45,874 nucleotides of DNA, taken from the NCBI GenBank assembly GCA_022573975.1, contig JACZSY010000003.1, positions 1-45,874 on the forward strand, given 5' to 3'. The notes below the pieces were generated by a model. The model was not told where the DNA came from, did no database searches, and was given only the letters and a program-made list of their open reading frames with translations. A program made the translations under genes and the position numbers. Position 1 is the first letter of the stretch. Each line of letters begins with the position of its first letter. Of the stretch, positions 1 to 45,874 are shown piece after piece. Source of the DNA: SAR324 cluster bacterium. Its GTDB lineage: Bacteria; SAR324; JACQKK01.

Positions 1-87
1 ATTTAATTTAAAATACTCCGTTTTTAGCAGAGCTGAGGGGATAGGCGTGTAAAATTTTGCATAAGATATTGGAATGAGCGTTTAAAA

Positions 88-156
88 TACTTGTTTTTCC
101 TCTAAAAAAGTTTGTTGAAATTTTTCAAAGTTTCCCCCCGGAGGGCCGCCGGAGGC
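88..156. repeat. Partial copy of dispersed intergenic repeat (second copy at 8528-8596)
   Basis: 69-bp ungapped match to 8528-8596 (61/69 identical; last 50 nt 48/50), ending ...CCCCCCGG(A/C)GGGCCGCCGGAGGC. Confidence 0.85.
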
Positions 157-174
157 CAATAAATCACACCCCTT

Positions 175-1662
175 TTAGTTTTGTGTACGGCTGCGTTTCG
201 CGGCCTGGGCCAGCTTGGCCAGTTCCACCTCCAGGTGGCGGCGCTTTTCGCGCATGTATTCCCGCAATTCCTTTTTGCGCAGGAAGACGAAGAACACGCG
301 GATGTTCTCCTGGATGCGGGTGCGTTCGCGCGACACGAATAGGGCCACCGCTCCGGCGACGGGCAGGGAAAGCAAATAGCCCAGCGCGGCCCATCCCCCG
401 GCCGCCTGCCAGACCCAGGCGGTCTGGCCGCCCCAGAACCCCCCGAAGAAGAGCATGCCCAGGGTAATGCGGGCGGTGTCATACTGGTAACGGCCCCGGG
501 CCAGCCGGGCGGCCAGCCAGCCGGTGAGCCAGTAGGGCAGGGCGCAGTTGAGGGCGCCCCACAGGGCCACGGGCACCATCACCAGCAACACCGACAGGGT
601 GCGCGCCACGAAACGCGCCACCACCATGGGGGTATAATTGAGCGTGAGGTGATAGTCCTTCACGCCGGTCTTGCGGCAAAGCCGCTCGAAGTGGTTGAGC
701 AGCAGCCGCACGCGCTCCACCTGGCCCGGGTGCTCCCGCCACAGCCTGAGGTGCGTTTCGTTCAGTTTTTTCAGGGTGCGGAAGCGCTGGCCCATGGTTC
801 GCTGGCGGATGCGGTTGCGGCGCAGGGCGAAGAAGCGCTCCAGCCGGCGCAGCAGGTCCAGGTCGCGCCAGCTTTCCGGGTTCAGCGTGACGGCTTCCAG
901 GCCGGCCTGAATCCGCCCGGTCAGCCGAATCACCGCCTCCTCCTCCGGTTCGCCCGGGGTGGATTCGTCCGGCGTGGACTCCACCGGCACCGGCTCGCCG
1001 AAGTTGACGAACACGCTGCTGCGGAAACGGCCCACCTCCGAAAAGTTCAACCCCACCGGCAGCACCAGGGGGGGACTGCCGCCGCGGGCCAGCGCGCCCA
1101 GGGCGATGCGGGCCGCGCCGGTCTTGAAGGTGCGCAGTTGGGAATCGGAATGGCTTTCTCCCTCGGGAAAAATCAGCAACACCTCCCCAGTGGCCAGGAA
1201 GTCGTAGCAGCGCTGGAAAGCATCCAGGTTTTTTCCCGTGGCCGGCTTGGTTGCCTCACCACCGGTAGCAGCCCCGCCGGTTTCCGCACCGCCGGATGCC
1301 GCACCGCTGGATGCCGCACCGCTGGTAGCAGCACCGCTGGCCGGAGGCTGGTCCTGGCGGCGGTAGATGGGAACGGCCTGCATGATGGCCAGCAGGGGAC
1401 GCAAGAGGGGGTTCTTGAACAGGCCGCTGCGGGCCAGCGGATGAAGGAGGCGTGGCGAAACCGCTTGCAGAATCACCGCGTCCACCAGGGCGTTGGGATG
1501 ATTGCCGCAGAGCACCACCGCGCCGGTGCGGGGCAGGCGCTCCAGGCCGAACACCTCGCAACGGCGGTAGAACACCCGCGTCACTATGCGGCAGAAGGCC
1601 CGGTACATCCCCTGCAGAGGGTGGATCGGTGGAATCGGTATTCGGCTTCGGATGTCCCCCAT
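175..1662 (-). CDS. PlsC-family lysophospholipid/glycerol-3-phosphate acyltransferase with C-terminal membrane domain
   Basis: NHPNALVD (HxxxxD), IFPEG and FKTGAAR motifs; C-terminal TM helices; start uncertain (ORF open to 1770). Confidence 0.85.
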   Translation of the reverse strand: MGDIRSRIPIPPIHPLQGMYRAFCRIVTRVFYRRCEVFGLERLPRTGAVVLCGNHPNALVDAVILQAVSPRLLHPLARSGLFKNPLLRPLLAIMQAVPIYRRQDQPPASGAATSGAASSGAASGGAETGGAATGGEATKPATGKNLDAFQRCYDFLATGEVLLIFPEGESHSDSQLRTFKTGAARIALGALARGGSPPLVLPVGLNFSEVGRFRSSVFVNFGEPVPVESTPDESTPGEPEEEAVIRLTGRIQAGLEAVTLNPESWRDLDLLRRLERFFALRRNRIRQRTMGQRFRTLKKLNETHLRLWREHPGQVERVRLLLNHFERLCRKTGVKDYHLTLNYTPMVVARFVARTLSVLLVMVPVALWGALNCALPYWLTGWLAARLARGRYQYDTARITLGMLFFGGFWGGQTAWVWQAAGGWAALGYLLSLPVAGAVALFVSRERTRIQENIRVFFVFLRKKELREYMREKRRHLEVELAKLAQAAKRSRTQN

Positions 1663-1987
1663 CGGTCTCGGCTCCCCGGATCGGGTGGGTTGGCGTGTGC
1701 GAATTTCCCCCGGTAATTCCTTGCAATCCTTATCACGGAATGATGCAAAAAACATGGATGGAGGCAGCAAGGAGCCAGGGTATCCGCAAGATCGCCGTGT
1801 GCTTCCCGCAAGGCGTATTCAAAGCGGTTTCGGGTAATCCGGGGCGGCCTCGACCCCCCCGCGCTCCACGGTTTTTTAAAACAGCGCATGCGGAACGGGA
1901 GGGACTCCCTTCGCCATGTAATTGTAAACACAACGCTTTTCCCCTCTCCATCTGGGCTGTTTAAAATTACCGGGAGAGGGGAGGGAA

Positions 1988-2051
1988 GCCGAAGGCTGGA
2001 AGGGGTGAGGCTTCGAACGCCGGGCCGAAGGCTGGAAGGGGTGAGGCTTCG
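1988..2051. repeat. 28-bp direct repeat x2 (GCCGAAGGCTGGAAGGGGTGAGGCTTCG)
   Basis: Identical copies at 1988-2015 and 2024-2051. Confidence 0.9.
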
Positions 2052-2307
2052 CCTGGCTCCATCGGTTGCCTTTGCGATGGCCCTGGCGGAAGGAGCGTGG
2101 CGAACGCATGCCGCAAGCTGCCGCAAAAGCTTTTTTTTCAGGGGGGCTGCCCCCTCAAGCTCGCGGCCCCTGAACCGCCGGGGCCATATGACCACAAGGC
2201 CTTTGGCCTGGGGTTGCCCTGCTTCCCCGCCCCCGGGATTGGACAGCACACGGAAAAAATCCCTAGACTGTAGGAAATCCTGTCCACTACAAGCGAGGAA
2301 ACACGCC

Positions 2308-2919
2308 ATGCCGCGCGTACGAGAAATCGAAATCGAAGAGGTGCCCGAAGACACCCGGCCCATCTACCGGCGATTCGCAGCCGAATACGGACCGTTTCTG
2401 AACCAGGTCAAAATTTTCGCCCACCGGCCCGCGGCCCTGCGCCACATCATGGGCCTGCTGCTGGAGTTGGCCGAGGAGGAGATCCTGCCCAAACGCTACC
2501 TGGAAATCGTGCTGGTCACCGTTTCCAAGCTCAACGAATGCACCTACTGCGTGGCGCATCACGCGCCCCGGTTGGTGGAGCAGGGCCTGCCCCCGGAGTC
2601 CGCGGAGAACATCCTGGCCGGCACGGTGCCCGGCTTCGGCCCCGTGGACACGCTGGTGCGGGATTTCGCGGTGCAGGTGACCGAACAGCCGGGCCGCATG
2701 CGCGATAGCATGTTCGATGCGCTGAGGGAGCATTTCAGCGAGGAGCAGATCGTCGAGTTGACCCTGCGCACCGCCCTGTGCGGGTTTTTCAATCGCTTCA
2801 ACGACGCGCTGCAAATCGGCATCGAGGATGGGGTGATCGAGGACATGCTCTCCAAGGGCCTCTCCGGCGGCGAGATGAAAAAACACCACCCGGAGAACCT
2901 TGAGCCCGCGCCGGAATAA
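2308..2919 (+). CDS. Carboxymuconolactone decarboxylase / AhpD-like protein
   Basis: ATG 2308 after GAGG; E-x7-SKLNECTYCVAHH (CxxC-xx-H) and FFNRFNDAL motifs. Confidence 0.85.
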   Translation: MPRVREIEIEEVPEDTRPIYRRFAAEYGPFLNQVKIFAHRPAALRHIMGLLLELAEEEILPKRYLEIVLVTVSKLNECTYCVAHHAPRLVEQGLPPESAENILAGTVPGFGPVDTLVRDFAVQVTEQPGRMRDSMFDALREHFSEEQIVELTLRTALCGFFNRFNDALQIGIEDGVIEDMLSKGLSGGEMKKHHPENLEPAPE

Positions 2920-2986
2920 CAGAACGCCGATCCATCAACCAGGGAAGGGGCCACGCCTTTGAAGGCACACCATTGAGACGGAACGC

Positions 2987-4057
2987 ATGAAAATAGGAAT
3001 CGTCGGATACCCGGGGGCGGGAAAGACCACCATCTTCAACGCGCTGACCGGGTTGCGCGCGGAAACCGGCCCCGGCGGACGCACCCGGGAAAACATGGGC
3101 GCCATCAAGGTGCCCGACCCCCGGGTGGATCTGCTGGCGGAGATGCATCGCTCCAGGAAAAAAGTCTACGCCGAAACGCTGTTCGTGGACGTGGGCGCCG
3201 CACCGGAAGGCGGCGCGGCGAAGGCCGGGCTTTCCCCGCAGGTGATCGGCGCCATGCAGGGTTGCGACGCCCTGGTGCTGGTGTTGCGCGCCTTCGAGAA
3301 CCCCGCGCTGGCCCAGCCCGCCGACCCCCTGCGCGACCTGCGCGACCTGGGCGCCGACCTGATCCTGGCCGACCTGGGGCCGCTGGAAAAACGGCTGGGA
3401 AAGCTCAGCAAAGAACCCGGCAAGCCCGGGGAAAAGGCCTTGCTGGAAAGATGCATCCCCCACCTGGAATCCGATGCTCCCCTCTCCACCCTGGGCCTGG
3501 ATGCGGCCGGACAGGCCCTGCTCAACGGGTTCGGGCTGCTTTCCACCAAGCCGGTGCTCTACCTGCTCAATCAGGCCGAAGAAGCCATCACCGCCGGGAT
3601 TCCGCCGGATCTGGCCGCGGCGATGAACACGGAGATGAACACGGCAGTGGAGGGCCGTTCCATGATGGCGATCAGCGCCCAGGTGGAAATGGACATCGCC
3701 GGGATGCCGCCCGGGGAGCAACCGGAGTTCCTGGAGGCCCTGGGGCTGGAAAGCTCCGCCCGGGACCGCTTCGTCCAGGCCGCCTACGGGCTGCTGGACC
3801 TGGTTGGTTTCCTCACCACCGGAGAGGACGAGTCCCGCGCCTGGCCCATCCGCCGGGGCACCCGCGCGGTCAAGGCGGCGGGCAAGGTTCATTCGGACAT
3901 CGAGCGTGGATTCATCCGGGCGGAAGTGATCGCCTACGATGCGTTGATCGCCCTGGGCGGGGAGAAGCAGGCCCGCGACGCCGGCAAGCTGCGGCTGGAG
4001 GGCAAGGAATATGTGGTCCAGGACGGCGACGTGATCAACTTCCGCTTCAATGTGTGA
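2987..4057 (+). CDS. ychF: Redox-regulated Obg-like ATPase YchF
   Basis: GIVGYPGAGKTT P-loop; AGKVHSDIERGFIRAE; LEGKEYVVQDGDVINFRFNV C-terminus. Confidence 0.93.
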   Translation: MKIGIVGYPGAGKTTIFNALTGLRAETGPGGRTRENMGAIKVPDPRVDLLAEMHRSRKKVYAETLFVDVGAAPEGGAAKAGLSPQVIGAMQGCDALVLVLRAFENPALAQPADPLRDLRDLGADLILADLGPLEKRLGKLSKEPGKPGEKALLERCIPHLESDAPLSTLGLDAAGQALLNGFGLLSTKPVLYLLNQAEEAITAGIPPDLAAAMNTEMNTAVEGRSMMAISAQVEMDIAGMPPGEQPEFLEALGLESSARDRFVQAAYGLLDLVGFLTTGEDESRAWPIRRGTRAVKAAGKVHSDIERGFIRAEVIAYDALIALGGEKQARDAGKLRLEGKEYVVQDGDVINFRFNV

Positions 4058-4113
4058 CGGAAACATCCACCAATCTTTCCATCCTCCCCACCATCCCCAA
4101 CCGGAGCACGGCC

Positions 4114-5094
4114 ATGATCCATACCCCCCTGTGCGATTTGCTGGAAATCCGTCATCCCGTCGTGTTGGGCGGAATGGCCAGCGGCACCTCCGTGCCGTTG
4201 GTGGCGGCCGTTTCCAACGCGGGTGGGTTGGGCACCCTGGGCGTCTCGACAATTCCTCCCGGGGATTTGCCGGGCATCATGGCCGCCATCCGCGAGGGCA
4301 CCGGGAAACCCTTCGGGGTGAACTTCCTGCTCTTCATGGTAACCGGGGAGGGATTCGCCGCGGCCCTGGAGGCGGCGCCCCCGATCATGGCCTTCGCCTG
4401 GCCCCGCGCGGAACAGGATTTGGCCGATTACTTCGATCGTTCCCGGGAGGCGGGCTGCAAGGTGATGTTCTCGGCCGGCAGCGTCCCCGGCGCGCTGCGC
4501 GCGAAAGCGGCCGGCGCGGACGTGATCGTGGCCCAGGGCACCGATGGCGGGGGGCATGTGGGGTGGATGGCCAGCATGGCCCTGCTGCCCATGGTGGTGG
4601 ACGCCGTGGCGCCCACTCCGGTGCTGGCCGCCGGGGGCTTCGCCGACGGGCGCGGGCTGGCGGCGGCGCTGGCCTTGGGGGCGCAGGGCGTGTTGCTGGG
4701 CACGCGCTTCCTGGCCACGGTGGAATCGCCGCTGCACCAAAACATGAAACAGGCCATCGTCGACAGCGACGGGCACGACACGGTGCTCACTGAAATTCCG
4801 GACCTGGCCCGCGACAGGGTCTGGCCCGGCGCCATGGCCCGCGCCAGGCGCAACGCCTTCATCGCGCGCTGGGCCGGGCGCGAATGGGATCTGCGCGCCA
4901 ACCAGGCCGAAGCCGCCGCCGGTCTTCTGCGCGCCGCCGAAGAGGGCGACGTGGACAACGCCTCGCTTCCGTACGGGCAGGACGCGGGGCTGATCCATGA
5001 CATTCCGCCCGCGGGCGATATTGTGACCCGCATCGTGGAAGAGGCGGAAGAAGTGCTCTCCAAGAGGCTGCCCGGGTTCGTCCGCAACGGCTGA
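4114..5094 (+). CDS. Nitronate monooxygenase / FabK-like flavoprotein
   Basis: LCDLLEIRHPVVLGGMA, AVSNAGGLG, QGTDGGGHVG, VLAAGGFADGRG, GVLLGTRF motifs; ATG 4114 after GGAG. Confidence 0.9.
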   Translation: MIHTPLCDLLEIRHPVVLGGMASGTSVPLVAAVSNAGGLGTLGVSTIPPGDLPGIMAAIREGTGKPFGVNFLLFMVTGEGFAAALEAAPPIMAFAWPRAEQDLADYFDRSREAGCKVMFSAGSVPGALRAKAAGADVIVAQGTDGGGHVGWMASMALLPMVVDAVAPTPVLAAGGFADGRGLAAALALGAQGVLLGTRFLATVESPLHQNMKQAIVDSDGHDTVLTEIPDLARDRVWPGAMARARRNAFIARWAGREWDLRANQAEAAAGLLRAAEEGDVDNASLPYGQDAGLIHDIPPAGDIVTRIVEEAEEVLSKRLPGFVRNG

Positions 5095-5231
5095 GGCTTT
5101 TTTTCCGGGGCAAGAGGAAAAGAGGTTGAGGCCGCCCCGGCCTGGAATGCTCACATGGACTCGTGCAACGCCTTTCCCATTGCCGCGGGGAACTGTGGGC
5201 GGGTTGACAGGGCCCTTATCGTTCAAAACCT

Positions 5232-6518
5232 GTGGGAGAAATCGTGGAGAAGGCAGCAGGGAAGACGGAACCGCCGGGGCGGTTGCAGGGCGTGGCCCTC
5301 ACCGTTTTGATGTGCGCGGCCCTCGCCTTTGGGCTGCTCGGCTTTTCCACGCTTCCGGCGCTGTTGCCGGTGTTGATGAGCGAATGGGCCATCAGCGGGA
5401 CGGAGGCCGGGTGGGTGGCCAGCCTGATCTTCGCCGGGTACATGCTGGCCGTTCCCATCCTGCTGCCCATGACGGACCGGGTGGACGCCCGCGCGGTGTT
5501 CCTGGCCGGGGCCGTCGTGTCCTCGCTGTCCCTGGTGGGGTTCGGGATGTTCGCCGGGGGTTTCTGGAGCGGCCTGTTCTTCCGGGTGACGCTGGGCGTC
5601 GGCTTCGCGGGCGTCTACATGCCCGGCCTGAAGGTGCTGACAGACCGGCTGGACACGAAAAATCCCTCTCGCGGCATCGCTTTTTACACCTCCAGCTACC
5701 TGATCGGCGCCGCGTTGTCCTACTACCTGGCGGGCCGCATCGACGCCACGCTGGGGTGGCGCTGGGCCTTCGCCCTGATGGCGCTGGGGCCGCTGGTCTC
5801 GTTGCTGCTGGTGTGGTGGGGCACCGCGCCGGTTATCCCAAAAGCAGCCTCCAAGCCGCCGGGCGCCCCCTTCCGGCTGTTGCCGGACTTCCGGCCCGTG
5901 CTGAAAAACCGGCAGGCGTTAGGTTACATGGGGGCCTATGCCATGCACAGTTGGGAGCTCTTCGCCTCCCAGTCGTGGGTCATCGCCTTCCTCACCTTTT
6001 CCGCCGGCCTGCGCCCGGAGGCCACGGCGGGTTGGAACCTCACCGCCATCGGCTCGCTGATCACGCTGACCGCCCTGCCCGCCAGCATCCTGGGCAACGA
6101 GTTGGCCCTGCGCATCGGGCGCCGCCGCACGGTGACCATCATCATGTGGGTCTCGGCGGCCCTGGGGTGTTCCATCGGCTTCCTGGCGGATCGGCCCTTC
6201 CCCATCGTGGTGGCCCTCTGCGTGGCCTACGGCCTCACCACCACCGCCGAATCGGCCACCGTCACCGCCGGCGCGGTGATGTCCGCCACGCCCGAAACCC
6301 GGGGCGCGCTGATGGCGCTGCATTCCTTCATCGGCTTCGGCGGGGGGTTCATGGGGCCGGTGATCTTCGGGCTGGCCCTGGACCTGGCCGGGGGCCGGGA
6401 GACCGGGGCGGGCTGGCAGGCCGCCTTCATCACCGCCGGGGCCGCCGCCGCCCTGGGGCCGCTCTTCCTCTGGTGGCTGGGGGGGAAGAACGCAGGGGAA
6501 GTCCCGCAAAAGCAATAA
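5232..6518 (+). CDS. MFS transporter
   Basis: About 12 hydrophobic segments; TDRVDARAV and ALRIGRRRT loop motifs; start approximate. Confidence 0.88.
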   Translation: MGEIVEKAAGKTEPPGRLQGVALTVLMCAALAFGLLGFSTLPALLPVLMSEWAISGTEAGWVASLIFAGYMLAVPILLPMTDRVDARAVFLAGAVVSSLSLVGFGMFAGGFWSGLFFRVTLGVGFAGVYMPGLKVLTDRLDTKNPSRGIAFYTSSYLIGAALSYYLAGRIDATLGWRWAFALMALGPLVSLLLVWWGTAPVIPKAASKPPGAPFRLLPDFRPVLKNRQALGYMGAYAMHSWELFASQSWVIAFLTFSAGLRPEATAGWNLTAIGSLITLTALPASILGNELALRIGRRRTVTIIMWVSAALGCSIGFLADRPFPIVVALCVAYGLTTTAESATVTAGAVMSATPETRGALMALHSFIGFGGGFMGPVIFGLALDLAGGRETGAGWQAAFITAGAAAALGPLFLWWLGGKNAGEVPQKQ

Positions 6519-6720
6519 TGGCCCGGCAGCCGGGTTTCAAGCGGACAGCCGGTTCCTTCCAATTTGATTTGACGGCATAAAATAAATATAAAGAAGACCA
6601 TTCCCTCCGTTCGTCTCTCTCCGGGCTTGAGGGCTGTGCCCGGTGCGTCAGGGCTGGATATGTTGGGGGCCCTGGCTGGGATTTTCCCTCGGCGGACAAG
6701 GGCTTGCGAGAGAAGGCGCC

Positions 6721-7887
6721 ATGACCGAACCCACCCTTCCCCCCCCAAATGGTTCCGGCTCATCGATATTTTCACCGCTTCCCACCATCGGGCGATTTGA
6801 GCACCATGGCCGGGTGGGGGAGTTGTTTCCCATCACCCTGGCCAATTTGTTCTATAAGGCGATCACCCTTGGGATTTACCATTTCTGGGGCAAGACCCGG
6901 GTGCGCCGCTACCTGTGGGGCCGCACCTCGTTCGAGGGGGACGCCCTGGAATACACCGGAGAGGGCATCGAACTGTTCAAGGGGTTGCTTTTCAGCCTGA
7001 AATGGTTGCTCCCCCCGATCCTCTTCTTTGTTATGATTATTGTTTTCTTCATAATTGGACTGGTTTCCAAAGATTCTTCACTCCTCCCATTCATTTTCGT
7101 CTTGTTCATCTATGGCTATGTGATTTTTTTGATGGGATATGGGCGTTACAGCGCCAGGAAATACATGTTCGGCCACACCCGGTGGCGGGGCATCCGGCTG
7201 GGCCTTTCCGGTTCGGCCAAGGATCATGCCCTGAAGGGCTTGCGATACACCTTCCTCACCGCTATAACGCTTGGCATCTACACGCCCTTCATGCGCAACC
7301 ATCTGGCCGCCAATTTCATCAATCACACCTGGATCGGCGACAGGAAATTGCATTATCCCACGGGCAAGGGGATAGCGGTGGGTTTCGTCGGCCGATTTTG
7401 GGGCATGGTGGCCATGGGCGCGGCCTATACCTTCATCAGGGATTTGGCATACCAAAAAACGGTTCAGGGCCTCGCGGACTATTTTATCCGCACGATGGAC
7501 GCCTCGGACAAGAGCATCATTTTCATGTTCCAGGCCTTGGTCATTTTCCTCGCCGCACTCTATTATATTCCCTTCGCCATGATCTGGTTCTGGTACCGCG
7601 CCGGTGAGATACGCATTTTCATCGACAACACCGAAATTGAAGGCGCCCACCTGCAAACGAACTTCGATACCGGTCCGTTCGTCTGGCTGCGCATCACCAA
7701 CATCGCCGCGGTGCTGGTAACCCTCGGGCTGGCTTTTCCCTGGGCGGCGGTGCGCACGGCGCGGTTCTTTTCAAACCACATCAGGATTGTTGGAACCCTC
7801 GACCTGTCTTCAATCGGCCAGAGTTCCGAGGAGGTGCTGCGGGAAGGCGAAGGGTTGGCCGAGGTGTTTGACCTTGGAATCATCTAA
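6721..7887 (+). CDS. YjgN/DUF898 family inner-membrane protein
   Basis: Repeated (I/V)TLGIY-x-(F/P)W motifs, FWGKTRVRRYLW, FEGDALEYTG, C-terminal GEGLAEVFDL. Confidence 0.85.
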   Translation: MTEPTLPPPNGSGSSIFSPLPTIGRFEHHGRVGELFPITLANLFYKAITLGIYHFWGKTRVRRYLWGRTSFEGDALEYTGEGIELFKGLLFSLKWLLPPILFFVMIIVFFIIGLVSKDSSLLPFIFVLFIYGYVIFLMGYGRYSARKYMFGHTRWRGIRLGLSGSAKDHALKGLRYTFLTAITLGIYTPFMRNHLAANFINHTWIGDRKLHYPTGKGIAVGFVGRFWGMVAMGAAYTFIRDLAYQKTVQGLADYFIRTMDASDKSIIFMFQALVIFLAALYYIPFAMIWFWYRAGEIRIFIDNTEIEGAHLQTNFDTGPFVWLRITNIAAVLVTLGLAFPWAAVRTARFFSNHIRIVGTLDLSSIGQSSEEVLREGEGLAEVFDLGII

Positions 7888-7904
7888 ACAAAAGAAAGGC
7901 CGCC

Positions 7905-8366
7905 ATGAGCGTCGAAGATCGTCTCAACGAACTGGGCATCACCCTGCCCGCCATTCCCGAACCGGTGGGCAATTACGTGGCCGCCGTGCGGACGGGCAAT
8001 CTGCTCTATCTGGGAGGCCAGGGGAGCGTGAACGCGGAGGGCGTCTACTTCTCCGGCAAGGTGGGGGCGGATTTCACGGTGGACGAGGCCTACCGGCACG
8101 CGCGCGCCATCGCCCTGCAACAGGTGGCCGTGATGAAGTCCGTGCTGGGAAGCCTGGAGCGGGTCAACCGTATCGTCAAGGTATTGGGCATGGTCAATGC
8201 CGGCCCCGATTTCACCCAGCACCCCCAGGTGATCAACGGGTTTTCGGACACGCTGGTGGAAATCTTCGGTGAAAAGGGCCGCCATGCCCGCTCGGCGGTG
8301 GGGATGGGTTCCCTGCCCATGAACATTCCGGTGGAAGTCGAATTGATCGTGGAAGTGACGGACTGA
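7905..8366 (+). CDS. RidA/YjgF family protein
   Basis: PVGNYV, VINGFSD, GRHARSAVG, LPMNIPVEVE motifs. Confidence 0.92.
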   Translation: MSVEDRLNELGITLPAIPEPVGNYVAAVRTGNLLYLGGQGSVNAEGVYFSGKVGADFTVDEAYRHARAIALQQVAVMKSVLGSLERVNRIVKVLGMVNAGPDFTQHPQVINGFSDTLVEIFGEKGRHARSAVGMGSLPMNIPVEVELIVEVTD

Positions 8367-8445
8367 ACGTCCCGGCCCCGGCCGTGGGGCGCCCTACCCA
8401 GGCCCGGCCGGCGGCCATGCGATCACAGGCCTTTTATCAGGCATT

Positions 8446-8626
8446 TGACCAACCCAATGCGTGGGGGATTTCATCCCCCACACCCCCAGACCATTTTTTT
8501 GGAAAAAATGGATTAAAACTTTTATTTTACTTGTTTTTCTCATCGGAAAGTTTGTTGAAACTTTTCAAAGTTTCCCCCCGGCGGGCCGCCGGAGGCGCCC
8601 CTCTCCTGCTCTCATAGAGTTGGTCA
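8446..8626. mobile_element. Putative MITE-like non-coding element
   Basis: Imperfect terminal inverted repeats 8446-8459 / 8613-8626 (12/14); AT-rich core with several hairpins; partial second copy at 88-156. Confidence 0.5.
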
Positions 8627-8719
8627 CAGGCCCGTGCGATGGCCTTGCGGTGTTGCGGGGGTTCAACCTGAAATCCGCCGTGGCGGGCCGGGCGCGAGAG
8701 CCTGGGGGGGATGCCGCCC

Positions 8720-11287
8720 TTAGGACGGCTCCACCGATCCTTCCGGCCCCAGCGGTTTCAGAAAGATGATCAGTTGCGGCAACAGGGTCAGCGCGGTGAG
8801 CAGCGCGATGACCATGGCCAGGCCCGTGAGGAGCCCAAAGTAGATGCTGGGGATGAAGTTGGACAGCACCAGGATGGAAAAGCCGATGATGATGGTGATG
8901 GAAGTATAGTACATGGCGTAGCCGATGCTCAGGTGGCAGCGATGCATGGTGGCCAGGTAGTTGCGGTCCTTGGGAAATTCCTCCTTGAACCTGTGGATGT
9001 AGTGGATGGTGTTGTCCACGGCAATCCCGACGCTGATCGCCGCGATGGTGATGGTCATCAAATCGAGCGGGATTTTGGCCCAACCCATCAGTCCCAGCAC
9101 CACCCCGACGGAAAGGATATTGGGAAGAATGGCGATGAGGGAAATGGTCAGGGAACGGAACAGGATCAGAAACATCGCTATCAGCGCGAGGAGCACCACG
9201 CCCAGGGTCATGATTTGCGATTTAAAGAGACTTTGCAGCATGTTGTTGTAAAGCACCAGCAAACCGGCCACCTGGAACCGGTCTTCGGTCAACCCCATCT
9301 TTTCTTTCAGGTCTCTCTTGATCTTTTTCAGCAACTCGTTCCGCCGCAGGGCCGGGTCCGAATCGCGCACCAGGATCGAAAAGCGAACCTGATTGTTCTC
9401 CACGGAGACATAAGGATCGAGCACGATTTTCCGGTATTTTTCGGGCAGTTCGTTGTAGAGCAGGGCCAGGGCGAAGTTGTCCAGCGGGTCGCCATCGTTG
9501 AGGGATTTACCGACTTTGAGCATGGTGCCCAATGAGAGCACCTTGCCGGTTTCCGGCAGGTTGGCCAGATAGTCATGAATCTTTTCCACCTCTTCCATCT
9601 TTTCGGCGGTAAACCAGTATTGCGCCTGGCCCTTGGCCTCCTCGAACTCTTGTTCGAATGCATCGAACTCCTCGTCCTCCTCATCTTCCCCGTCCTCTCC
9701 CGTGTTGCCGGCCGGGGGCGCCTTCCGCCCGGGTTTCGGGCCGGGCTGTGTCTCCGTCTTCGGCTCCGTCTTCGGTTCCGTATTGAAGTTGAGCACCACG
9801 TCGAAAGGCGTGGTGCCTCCAAATTCCTGGTCGATCACCTTCATCCCCTGATAAATATCCGTATTTTCCTTGAAGTAATCGATGAAGCTGTTCTCAACCA
9901 TCAGCCGGGAGGCCCCGGCCACACAGACCACCAATACGATGCCGCTGACGACGAGAATGCTTTTTCCGTATTTCTCGGTCATGTTGGCCAGCACCTTGGT
10001 CAACCCGAAAAAGTTTTCGAAGGAAGTGTTGGGTGCGGCCTTGGGCAGCAGAACCAGCACCGTCGGGAAAACCAGGAACACCAGCACCAATGAAATGGCG
10101 ATTCCGGCGGACATCATCCAGCCGAAATTGATGACCGGCAAAATGCCGCTGAGGAGGAGCGAACTGAAGCCGGCAATGGTGGTGGTGACCATGAAAAGAC
10201 AGGGCTTGCCCATGAAGATCACAGTATCCTCGACCAGTTGCCGTTGATCGGCCTCGGGGTCGATTGTCACCAGTTCCCGGTAACGGACGATCAGGTGGAT
10301 GGTGAGCGCCATGGTGATGATGATTTGCAGGGAGATGAAATTGGAGGAAATGACCGTGACCTCCCAACCGAACATGCCCAACAATCCGCTGGTGGCCACC
10401 ACGGAGAACGCGCAGGTGACGAGGGGAAGAACAATCCAGCGGAATTGCCGGAAAATGATCCACAAGGTGATGATGAGAAAGAAGAAAACGCCCAGCCCGA
10501 AAACCAGCAGATCGTCTTTGATGAAGGTGATCAGGTCATCGGCGATCATGGTGACGCCGCCCAGGAACAGTTCGGCCTCGCCGCGGTAATTATCCATCAC
10601 GGCGCGAACGGCGAGAATCGTTTGATGTGCCTCGATCCGCACTCTGTCCCGATGTTTTTTGAACTCGGCGTGCAACCGGTCCAGTTCCCCTCGTTCCTCC
10701 GGGCTCAGCCCGCCCGCCCTTCTCTTTTCGCGCAACTGGTAGCGGCGGTCGATAAACTTCCGCCGGGCGGGGTCGTCGTCCAGGACGACCTGCAGCGCCG
10801 TGGTTTTGAAATCGCGGCTGACCAGCAGGTTTTTGTATATGGGACTGTTTCGAAATTCTTTTTCGGCCAGCGTCTTGTCTATTTGATGGGATTCAAGGGA
10901 GGGTACGTCCTTCAGCAGTTCCTTGAGCGGCTTGGGCGGGCTTTCCATCAAGGGCACGTCCAGGATGGAAACGATGGACGCCACCCCCTTGACGGCGATC
11001 AGCTCCTTCTTGAGGCGGCGTAGATTTTCCAGCGTTGAATCGGCGAGCAGGCCGTCGTTTTTCGGCGCATAGGTGATGACCAGGAAATCGGGGGTGCTGT
11101 AGCGCGCATTGATGACCCTGGTGATGCGAAGGTCCTCGTCGCCTTCCAGCATGAGGGTCTCCGCCGAGGCATCGACCTCCAGTTTGGTTGCCTGATACCC
11201 CAAAAACGCGATGGCGATGCAGATGAGGGTGAGAACGGTGCGGGGAAAGGCCAGCACATAATTCCGGTAGATGGATCTAAGCATCAC
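8720..11287 (-). CDS. MMPL-family (RND superfamily) exporter
   Basis: Two TM blocks each preceded by a large periplasmic loop; GIAVDNTIHYIHRF motif; 855 aa. Confidence 0.9.
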   Translation of the reverse strand: MMLRSIYRNYVLAFPRTVLTLICIAIAFLGYQATKLEVDASAETLMLEGDEDLRITRVINARYSTPDFLVITYAPKNDGLLADSTLENLRRLKKELIAVKGVASIVSILDVPLMESPPKPLKELLKDVPSLESHQIDKTLAEKEFRNSPIYKNLLVSRDFKTTALQVVLDDDPARRKFIDRRYQLREKRRAGGLSPEERGELDRLHAEFKKHRDRVRIEAHQTILAVRAVMDNYRGEAELFLGGVTMIADDLITFIKDDLLVFGLGVFFFLIITLWIIFRQFRWIVLPLVTCAFSVVATSGLLGMFGWEVTVISSNFISLQIIITMALTIHLIVRYRELVTIDPEADQRQLVEDTVIFMGKPCLFMVTTTIAGFSSLLLSGILPVINFGWMMSAGIAISLVLVFLVFPTVLVLLPKAAPNTSFENFFGLTKVLANMTEKYGKSILVVSGIVLVVCVAGASRLMVENSFIDYFKENTDIYQGMKVIDQEFGGTTPFDVVLNFNTEPKTEPKTETQPGPKPGRKAPPAGNTGEDGEDEEDEEFDAFEQEFEEAKGQAQYWFTAEKMEEVEKIHDYLANLPETGKVLSLGTMLKVGKSLNDGDPLDNFALALLYNELPEKYRKIVLDPYVSVENNQVRFSILVRDSDPALRRNELLKKIKRDLKEKMGLTEDRFQVAGLLVLYNNMLQSLFKSQIMTLGVVLLALIAMFLILFRSLTISLIAILPNILSVGVVLGLMGWAKIPLDLMTITIAAISVGIAVDNTIHYIHRFKEEFPKDRNYLATMHRCHLSIGYAMYYTSITIIIGFSILVLSNFIPSIYFGLLTGLAMVIALLTALTLLPQLIIFLKPLGPEGSVEPS

Positions 11288-11305
11288 GTCTGCCCGCGAT
11301 TGAAA

Positions 11306-11923
11306 CTATTTTTTAACGGAGGGAGTTATCAATCCCCCTGTTTCCCGCAATTTTTTGAGGACGTCCTCAATGGTTCCCTTTCTCAGCAGCCCATTGAACT
11401 GAGAACGGTAAGTCTGAACCACGCTGACGCCCAGTATGACGATGTCATACACCCTCCATCCCCTCCGCTTCGATTTCCAGAACTTGTACACCATGTCCTT
11501 CTTGTCGGTCTTGGAAACCAGGCGGGTCAGGACATGGATCCGCTTTTTAACCTGTGTCGCGTTCTCAATGACCACATTTTCATCGGTGTAGAGATCCAAT
11601 TTTTCCAGATAGGATTCCTGCAGCCGCTTGACGAAGAGAGCGAGAAATTCCTTTTTCTGGGCCCTGGTCATGTTGACCCAGTGCTTCCTGCCCAGGCTAT
11701 TCCTGGCCATCACTTTAAAGTCGAAGAGCGGGTTTACCACCTCGACAATCCGTTTGTTTCTTTCCTTTTTGTCCAGCGTTTTGTTTTTCAGAAGTTGGAT
11801 CACCGTGCCGATCTTTTCACTGGTGATTCTTAAAACCTCACTTTTTTCATCGGCCAGTACCGGGTGAACGGAAAAAATGGCGCAGATGGAAAAAATCGCC
11901 GCCACGATCAACGGTTTCATCAT
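11306..11923 (-). CDS. MlaC/Ttg2D (HpnM-like) periplasmic lipid-binding protein
   Basis: Signal peptide; FDFKVMARNSLGRKHW and WRVYDIVILGVSVVQTYRSQF motifs. Confidence 0.9.
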   Translation of the reverse strand: MMKPLIVAAIFSICAIFSVHPVLADEKSEVLRITSEKIGTVIQLLKNKTLDKKERNKRIVEVVNPLFDFKVMARNSLGRKHWVNMTRAQKKEFLALFVKRLQESYLEKLDLYTDENVVIENATQVKKRIHVLTRLVSKTDKKDMVYKFWKSKRRGWRVYDIVILGVSVVQTYRSQFNGLLRKGTIEDVLKKLRETGGLITPSVKK

Positions 11924-11926
11924 GAT

Positions 11927-12988
11927 TTACTCCAGTATCTTCTTCCTGCGGTTCTGTTCGTAGACATCCCTCAAAAATGGATAGAGGTCGATGGCGTCTT
12001 TTTTCAGGTTCTCATACTCCCCGATATGAAGGGAGGTGTCGTTGACTTTTTCAAATATTCGAACAGCCAACTCTTTCCGGGACGGATCGATAAATCGCTT
12101 GGGATCCAGGTAATAATCCGGAGCGAGGCTGAAAATGTCCCGCAGATTGGACGGCCCCAGGATGGGCAGGACAATATGGGGGCCGGCGCCCACCCCCCAA
12201 AATCCCAGCGTCTGTCCGAAGTCCTCTTCGTGGGCTTCCAGGCCGAACCATATCTTCGCCGGGTCCCACAACCCCAGCAGGCCAAGGGTCGAATTGATGC
12301 AAAAACGCAACAACTCTTCCCCCGCATTGAGGAATTTGGCCTGCAACACGTTGTTGATGAAGCGAACCGGGAAGAGCAGATTGCGCCAAAAATCGGCGAT
12401 CCTCCGCCGCCCGAATTCGGGCACGACGAAACGATATCCCCTGGCCGCGGGATCGAAGACATAAATGTAAAATCCATCGTTGAACGATGTGACGACGCGG
12501 TTGTAACCCTCGAAGGGATCGGAAATCGTGGCATCCAACGATTTTCCGAATTCCTCCTCGAACCCATCGAATTCATCGTCGTCATCGTCGTCATCGTCAT
12601 CCTTGGCGTCACCCCGGAGGTCCCTGTTTTTTTCGGGGGCGGCGGTTTTCTCCTCCGTTTGGGTTTTCCGCTCCGGCGGCCTTCCACCGGGGGCCGGGGC
12701 ATGCAAACCAACCAGTGTGATTCCGCTGTCCGGAGCGTTGGAAGCGTCATCGGGTCCGGTATCGCCGGCCCGGGCGGGAGGGGATACACGGCCAACGGCC
12801 GCAACAACCGCACCGGCCCCACCGCCCGCACCATCCGCGGCGATTGCACCGCCCGCACTGGCCGCACCGTCCCGGCAGGAGCCGTGGTTATTGGGATAGG
12901 GTCCAACAATCATGGCGGCCTGAAGTTCCGATCCCAATAAAAACCAGGGAATCAAAATACAGGTGACTACTCGAACGGCCTTTTTCAA
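11927..12988 (-). CDS. VacJ/MlaA-family protein with long disordered acidic N-terminal region
   Basis: DPFEGYNR, INSTLGLLG, EDFGQTLGFWGVGAGPHIVLPILGPSNLRD; probable TTG start at 12988 after AGGAAG. Confidence 0.88.
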   Translation of the reverse strand: MKKAVRVVTCILIPWFLLGSELQAAMIVGPYPNNHGSCRDGAASAGGAIAADGAGGGAGAVVAAVGRVSPPARAGDTGPDDASNAPDSGITLVGLHAPAPGGRPPERKTQTEEKTAAPEKNRDLRGDAKDDDDDDDDDEFDGFEEEFGKSLDATISDPFEGYNRVVTSFNDGFYIYVFDPAARGYRFVVPEFGRRRIADFWRNLLFPVRFINNVLQAKFLNAGEELLRFCINSTLGLLGLWDPAKIWFGLEAHEEDFGQTLGFWGVGAGPHIVLPILGPSNLRDIFSLAPDYYLDPKRFIDPSRKELAVRIFEKVNDTSLHIGEYENLKKDAIDLYPFLRDVYEQNRRKKILE

Positions 12989-13351
12989 ATCCACTTCCTG
13001 TTTCGTGGGAATTCGGATTCGCGCCTTTTTTCGCAGAGGCCGAACCTGCAATTTTGACCATCACGCCGCCCCATCGGTTCACAGCGGCCTGGAACGGCAG
13101 GACATGGAACCAAATGACATGGGACAGGAATATCCTGTTTTTACAAAAATTTCCAGGGTGGAAATTTCCAGAGCCCTTCACAACCCAGTGGCCGTCAGAT
13201 CGTTTTTACCGTTCATAAGCGTCCATAAGGAAGAATTCCAACTGCGCCCCGTCAGGAATCTGAACGCGCCCGCGGTGAATTCAACCTCCGCGTTTTCCCC
13301 CATCGACGTTTTTCCCATCCAGCGCCAACGCAAAAGCACCAGGGCCAGCGG

Positions 13352-15100
13352 TCATTTCGCCTTCCTGCCGCTGCCGGCGGCAGGGCGGATGCGGGCGTAG
13401 GCGCCCTCCACGAATCCCGCCAGCAAAAAGAAGGCCCAATGGGCATGGTAAGCGCCCAGCACCGGTGAAAAAAAGCCGATTGCCGCCACCAGCGCTCCGG
13501 AAAAGGCGAACAATCGCCAGCCGAGACTGGTCAATCCGGTGGTTCGGCCCGCGATGAACGCGGCATGGCCATACATGCGCCATGCGAACCAAATGGCCAG
13601 CAGCAATCCAAGGAAGCCATACCTGCGGAACAGATCCGACCAAAAGGGACGGTCCGGCGAGAATGGACTCAATTTGTTTTCCAGGGAAACATCCAGGCCC
13701 CACAGCGGCGAAAAGAACAACGTGTCCAGCATCGATCCGATCACGGTGCCGAATTTCAGGGGGTTGGGGTTGGGGGTTTTCACCGGGCGCGTTTCCGCCT
13801 GGAAAGCGCGCGCCCGCTGGGTCAGTATCGACAATCGGTTTTCACTGTCATATTCCAGCCCACGGAAATCGTCGTTGATCACGCGCTGTCCGGAATCGGA
13901 ATCCTGGCTCGGCCGGTAGGGGTCGCCCGCGAGGTTTTCCAGCCGCCAGAACAAAAAACCCTCGTGAAACCAGGCCGGCAGCCGGAGGGTCAGCGAGGCC
14001 GTGCCGGACTCGCCGGGAGCGAGCGACAAGGCGAGGGGCGCCCGGGCCAAAACATGATAACGGAGGGGGCCTTGTTGGGGCGCGACCAACACCCGGACGG
14101 CGATTTGATAGGGGAAATTTTCATTGTGGCCTATTTTCCGCCATCCGGTGTTGAGCAGTTCGAACGCCACGGTGATGCTTTTGCGGGAATAAAGGCGTTC
14201 GGGGATGGGTTGGGTCAGGGTCAGGCGGAAGGGAGCGCGGGCGGGGTCTTTGAGCAAAACCCGGTCGGTATATTCCGGAGCCAATCCATAAACGAATACC
14301 ATGGCCAGCAAAAATCCGAACACAGAACCGTTGGCCAGCAATCTCGCTCCGGGCTCACCGGAGGATTTCAAAAATCCACCCAACAAAACCAGGCCCAGGA
14401 ACACCACCGCCAGTTCCAGGGGGCCGCTTCCGGCGATGACCCCCAACCCGGCCAGAAGAACCATCACGATCAAAATCCACTTGCTCCAACCTTCCCTGTA
14501 TTCTTCGAGCGCCACCACCAAGGCCACCGCGATGGGAGGCGTCAGGAAAACCAGGAAGAGCAGGTATTGGAAGGATGAGTCGAACCCGGCGGTGAACTGA
14601 AACGGCCAGGGGCCTTCCGGCCCGCAGTTGAAAATTTCGCAACCGGGGCTCCAATAGAACCGCAGCAGCCATCCCAACCCTCCTATCGCCAGGGAGGCCC
14701 CGAGCACGATGGCGCATCCCCGGGCCAAGGGGTTGGCATCCAATCCGCCTTTGGCAAACCGGTACGCCGCGGCTCCCCAGATGAAATGAAGCCAGGTCAG
14801 CCCCATCACAACCGCCCCCATCGCCCACTGACCGCGCCAGGCCGCCAGGGCGGAGATGCATAACCCCAGCAACAGCCCGGGCAACAAGGCCGGAATCACC
14901 CGCAACCACCCCCCTTTCGCCAACAACAGCAGGGTCAATACCCCGCCCAGGGCCAGGGCCAAAGGGTAAACCGCTCCCGATTCCAACTTCAGCAGCGCCC
15001 AGGGCATGCAAAGGGCGATCACTCCCGCCCAAAAATACGAAGGCGCACGGAAAATCCGATCCAAACCCCTGCTTTTCCCTCGAAATGTTTCGCTTGCCAT
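13352..15100 (-). CDS. Polytopic membrane protein, possibly O-antigen-ligase-like, with an inserted Ig-like periplasmic domain
   Basis: About 9 N-terminal and 3 C-terminal TM segments; YGFLGLLL after the loop resembles Wzy_C; loop has ELLNTG...LAPGESGTASLTL. Confidence 0.5.
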   Translation of the reverse strand: MASETFRGKSRGLDRIFRAPSYFWAGVIALCMPWALLKLESGAVYPLALALGGVLTLLLLAKGGWLRVIPALLPGLLLGLCISALAAWRGQWAMGAVVMGLTWLHFIWGAAAYRFAKGGLDANPLARGCAIVLGASLAIGGLGWLLRFYWSPGCEIFNCGPEGPWPFQFTAGFDSSFQYLLFLVFLTPPIAVALVVALEEYREGWSKWILIVMVLLAGLGVIAGSGPLELAVVFLGLVLLGGFLKSSGEPGARLLANGSVFGFLLAMVFVYGLAPEYTDRVLLKDPARAPFRLTLTQPIPERLYSRKSITVAFELLNTGWRKIGHNENFPYQIAVRVLVAPQQGPLRYHVLARAPLALSLAPGESGTASLTLRLPAWFHEGFLFWRLENLAGDPYRPSQDSDSGQRVINDDFRGLEYDSENRLSILTQRARAFQAETRPVKTPNPNPLKFGTVIGSMLDTLFFSPLWGLDVSLENKLSPFSPDRPFWSDLFRRYGFLGLLLAIWFAWRMYGHAAFIAGRTTGLTSLGWRLFAFSGALVAAIGFFSPVLGAYHAHWAFFLLAGFVEGAYARIRPAAGSGRKAK

Positions 15101-15128
15101 GAAAAATGAGATTGGCTATAAAAAAAAG

Positions 15129-15157
15129 TTGCGGTAAAACCCGGTTGTTGATAGCTT
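15129..15157 (+). promoter_or_regulatory. Candidate sigma70 promoter upstream of str operon
   Basis: TTGCGG-17 bp-TAGCTT preceded by an A-tract. Confidence 0.4.
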
Positions 15158-15533
15158 AGTGGATTCAACCCGATGCATTCCGCCTAGTTTCATATCAGGG
15201 TGGCGCATGGATTCCAAGGGTTCAATCGGGCTTGAGATGGAACCGGAGCGGAAAGGCTTCCCACCGTTCTGTCAGGCAGGACGTGAGACCTTTCGAGGGG
15301 ATTCCTCAGGGAATCGGTACCCAAGGTGTTTTCCCTTGAGCACGCTAAAATGAAACGGATGGCCGGAATGCCTCCGATTTTCCGTGGTCGTCTGATGGCC
15401 TCCAGTTGTCCCTGGCTGCCGGGCGGGTTCGCGGTGCCTGTTGCGCTGGTTGCCACGGGCTGTGAGAGCGCCGTGTGGCGGAGGACCGCCATCGTCATGA
15501 CCAAAGGGAAAAGGGCGGCAAGCGCAAAAATGT

Positions 15534-15630
15534 TGAAACACGGTTTTTAATGAAACACGGTTTTTAATGAAACACCGATTTTAATGAAACACGGTTTTTA
15601 ATGAAACACGGTTTTTAATGAAACACCGAT
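15534..15630. repeat. 17-bp tandem repeat (TGAAACACGGTTTTTAA), 5 full copies plus a partial
   Basis: Units at 15534, 15551, 15568 (variant CCGA), 15585, 15602, 15619 (variant, partial). Confidence 0.95.
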
Positions 15631-15807
15631 GCCATGACCAGGCATGAAGGAACCGGACAAGGAATCGAACAGCGGCGCAACTCCCTGCCCAGCGGGAATC
15701 GAAGCACCGAAACCTGAAAGAATCGACCACAGCGGCACCCGGTTCCGACTGGAAATTTTTCCATTGGAATTCAACAGTGCCGACAGGCAGCTAAAAAGGC
15801 GCGAGAC

Positions 15808-16176
15808 ATGCCGACATTGAACCAGTTGGTCAGAAAAAAGCGGAAGGCCAAGCAGACCAAGGCCAAAACCCCCGCGCTGCAGGCCTGTCCCCAGAAAAGA
15901 GGGGTTTGCGTGAGGGTTTACACCACCACTCCCAAAAAACCCAATTCGGCCATCCGCAAGGTGGCGCGGGTGCGGCTCACCAACGGGATCGAGGTCAACA
16001 GCTACATTCCAGGCATCGGGCACAACCTGCAGGAGCACTCGGTGGTGTTGATCCGCGGCGGCCGGGTGAAGGATTTGCCCGGGGTGCGGTACCACATTGT
16101 CCGCGGCACCCTGGACACCGCGCCAACGGCCGACCGCAAACAAAGCCGTTCCAAATACGGCACCAAGCGCAGTTGA
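15808..16176 (+). CDS. rpsL: 30S ribosomal protein S12
   Basis: [28 protein letters not shown]. Confidence 0.99.
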
Positions 16177-16222
16177 CACGGCGGTGATTGACACTGCGGC
16201 GATTAACACTGCGGCGATTGAC
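16173..16222. repeat. 15-bp tandem repeat starting at the rpsL stop codon
   Basis: TTGACACGGCGGTGA / TTGACACTGCGGCGA / TTAACACTGCGGCGA / TTGAC. Confidence 0.85.
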
Positions 16223-16295
16223 GGCCAAGCGATGAACAGCGAATTTTCCGGCAAGGCGACTGAGAGCGCAAGCGCATAAAGAGCACACGATTACC

Positions 16296-16769
16296 ATGTC
16301 CAGAAGAAGACCCGCGGAAATCCGCAAAATACTGCCCGACCCCCGGTTCAACGATTTGTTGATCGCGAAATTCTGCAACGTGCTGATGGAGGACGGCAAA
16401 AAAAGCGTGGCGCGCAAAATCCTCTACCGGGCGATGGAGGAAATCGGCGCCCGGGAAAAAGAGTTTCCGCCGCTGGAAATCGTCAAGTCGGCCGTGGATC
16501 ACGTCAAGCCCACCGTGGAGGTGAAATCCCGGCGGGTGGGCGGCTCCACCTACCAGGTGCCGGTGGAGGTTCGCCACCAAAGGCGGGCGGCCCTGGCCAT
16601 CCGTTGGATCATTCAACACGCCCAGGCCAGGAACGGGAAAACGATGGAATCCAAATTGGCCAACGAATTGCTGGACGCCTTCAACAATCGGGGGGGTGCC
16701 ATCCGCAAGAAGGAAGACGTTCACAGAATGGCCGATGCCAACAAGGCCTTCGCCCATTATCGCTGGTGA
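16296..16769 (+). CDS. rpsG: 30S ribosomal protein S7
   Basis: [25 protein letters not shown]. Confidence 0.99.
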
Positions 16770-16871
16770 GAATTATTTTACCGAACCCTGAACCGGCCTG
16801 CCCTGAAATTTTTTTTCAATCCTGAAAGTTCACCAAACCCGATCGTCGCATATACTGGAGTTTAAGCGTCC

Positions 16872-18959
16872 GTGCCCAGACAACACCCTATCGACCATTA
16901 CCGGAACATCGGCATCATGGCCCACATCGATGCCGGCAAGACCACCACCACCGAACGTGTGCTGTTTTACACCGGGCGCAGCCACAAGATGGGAGAGGTG
17001 CATGAAGGCGCGGCCACCATGGACTGGATGGAACAAGAGCAGGAGCGGGGCATCACCATCACTTCGGCGGCCACCTTCTGCCAATGGGAGGTGGATGGCG
17101 AGGAGTATTTCATCAATATCATCGATACCCCCGGCCATGTGGATTTCACCATCGAGGTGGAACGTTCCTTGAGGGTGCTCGACGGCGTGATCGCCATATT
17201 CGATGCGGTCAACGGCGTGGAACCGCAGTCCGAGACCGTATGGCGTCAGGCGGACAAGTACAACGTGCCCCGCATGGGCTTCATCAACAAAATGGACCGG
17301 GTGGGCGCCGATTTCGACAAATCGGTCGAGAGCATGCGCGAGCGGCTCAAAGCCAAGCCGGTGGCCCTGCAAATTCCGATCGGGATCGAGGACAAATTCA
17401 AGGGCATGATCGACCTGGTGCGCATGAAAGGGATCGTTTTCCAGGAAGAAACCCTCGGGGCCAAGTTCGACGTGGGGGAAATTCCCGCGGAACTGCGCGA
17501 GGCGGCCGAACAGGCCAGGTTGAAAATGCTCGACCTCATCTCGGTGGTGGACGACGACCTGACCGAGAAAATCCTGGAAGGCCGGGAAATCGCCCCGGAG
17601 GATATCGAGCGGGCCATCCGCACCGGCACCATCGGCGGACATTTCGTACCGGTGCTGCTGGGTTCGGCCTTCAAGAACAAGGGCGTACAGCAGTTGCTGG
17701 ACGGCGTGGTGAAATACCTTCCCTCCCCCCTGGATGTCCCTCCGATCAAAGGCCTCTCCCCCGACGGCAAAACAACCATCGAACGCAAAACCAGCGACGA
17801 CGAGCCGTTTTCCGCCCTGAGCTTCAAGGTGATGAGCGACCCTTACGTGGGCCAGCTCACCTATTTCAGGGTGTATTCGGGGAAGATCGCCCAGGGCATG
17901 CAGGTCTTCAACCCGGCCAAGGGCAAAAAAGAGCGGGTGGGGCGCATCATGCGCATGCACGCCAACAAGCGCGAGGAGGTGAGCGAGGTGTACGCCGGGG
18001 ACATCGCCGCGGGCATCGGCCTCCACGCCAATACCGGCGACACCTTCTGCGACCCCAACCACATCATCGTGCTGGAAAAGATGGATTTTCCCGAACCGGT
18101 GATCGACATCGCCCTGGAGCCCAAAACCAAGGCCGACTACGAGAAAATGGGCACGGCCCTGCAGCGGCTTACCCAGGAAGACCCCTCGTTCCGGGTGCAT
18201 ACCGACGAGGAGACCAACCAGACCATCATTTCCGGCATGGGCGAGCTGCACCTGGAAATCATCGTGGACCGGTTGAGACGCGAGTTCAAGGTGTCCAGCA
18301 GCGTGGGCAAGCCCCAGGTGGCCTACCGCGAAACAGTCACCAGGCCCATTGAAGTCAACAACAAATATGTCAAGCAGACCGGAGGGCGCGGTCAATACGC
18401 CCATACGGTGATCAAGGTGGAACCCCTGGCTCCGGGTTCGGGGTTCGAGTTCGAAAACAAGATCGTGGGGGGCAATATTCCCAGGGAATACATCCCCGCG
18501 GTGGAAAAGGGATTGCGCGAGGCGTTGTCTTCGGGGGTGATGGCCGGATATCCCGTGGTGGACTTGCGGGTGACCCTGGAAGATGGGTCCTACCACGATG
18601 TGGATTCTTCGGAAATCGCCTTTAAGATTTGCGCCTCCATGGCCCTCAAGGACGCCATGCGCAGGGGCAGGCCGGTTTTGCTGGAGCCGTTCATGAAGGT
18701 CGAAGTGGTCGTTCCCACCGATTACATGGGAGAGGTGATGGGCGATCTCAACTCGCGCCGCGGCCACATCAAGGGCATGGAGGAACGCTCGGGTGCCCAG
18801 GTGATCGGGGCCGATGTGCCCCTGGGGGAAATGTTCGGTTATTCCACCGTGCTGCGCTCCATGTCCCAGGGCCGCGCGACCTTTACCATGCAGTTTTCAC
18901 ATTATGAAAAAGTGCCCGGTTCGGTTTCGGATGAACTGTTGGCCCGAAAAGCGGGATGA
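16872..18959 (+). CDS. fusA: Elongation factor G
   Basis: [27 protein letters not shown]; GTG start. Confidence 0.99.
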
Positions 18960-19040
18960 TATTTCGCCAGGAGCACCCGGAAGGTCATCGTGCATCGAAG
19001 CGAAGATGCGCACCACGCACAAACACAGGAGAAGGGTAAG

Positions 19041-20237
<1,197 letters not shown>

Positions 20238-20275
20238 CCAGGCCGCGCCGTTTGGCGAGCCGCCGGGAAGACCCC

Positions 20276-20584
20276 ATGACGCAACAAATCAAAGTCCGCT
20301 TCAAGGCCTACGATCACACCCTTCTGGACCAAACGGTGCGGGAGATTGTCAACGCGGTGAAACGCACCGGGGCGGATGTCAACGGCCCCATTCCGCTGCC
20401 CACCCAACGCACGGTGATCACGGTGTTGCGGTCTCCGCACGTGGACAAGAAATCGCGGGAACAGTTCGAGACCCGCACCCACAAGCGGTTGATGTACATC
20501 ATCGATCCCACGCCGCAGACCATGGAAGCCCTGATGCGTCTCGAAATCTCCGCCGGCGTGGACATTACGATGAAGCAGGACTGA
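20276..20584 (+). CDS. rpsJ: 30S ribosomal protein S10
   Basis: [21 protein letters not shown]. Confidence 0.98.
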
Positions 20585-20683
20585 AGCCGCCCCCCGGGCC
20601 ACCGATTGGCGCCCGGCAACCTTTCCATCCCATGATTCGCGGCCGGGATGGAAGACCACTTTTTGGATGGACCACCAGCAACC

Positions 20684-21307
20684 ATGAGCAAGGTGCCGGT
20701 CATCAAGATGGATCAATCCAAGGCGGACGCGCTGGAAATGCCCGACTGGATTTCCTCCGCGCCCTTCAACCCGCTGTTGATCAAGGACGCGGTGGTGTAT
20801 CAGCAGGCCAAGATGCGCCAGGGCACCCATTCCTCCAAATCCCGCGGTCAGGTCACCGGCAGCACCCGCAAGCTTTACCGCCAGAAGGGCACCGGAAATG
20901 CGCGGGTGGGAGACAACAAGGCGACCCAGCGCCGCGGCGGTGGAATACCCCACGGCCCGAAACCCCGCGACCATGCCTTCAAGCTCAACAAAAAGGTGCG
21001 CAAGCAGGCCCTGCGTTCGGCCTTGGCGGAAAAACTGCGCTCCAAATGCCTGCTGGTGGTGGAGAAGATCGAACCGGAAACCCATAAAACGGGGCCTTTC
21101 GCCAAGTGGCTGCAGGAACTCAACGCGCCCGAAGCGCTGATCGTGACCGATCGCATCGGCGAAAATCTGGCCCGGGCCACCGGCAATCTGCCCAGCGTAA
21201 TGGTGATTCATTTCGGGCAGCTCAACGTCTACAACCTGCTGGTGTTCGAAAAAGCGATTTTCTCCCGCGAGGCCTTGTCGGCCCTGGAGGAAAGGTTGGC
21301 CCTATGA
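20684..21307 (+). CDS. rplD: 50S ribosomal protein L4
   Basis: [33 protein letters not shown]. Confidence 0.97.
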
Positions 21308-21588
21308 ACCTGAAAGTATTGAAGACCCCGCGCCTCACCGAAAAATCGGTGCTCCAGAAGGAAGTGTCCAATCAGGTGACCTTCATGGTGAACAAGGCCG
21401 CCAACAAGATCGAGATCAAGCGCACCATCGAGCAGGTGTTCAAGGTGACCGTGCTCAACGTGAACACCATCAGCAACCGGGGCAAGAAAAAACGGATGGG
21501 ACGGTTCACGGGCCGCAGGCCGGACTGGAAAAAGGCCATCGTCACCTTGAAAGAGGGCGACAAGATCGAATATTTCGAGGGCGCATGA
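21304..21588 (+). CDS. rplW: 50S ribosomal protein L23
   Basis: [22 protein letters not shown]; ATGA overlap with rplD. Confidence 0.97.
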
Positions 21589-21752
21589 CCGCTCATGGGC
21601 CGGTGCGCTCCGGCCCACCCATGGAACAGGGACGCCCCATGGGCGGCAGCTTGAGCGCGGAACTTTTACCGCCAAACCCTTTGCGTCCGGATTCACCGCT
21701 GGCGGCCCAGGCCGCCGGTTGACACAGGAAAAGAGAAAAACCGCCGATCATC

Positions 21753-22577
21753 ATGCCCATACGCAAATACAAGCCAACATCGCCCGGCAGACGCGGCATG
21801 AGCGTGTCCACCTTCGAGGAGCTGACCACCGGCAACACGCCCGAACGCTCCCTGTTGCGGCCGCTGAAGAAGTCCGGCGGACGCAACAACCGGGGGCGGA
21901 TCACCGTGCGCCACCGCGGCGGCGGGCACAAGCGCCGCTACCGGATAATCGATTTCAAGCGCAACAAAATCGGCGTGCCCGGGCGGATCGCCACCATCGA
22001 ATACGATCCCAACCGCAACGCCCGCATCTCCCTGGTGATCTACGCGGACGGGGAAAAGCGTTATATCATCTCCCCCAACACCATTGCCGTCGGCGACACG
22101 GTGATGTCCGGGCCGGAGGCGGAAATCCGGGTGGGCAATACGCTGCCACTGCGCAATATTCCCCTGGGCAGCATCGTACATTGCGTGGAACTCAAGGCGG
22201 GCAAGGGCGCGCAACTGGCCCGGGCCGCCGGAACCTCGGTGGTGCTGGCCGCCAAGGACGACAACTACGCCCAGATCCGGCTGCGCTCCGGGGAGATTCG
22301 CAAGGTGCGGCTGGAATGCATGGCCACCATGGGCGAGGTGGGCAATGGTGATCACAGACACATCCAACTGGGCAAGGCCGGCCGGAAACGCTGGCTGGGC
22401 ATCCGGCCCACCGTGCGCGGGGTGGCCATGAATCCCGTCGACCACCCCCATGGGGGCGGCGAGGGAAAGACTTCGGGTGGACGGCACCCGGTGACCCCCT
22501 GGGGCAAACCCACCAAAGGTCACCGCACGCGCCGCAACAAGCGCACCGACCCGATGCGGGTGCGGCGCAGGAAATAA
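21753..22577 (+). CDS. rplB: 50S ribosomal protein L2
   Basis: [29 protein letters not shown]. Confidence 0.99.
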
Positions 22578-22675
22578 CCCCGCCGGGCAACCGCCCGGGG
22601 CTGGAGATATCCGCTTCGGGCTGGAGATGGAGCGGAGGAAATAAATTGGAACACAGCATCCTGCAAGGAGCTTAA

Positions 22676-22957
22676 GTGCCAAGATCATTGAAAAAAGGAC
22701 CGTTCGTCGACAAGCACCTGATGACAAAGGTACTGCGGGCAAAAGAAACCGACGACAGGAGGCTGATTCGCACCTGGTCCCGCAGGTCGGTGATCCTGCC
22801 CGAATTCGTCGGGGTCAACCTGGCGGTTCACAACGGGAACAAGCACATTCCGGTGCTGATTACGGAAAACATGGTGGGACATAAACTGGGCGAGTTCGCC
22901 CCCACCCGCACCTATCGGGGGCATACCTCGAAAACCGACCACCGCGGCGGCCGCTAG
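22676..22957 (+). CDS. rpsS: 30S ribosomal protein S19
   Basis: [21 protein letters not shown]. Confidence 0.99.
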
Positions 22958-23080
22958 GGAACCAACACACGGCGCCGGTGAACGGCGCCAAAAATATGGC
23001 ACAGGGCGGAATCGCCGCCCGCGGCGAGAAGTCCGCTTGAAGGCGGCATAACCCAAAGCAAGCAAACTGGCACGGCGATC

Positions 23081-23446
23081 ATGGCGGACAGTACGACAGA
23101 AAAGGCAACCTCGGCGGCATCCTATACGGCCGTCGCCAAAGGTATTCGCATCTCGCCGCGAAAGGTGCGGCTGGTGATCGACCTGATTCGGGGAAAGAAC
23201 GTGGCCCTGGCCCTGGGCATCCTGGACAGCGTCAACAAGGGCTCGGCCCCGGTGGTCAAGACCCTGCTCAAATCGGCCATCGCCAACGCGGAAAACCAGA
23301 ACGAGAATATCGAGGTGGACACCCTTGTGATCCAGAAAGCGTTCGTGGACGCGGGACCCACCCTGAAGCGCTGGAGGCCCCGCGCGATGGGACGGGCCTC
23401 GCCCATCCGCAAGCGCAGCAGCCGCATCACGCTGACGGTGGGTTGA
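23081..23446 (+). CDS. rplV: 50S ribosomal protein L22
   Basis: [25 protein letters not shown]. Confidence 0.98.
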
Positions 23447-23523
23447 AAAACGGTGGGCTGATTAAACGGGTGGGTCGATTTAACGGTGGTTGGACAAACG
23501 GTGGTTGGACAAACGGTGGTTGA
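23435..23523. repeat. Degenerate ~15-bp tandem repeat (AAACGGTGGTTGGAC) in the rplV-rpsC spacer
   Basis: About six ACGGTGG-core units, the first being the rplV 3' end ACGGTGGGTTGA. Confidence 0.8.
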
Positions 23524-23587
23524 AATAATCAGAGGGTTGAAAATTCATGGATTCGATAATTCCGTGGGATGACACCAAGGAGGAACA

Positions 23588-24286
23588 GTGGGTCAAAAAG
23601 TAAATCCAATCGGCTTCAGGCTCATCCTCACCAAAAACTGGACCAGCAAATGGTATGCGGACCGCCGCACCTACGCCGACCAGTTGGAAGCGGATTTCAA
23701 GGTCACCCAGTATATCAAGAAGCACCTCAAGCATGCGGGGATTTCCCGCATCGAGGTGGAGCGGGCGGCCCAGAAAATCAAGGTGACCATCTTCGCTTCG
23801 CGCCCCGGGATCATCATTGGCCGGAAAGGCGAAGCCGCCGATCAGCTAAAGGATGAACTGGTCAAACTGGGCAAGACCGACGTCACGATCAACATCAAGG
23901 AAGTGAAACGCCCGGAAATCGACGCCCAGTTGCTGGCGGAAAACATCGCCACCCAGCTGGAGCGGCGCATCGCCTTCCGCCGGGCCATCAAGCGCTCGCT
24001 GGCTTCCGCCATGCGGCTGAACATCGCGGGTTGCAAAATCATGGTGGGCGGGCGGCTCAACGGCGCGGAAATGTCCCGCAAGGAATGGGTTCGCGACGGG
24101 CGCGTGCCCCTCCATACGCTGCGGGCGGAAATCGATTACGGCACCACCGAGGCCATGACCACCTACGGCATCATCGGCGTCAAGGTCTGGGTGTACAAGG
24201 GCGAGGATTACAACCAGCCCCGCCTCCTCCGCCGCCGCGGCGGCCGGGAGAACCGCTCCGACAACCCGCCCAGGAACAAGGAATAA
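23588..24286 (+). CDS. rpsC: 30S ribosomal protein S3
   Basis: [20 protein letters not shown]; GTG after AGGAGG. Confidence 0.99.
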
Positions 24287-24290
24287 AGCC

Positions 24291-24701
24291 ATGTTGATGC
24301 CCAAGCGCACCAAATACCGCAAAGTGATGAAAGGCCGCATGAAGGGCAATACCAAGGGGGGCGGCAAGCTCAACTTCGGCGCCTATGGGTTGCAGGCGGT
24401 GGAACGGGGCATGGTCACGGCCCGGCAAATCGAAGCCAGCCGCCGCGCCCTGACCCGTGAGATGAAACGGCGGGGCAAGGTCTGGATTTCCGTCTTTCCC
24501 CACAAACCCATCACCCAGCGGGCCGCCGAGGTGCGCATGGGCGGAGGAAAAGGGGCCGTGGACCATTGGTCGGCCGTGGTCAAGCCGGGCCGGGTGCTGT
24601 TCGAGATGGATGGCGTGGAAGAGGAGGTCGCCATGAGCGCGCTCCGCCTGGCCGCCTACAAGTTGTCCATCAAGACCACCGTGATCAAGCGCGGAGCATA
24701 A
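24291..24701 (+). CDS. rplP: 50S ribosomal protein L16
   Basis: [18 protein letters not shown]. Confidence 0.98.
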
Positions 24702-24707
24702 ACCAGC

Positions 24708-24914
24708 ATGAACACCAACGAGATGCGGCAATTTTCCTCCGAGGAACTGGAAGCCCGGCTCGCCGAATGGGAGGAAGATTTGTTCAAGGACCGCTGTTCG
24801 CAAGTGCTTGGGCAAGTGACCGACACCACCAGTATTCGCCTGAAGCGCCGTCACATCGCGCGGGCCAAGACCATTATCAACGAGATGAGGCGCGATGCCG
24901 CAAGCCAAGGCTGA
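24708..24914 (+). CDS. rpmC: 50S ribosomal protein L29
   Basis: Operon position; [14 protein letters not shown]. Confidence 0.93.
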
Positions 24915-25182
24915 AACCGAAAAACGCACCACCCGCCGCAAGGTAAGGCAAGGCGTGGTGGTCAGCGACAAAGCTGAAAAAACAATCGTGGTGAAGGTCG
25001 AACGCCGGATGACCCATCGCCTTTACAAAAAAATAATCCGGCGCTCGAAAAATTATCATGTGCACGATGAGGGCAATACCTCCAAGGTGGGCGATGTGGT
25101 TCGCATCATGGAATGCCGGCCTCTCAGCCGCACCAAACACTGGCGCCTGCTCGAAATCGTGGTCAGCGCGGAGCAGATATAA
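24895..25182 (+). CDS. rpsQ: 30S ribosomal protein S17
   Basis: [25 protein letters not shown]. Confidence 0.97.
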
Positions 25183-25280
25183 AAACAGGCGGCTAAATAA
25201 AACGGCGCCATGGGCAAAAGCGGAAAATTCCGATTTGGCCCATGGAACTTCGCAACTGTAATTATCGGAAACCAGCAGTC

Positions 25281-25649
25281 ATGATACAAATGCAAACCAT
25301 GCTCAGGGTGGCGGACAACACGGGCGCCAAAAAGTTGATGTGCATCAAGGTGCTCGGAGGCTCCAAGCGCCGTTATGCCTCCATCGGCGACATCATCGTG
25401 GCCTCGGTGAAGGACTCCGTCCCCAACAGCCGCATCAAGAACGGCGAGATCGTGCGGGCCGTGGTGGTGCGCACCACCAAGGAAATTGGCAGGAACGACG
25501 GCTCCTACATCAAGTTCGACGAAAACGCGGCGGTGTTGATCGACGCGAAAAAGGAACCGCTGGGAACCCGCATCTTCGGCCCCGTGGCCAGGGAATTGCG
25601 GTTCCGGCAGTTCATCAAGATCATTTCACTGGCACCCGAAGTGCTCTAA
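25281..25649 (+). CDS. rplN: 50S ribosomal protein L14
   Basis: [28 protein letters not shown]. Confidence 0.99.
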
Positions 25650-25696
25650 GGCGAAGACGCCCTGTATCCACCGGTCAACAGGAACGACGAGAGATC

Positions 25697-26020
25697 ATGA
25701 GAAGCGCGGTTCAGCCCAAGCTGAGAAAATCGAAATTCAAACAAGGGGATCAGGTAATGGTGATCTCCGGGAAGTCCAAGGGCAAAACCGGCGAAGTGCT
25801 GCGGATCGACCTGAGCAGGAGCATGGTGTTCGTCAAGGACTGCAACGTCCAGATGCGCCACACCAAGCCCCGCCGGCAAGGCGAAAGCGGAGGCATCATC
25901 CCCCAGGAAGGCGCCATCCATTTCTCCAACGTGTTGCAGCTTTGCGAGACGTGCAGCCGCGGGGTGCGCAAGCTGTGCGAAAAACCGGCGGAGTGCCGCT
26001 ACAACAAGAAGAACCAATAG
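25697..26020 (+). CDS. rplX: 50S ribosomal protein L24
   Basis: KOW motif GDQVMVISGKSKGKTG, EGAIHFSNV; unusual Cys-rich C-terminus. Confidence 0.95.
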   Translation: MRSAVQPKLRKSKFKQGDQVMVISGKSKGKTGEVLRIDLSRSMVFVKDCNVQMRHTKPRRQGESGGIIPQEGAIHFSNVLQLCETCSRGVRKLCEKPAECRYNKKNQ

Positions 26021-26105
26021 CACCTTGGTATAAATTATAGACACCCCGGGCGAAAAGCCGCCAACGCGCGGCCGGAGGCCCTTCATCGAACAGGTGGTTG
26101 GAATC

Positions 26106-26648
26106 GTGTCCAGATTGCAGGAAAAATACCAAAACGACGTCAAGACCACGTTGCTGAAGGAATTCAGCTACAAAAGCCCGATGCAGGTTCCCGGGATGGT
26201 CAAGATTTCCCTCAACATCGGGGTGGGAGAGGCCATTGGCAACGCCAAAATACTGGAATCGGCCCAGGCGGAAATGACCAGGATTTCCGGGCAGAAATCG
26301 GTGATCACCTACGCCCGCAAATCCATCGCCGCCTTCAAGCTGCGCGAGGGGATGGCGATCGGGGTGATGACCACCTTGCGGCGTCAGAAAATGTGGGATT
26401 TCATGGATCGCTTCATCTCCGTCGCTCTGCCCCAGGTGCGCGATTTCCGCGGGCTTTCCCGCCGTTCTTTCGATGGGCATGGCAATTATACGGTGGGAGT
26501 GCGCGAACAAATCATCTTCCCGGAAATCAGTTTTGAAGACATCGACCAGATTCGCGGCATGAACGTGACCTTTCACACCACCGCCAGAACCGATGAGGAA
26601 GGCCTGCGCATGTTGGAGTTGATCGGAATGCCGTTTCGGAAAAATTAG
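26106..26648 (+). CDS. rplE: 50S ribosomal protein L5
   Basis: [24 protein letters not shown]; GTG start inferred. Confidence 0.97.
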
Positions 26649-26762
26649 CGCGATTTCAGTCTTTGGCGCCCCCGGCGGGGGCGTGATGAAATCCGGCGAA
26701 CCGGGCCGATATTGGATAGTATGGAAAAGACGATAACCAGAACCGCATAAACGACAGGATCC

Positions 26763-26948
26763 ATGGCAAAAAAAAGCATGATCGCCAAGGCAAAGCGCCG
26801 GGCGAAATTCAAGGTGCGCCAACATTCCCGCTGCCGCTATTGCGGCCGCCCCCGCAGTTTCCTGAGGAAATTCGGGATGTGCCGGATTTGTTTCCGCATG
26901 AAGGCGCTCGCCGGTGTGCTGCCAGGCGTGACCAAGGCCAGTTGGTAG
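26763..26948 (+). CDS. rpsN: 30S ribosomal protein S14, zinc-binding (type Z)
   Basis: 61 aa; CRYC...CRIC; GVTKASW. Confidence 0.98.
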
Positions 26949-27081
26949 AGCGATCAACGGCCTCGCTTTTCGGAGCGAGGCCTGAAAACCCCGGCTTTTT
27001 TTTCGCCACCCGCGGCGGGAAATAGAGCCGCGGAACCTATATTTTGCAGCGCGACGCGCATAAAAATCAGGAGTTTGATTC

Positions 27082-27483
27082 ATGTCGATGACCGATCCGA
27101 TCGCGGATTTTCTCACGCATATCCGCAATGCCCTGATGAGAAAACACGCCTCGGTGGAAAGCCCATCCTCCAAAATCAAGACCGAAATCGCCCGGGTGCT
27201 CAAGGAGGAAGGCTTCATCGTGGATTGGAACATGACCGAGGATGAAAAAGGGATGCCGCGCATCGCGGTGGAACTGAAATACGACAAGAACGGGGAAAGC
27301 GTGATCCGGGGCATCAAGCGCATCAGCAAGCCCGGCCAGCGGCGCCATGCGGGGTGCCAGGATTTGCGCCCGATATACAACGGCCAGGGAATCGCCGTGG
27401 TCACCACTTCCAAGGGCCTGATGACGGATTTTTCCTGCCGCGAGCAAAAAATCGGCGGGGAAGTGATCTGCCATGTGTGGTAA
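27082..27483 (+). CDS. rpsH: 30S ribosomal protein S8
   Basis: MTDPIADFLT, RISKPG, GGEVIC. Confidence 0.98.
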   Translation: MSMTDPIADFLTHIRNALMRKHASVESPSSKIKTEIARVLKEEGFIVDWNMTEDEKGMPRIAVELKYDKNGESVIRGIKRISKPGQRRHAGCQDLRPIYNGQGIAVVTTSKGLMTDFSCREQKIGGEVICHVW

Positions 27484-27569
27484 CGCGCCCCGGCAGCCCG
27501 CACCCAGGCGGCGGAGTGGCGTCACGGCGGCGCGATTTGACGCGGCATAACGGATAAGGAAACAAAGCG

Positions 27570-28112
27570 ATGTCCAGAGTGGGAAAAAGAATCATCCAGG
27601 TTCCAAAAGGCGTCGAAATCCGCTATGAGGCGCGCGAGATTCACATCAAAGGGCCCAAGGGGGAGAACCGGTTCAAAGTGCCCGAATTGGTGGAGTTGGA
27701 AATCGGCGGCGATGAAATCAAGGTGCAGGCCGATTACATCAACAACACCAAGGCCCGCGCCATGATGGGCACGGTGCAGGCTTGCATCAGCAACATGGTG
27801 GTGGGGGTTTCCGAGGGGTTTTCCCGCGGCCTGATGTTGGAGGGTGTTGGATACAGGGCCAAGGTGGAAGGGGAGAAGCTGGAATTGCTGCTGGGATTCT
27901 CGCACCCGGTCAGCCTGAAGCTCCCGCCGGGTGTGCGGGCGGAGGTGGTGGACATGAGAAGAATTATCCTGACCAGCCACGACAATGTGCTGCTGGGACA
28001 GACCGCCGCCAATATCCGGGCCCTTCGGCCGCCCGAGCCGTTTCAGGGCAAGGGCGTGCTCTACGAAAACGAGCACATCCGCCGCAAGGCGGGCAAGAGC
28101 GGAAAGAAATAA
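27570..28112 (+). CDS. rplF: 50S ribosomal protein L6
   Basis: MSRVGK, GVGYRA, LGFSHP, PEPFQGKG. Confidence 0.98.
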   Translation: MSRVGKRIIQVPKGVEIRYEAREIHIKGPKGENRFKVPELVELEIGGDEIKVQADYINNTKARAMMGTVQACISNMVVGVSEGFSRGLMLEGVGYRAKVEGEKLELLLGFSHPVSLKLPPGVRAEVVDMRRIILTSHDNVLLGQTAANIRALRPPEPFQGKGVLYENEHIRRKAGKSGKK

Positions 28113-28195
28113 CACGGAAATATCGACGCCGGAAATTTTACACCGGGACAATCCAAACCGACGCCGAAACTCAAGGTCAAGGACTTTAACCCAGC

Positions 28196-28567
28196 ATGAC
28201 AACTCGACTTAGCCGGCCGGAACGGCGCAAGAAGCGCCAATTCCGGATTCGAAAGAAAATCAGGGGATCGAAGGAAATTCCCCGCCTCAGCGTATTCCGC
28301 TCCGCACGGAACATATACGTCCAGGCGGTGGACGATGACACGGGCCAGACCCTGACCACGGCCTCCACCAGGGAAAAGGAAATCAAGGAATCCCTCAAAG
28401 GGTATCCGGGCAACAAGGAAGCGGCCGCCATGGTGGGGAAGACCCTCGCCCAGCGGCTGAAAAAACTGGGTGTCGAAAAGGCCGTGTTCGACCGCGGAGG
28501 GAGCCGTTACACTGGCCGCGTGGCCGCCCTGGCCGATGCGGCCCGCGAGGGCGGATTGAAAATTTGA
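28196..28567 (+). CDS. rplR: 50S ribosomal protein L18
   Basis: PRLSVFRS, FDRGG, AAREGGL. Confidence 0.98.
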   Translation: MTTRLSRPERRKKRQFRIRKKIRGSKEIPRLSVFRSARNIYVQAVDDDTGQTLTTASTREKEIKESLKGYPGNKEAAAMVGKTLAQRLKKLGVEKAVFDRGGSRYTGRVAALADAAREGGLKI

Positions 28568-28603
28568 CCCAACCCGCCTCCGCCCAATGGCGGGTGTGGG
28601 GGA

Positions 28604-29155
28604 ATGAGCCAGAAACTTAATCGAAAATCACGAGGACAATCCGTGAGCGAGTCAGCAGGCGAAAAGAGCGACCTGATAGAAAAGGTAATCAGAATCAACC
28701 GGGTGGCCAAGGTGGTGAAAGGCGGCCGCCGGTTCAGTTTCAGCGCCCTGGTGGTGGTCGGCGATGCCAAGGGCCGCGTGGGTTGCTCCCTGGGCAAAGC
28801 CAACGAGGTGACCGAGGCCATCCGCAAGGGCATCGAAGGCGCCACCAAGGCCATGAAGCCCGTGGTGATCGAGGGACGAACGATTCCCTATCAGACCATC
28901 GGCAGGTTCGGAGCCAGCCGGGTGGTGATGAAGCCCTGCGAGCCGGGGCGCGGCATCATCGCCTCGGGGCCGGTGCGCGCCATCATGGAAGCCTTGGGCA
29001 TCCACGATATCTCCGCCAAGAACCTGGGCTCGAACAACCCCCATAACGTCGTCAAGGCGACCCTCTTCGCGCTGTACCAACTCAAATCCTTTGAGGAAAT
29101 CGCCGAGCGCAGGGGCGTGCCCGTGGAACGCCTGCGCGGCGCCATGGCCGGATAA
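28604..29155 (+). CDS. rpsE: 30S ribosomal protein S5
   Basis: [27 protein letters not shown]; start approximate. Confidence 0.98.
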
Positions 29156-29170
29156 GGAGGAAGATCCAAG

Positions 29171-29368
29171 ATGAGCAAGGTAACGGTCAAGATGATGCGC
29201 AGCGCCATCGGGTTTCCCAGGGATCAGCGGGCCACCCTGCTGGGGTTGGGCCTGAAACGAATCAACCAACAGCGGGAGTTGGAAGACACCCCGGCGGTGC
29301 GTGGCATGATCTTCAAGGTGAAACACCTGGTCCATGCCGAACCGCCCAAATCGCCGGAACGAGACTAG
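29171..29368 (+). CDS. rpmD: 50S ribosomal protein L30
   Basis: [20 protein letters not shown]. Confidence 0.97.
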
Positions 29369-29374
29369 CACGAG

Positions 29375-29869
29375 ATGAATCTACATCAATTGGAAAACGC
29401 GCCCGGCGCCCGGCGCAAGGCCAAACGGAAAGGACGCGGACACGCCAGCACGCTGGGGAAAACCGCCGGCCGCGGCCAGAAAGGCCAAAAAGCGCGCAGC
29501 AAGGTGGCTCCCGGTTTCGAAGGCGGGCAGACGCCCTTGCGGAGAAGGCTGCCCAGGCGCGGTTTCAAGAACCCCTTCAAGGCGCGCTTCCATATCGTCA
29601 ACCTCCGCGACCTGGCCCGGCGGCCCTTGCTGGCGGACAAGACCACCATCGGCCTCGACGATTTGATCGCGGCCAATCTGATCGACAAGACTGTGAAGAA
29701 ACCCGCTGAAAACGGCGAGGGATTCACGCGAAAGCCCCGTTACCCGGTCAAAGTGCTGGGGACGGGGGATTTGGGACGGGCGGTCACCGTCCAGGCGCAT
29801 CGCTTCAGCCGTTCCGCCGCCGAAAAAATCAAGGCGGCCGGCGGAGAAGCGGTGGTGATCGAAGGATGA
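29375..29869 (+). CDS. rplO: 50S ribosomal protein L15
   Basis: GKTAGRGQKGQKAR, GFEGGQTPL. Confidence 0.98.
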   Translation: MNLHQLENAPGARRKAKRKGRGHASTLGKTAGRGQKGQKARSKVAPGFEGGQTPLRRRLPRRGFKNPFKARFHIVNLRDLARRPLLADKTTIGLDDLIAANLIDKTVKKPAENGEGFTRKPRYPVKVLGTGDLGRAVTVQAHRFSRSAAEKIKAAGGEAVVIEG

Positions 29870-29876
29870 TGAAATC

Positions 29877-31232
29877 ATGCTGAGCGCATTTCAAAACGCT
29901 TTCCGGATCGAGGAACTCAGAAACCGCATCTTCTTCACGCTGTTGATGCTGATGGTGTTCCGGCTGGGGGCTCATATTCCCACCCCCGGCATCGACAGCA
30001 CCGCCCTGGCGGAATTTTTCAAGGCGCAGGAAGGCACCATATTTTCGTTCTTCGACATGTTCTCCGGCGGCGCATTGCAGAGACTGACCGTGTTCGCGCT
30101 GGGAATCATGCCCTACATCAGCGCGTCGATCATCATCCAGTTGCTCACGGTGGTCTTTCCCTACCTGGAGCGCCTGAGCCGCGAAGGCGAGGCCGGGCGC
30201 CGCAAGATCACCATGTACACCCGCTATGGCACCGTCGGCCTGAGCATCGTGCAGGGTTTCGGCATCGCGGTGGGGCTGGAGTCCATGGCCTCCCCGGAAT
30301 CCGGCGCCCCCATCGTGATTTCCACCATGAGTTCCTGGGGGTTCCGCGCCCTCACCGTGATCACGCTGACCGCGGGCACGGCGTTTTTGATGTGGATTGG
30401 CGAGCAGATCAACGAGCGGGGCATTGGCAATGGGATTTCCCTGATCATCTTCGGCGGAATCGTCACCGACATTCCCGGCGCCGTCATCAACTCGATTCAA
30501 CTGGTTCAGGCCGGTCAGCTCGCTTCGTTGGTGTTGGCTCTGGTGGGCGTCATCATGATCGGCGTGATTTTCGCGGTGATCTTCATGGAAACCTCCACCC
30601 GCCGCATCGCGGTGCAATATGCCAAACGGGTGCAGGGCAACAAGATGTACGGCGGGCAAAGTTCACACCTGCCCTTGAAGATCAACTCCGCCGGAGTGAT
30701 TCCGATCATTTTCGCCTCTTCGATTCTGGCGTTTCCGTCCACCATCACCGGTTTCATCGCCACCAGCCAGTCGGACAGCCTGTTCATACAAATCATGCGG
30801 GCGGTCAGCCAGCAAATGACGCCCACGGCACTGTTGTATAATATTTTCTATGTTATGATGATCTTTTTCTTTTGCTTTTTTTACACGGCGATTCAGTTCA
30901 ATCCGGTGAAAATCGCCGACGAGATGAGAAAATTCGGCGGTTACATACCGGGCATCCGCCCCGGTCAGAAGACTGCGGAGTATATCAACCAGGTTTTGAC
31001 CCGGATCACCTTTGGCGGCGCGATTTATCTGTCGGCGGTCTCTGTGTTGCCGGTGATCCTTTTTTCAATTCTCAACGTTCCCTTTTTCTTCGGCGGCACC
31101 GCGCTGTTGATCGTGGTTGGCGTCGGGCTGGACACGGTGCGGCAAATCGAGGCCTTTCTCCTCAACCGCAATTACGACGGTTTTCTCAAGAAGAGCAAAC
31201 GCCGAACCGGTATGAGAACCTTGCGCATATAG
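29877..31232 (+). CDS. secY: Preprotein translocase SecY
   Basis: FALGIMPYISASII, GIGNGISLII, IPGIRPG, FGGTALLIVV. Confidence 0.99.
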   Translation: MLSAFQNAFRIEELRNRIFFTLLMLMVFRLGAHIPTPGIDSTALAEFFKAQEGTIFSFFDMFSGGALQRLTVFALGIMPYISASIIIQLLTVVFPYLERLSREGEAGRRKITMYTRYGTVGLSIVQGFGIAVGLESMASPESGAPIVISTMSSWGFRALTVITLTAGTAFLMWIGEQINERGIGNGISLIIFGGIVTDIPGAVINSIQLVQAGQLASLVLALVGVIMIGVIFAVIFMETSTRRIAVQYAKRVQGNKMYGGQSSHLPLKINSAGVIPIIFASSILAFPSTITGFIATSQSDSLFIQIMRAVSQQMTPTALLYNIFYVMMIFFFCFFYTAIQFNPVKIADEMRKFGGYIPGIRPGQKTAEYINQVLTRITFGGAIYLSAVSVLPVILFSILNVPFFFGGTALLIVVGVGLDTVRQIEAFLLNRNYDGFLKKSKRRTGMRTLRI

Positions 31233-31240
31233 GGCAGCCA

Positions 31241-31882
31241 ATGCGGGTAATTTTCCTGGGCCCCCCCGGATCGGGGAAGGGGACTCAGGCCAAACGGTTG
31301 GTGGCATCCCACGGAATCCCCCAGATTTCCACGGGGGATTTGTTGCGGGAGGCGGTGCGGGACGACACCCCGTTGGGCCGTGAAGCCAATGGGTACATGA
31401 CCGCTGGAAATTTGGTGCCGGACCGTCTGGTGATCGCTTTGCTGTTGGAAAGGATCCGACGGCCCGATTGCGGCGGCGGTTTCATTCTCGATGGGTTTCC
31501 ACGAACCCTGGCCCAGGCCGAGGCGCTTGAGGAAGCCCTGAAAGAGAAAGCGCAGCCGGTGGAGGTGGTGGTCAATCTGGAAATCGACACCGGCGAAGTG
31601 GTGGAAAGGCTGATCGGACGCAGGGTCTGCCCCAACGGCCATGGCGAGTGGCACATCCGCTTCAACCCGCCAAAAGAGGCCAACCGATGCGACAGATGCG
31701 GCGACCCCTTGATTCAACGCGAGGACGACCAGGAAGAAAGTATTCGAACACGCATGGAGGCATATTCCAGGGACACCAAACCCCTGATCGATTATTACCG
31801 GAACCAGGGGTTGCTCCATACCATCGACGCCCTGGGGAATTTGGACCAGGTCACCGGGAAAATCGAGCGGATATTCAGTTGA
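31241..31882 (+). CDS. adk: Adenylate kinase
   Basis: GPPGSGKGTQA, STGDLLR, ILDGFPR; long LID. Confidence 0.98.
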   Translation: MRVIFLGPPGSGKGTQAKRLVASHGIPQISTGDLLREAVRDDTPLGREANGYMTAGNLVPDRLVIALLLERIRRPDCGGGFILDGFPRTLAQAEALEEALKEKAQPVEVVVNLEIDTGEVVERLIGRRVCPNGHGEWHIRFNPPKEANRCDRCGDPLIQREDDQEESIRTRMEAYSRDTKPLIDYYRNQGLLHTIDALGNLDQVTGKIERIFS

Positions 31883-31965
31883 ACCGCGGTTCGGCCGCGA
31901 CCCAGTCCCCGCGGCGCCAGCCCGGGCCAGTGTAACAAACCATCACCCGCAACAAGGAGCCAGGT

Positions 31966-32184
31966 TTGCCGAAGGAAGATCATATCGAAGTAGAAGGCGT
32001 TGTTGTCGAATCCCTGCCAAACGCCATGTTCCGGGTGGAACTGCAGAACGGCAAGAAAATTCTGGCGCATATATCCGGCAAAATGCGGATGCACTACATC
32101 CGGATTCTCCCCGGAGACAAGGTGACGGTGGACATGTCACCTTACGACCTGACACGGGGCCGCATCACATACCGGGGCAAATAA
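31966..32184 (+). CDS. infA: Translation initiation factor IF-1
   Basis: [25 protein letters not shown]; TTG start after AAGGAG. Confidence 0.98.
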
Positions 32185-32257
32185 CCCGCGGAGAATCGGC
32201 CCAGCATATTGAACATGCCATTTGGCGAAACCGTTAACAAAAGACATCAGGCACACC

Positions 32258-32371
32258 ATGAAAGTCAGATCGTCGGTAAAAAAGATGTGCGATCATTGCA
32301 AGCTGATCCGCCGCCGGGGGGTTCTGCGCGTCATTTGCCCGAACCCAAAACACAAGCAGCGGCAAGGCTGA
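32258..32371 (+). CDS. rpmJ: 50S ribosomal protein L36 (not in ORF track)
   Basis: Translates [37 protein letters not shown]; Zn-ribbon type. Confidence 0.97.
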
Positions 32372-32505
32372 CCGTCTTCATCCCATGACATCGCCGCGCC
32401 GCATGACATCGCCGCGGGCGGCGGGGTCGCTGTAAAGAGAGCTTATTTTCCGCCGCCAGCGGCGGAAAATGAACCCATTTAAAAAGATTCACCAAGGAGC
32501 AACAC

Positions 32506-32865
32506 GTGGCCCGAATCGCAGGGGTGGACCTCCCCAACAAACGAATGGTGGTGGCGCTAACCTATATTTTCGGCATCGGACGCACCACCTCGGGAAAAAT
32601 CCTGGCCAGGGCCGGCATCGACGAAAGCCTCCGCCCGGACTCCCTCACCGATGGGCAGATCACCTCGTTGCGGGAGCTCATTGGCGAAAACCGGGTCGAA
32701 GGAGAACTGCGGGGCGAGGTGCAATTGAACATCAAGCGCCTGATGGACCTGGGCAATTACCGGGGCCTGCGGCACAGAAAGGGCTTGCCGGTGCGGGGAC
32801 AACGCACCAAGACCAATAGCCGCACCCGCAAGGGGCCACGGCACAAGATCGGCGCCAAGAAGTAG
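32506..32865 (+). CDS. rpsM: 30S ribosomal protein S13
   Basis: [29 protein letters not shown]. Confidence 0.99.
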
Positions 32866-32942
32866 CGCGCGAACACAACCCATGCGCCGGGCGCTCCCCC
32901 AAGGCCCGGCCACGGACAACAATTTCACCATCGGGAATCCGA

Positions 32943-33335
32943 ATGGCCAGAGGCAAACGAACCAGCGGCAAACGAAAAGAAAAGAAGAATATTCCGGTTG
33001 GCATCTGCCACATCACCGCCAGCTTCAACAACACCATCATTTCTTTCACCGATCCCCAGGGAAACGTGGTGGCCTGGTCCTCCACGGGCACCGTCGGTTT
33101 CCACGGCTCGCGCAAGAGCACGCCTTACGCCGCCAAAACAGCGACCGAAGACGCGGTGCGCAAAGCCCGGGACCAGGGCATGCGCCAGGTGGACGTGCAC
33201 GTCAAAGGCCCAGGCAGCGGCCGGGAATCGGCCCTGCGCGCGCTGGCGGCCGAAGGATTGAAAATCACCAACATCCGCGATGTGACGCCAGTGCCCCATA
33301 ATGGGTGCAAACCGCCCAAGATGCGCCGGATTTAA
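32943..33335 (+). CDS. rpsK: 30S ribosomal protein S11
   Basis: [28 protein letters not shown]. Confidence 0.99.
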
Positions 33336-33377
33336 CGGCCTGCGGCGGCTCGATTTGGCGAACCCGGTTCGCACCGG

Positions 33378-33465
33378 GCACTGTTCACAGCAAGCACTGT
33401 TCACAGCAAGCACTGTTCACAGCAAGCACTGTACAGCAAGCACTGTACAGCAAGCACTGTTCACA
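33378..33465. repeat. 16/14-bp tandem repeat (GCACTGT[TC]ACAGCAA) upstream of rpsD
   Basis: Three 16-bp units, two 14-bp units and a partial unit. Confidence 0.95.
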
Positions 33466-33485
33466 CCTTAGCAAGGAGACCTCTT

Positions 33486-34115
33486 TTGGCACGTTATCTA
33501 GGCTCTGTCTGCCGCCTTTGCAGACGCGAAGGACTCAAGCTGTTTTTGAAAGGCGACCGTTGCTACACAGACAAATGCGCCATCGAGAAGCGCAGCTATC
33601 CCCCGGGCGCCCATGGCAGCAATTTCCGCCGCAAGGTTTCCGAATTTGGCATTCAGTTGCGCGAAAAGCAAAAGGTGAAACGCCTTTACGGCCTGCTGGA
33701 AAAACAATTCCGCCGTTTGTTCAAGGAAGCGGAGCGTCGTAAAGGGATGTCTGGAGAGAACCTGTTGATGCTGCTGGAAAAGCGGCTGGACAACATCGTT
33801 TATCGCGCCGGTTTCGCCAGTTCGAGGGCCGAGTCCCGCCAGTTGGTGACGCATGGCCACATTCAGGTCAACGGCAAAAAGGGGAGTTATCCCTCGATGA
33901 CGCTGAGACCCGACGACGTGGTATCGGTGCGGGAAAAGAGCCGGAAGAATGTTCAAATCAACAGCGCCATGGAAGCAGCCCTGCGCAAGGGCACATCCAG
34001 CTGGCTGGAAGTAGACCCGAAAAACTATTCGGTGAAAATCGTTTCCGAACCCAAGCGGGAGGAGTTGACCTTGCCCATTCAAGAGCAATTGATTGTCGAA
34101 CTTTATTCCCGTTAG
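33486..34115 (+). CDS. rpsD: 30S ribosomal protein S4 (Cys-containing N-terminus)
   Basis: CRLCRREG...RC...[19 protein letters not shown]; TTG start after AAGGAG. Confidence 0.98.
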
Positions 34116-34140
34116 GCCCCTTCAAAAGATGGAGAGTTTG

Positions 34141-35169
34141 ATGTTTCAGAGAAATTGGGAAGAGTTGCAGCGACCGAAACGGATAGAGGCTGACCCCTCT
34201 ACCCAGACTTCAAATTACGGCAAATTCGTGATCGAACCGTTGGAGAAGGGATTCGGAGTCACCATTGGCCACGCCCTGCGCCGGGTTTTGCTCTCGTCCC
34301 TCCAGGGATGCGCGCCGATCGCGGTGAAAATAGAAGGCGTTTCCCACGAGTTCGAAGCAGTGACCGGGGTTCAGGAGGATGTGGTGCAGGTCATCCTCAA
34401 TCTCAAGGCCTTGCAGCTTCATCAATTGGAAGAAGGCGTTCATGAACTCGAGCTGGTGGGCGTCGGACCTACGCAATTGAGGGCCAAGGATATCGTGACC
34501 GGAGGCCGGGTGGAAGTGATGAATCCCGAGCAGATCATCGCCAACCTGGACGAAGGCGGCCAGTTGGAGGTGCGGCTGTTCGTCACCCAGAATCACGGCT
34601 ACATCACCGCCGAGGAAAATCAATCCGAGGATTTGCCGGCGGATGTGATTTACCTGGATTCGGTGCATACCCCCATCAAGAAAATCAACTACGAGGTGCA
34701 GAGCGCGCGTGTCGGGCAAAAAACCGATTATGATCGCCTGATTTTCGAGGTGTTCACCAACGGCGCGATGAATCCCGCCGATGCCCTGGCCTATTCCGCC
34801 AGGATCCTGAAGGATTATCTCAACATCTTCATCAATTTCGAGGAAGACGAAATCGAGGAGGAGGAACGGAATTTTTCCGCGGAAGGCTCGGCGCTCAACG
34901 ACAATCTGTACCGCCCGGTCAGCGAGTTGGAGCTTTCGGTGCGGTCGATCAACTGCCTGCAAAACGCCAATATCGAAACCATTGGCGAGCTGGTGCAAAA
35001 AACCGAATCCGAAATGCTGAAAACCAAGAACTTCGGACGAAAATCCCTGAACGAAATCAAGCACATTCTTTCCACAATGGGATTGAGCCTGGGAATGAAG
35101 CTGGAAGCGTTCGATCCGAAGAATAAACCGGTGGAGGATCAGGCCACCGGTGAAATCATGTACGATTGA
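34141..35169 (+). CDS. rpoA: RNA polymerase subunit alpha
   Basis: [41 protein letters not shown]. Confidence 0.99.
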
Positions 35170-35176
35170 GGATGAG

Positions 35177-35866
35177 ATGCGACATTTAAAGGCCGGCAGG
35201 ACCCTGGGCGTCAAGCCGGCGCACCGCAAAGCCATGCTGCGCAACATAGTCACCTCCTTGCTCGAAAAGGAGCAGATCAAGACCACCGTGGCGCGGGCCA
35301 AGGAAATGCGCAAACCCCTGGACAACATGATCACCCTTGGCAAGCGGGGCGATCTCAGCGCCAGGAGAAAGGCGCTCGGCTTCGTGAAAAGCAAGGAAGC
35401 GATGGCCAAGTTGTTCGGAGAACTGGCGGAGCGCTACAAGGACCGTCCTGGCGGTTTTTCCCGCATCATGAAACTGGGACCCCGCAGGGGAGATGGCGCT
35501 GAAATGGCCCTGATTCTGCTGGTGGACAAACCGGACGATCCCTTCGCCGGAGAAAGCAAGCCCAGACGCCGGGGAGGGAAAAAGGAGCCCAAGGCGGTGT
35601 TGCAGGATGTGGCCGAAACAGTGCGGGAGGAAGCCTCCGGCCAACCCCCAGCCGATGCCGAACCCGCCAAATCCTCGAAAAAAGCCGCCGCCGAGGCCGA
35701 CCTGCAAACCGATGAAACCAAAGGCGCCGAGGCGTCCGCCCAGGAAGCGGCTGCCGATGATACCGCTCCGGATACCGTGTCCGGCGGTGCTCCCGAGGCC
35801 GATTCCGGCGGTGCTCCCGAGGCCGATTCCGGCGATGCGCCGGAAAAACAGGAAGAGAAAAAATAG
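35177..35866 (+). CDS. rplQ: 50S ribosomal protein L17 with long C-terminal extension
   Basis: MRHLKAGRTLG, IKTTVARAKE, RPGGFSRI, RRGDGAEMA. Confidence 0.96.
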   Translation: MRHLKAGRTLGVKPAHRKAMLRNIVTSLLEKEQIKTTVARAKEMRKPLDNMITLGKRGDLSARRKALGFVKSKEAMAKLFGELAERYKDRPGGFSRIMKLGPRRGDGAEMALILLVDKPDDPFAGESKPRRRGGKKEPKAVLQDVAETVREEASGQPPADAEPAKSSKKAAAEADLQTDETKGAEASAQEAAADDTAPDTVSGGAPEADSGGAPEADSGDAPEKQEEKK

Positions 35867-36014
35867 CCGTTCCGGAATCTTTGCATGACCCCGCTGCAAG
35901 CGGCGGGGATAGGACCCCTGCAAAAAGAGTCTACCCCCACCTTTCCCAGGGTGGCGTTCATCGCAGGCCTTGGCAAGCTGCCGGGAGCGGGGGCGGCGCT
36001 CCAATGGTTCCTCC

Positions 36015-37364
36015 CTACAGCGCCTCGCGAAGCGCGGCCAGCCCCCGTTCGGCTTCCGCCGGATCGCAGTAAAGCGCCTCGATGGTGAAAACCTGATTGT
36101 ACCGCTCCAGCAGGACGGAAACCGCTTCCAGGGGCAGCCATTCCGGGCGGCCCAATATCTGCTGTTCCACATAGATGGGCGCCTCGTCCTTCCCCGTGTT
36201 GCTCCACCCCAGATTGGACAATCTCCGTTCCTCCTTGAGGTGGATGATTTCACATCCCTCGCCCTCCAGCTTGGCGACGGCCTTCATCACCCGCGCCCTG
36301 GATTCCCCATCGGGGAGGTCGCTCATCCGCAACAGGCGCGAAAGGGGGCGGCGATTCACGATTTTCGCGGCCCAGCGTCCTCCTTTGGCCCTGTGCAGCA
36401 GGTTCATCACGTGATCCTCGCGGGCCGAGAGAAAGCTTTCCAGGGAGCCGTCCAGCACCAGTTCGATTTCTCCGTCCTGGACCGCCCTTTTCAGAAAATA
36501 TTCGAACGGGAGCAGCGTCTTGTGAAAATATACCTGCATGGCCATATGGAATCGGGCCATCAGGAAATTTTCATAGGTATACAGGGCGTCATGGGCCAGG
36601 GTCATCACCAGCCCGCCGTCCATGACCGTACAGGAGAGCGATTGAATCAGCCTGGGCAGGTCGAACAGGCCGTAACTGACGCCGGCGAAATGGGCGTCCC
36701 TGCGCAGATAGTCCATGCGGTCCGCATCGATTTCTCCGCTGACGATCTGTTTGAGCAGTGGATACACCGTGATGCCGCTTCCCTGCCCGCCGCCAGACCC
36801 ATCGACGAGCGTGGCGCCGGGAGCGATACGCCGGTCGATGAGGGAGCAGATGGCCCGCGCATCCTCCATGGGCATCAAATCGGGTTTTTCTTCGGCCAGC
36901 GCGCGGATCGCCGCCACCGAATAATCCTCATGGGTGGCCCGCCCGGTTTTTTCGCCGCTCCGGTACCAGTCCCAGGGCAGTGGAAGTTGTTCCCGGCCGG
37001 GCAGCAGGGGTTCGAAAGAGTGGGAAAAGGGCGGATGTCCGAGATCGTGCAACAGGCCCGCCAGCCGGACGATGCCACGGAACCTGGCGTGGGCCGCGGA
37101 GGAAAATCCACAGTCCCGATAGGCCGCGGATTTGAGCGCGACCTGATCGAAAACCTGACCGGCGAGGTGCATCACACCCAGGGAATGACTGAAGCGGGTG
37201 TGCGTGGCCCCGGGAAAAACCAGGGAGGCGAACCCCAGTTGGGAGATGTATCGCAAACGTTGAACGAATCGGTGATCGATGATGGCGCGTTCGCGCGCAT
37301 CGAAAGGAATGGAACCGTGCAGAGGGCACCGCACCTCGAAGGGAGCCGGCGATGATGCATCCAT
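36015..37364 (-). CDS. HD-domain phosphohydrolase (SAMHD1/dNTPase-like family)
   Basis: QRLRYISQLG, HTRFSHSLG, LLHDLGHPPFSH, DADRMDYLRRD. Confidence 0.9.
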   Translation of the reverse strand: MDASSPAPFEVRCPLHGSIPFDARERAIIDHRFVQRLRYISQLGFASLVFPGATHTRFSHSLGVMHLAGQVFDQVALKSAAYRDCGFSSAAHARFRGIVRLAGLLHDLGHPPFSHSFEPLLPGREQLPLPWDWYRSGEKTGRATHEDYSVAAIRALAEEKPDLMPMEDARAICSLIDRRIAPGATLVDGSGGGQGSGITVYPLLKQIVSGEIDADRMDYLRRDAHFAGVSYGLFDLPRLIQSLSCTVMDGGLVMTLAHDALYTYENFLMARFHMAMQVYFHKTLLPFEYFLKRAVQDGEIELVLDGSLESFLSAREDHVMNLLHRAKGGRWAAKIVNRRPLSRLLRMSDLPDGESRARVMKAVAKLEGEGCEIIHLKEERRLSNLGWSNTGKDEAPIYVEQQILGRPEWLPLEAVSVLLERYNQVFTIEALYCDPAEAERGLAALREAL

Positions 37365-37549
37365 GAGGCTTAAAAATCCACGGCGGTGGCGGGATGGGCG
37401 CTCTTCTCGGTTTTCCGGGACGAATTCACAATAATCTCCACCGTTTGACAATCCAGGCCGCAATACCTGAAAATACCAATGTACCGAATATCGCTCTACT
37501 GAAAAGGATGAGCCACCCTATCATAATTTTCCCCGAAACGGCGTTGGTG

Positions 37550-37771
37550 ATGAAGATCGAGATCGAATATTGCGGGATGTGAAACTACCTTCCCGAGGCG
37601 GCCCGTGTGGCCTCCGAATTGAAAGGCTCACTGGGTGTGGAAACCAAATTGATCGAAGGCAGCAGGGGGATTTTCGATGTCAAGGTGGACGGGAAACTGG
37701 TGTACTCGAAAGACGAAACCCACAAATTCCCCGATCGGGGAGAGGTGTCCGGTCTGATTCAGGGCCGATAA
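37550..37771 (+). CDS. Rdx-family (SelW/SelT/SelH-like) selenoprotein, CxxU, 73 aa
   Basis: MKIEIEYCGM-U(TGA 37580-37582)-NYLPEAARVASELK...GSRGIFDVKVDGKLVYSK...KFP; frame stays open after the TGA. Confidence 0.88.
37594..37616 (+). promoter_or_regulatory. Candidate SECIS element of the Rdx gene
   Basis: GGCC-CGTGT-GGCC apical hairpin with extendable lower stem, loop ~21 nt after UGA. Confidence 0.55.
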
Positions 37772-38080
37772 ACGTCTCCCTACGTTGGCGGAGGGTCACG
37801 GCCTGGAGCGATTAATTGGTCAAGGTGAATCTTTTTGCGCGGGTGCATCCCGCCGCCTGGGGCGAAAAAGAAGCCGGAGGTTCGATCCCCCGCTGTTTGC
37901 GGCGAGGCCGTTCATCGATTGTCTTGTCAGGGCAACGGATTTATTGTCAAGGCGAAGTAAGTATTGTCAAGCCCATGCAAAACCCCTAGGTTGGGGCAAT
38001 CATAAAAGGAAGAACACTGCCCGGATCGAAACGGTTCGTCTTCGGGTGGAGGACTCCCGGTAACTGGAGAAAAGCGGAAC

Positions 38081-38452
38081 ATGGAAATCCACAAACCCCA
38101 ACGCGATAAACTCGGTGTCGGAAAATGGGACCTCACCACGACTCGCTATATTCCGTTGGGCGGCGGCTCCCGCTCCCGGCTCCCGGTTTACGACGATCCG
38201 ACACAAAGGCGGTATGTCGGTTTCGTCGGAATTGACGAATTCCTTTCCGCGGATATCTCCATGATCCCCACCCTGTATCAATTCCTGGGCGGGAAACCCG
38301 TGTTGCAGGAGGGAGACGCCGGAAAATTCACCGCCATGCTGCTCGGACAGACCATGGAGCGCCTGGAGGCGGCGACTTTGGCCATGGCGGATTCGGCGCC
38401 GGTGCTCGAGGAGGAGGAAGACGAAGAGGAGGCCGGCAATCCCGGCGATTAG
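38081..38452 (+). CDS. Hypothetical protein with acidic C-terminal tail
   Basis: 123-aa ORF with host-like codon usage; GGAG upstream; no recognised motif. Confidence 0.7.
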   Translation: MEIHKPQRDKLGVGKWDLTTTRYIPLGGGSRSRLPVYDDPTQRRYVGFVGIDEFLSADISMIPTLYQFLGGKPVLQEGDAGKFTAMLLGQTMERLEAATLAMADSAPVLEEEEDEEEAGNPGD

Positions 38453-38793
38453 GCCGATTTCGGAGGCTTCGGCCGGGAGGGCGACCCTTTCCCCGTGATT
38501 TCCCTTCCCCCGGTTTCAGTCCGGGGGGTTCCCCGAGCCGCCGTGGTTCGAGCCTGCCGTGGCGTTCCGGCGGCCCCTTCCACCGCGCCCAACAGTTCCA
38601 GCATCGTCAGGCCCTTGCCCGAACCGCCGGGGAGGCGTCCATCGCGTTTCCAGCGTGTGACGGTTTTCGGGGAGACCCCCAGCATTTCCGACAATTCCAT
38701 GTTGTTGAAGTGGCGGAACAGGCCGCGGAAAAATGCCTCCACGTCGTCACCTTCATCCAATTCAATCTTTAAAGCGCCCAGTTCCAATCGCAT
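38449..38793 (-). CDS. Small helix-turn-helix protein (HTH_17/MerR-like)
   Basis: ELSEMLGVSPKTVTRWKRDGRLP; ATG 38793 after GGAGGA. Confidence 0.8.
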   Translation of the reverse strand: MRLELGALKIELDEGDDVEAFFRGLFRHFNNMELSEMLGVSPKTVTRWKRDGRLPGGSGKGLTMLELLGAVEGAAGTPRQARTTAARGTPRTETGGREITGKGSPSRPKPPKSA

Positions 38794-38863
38794 GGTTGTA
38801 TTCCTCCGGCTGAAATGTTTCGTGTTCAAGGGGAATGAAAACAGGCTCTGCGGTATGTATACA

Positions 38864-38892
38864 AATGTATATTATACCGCGGCAAATGTCAA
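38864..38892 (-). promoter_or_regulatory. Sigma70 promoter of the HTH gene overlapped by a palindrome
   Basis: Minus strand TTGACA-17 bp-TACATT; inverted repeat 38850-38880. Confidence 0.6.
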
Positions 38893-38994
38893 TCCCCTTG
38901 GCCAAGGCCCTAATTGACCGGACATCCAATTAATGGTTGAGTAAAAAAAACCGTGCGATACCAGAAGGTTCACTCCTTGAAGAGGAATTCCACA

Positions 38995-39462
38995 ATGGGA
39001 GAGTTGATTCACACCTGCAAAATCAAGATTATCCGGGACAAAGGACCCGTGCGGCGGGCCTTCATCGAGCATTTCAAGGAACCTGTGTTCTACGGCATCC
39101 ATACCGCCATCGCCGATTTTTACGGGGTTCAACCCGAAGAGGAGTATCCGGCCACCCTGGACCACATGATATCCGCCATCGGCGCCTGACTGACCGGCAC
39201 TTTTGCCGGCGCGCTGGCAGCGCGCAAAATCCAATTGGGCCCGGGAGAACTTTGGAGCGAAGTGGAAGGCGATCTGGAGAAGGTCGAGCGCACCATCCGC
39301 ATCACCGAGGTGCGCGTCAAATATCATCTTCCGCTCAATCGCGAGGATGAGGAAACCGCCGAGCGGGTGATGAAGGTCCATCCGGCGGGATGCCCGGCCC
39401 ACGAAAGCGTCAAGGACTCGATCCGCATCAAAATCGACCGGGAATACGAGTATCGCGATTGA
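38995..39462 (+). CDS. OsmC/Ohr-like selenoprotein (Sec65, Cys133), 155 aa
   Basis: ORFs 38953-39189 and 39235-39462 are in one frame with a single TGA (39187-39189) in LDHMISAIGA-U-LTGTFAGAL; second motif GCPAHESV; ATG after GAGGA. Confidence 0.85.
39201..39229 (+). promoter_or_regulatory. Candidate SECIS element of the OsmC-like gene
   Basis: TTTTGC...GCGCT-GGC-AGCGC-GCAAAA stem-loop, G-initial loop 26 nt after UGA. Confidence 0.6.
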
Positions 39463-39511
39463 GCCTGACCGGCCGTTCGGTCCATTCCCCACACCCCAAG
39501 CCGGAGGCTGC

Positions 39512-39964
39512 ATGGGCATCGCACTCAACCAGGCGGAAATTGACCAGTACATGCTTTCCTCTCCCCGGGGCATCCTGTGTGTTTCCCGTGAAAATCAGGC
39601 GCCGCTGGCCCTGCCCATGTGGTTCGGATGGATCGATGGGAAGGTGATGATGAACACGCTGCTCACCTCTAAAAAGGTGGAACCCATCCGAAGGAACCCG
39701 CAAGTCTCCTTTCTGGTGGAATCGGGCGAAGCGTATTTCACCCTGAAAGCGCTGCTGGTCATTGGGACGTGCGAGATAATCGAGAATCAGGACGGCGCGG
39801 AGAACTGGATGCGGCGGCTCCAGCAGAACAAGCCCCTCTACCAGGCGTTGATTCCCGCCACGTGGCCCCCGCACCTGGAGCAGCATTATGCAAAGCCCCA
39901 TGCCGCCCTGGTGATCACTCCGTCCTCCATCACCTCCTGGGATTTCGGCAAAGTCCGGCGGTAA
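39512..39964 (+). CDS. Pyridoxamine 5'-phosphate oxidase-like (split beta-barrel) protein
   Basis: PLALPMWF, SKKVEPIRRNPQVSFLVE, ITSWDFGK; GGAGG RBS. Confidence 0.85.
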   Translation: MGIALNQAEIDQYMLSSPRGILCVSRENQAPLALPMWFGWIDGKVMMNTLLTSKKVEPIRRNPQVSFLVESGEAYFTLKALLVIGTCEIIENQDGAENWMRRLQQNKPLYQALIPATWPPHLEQHYAKPHAALVITPSSITSWDFGKVRR

Positions 39965-40032
39965 CGCCGGCTTCATTGGCGCCGTCCGGCGTTGACGCCG
40001 GCTTCATTGGCGCCGTCCGCTGTTGACGCCGG
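39964..40032. repeat. 31-bp tandem repeat, 2 copies plus a partial
   Basis: ACGCCGGCTTCATTGGCGCCGTCCG(GC/CT)GTTG at 39964 and 39995, partial at 40026. Confidence 0.9.
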
Positions 40033-40051
40033 ACGCCATCGGCACCGCCTC

Positions 40052-40747
40052 TCAAGCGGTGGAATTGGGTGGATCGGCCGGTGCGATACAGCCGCTTCCC
40101 TCGTTGCTGGGATTGTTGACGTAGGTGCTCACGGGCACGGCCTCCATCCCCTCCCACTCACGGGAAGCCAGCAGGGAAAGGCGCTCGGGGCTTTCCCTTT
40201 CCTCCAGCTCCAGCCAGAGGGAATATTCATCCGGGAAGAGCAGGACGGGCATCCTGTGATGGATGGCTTTCATGGTGGAATTGGCGGCCGTGGTCAAAAT
40301 GGCGCAGGAGATAATCTCGGAGCCGTCCGCGCCCTGCCATTGTTCCCACAATCCGGCCATGGCAAAGGGAGCGCCATCGCCACGGCGGACATGATAGGGC
40401 TGTTTTCCATTGCCGGTTTTCGCCCATTCATAGAAGCCATCCGCGGGCAGCAGGCAGCGCCGCCTCTTGAAGGCGGAGCGGAAGCTGGGTTTTTCCGGCG
40501 CCGTTTCCGCCCGGGCGTTGATCATGCGGCTCCCCATGGCCGGGTCCTTGGCCCAGGAGGGCACCAGCCCCCATTGCAGGAACACCAATTCGCGTTCTCC
40601 CCTGACATTGCGCGCCTTCACGGCCACCACGGGTTGGCTGGGGGCGATATTGTAGCGGGGAGCCAGGGGCGGCAGGCTATCGAGCCCCAGTGAAAATTGT
40701 TCGGCCAGCGCCTTGGGATCGGAGGAAAGACTGAAGCGGCCGCACAT
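40052..40747 (-). CDS. SOS response-associated peptidase (SRAP/HMCES, YedK-like)
   Basis: N-terminal MCGRF, RYNIAPSQ, INARAET, GFYEW, IHHRMPV. Confidence 0.95.
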   Translation of the reverse strand: MCGRFSLSSDPKALAEQFSLGLDSLPPLAPRYNIAPSQPVVAVKARNVRGERELVFLQWGLVPSWAKDPAMGSRMINARAETAPEKPSFRSAFKRRRCLLPADGFYEWAKTGNGKQPYHVRRGDGAPFAMAGLWEQWQGADGSEIISCAILTTAANSTMKAIHHRMPVLLFPDEYSLWLELEERESPERLSLLASREWEGMEAVPVSTYVNNPSNEGSGCIAPADPPNSTA

Positions 40748-40866
40748 GAGGTGTTCATCTTGTTGAAGTGGAACGGGCAGGGCCCCAGCGTGACGCCCAA
40801 TCCGGGCAACACCGCCGGGCGGCCCTGCCGGAGGAATCCCCCTGCTCGATGTTGTGGAAATAAAGC

Positions 40867-42114
40867 TTAGGGCGCCACGCCGGCGGGTTGGAGGCCATCC
40901 TCCAGTTTCGCATCGTTTTGTGATTCCGGGTCATCGGGGAATGGATCCGATTCGTTCAATTTGGGCTCCGCATCCGTTTTCGCCATCTCCTCCGCATCCA
41001 TCATGGCCTGAAGCTTCAACTTTTCGCCGGGTGGGGCCAGCATTTTTTCCAGCGGGGTCTCGGCGGCCGGGCCGAGCCCCGTGAAGGCCTCGGCCTTCGG
41101 GCGGGGGGGCGGGGGTCCGCCGGAAACTCCTGGGGTAAAAGGCGCGCCCGGGATCGGGGAGATGGGCTTGACCGCCACCCGGGGTTTCACGGCGCCACCC
41201 CCCGCAAGGCGGGAAGAGGCCTTTGCCCTGCTGCGGGAGGCTGCCGGGCGTCTGTTGCTCCGTGCTGGCGCGGTTTTGGGTCTTTTCGAGGCCACCGCCC
41301 GTGTCGTGGGGCCAACCTTCCCCCGCCGTTTGGCGGGCCGGGCCACGGTGCGGGTTGAAACCCGCACAGCCGGCCCGTCCAGCGCCGGTCTGTCCATCCC
41401 CATGGATTTCCTGTTTTGCAGGGAGCGGAACAGAATCACCGGAGCCGGGTGGCTGCCGGCGCCACTGCGCCACCGGTTTCGGACAAAGGAGGGAGCAGGG
41501 CCGCCCAGTTGCCTGATCACGGGGGTCGGGGTGAGCAAGGGCCTCCACACCGATTGTGGGAGTGCGGAAGGTGCGGGGAATCCCCCCCCAATGCGGAAGG
41601 ATTTGGCATTGCCGGCCGCGCGTTCCGTCCCGGCGGCGCTGGCGGCCTCCTTCCGGGGGGCTTCGGAAAGGGGGTCCACCGGCCAGAGCATCACGCCCGC
41701 CACCGTGGCCGCCACCGTGGCCGCCGAGATCGCCGAAGCCAGGGAAGCCATCATCCCCCATCTGCGATTTGGCCGTGATTTTTGCGTCTGGTCCGCTATC
41801 GGGGCCTGTGCCTGCGCCAGGGCCTGTGAGACCTGAGCGGAGGAGTCCCCGGAAGCCAGGTGGCTGGGGATCGGCTCCATGGTTTCGGCTTGGTCCACCG
41901 CATGGGTAAAGGCCTCCCAACTGGGCCCGAATTCCTTTTGCGCCCGCCCTTCACTCTCGATCTGTTTGAAAACGGCCAGGGTTGTGTCCAGCAGCTGTAT
42001 TTCCATCCTGCATTCGCCGCAGCCCTCCATATGCTCTTGCCAGGGCGGGGTCTGCAATTGCGCGGGGGATTCCACCGCCAGACGTTTTAACAGGGACATA
42101 CGATCACAGGGCAT
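40867..42114 (-). CDS. Putative zinc-binding (ZAS) anti-sigma factor with TM helix and long Pro/Arg/Ala-rich tail
   Basis: HMEGCGEC (HxxxCxxC) plus N-terminal Cys; overlaps the sigma gene stop; one hydrophobic segment. Confidence 0.72.
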   Translation of the reverse strand: MPCDRMSLLKRLAVESPAQLQTPPWQEHMEGCGECRMEIQLLDTTLAVFKQIESEGRAQKEFGPSWEAFTHAVDQAETMEPIPSHLASGDSSAQVSQALAQAQAPIADQTQKSRPNRRWGMMASLASAISAATVAATVAGVMLWPVDPLSEAPRKEAASAAGTERAAGNAKSFRIGGGFPAPSALPQSVWRPLLTPTPVIRQLGGPAPSFVRNRWRSGAGSHPAPVILFRSLQNRKSMGMDRPALDGPAVRVSTRTVARPAKRRGKVGPTTRAVASKRPKTAPARSNRRPAASRSRAKASSRLAGGGAVKPRVAVKPISPIPGAPFTPGVSGGPPPPRPKAEAFTGLGPAAETPLEKMLAPPGEKLKLQAMMDAEEMAKTDAEPKLNESDPFPDDPESQNDAKLEDGLQPAGVAP

Positions 42115-42757
42115 GGACGTTCTCCGGCGATTGATGGCCTTCTCCATACAAAATCGGAGCCAGCACCTGTTTCAAACCTTCTCTCGCGTAATACAATCTT
42201 GATTTAACGCTGCCTTGGGGAATTTGCAGGATCACGGAGATTTCATGAACCGATTGATCTTCCAGGTAGTACAACACCAGGATCAGCCGGTGGTGTTCCT
42301 TGAGTTGGGCCAAGGCCCGATGCACCAGCGACTTTTGTTGTCCGTCAATCAAAATTCGTTCCGGATTTTTCCCGTTCTCCATCACCACCAGGGTGGAAGG
42401 AAGCTGAGAATACTCCGCTTCGTTTTCCGGCAAGGGCTGCCACCGTTTTCCCTTGTTTTTATGGCGGATGGCCTCGTTCACCGTGATCCGGTAGATCCAG
42501 GTCTTGAAAGCGGCCTGCCCCCGGAAATTTTCCAGATGGCGGTAGGCCAGCAGAAACACTTCCTGTACGATATCGTCCACGGCGGACTCGTCCTTGACGA
42601 TGGAGCAGGACAGACGCCCTACCATGTCGCGGTACTTTTTAAAGAGCACCTCGAACGCGGTCTGGTCTCCATTGAGGAAGGCCTTGATCAAAATATCGTC
42701 GTCAAGCCCGCTCCAGTCCGCCGTCTTTGCTCCCTGCTCTCCTTTTTTTCGCGACAT
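42104..42757 (-). CDS. ECF sigma-70 factor
   Basis: GDQTAFEVL, DDIVQEVFL, FKTWIYRITVN (region 2); EISVILQIPQGSVKSRLYYAR (region 4). Confidence 0.95.
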   Translation of the reverse strand: MSRKKGEQGAKTADWSGLDDDILIKAFLNGDQTAFEVLFKKYRDMVGRLSCSIVKDESAVDDIVQEVFLLAYRHLENFRGQAAFKTWIYRITVNEAIRHKNKGKRWQPLPENEAEYSQLPSTLVVMENGKNPERILIDGQQKSLVHRALAQLKEHHRLILVLYYLEDQSVHEISVILQIPQGSVKSRLYYAREGLKQVLAPILYGEGHQSPENVHAL

Positions 42758-42947
42758 GATCCGTTTTCCGTCTGGTTCATGAAAATCCAATGCTGCCCCA
42801 GCAGTCTAACACCATCGTAATCCGAACCTTACCTTTTAGAGAAAAAATATGAATTTCCGTTCAAATGGGAAGACGTTATTTTCATGGCTCTCTCCGGTTG
42901 GAATTCGGCCCCAACGGCGTTATCCGGGCGATTGAGATTGAAAAAAT

Positions 42948-42995
42948 GCCCGGCCGGGCCAACCCACCGCCCGCCCGGGCCAACCCACCGCCCGG
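42948..42995. repeat. 21-bp tandem duplication (CCGGGCCAACCCACCGCCCG)
   Basis: Copies at 42954-42973 and 42975-42994. Confidence 0.85.
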
Positions 42996-43031
42996 CCCGC
43001 CGGCGGGAGGATGGTGTTTTAGCGAAGATTT

Positions 43032-44624
43032 TCAGCGCTTTTTTTCAGGAATGCCATAGCGGCCGCGGATTCTGGCATTCACAGCCCGCATCTGGCTGGC
43101 GCGAAAAACCAGGCGCCCCCGCCCCGGTCCGGGCAGCAGTTGGACAATATGGTAACCGTTGACGGGGGAGCGCATCGCTTTCCGGAAATCGGCCAGGGTG
43201 TGGACCGGTTTTCCATTCAATTGTTTTAAAATGGCATTGTTCACGCTCTGATAGCCCAGGTTGGCCGGGTCGGGCAGCACCCGAGTGATGATCACGACCT
43301 TCTCCGGACCGGAACCATTTTTCCTCAGGTTGTTCATCACATATTCGATCACCAGGCGGGAGGGGGCCTTGTCCCTCCATTTGTCCCCCCATACCCGCAG
43401 GTAATTGACGGACAACTCCTGGAGCACCAATCCGCCGAAGACCTCGTAATCGTTGGGACGGTCGAAGCGCGGTGGATGAATCCGGTAGTCCTGGCTGGAA
43501 AAACCCCGGCGCCGCAACCGTAATTTCAACGGCTTCCCATCGCGCCGCACCTCCACGGGAAGATAGGGCTGCAACGACTCGTTCAAGGCCATCGAAAACA
43601 GGATCAACCCATAGTCCGGATGTTCGATTTTTCCCTCCGGGTCGATGGCGTATCCGTTGATCCGATGAAGAATGTCCATGGGGCGCAGTTTTTCCGACCC
43701 GGTGCCCCCGGAGAGCACCCGGCGGATCAACACCCCTCCATCGCTCATTTCGAGGCCGAAATAACTGCGCATATGGACTTGATTGAGCCTTTGCCAGGTA
43801 AACCCCCTGTGGGCGAAGCCCCGATATTCATTGCGGCGGGAAGCCTCCACCAACAACTCCATCAGGGCCCCGTTGATGGCCTGGATGCGCTGTTTGCTGT
43901 GGCTGGTGATGAGACCGACCACTTTTCCCTTCGCGGTCAGCACCTCGGCCCATCCCAGCCCCGCCATGGCGGTGATGCCGCGCATGGTGGGAAATTCCAT
44001 CAGCCCAAAGGGCGAGTTGGAGACCAAAAAATCCACGACTTCTCCCGACCCTTGCTGGAAGCGGCCGTTGGAGCGCCAGCGATTGATGACGAATCGTCCT
44101 GAGCGAATGGGCTTCGAGGCGATGGGCAATGGCCGCAGGCCCCGCCAAAATTCGGGGGCATCCACCTCCAGCAGCGCCAGGTTCAACTCATAGTCCACCA
44201 GCACGGCCCGGGCGATGAAATCGGGATAGCGCCCAAATTTCCGCACCTCCAGCAAGTTGGCGTTGCGCACCAGATCGGCCGTGGTCAATAACCGGTTCCC
44301 TTCCACCACCACCGCGTTGCCCCGGATCACGCGTTCGGCGTTCTTGTTCCAGGGCAAAATCTGGTCGAAGGCCTGGTTGGTGACCCGGATGCTGACCATC
44401 CCGTAAGCCACCGGGTTTTTTTGCCCAGCCCCGGAGCCGGTTTGGGCCAGCACGGCGGCGCCCGGCCAAGCCAGCACAGCGAACCACAGCACTGCCAGCG
44501 CCGCGCCGGTTGGCCGCCAGCCGCCCGGTAGCCAGCCGTTCAGTGGCCGGCCGTTCAGTAGCCGGCCATTCAGTAACCATCGTCCGGGGCCGATCATCTG
44601 GCGCTTCCCAATGCTCTCGATCAT
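43032..44624 (-). CDS. Deg2/Deg9-like trypsin-PDZ protein lacking the catalytic triad (pseudoprotease)
   Basis: Deg-like architecture with LLTTADLV, ELNLALL and AGLGWAE in place of TNAHV, CDLALL and GNSGG. Confidence 0.75.
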   Translation of the reverse strand: MIESIGKRQMIGPGRWLLNGRLLNGRPLNGWLPGGWRPTGAALAVLWFAVLAWPGAAVLAQTGSGAGQKNPVAYGMVSIRVTNQAFDQILPWNKNAERVIRGNAVVVEGNRLLTTADLVRNANLLEVRKFGRYPDFIARAVLVDYELNLALLEVDAPEFWRGLRPLPIASKPIRSGRFVINRWRSNGRFQQGSGEVVDFLVSNSPFGLMEFPTMRGITAMAGLGWAEVLTAKGKVVGLITSHSKQRIQAINGALMELLVEASRRNEYRGFAHRGFTWQRLNQVHMRSYFGLEMSDGGVLIRRVLSGGTGSEKLRPMDILHRINGYAIDPEGKIEHPDYGLILFSMALNESLQPYLPVEVRRDGKPLKLRLRRRGFSSQDYRIHPPRFDRPNDYEVFGGLVLQELSVNYLRVWGDKWRDKAPSRLVIEYVMNNLRKNGSGPEKVVIITRVLPDPANLGYQSVNNAILKQLNGKPVHTLADFRKAMRSPVNGYHIVQLLPGPGRGRLVFRASQMRAVNARIRGRYGIPEKKR

Positions 44625-45874
44625 GGCAGCCTCCAGGCCTGGCGAATTCCATAGCGCTTCAGAATTACCGGGTGCGCCCGCTCGGCCAGTTTGGCGTTGA
44701 GAACGAGTATCCGCTCACCCGGATCGAGTAGAATGCGGTGAAAGCCTTTCCTGGAGGCCTTGAATCCTTTCAGCACATCGCCAAGGCGCTCAATGGGAAC
44801 GCCATTGATGGACGTCACGAAATAATTCACCATTCCGACATATGCGCTGTTGATCGGATGGGGGAGCACCCGCGATATCACGATCCGCTCGATCGATTTG
44901 GCGCTGTTCTCGTAGGAAAAGAAAAATTGCCGGTACAGCAGATGCTTGTCGGCGTGCTCCCAATAATTGCCAAAGGTTTTCAGATATTCCTGATCCAGTT
45001 TCATGAACACCAACCCGGCGTAAACCACATAGGATGGGGAGGTGTCGAACTGGGAGCGCATGCGTTCGGCATCGGGGAGCTTCTGCAACGGAAATTTCAC
45101 CTCGACTGTTTTCCCATCTCGCCAAACGGTCAAGCGGACTTGTTCTCCGATCTGTTTTTCTTCCACCACCTGAATATAGTTGAGGGAATACCCGCGGAAT
45201 TTGATGGTTCCATCGGAAAGCACCGGAATGCCGTCCACGGCCATGATCACGTCGTTGGGAAAAATGAAGGACGCTCCGGAGGCTCCCGGCAAAAGCCTGT
45301 CCACCACCACGCCGGTTTCCGCATCGGGGAGTTGCAGGAAATCCCTGAAAACCGGATTCATCAAATTGCTGGTCAACGCGCCCAAATCTCCATATCCATC
45401 GTAGGTCCCGTCCTTGATATCCGATAAAAAACGGTTGATCACCGGCGCCGGAATGAAATATCCCACATCGTTGAGCCTGGTGTTGGCTTGAAAGGCCACG
45501 CCGATCACCTTGCCTTCCTGGATCACCGGGCCGCCGCTGTTCCCCGGATTGATGGCCGAATCGGTCTGGACGGCCAGGTGGCTGTCCGCTCCGGGATGGA
45601 GATAGGTGATGAATTGAATGCGCGACACGACGCCTTCGGTGCGCGAGATCTTCTCTCCGCCCGCCGGATACCCATAAGTGCGCACCCGGCTGCGCAGGGA
45701 GGGGAGGGGGCCGATCTCAAGCGGCTTCACGCCCTTGGCGAAGGCGTTCGCCCCCGCTATGTCGGTCTCGAGCTGATCGCCGATCAACACCATGTCGCCG
45801 GAGATCACGCCCTTTTTCGCGGTCCGGTCCTCGGTCAGAACCACGAAACGGGGGTCGGGAGAGGTGGAATTCCG
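44621..45874 (-). CDS. Deg2/Deg9-like serine protease with PDZ domains, 5'-truncated at window edge
   Basis: GYPAGGEKISRTEGVVSRI, QTDSAINPGNSGGP, C-terminal YVVYAGLVF; frame open to window end. Confidence 0.88.
   Translation of the reverse strand, partial: RNSTSPDPRFVVLTEDRTAKKGVISGDMVLIGDQLETDIAGANAFAKGVKPLEIGPLPSLRSRVRTYGYPAGGEKISRTEGVVSRIQFITYLHPGADSHLAVQTDSAINPGNSGGPVIQEGKVIGVAFQANTRLNDVGYFIPAPVINRFLSDIKDGTYDGYGDLGALTSNLMNPVFRDFLQLPDAETGVVVDRLLPGASGASFIFPNDVIMAVDGIPVLSDGTIKFRGYSLNYIQVVEEKQIGEQVRLTVWRDGKTVEVKFPLQKLPDAERMRSQFDTSPSYVVYAGLVFMKLDQEYLKTFGNYWEHADKHLLYRQFFFSYENSAKSIERIVISRVLPHPINSAYVGMVNYFVTSINGVPIERLGDVLKGFKASRKGFHRILLDPGERILVLNAKLAERAHPVILKRYGIRQAWRLP

Follow-up and report, generated by a model that had tools for sequence, protein, structure and literature searches.

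The window analyzed here, 45,874 nucleotides of a draft genome from the SAR324 cluster, contains on its forward strand a reading frame which runs from an ATG at 38995 to a terminal TGA at 39460-39462 and is interrupted by a single internal stop codon, a TGA at 39187-39189. Read through this codon, the frame (38995-39462, +) is a complete coding sequence of 155 residues for a predicted selenoprotein of the OsmC family, an assignment based on the translation, the Pfam match, the orthologs and an AlphaFold model. A Shine-Dalgarno-like AGAGGA, recognized by direct reading, lies at 38981-38986 (+) with the ATG 8 nt further on, and the orthologs begin at the same point with MGE... or MNQ.... The initial annotation had described two ORF fragments which share a frame and are parted only by the internal TGA, giving LDHMISAIGA-[TGA]-LTGTFAGAL with GCPAHESV 68 residues further on; translation confirmed the shared frame and returned the same residues, the context of the codon being LDHMISAIGA-U-LTGTFAGAL and the second motif being part of a longer HPAGCPAHESV. 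The TGA occupies position 65, in the column of the peroxidatic cysteine, and we read it as a putative selenocysteine (U65) on the basis of the conservation of the TGA column, the cysteine of homologous proteins and profile alignment. The presumed resolving cysteine is Cys133, encoded by the TGC at 39391-39393 (+) and located 68 residues after position 65; it belongs to the CP motif (HPAGCPAH), is invariant in 10 of 10 orthologs and aligns with Cys125 of E. coli OsmC (AGCP). Translation table 11 gives two pieces instead, one that ends at 39189 and one that covers 39235-39462, the first in-frame start past the TGA being a TTG at 39235, 15 codons on.

Fifty nucleotides downstream of the selenoprotein gene (39512-39964, +), a family match identifies a PNPOx-like gene of the pyridoxamine 5'-phosphate oxidase family; 4 of 9 relatives keep it next to the ortholog, and none of the distant loci described below does so. 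Upstream and in divergent orientation, a small ORF (38449-38829, -) presents a weak HTH_17/MerR-like match of 24 bits, below the Pfam cut-off; it is also kept in 4 of the 9 relatives and in no distant locus. The ORF beside it (38081-38452, +) gave no family match in the Pfam search. Both of these upstream ORFs recur near the ortholog in several relatives. Across the nine relatives and the distant loci, no conserved neighbor hints at the reductant.

Orthologs of the gene were found in 9 of 60 related genomes, with an identity of 52-77% over the full length. All nine present exactly one internal stop, which is a TGA and falls in the same aligned column, G-[AG]-*-L-[TV]-G-T; when the gene of the window is counted, the TGA at this column is the sole internal stop in 10 of 10 genes, and conservation at the protein level is kept in both halves flanking it. 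A search of species-representative genomes extended the family to 378 relatives, and each of the 80 loci kept out of these 378 has the TGA at the column and no other stop. The codon is thus present in 90 of 90 orthologous genes (10 close and 80 distant), and selenocysteine, as predicted from it, is the only residue that these genes show at the catalytic column, in seven or more named lineages, mostly of sediment and anaerobic bacteria. The record titles of the distant loci name Marinimicrobia, Rokubacteria, Syntrophales and other Thermodesulfobacteriota, Nitrospirae, Nitrospinaceae, Dehalococcoidaceae and Anaeromyxobacteraceae.

A sequencing error, with TGC or TGG misread as TGA at 39187-39189, had been raised as a possible refutation in the initial annotation. 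Contigs assembled from four runs of four other studies agree on the TGA, and none carries any other letter at these three positions; contigs can mask rare variants, and the four studies differ from the possible source study. None of the runs listed for this locus is recorded as RNA; two labelled metatranscriptomic were flagged as probably DNA, and one of them is among the four compared. Since the TGA column is conserved in all 90 genes and the contigs of the four runs agree, a sequencing error or a pseudogene is excluded for practical purposes. Between the TGA and the end of the hairpin discussed below (39187-39227), each of the four metagenome runs shows the summed contig depth climbing from some 16-20 to 100-237; at this place short contigs from other organisms match and then diverge on either side, so the nucleotide sequence just past the Sec codon is common to different homologs in the same samples.

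Cysteine is the usual residue at this column in more remote homologs. A search with the ortholog profile returned 801 representatives, and among the best 150 of these, 82 span the Sec column: 64 of the 82 have Cys, and the others have S (4), W (3), R (3), G (3), A (2) and D, V or L (1 each). The nine Cys-form clusters which were looked up are all automatic gene calls (JGI, ENA, Logan, NCBI), unable to write C for TGA. Two paralogs in the same genome also carry Cys at the Sec column under table 11, and the full-length Cys forms are single proteins of 150-170 residues. The two lookups proposed in the initial annotation, for Cys at position 65 in homologs and for the selA/selB/selC/selD set, therefore both came out in favor of selenocysteine: orthologous genes have TGA in 90 of 90 cases, distant representatives have Cys in 64 of 82, and a profile search of the genome found selB (356.6 bits), selA (507.5 bits) and selD (364.9 bits), each above its curated cut-off, together with a tRNA-SeC of anticodon tca. 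This tRNA lies on a contig different from that of the window; a tRNA scan of the window and of a further locus (L012) found none. The genome's selD (contig C426:3570-4493, locus L010) contains one in-frame TGA near the N-terminus (...TCGUAAK...), so that the selenophosphate synthetase is by its sequence a selenoprotein too, which constitutes an internal sign that UGA is decoded as Sec by this genome. Furthermore, both selA and selB read uninterrupted with table 11, and the gene of the window itself terminates with TGA; the codon is therefore not reassigned genome-wide. With the conserved TGA, the Cys homologs and the Sec machinery all in its favor, the selenoprotein reading is kept: we infer the insertion of selenium itself, and 38995-39462 almost certainly encodes a true selenoprotein. 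The selB model also matches two GTPase genes of the window, at 16905-17351 and 19077-19949 (+), with 37 and 190 bits, below the cut-off; they presumably encode EF-G and EF-Tu, two elongation factors.

The OsmC assignment comes from several kinds of comparison. The Pfam OsmC model PF02566 matches the read-through protein with 47.7 bits (gathering score 27.5) over residues 51-147, unbroken across the TGA. In the AlphaFold model of the 155-residue protein (mean pLDDT 78, pTM 0.71), U65 is predicted to lie in a long helix, residues 55-76. The Foldseek matches listed for this model are OsmC/Ohr-family or related putative redox-protein structures, the top ones all being OsmC or Ohr, with a best E of 1.6e-6 and a TM close to 0.5; the rmsd values are large (11-15 Å), an outcome that may be anticipated for a monomer model set against chains taken from swapped dimers. 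By its Pfam score and its predicted fold, the read-through protein is a member of the OsmC/Ohr fold family. Ohr and OsmC are thiol-dependent hydroperoxide reductases, and in E. coli OsmC we take Cys59 to be the peroxidatic and Cys125 the resolving residue. Aligning position 65 with OsmC homologs, as the initial annotation had proposed, placed it where a catalytic cysteine would be: in the profile alignment built on ten orthologs, Cys59 of E. coli OsmC (1qwi, 1nye) lines up with U65 and its Cys125, within a shared G-C-P, with C133, and U65 also falls on the Cys of 2onf, 2opl and 4mh4, these alignments to solved structures being weak (E 0.006-0.07, and 0.01-0.03 to E. coli OsmC). A single-sequence phmmer search against the PDB put U65 on the Cys of Ta0195 and, in a weak match, four residues ahead of Cys59; this latter placement has been superseded by the profile alignment, which is weak as well. 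Beside the two redox columns, R20, E48 and E50 are near-invariant and E25 is invariant among the ten orthologs.

The initial annotation had also pointed to a GC-rich hairpin with a G-initial loop 26 nt past the TGA, and this element is present at 39209-39225 (+). Its 7-bp stem GCGCGCU/AGCGCGC is formed by the arms GCGCGCT (39209-39215) and AGCGCGC (39219-39225), which enclose a loop GGC (39216-39218) with G first; counted from the TGA, the stem starts at +19 nt and the loop at +26 nt. We consider it a candidate SECIS on the basis of its folding, its stability and the conservation of synonymous sites. The 45 nt past the UGA have a folding energy of -19.9 kcal/mol, and none of the gene's 130 other windows is as low (their mean is -9.9 and their best -17.5). 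In a set of 85 distinct genes, the post-UGA 45 nt average -13.3 kcal/mol versus -8.4 kcal/mol for the other windows of the same genes, and this stretch ranks in the top tenth of the windows of its gene in 51% of the 85 and in the top quarter in 85%; because these genes are related, the figures are not a probability. The identity of synonymous codons peaks over the 12 codons past the Sec: in the close clade it reaches 0.69, where the whole gene averages 0.50 (rank 8 of 147 windows), and in the distant clade 0.75 versus 0.45 (rank 2 of 144). Among 13 sequences of the window's clade, 90.1% of the cells are paired in the hairpin; two members of the clade keep a hairpin only in a shifted register. 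In this clade covariation analysis found no pair changed on both sides, and shuffles do equally well. In the distant clade the hairpin lies 7 nt closer to the UGA, with 96.1% of the cells paired and 2 pairs changed on both sides, a modest covariation.

A hairpin of at least 7 bp occurs at that distance for 11.7% of the positions of the window and for 75 of its 667 TGA trinucleotides; at such a rate the hairpin by itself is not beyond chance. Two features of this locus do exceed chance: the TGA column, conserved in 90 of 90 genes, and the Pfam OsmC match, which spans the TGA as one unbroken stretch. In a test on the 81-nt region around the TGA, which is too coarse for this purpose, folding was no better than in shuffles (z = -0.47), and when 38900-39600 was scanned permissively against Rfam, the matches were all at chance level and none was to a SECIS family. 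Taken on its position, stability and synonymous-site conservation, and not on covariation in the window's clade, the hairpin 39209-39225 is a probable SECIS. Another hairpin, CCGGCA/TGCCGG at 39194-39209, which does fold in the gene of the window, was considered as the SECIS core and rejected: its arms are by eye unpaired in one relative's locus (L013), and RNAfold does not draw it for three other loci (L014, L016 and L020).

The way in which databases treat this family bears out the expectation of the initial annotation that standard pipelines would break up the gene. Among 116 relatives found in a collection of 5.8 billion sequences, 3 cover 97% of the query and 113 cover just 41-58% of it. 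Nineteen relatives were aligned: three are full-length with W at the Sec column, one stops just short of the column, and all 15 C-terminal pieces open right past it, with M replacing L or M. The names given to such pieces include 'OsmC family protein' and 'hypothetical protein'. Among the best 150 of the 801 representatives, 33 are N-terminal pieces which end at column 64. Five full-length entries with W at the Sec column (P0002, P0003, P0006, P0228 and P0260) come from contigs of about 1 kb; the W entries are probably gene calls made with a table in which TGA is W, and not true Trp forms.

Selenoproteins of this kind have been described before, on computational grounds. Zhang, Fomenko and Gladyshev reported in 2005 OsmC-like selenoproteins from the Sargasso Sea, with three sequences, the assignment COG1765 and the motif UXXT (PMC1088965); a GOS listing gives five Sec versus 161 Cys forms of the OsmC-like family with a UxxT motif (PMC2398784), and a 2026 review places OsmC-like selenoproteins under PF02566, again with UxxT (PMC13188914). 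The term 'hidden' used in the initial annotation therefore holds for the annotation of the gene and fails for the literature, where the kind has been known since 2005 (PMC1088965). Compared with what the 2005 paper describes, the protein of the window shares PF02566, one UGA-encoded Sec at a redox position, a SECIS just downstream (here a candidate), Cys homologs and its origin in computational prediction. It differs by its motif: against the published UxxT, the window's clade has U-[LMT]-x-G-T, or, written with its flanks, G-U-[LM]-x-G-T ... C-P. The residue at U+3 is Gly (Gly68) in 10 of 10 orthologs and in the 79 distant rows showing a residue, and Thr stands at U+4, so that the clade does not conform to UxxT; this comparison is with the motif as printed in these sources, and not with the sequences behind it. 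A full-text search of the literature returned no experimental study of an OsmC-like selenoprotein and no paper on the window's clade.

A curated model for Sec and Cys forms exists in NCBIfam, NF041052 (OsmC-related (seleno)protein). It is the best NCBIfam match of the window's protein, with 24.3 bits, under the cut-off of 95; none of 10 other clade members is above any NCBIfam cut-off, and they reach at most 28 bits on NF041052. The two Cys OsmC paralogs of the same genome (C334:6596-7015 and C319:2773-3174) score 77 and 76 bits on this model and are thus nearer to the curated family than the Sec gene is. Neither 61 relatives nor 88 genomes of the phylum yielded a match above the NF041052 cut-off. 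Relative to E. coli OsmC and Ohr, the protein has the same predicted fold and corresponding redox columns, and it differs by the predicted Sec in place of the peroxidatic Cys and by an identity of only 11-19%. In a profile search its N-terminal 50 residues, with a conserved HTS...GPVRRAFIE...YGVH, had no sequence match to OsmC/Ohr structures; this HTS...GPVRR...YGVH module, unmatched in solved OsmC structures, accompanies the motif as a mark of the clade. By both sequence and fold, the best match is 2onf, the OsmC-like protein Ta0195 from Thermoplasma acidophilum, which is uncharacterised and carries Cys at the Sec column; unlike in the window's protein, its second Cys is outside a CP motif (KYC). 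The kind, an OsmC-like selenoprotein, is thus already known, and the clade may be new. That it forms a second clade of OsmC-fold selenoproteins, separate from the published one and missed by curation, is an evenly balanced proposition, which its motif and its NF041052 score would support.

Combining these data, we propose that 38995-39462 is very likely one gene of the OsmC/Ohr family, in which UGA is decoded as Sec with the help of the 3' stem-loop 39209-39225. The UGA at 39187-39189 would be decoded by the genome's own SelA, SelB, SelC and SelD, aided by the stem-loop located in the coding sequence just 3' of it. In the protein, Sec65 would replace the peroxidatic cysteine on the long central helix and Cys133, in the CP motif, would stand in for the resolving one. 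On the model of OsmC and Ohr, Sec65 would attack a hydroperoxide and be converted to a selenenic acid, with which Cys133 would condense into a selenenylsulfide, and a dithiol reductant would then regenerate the enzyme. On this analogy, hydroperoxide reduction with a peroxidatic Sec65 and a resolving Cys133 is the activity that we favor, by a limited margin of confidence.

Several other readings of the frame can be weighed against the proposal of a single selenoprotein gene. In a draft genome of 428 contigs, one in-frame stop is how an error of sequencing or assembly would look, or else a pseudogene left by a recent inactivating mutation. Three facts make this scenario very improbable: all 90 genes, taken from independent assemblies of several phyla, have this codon at this column and no other stop, contigs from four other studies agree, and both halves are conserved as protein. 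Equally improbable is that TGA stands for Trp or Gly here (as in codes 4 or 25) or that a near-cognate tRNA decodes it, in which case residue 65 would not be Sec. The W found at the column in three full-length database entries and in 3 of the 82 representatives would fit such a reassignment, but the entries come from automatic calls on contigs of about 1 kb, probably with a TGA=W table as we infer, and Trp would then occupy a column which is Cys in 64 of 82 relatives and holds the catalytic Cys of OsmC; moreover, the gene uses TGA as its own terminator, selA and selB lack internal stops and the genome has 61% G+C. Public collections store the frame as two distinct small genes, one for an N-terminal protein of 64 residues and the other for a C-terminal protein with a start further along, and they do so repeatedly: 33 N-terminal pieces end at column 64, and many C-terminal pieces have 89-107 residues, some of them named 'OsmC family protein'. 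However, a single Pfam domain covers both halves, the Cys forms are single proteins of 150-170 residues, a start at the TTG 39235 would cut away half of the central helix (H55-76 in the model), and the database pieces begin exactly at the codon past the TGA, as gene callers would produce; two genes are thus scarcely plausible.

The choice is less clear-cut regarding function. A true OsmC-fold selenoprotein could be something other than a hydroperoxide peroxidase, for instance a thiol-disulfide or a sulfur/selenium-transfer protein, by likeness to other poorly characterised members of the OsmC superfamily. Consistent with this, the best PDB sequence match is the uncharacterised Ta0195 (2onf), no NCBIfam peroxiredoxin model is reached (TIGR03562 gives 13.2 bits versus a cut-off of 85.8), the identity to characterised OsmC and Ohr proteins is just 11-19%, the catalytic Arg and Glu of Ohr/OsmC are not placed in the sequence, and there is no conserved redox partner close by, the PNPOx-like downstream gene being kept in just 4 of 9 relatives. 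Against it, both catalytic Cys columns of OsmC are filled, by U65 and C133, and both are invariant. Sec-containing peroxidases, moreover, usually carry Sec at the peroxidatic position, which is the position predicted for U65. We consequently regard a function other than hydroperoxide reduction as rather unlikely, though much less so than the three readings above, and retain the putative Sec-dependent peroxidase.

The gene represents a well-supported addition to the selenoproteome of this genome, and its relatives show that annotation misses this clade systematically: hundreds of species-representative genomes contain it, yet it is stored as 64-residue N-terminal and 90-107-residue C-terminal fragments named 'hypothetical' or 'OsmC family'. 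NF041052 falls short of the clade, and a dedicated model would mend the records. The Sec and Cys forms constitute a natural pair within the OsmC/Ohr fold which could be used to gauge what Sec gains over Cys. If the clade is indeed a second one, hundreds of species genomes (378 relatives) would carry a selenoprotein annotated as two fragments, and OsmC-like selenoproteins would be common beyond the surface ocean instead of rare.

Further downstream in the window, a gene for an SOS response associated peptidase (SRAP, 260.8 bits) is identified by its family match at 40052-40747 (-); an SRAP gene also lies near the ortholog in the loci of 3 of the 9 relatives (L013, L014 and L016). The window also has two adjacent ORFs with PDZ_3 domain matches on the minus strand (43032-44624 and 44621-45844, -), the second of which also has a trypsin-like peptidase domain of HtrA/Deg-like type; the two overlap by 4 bases and may be either a tandem pair or a single gene that a frameshift has broken.
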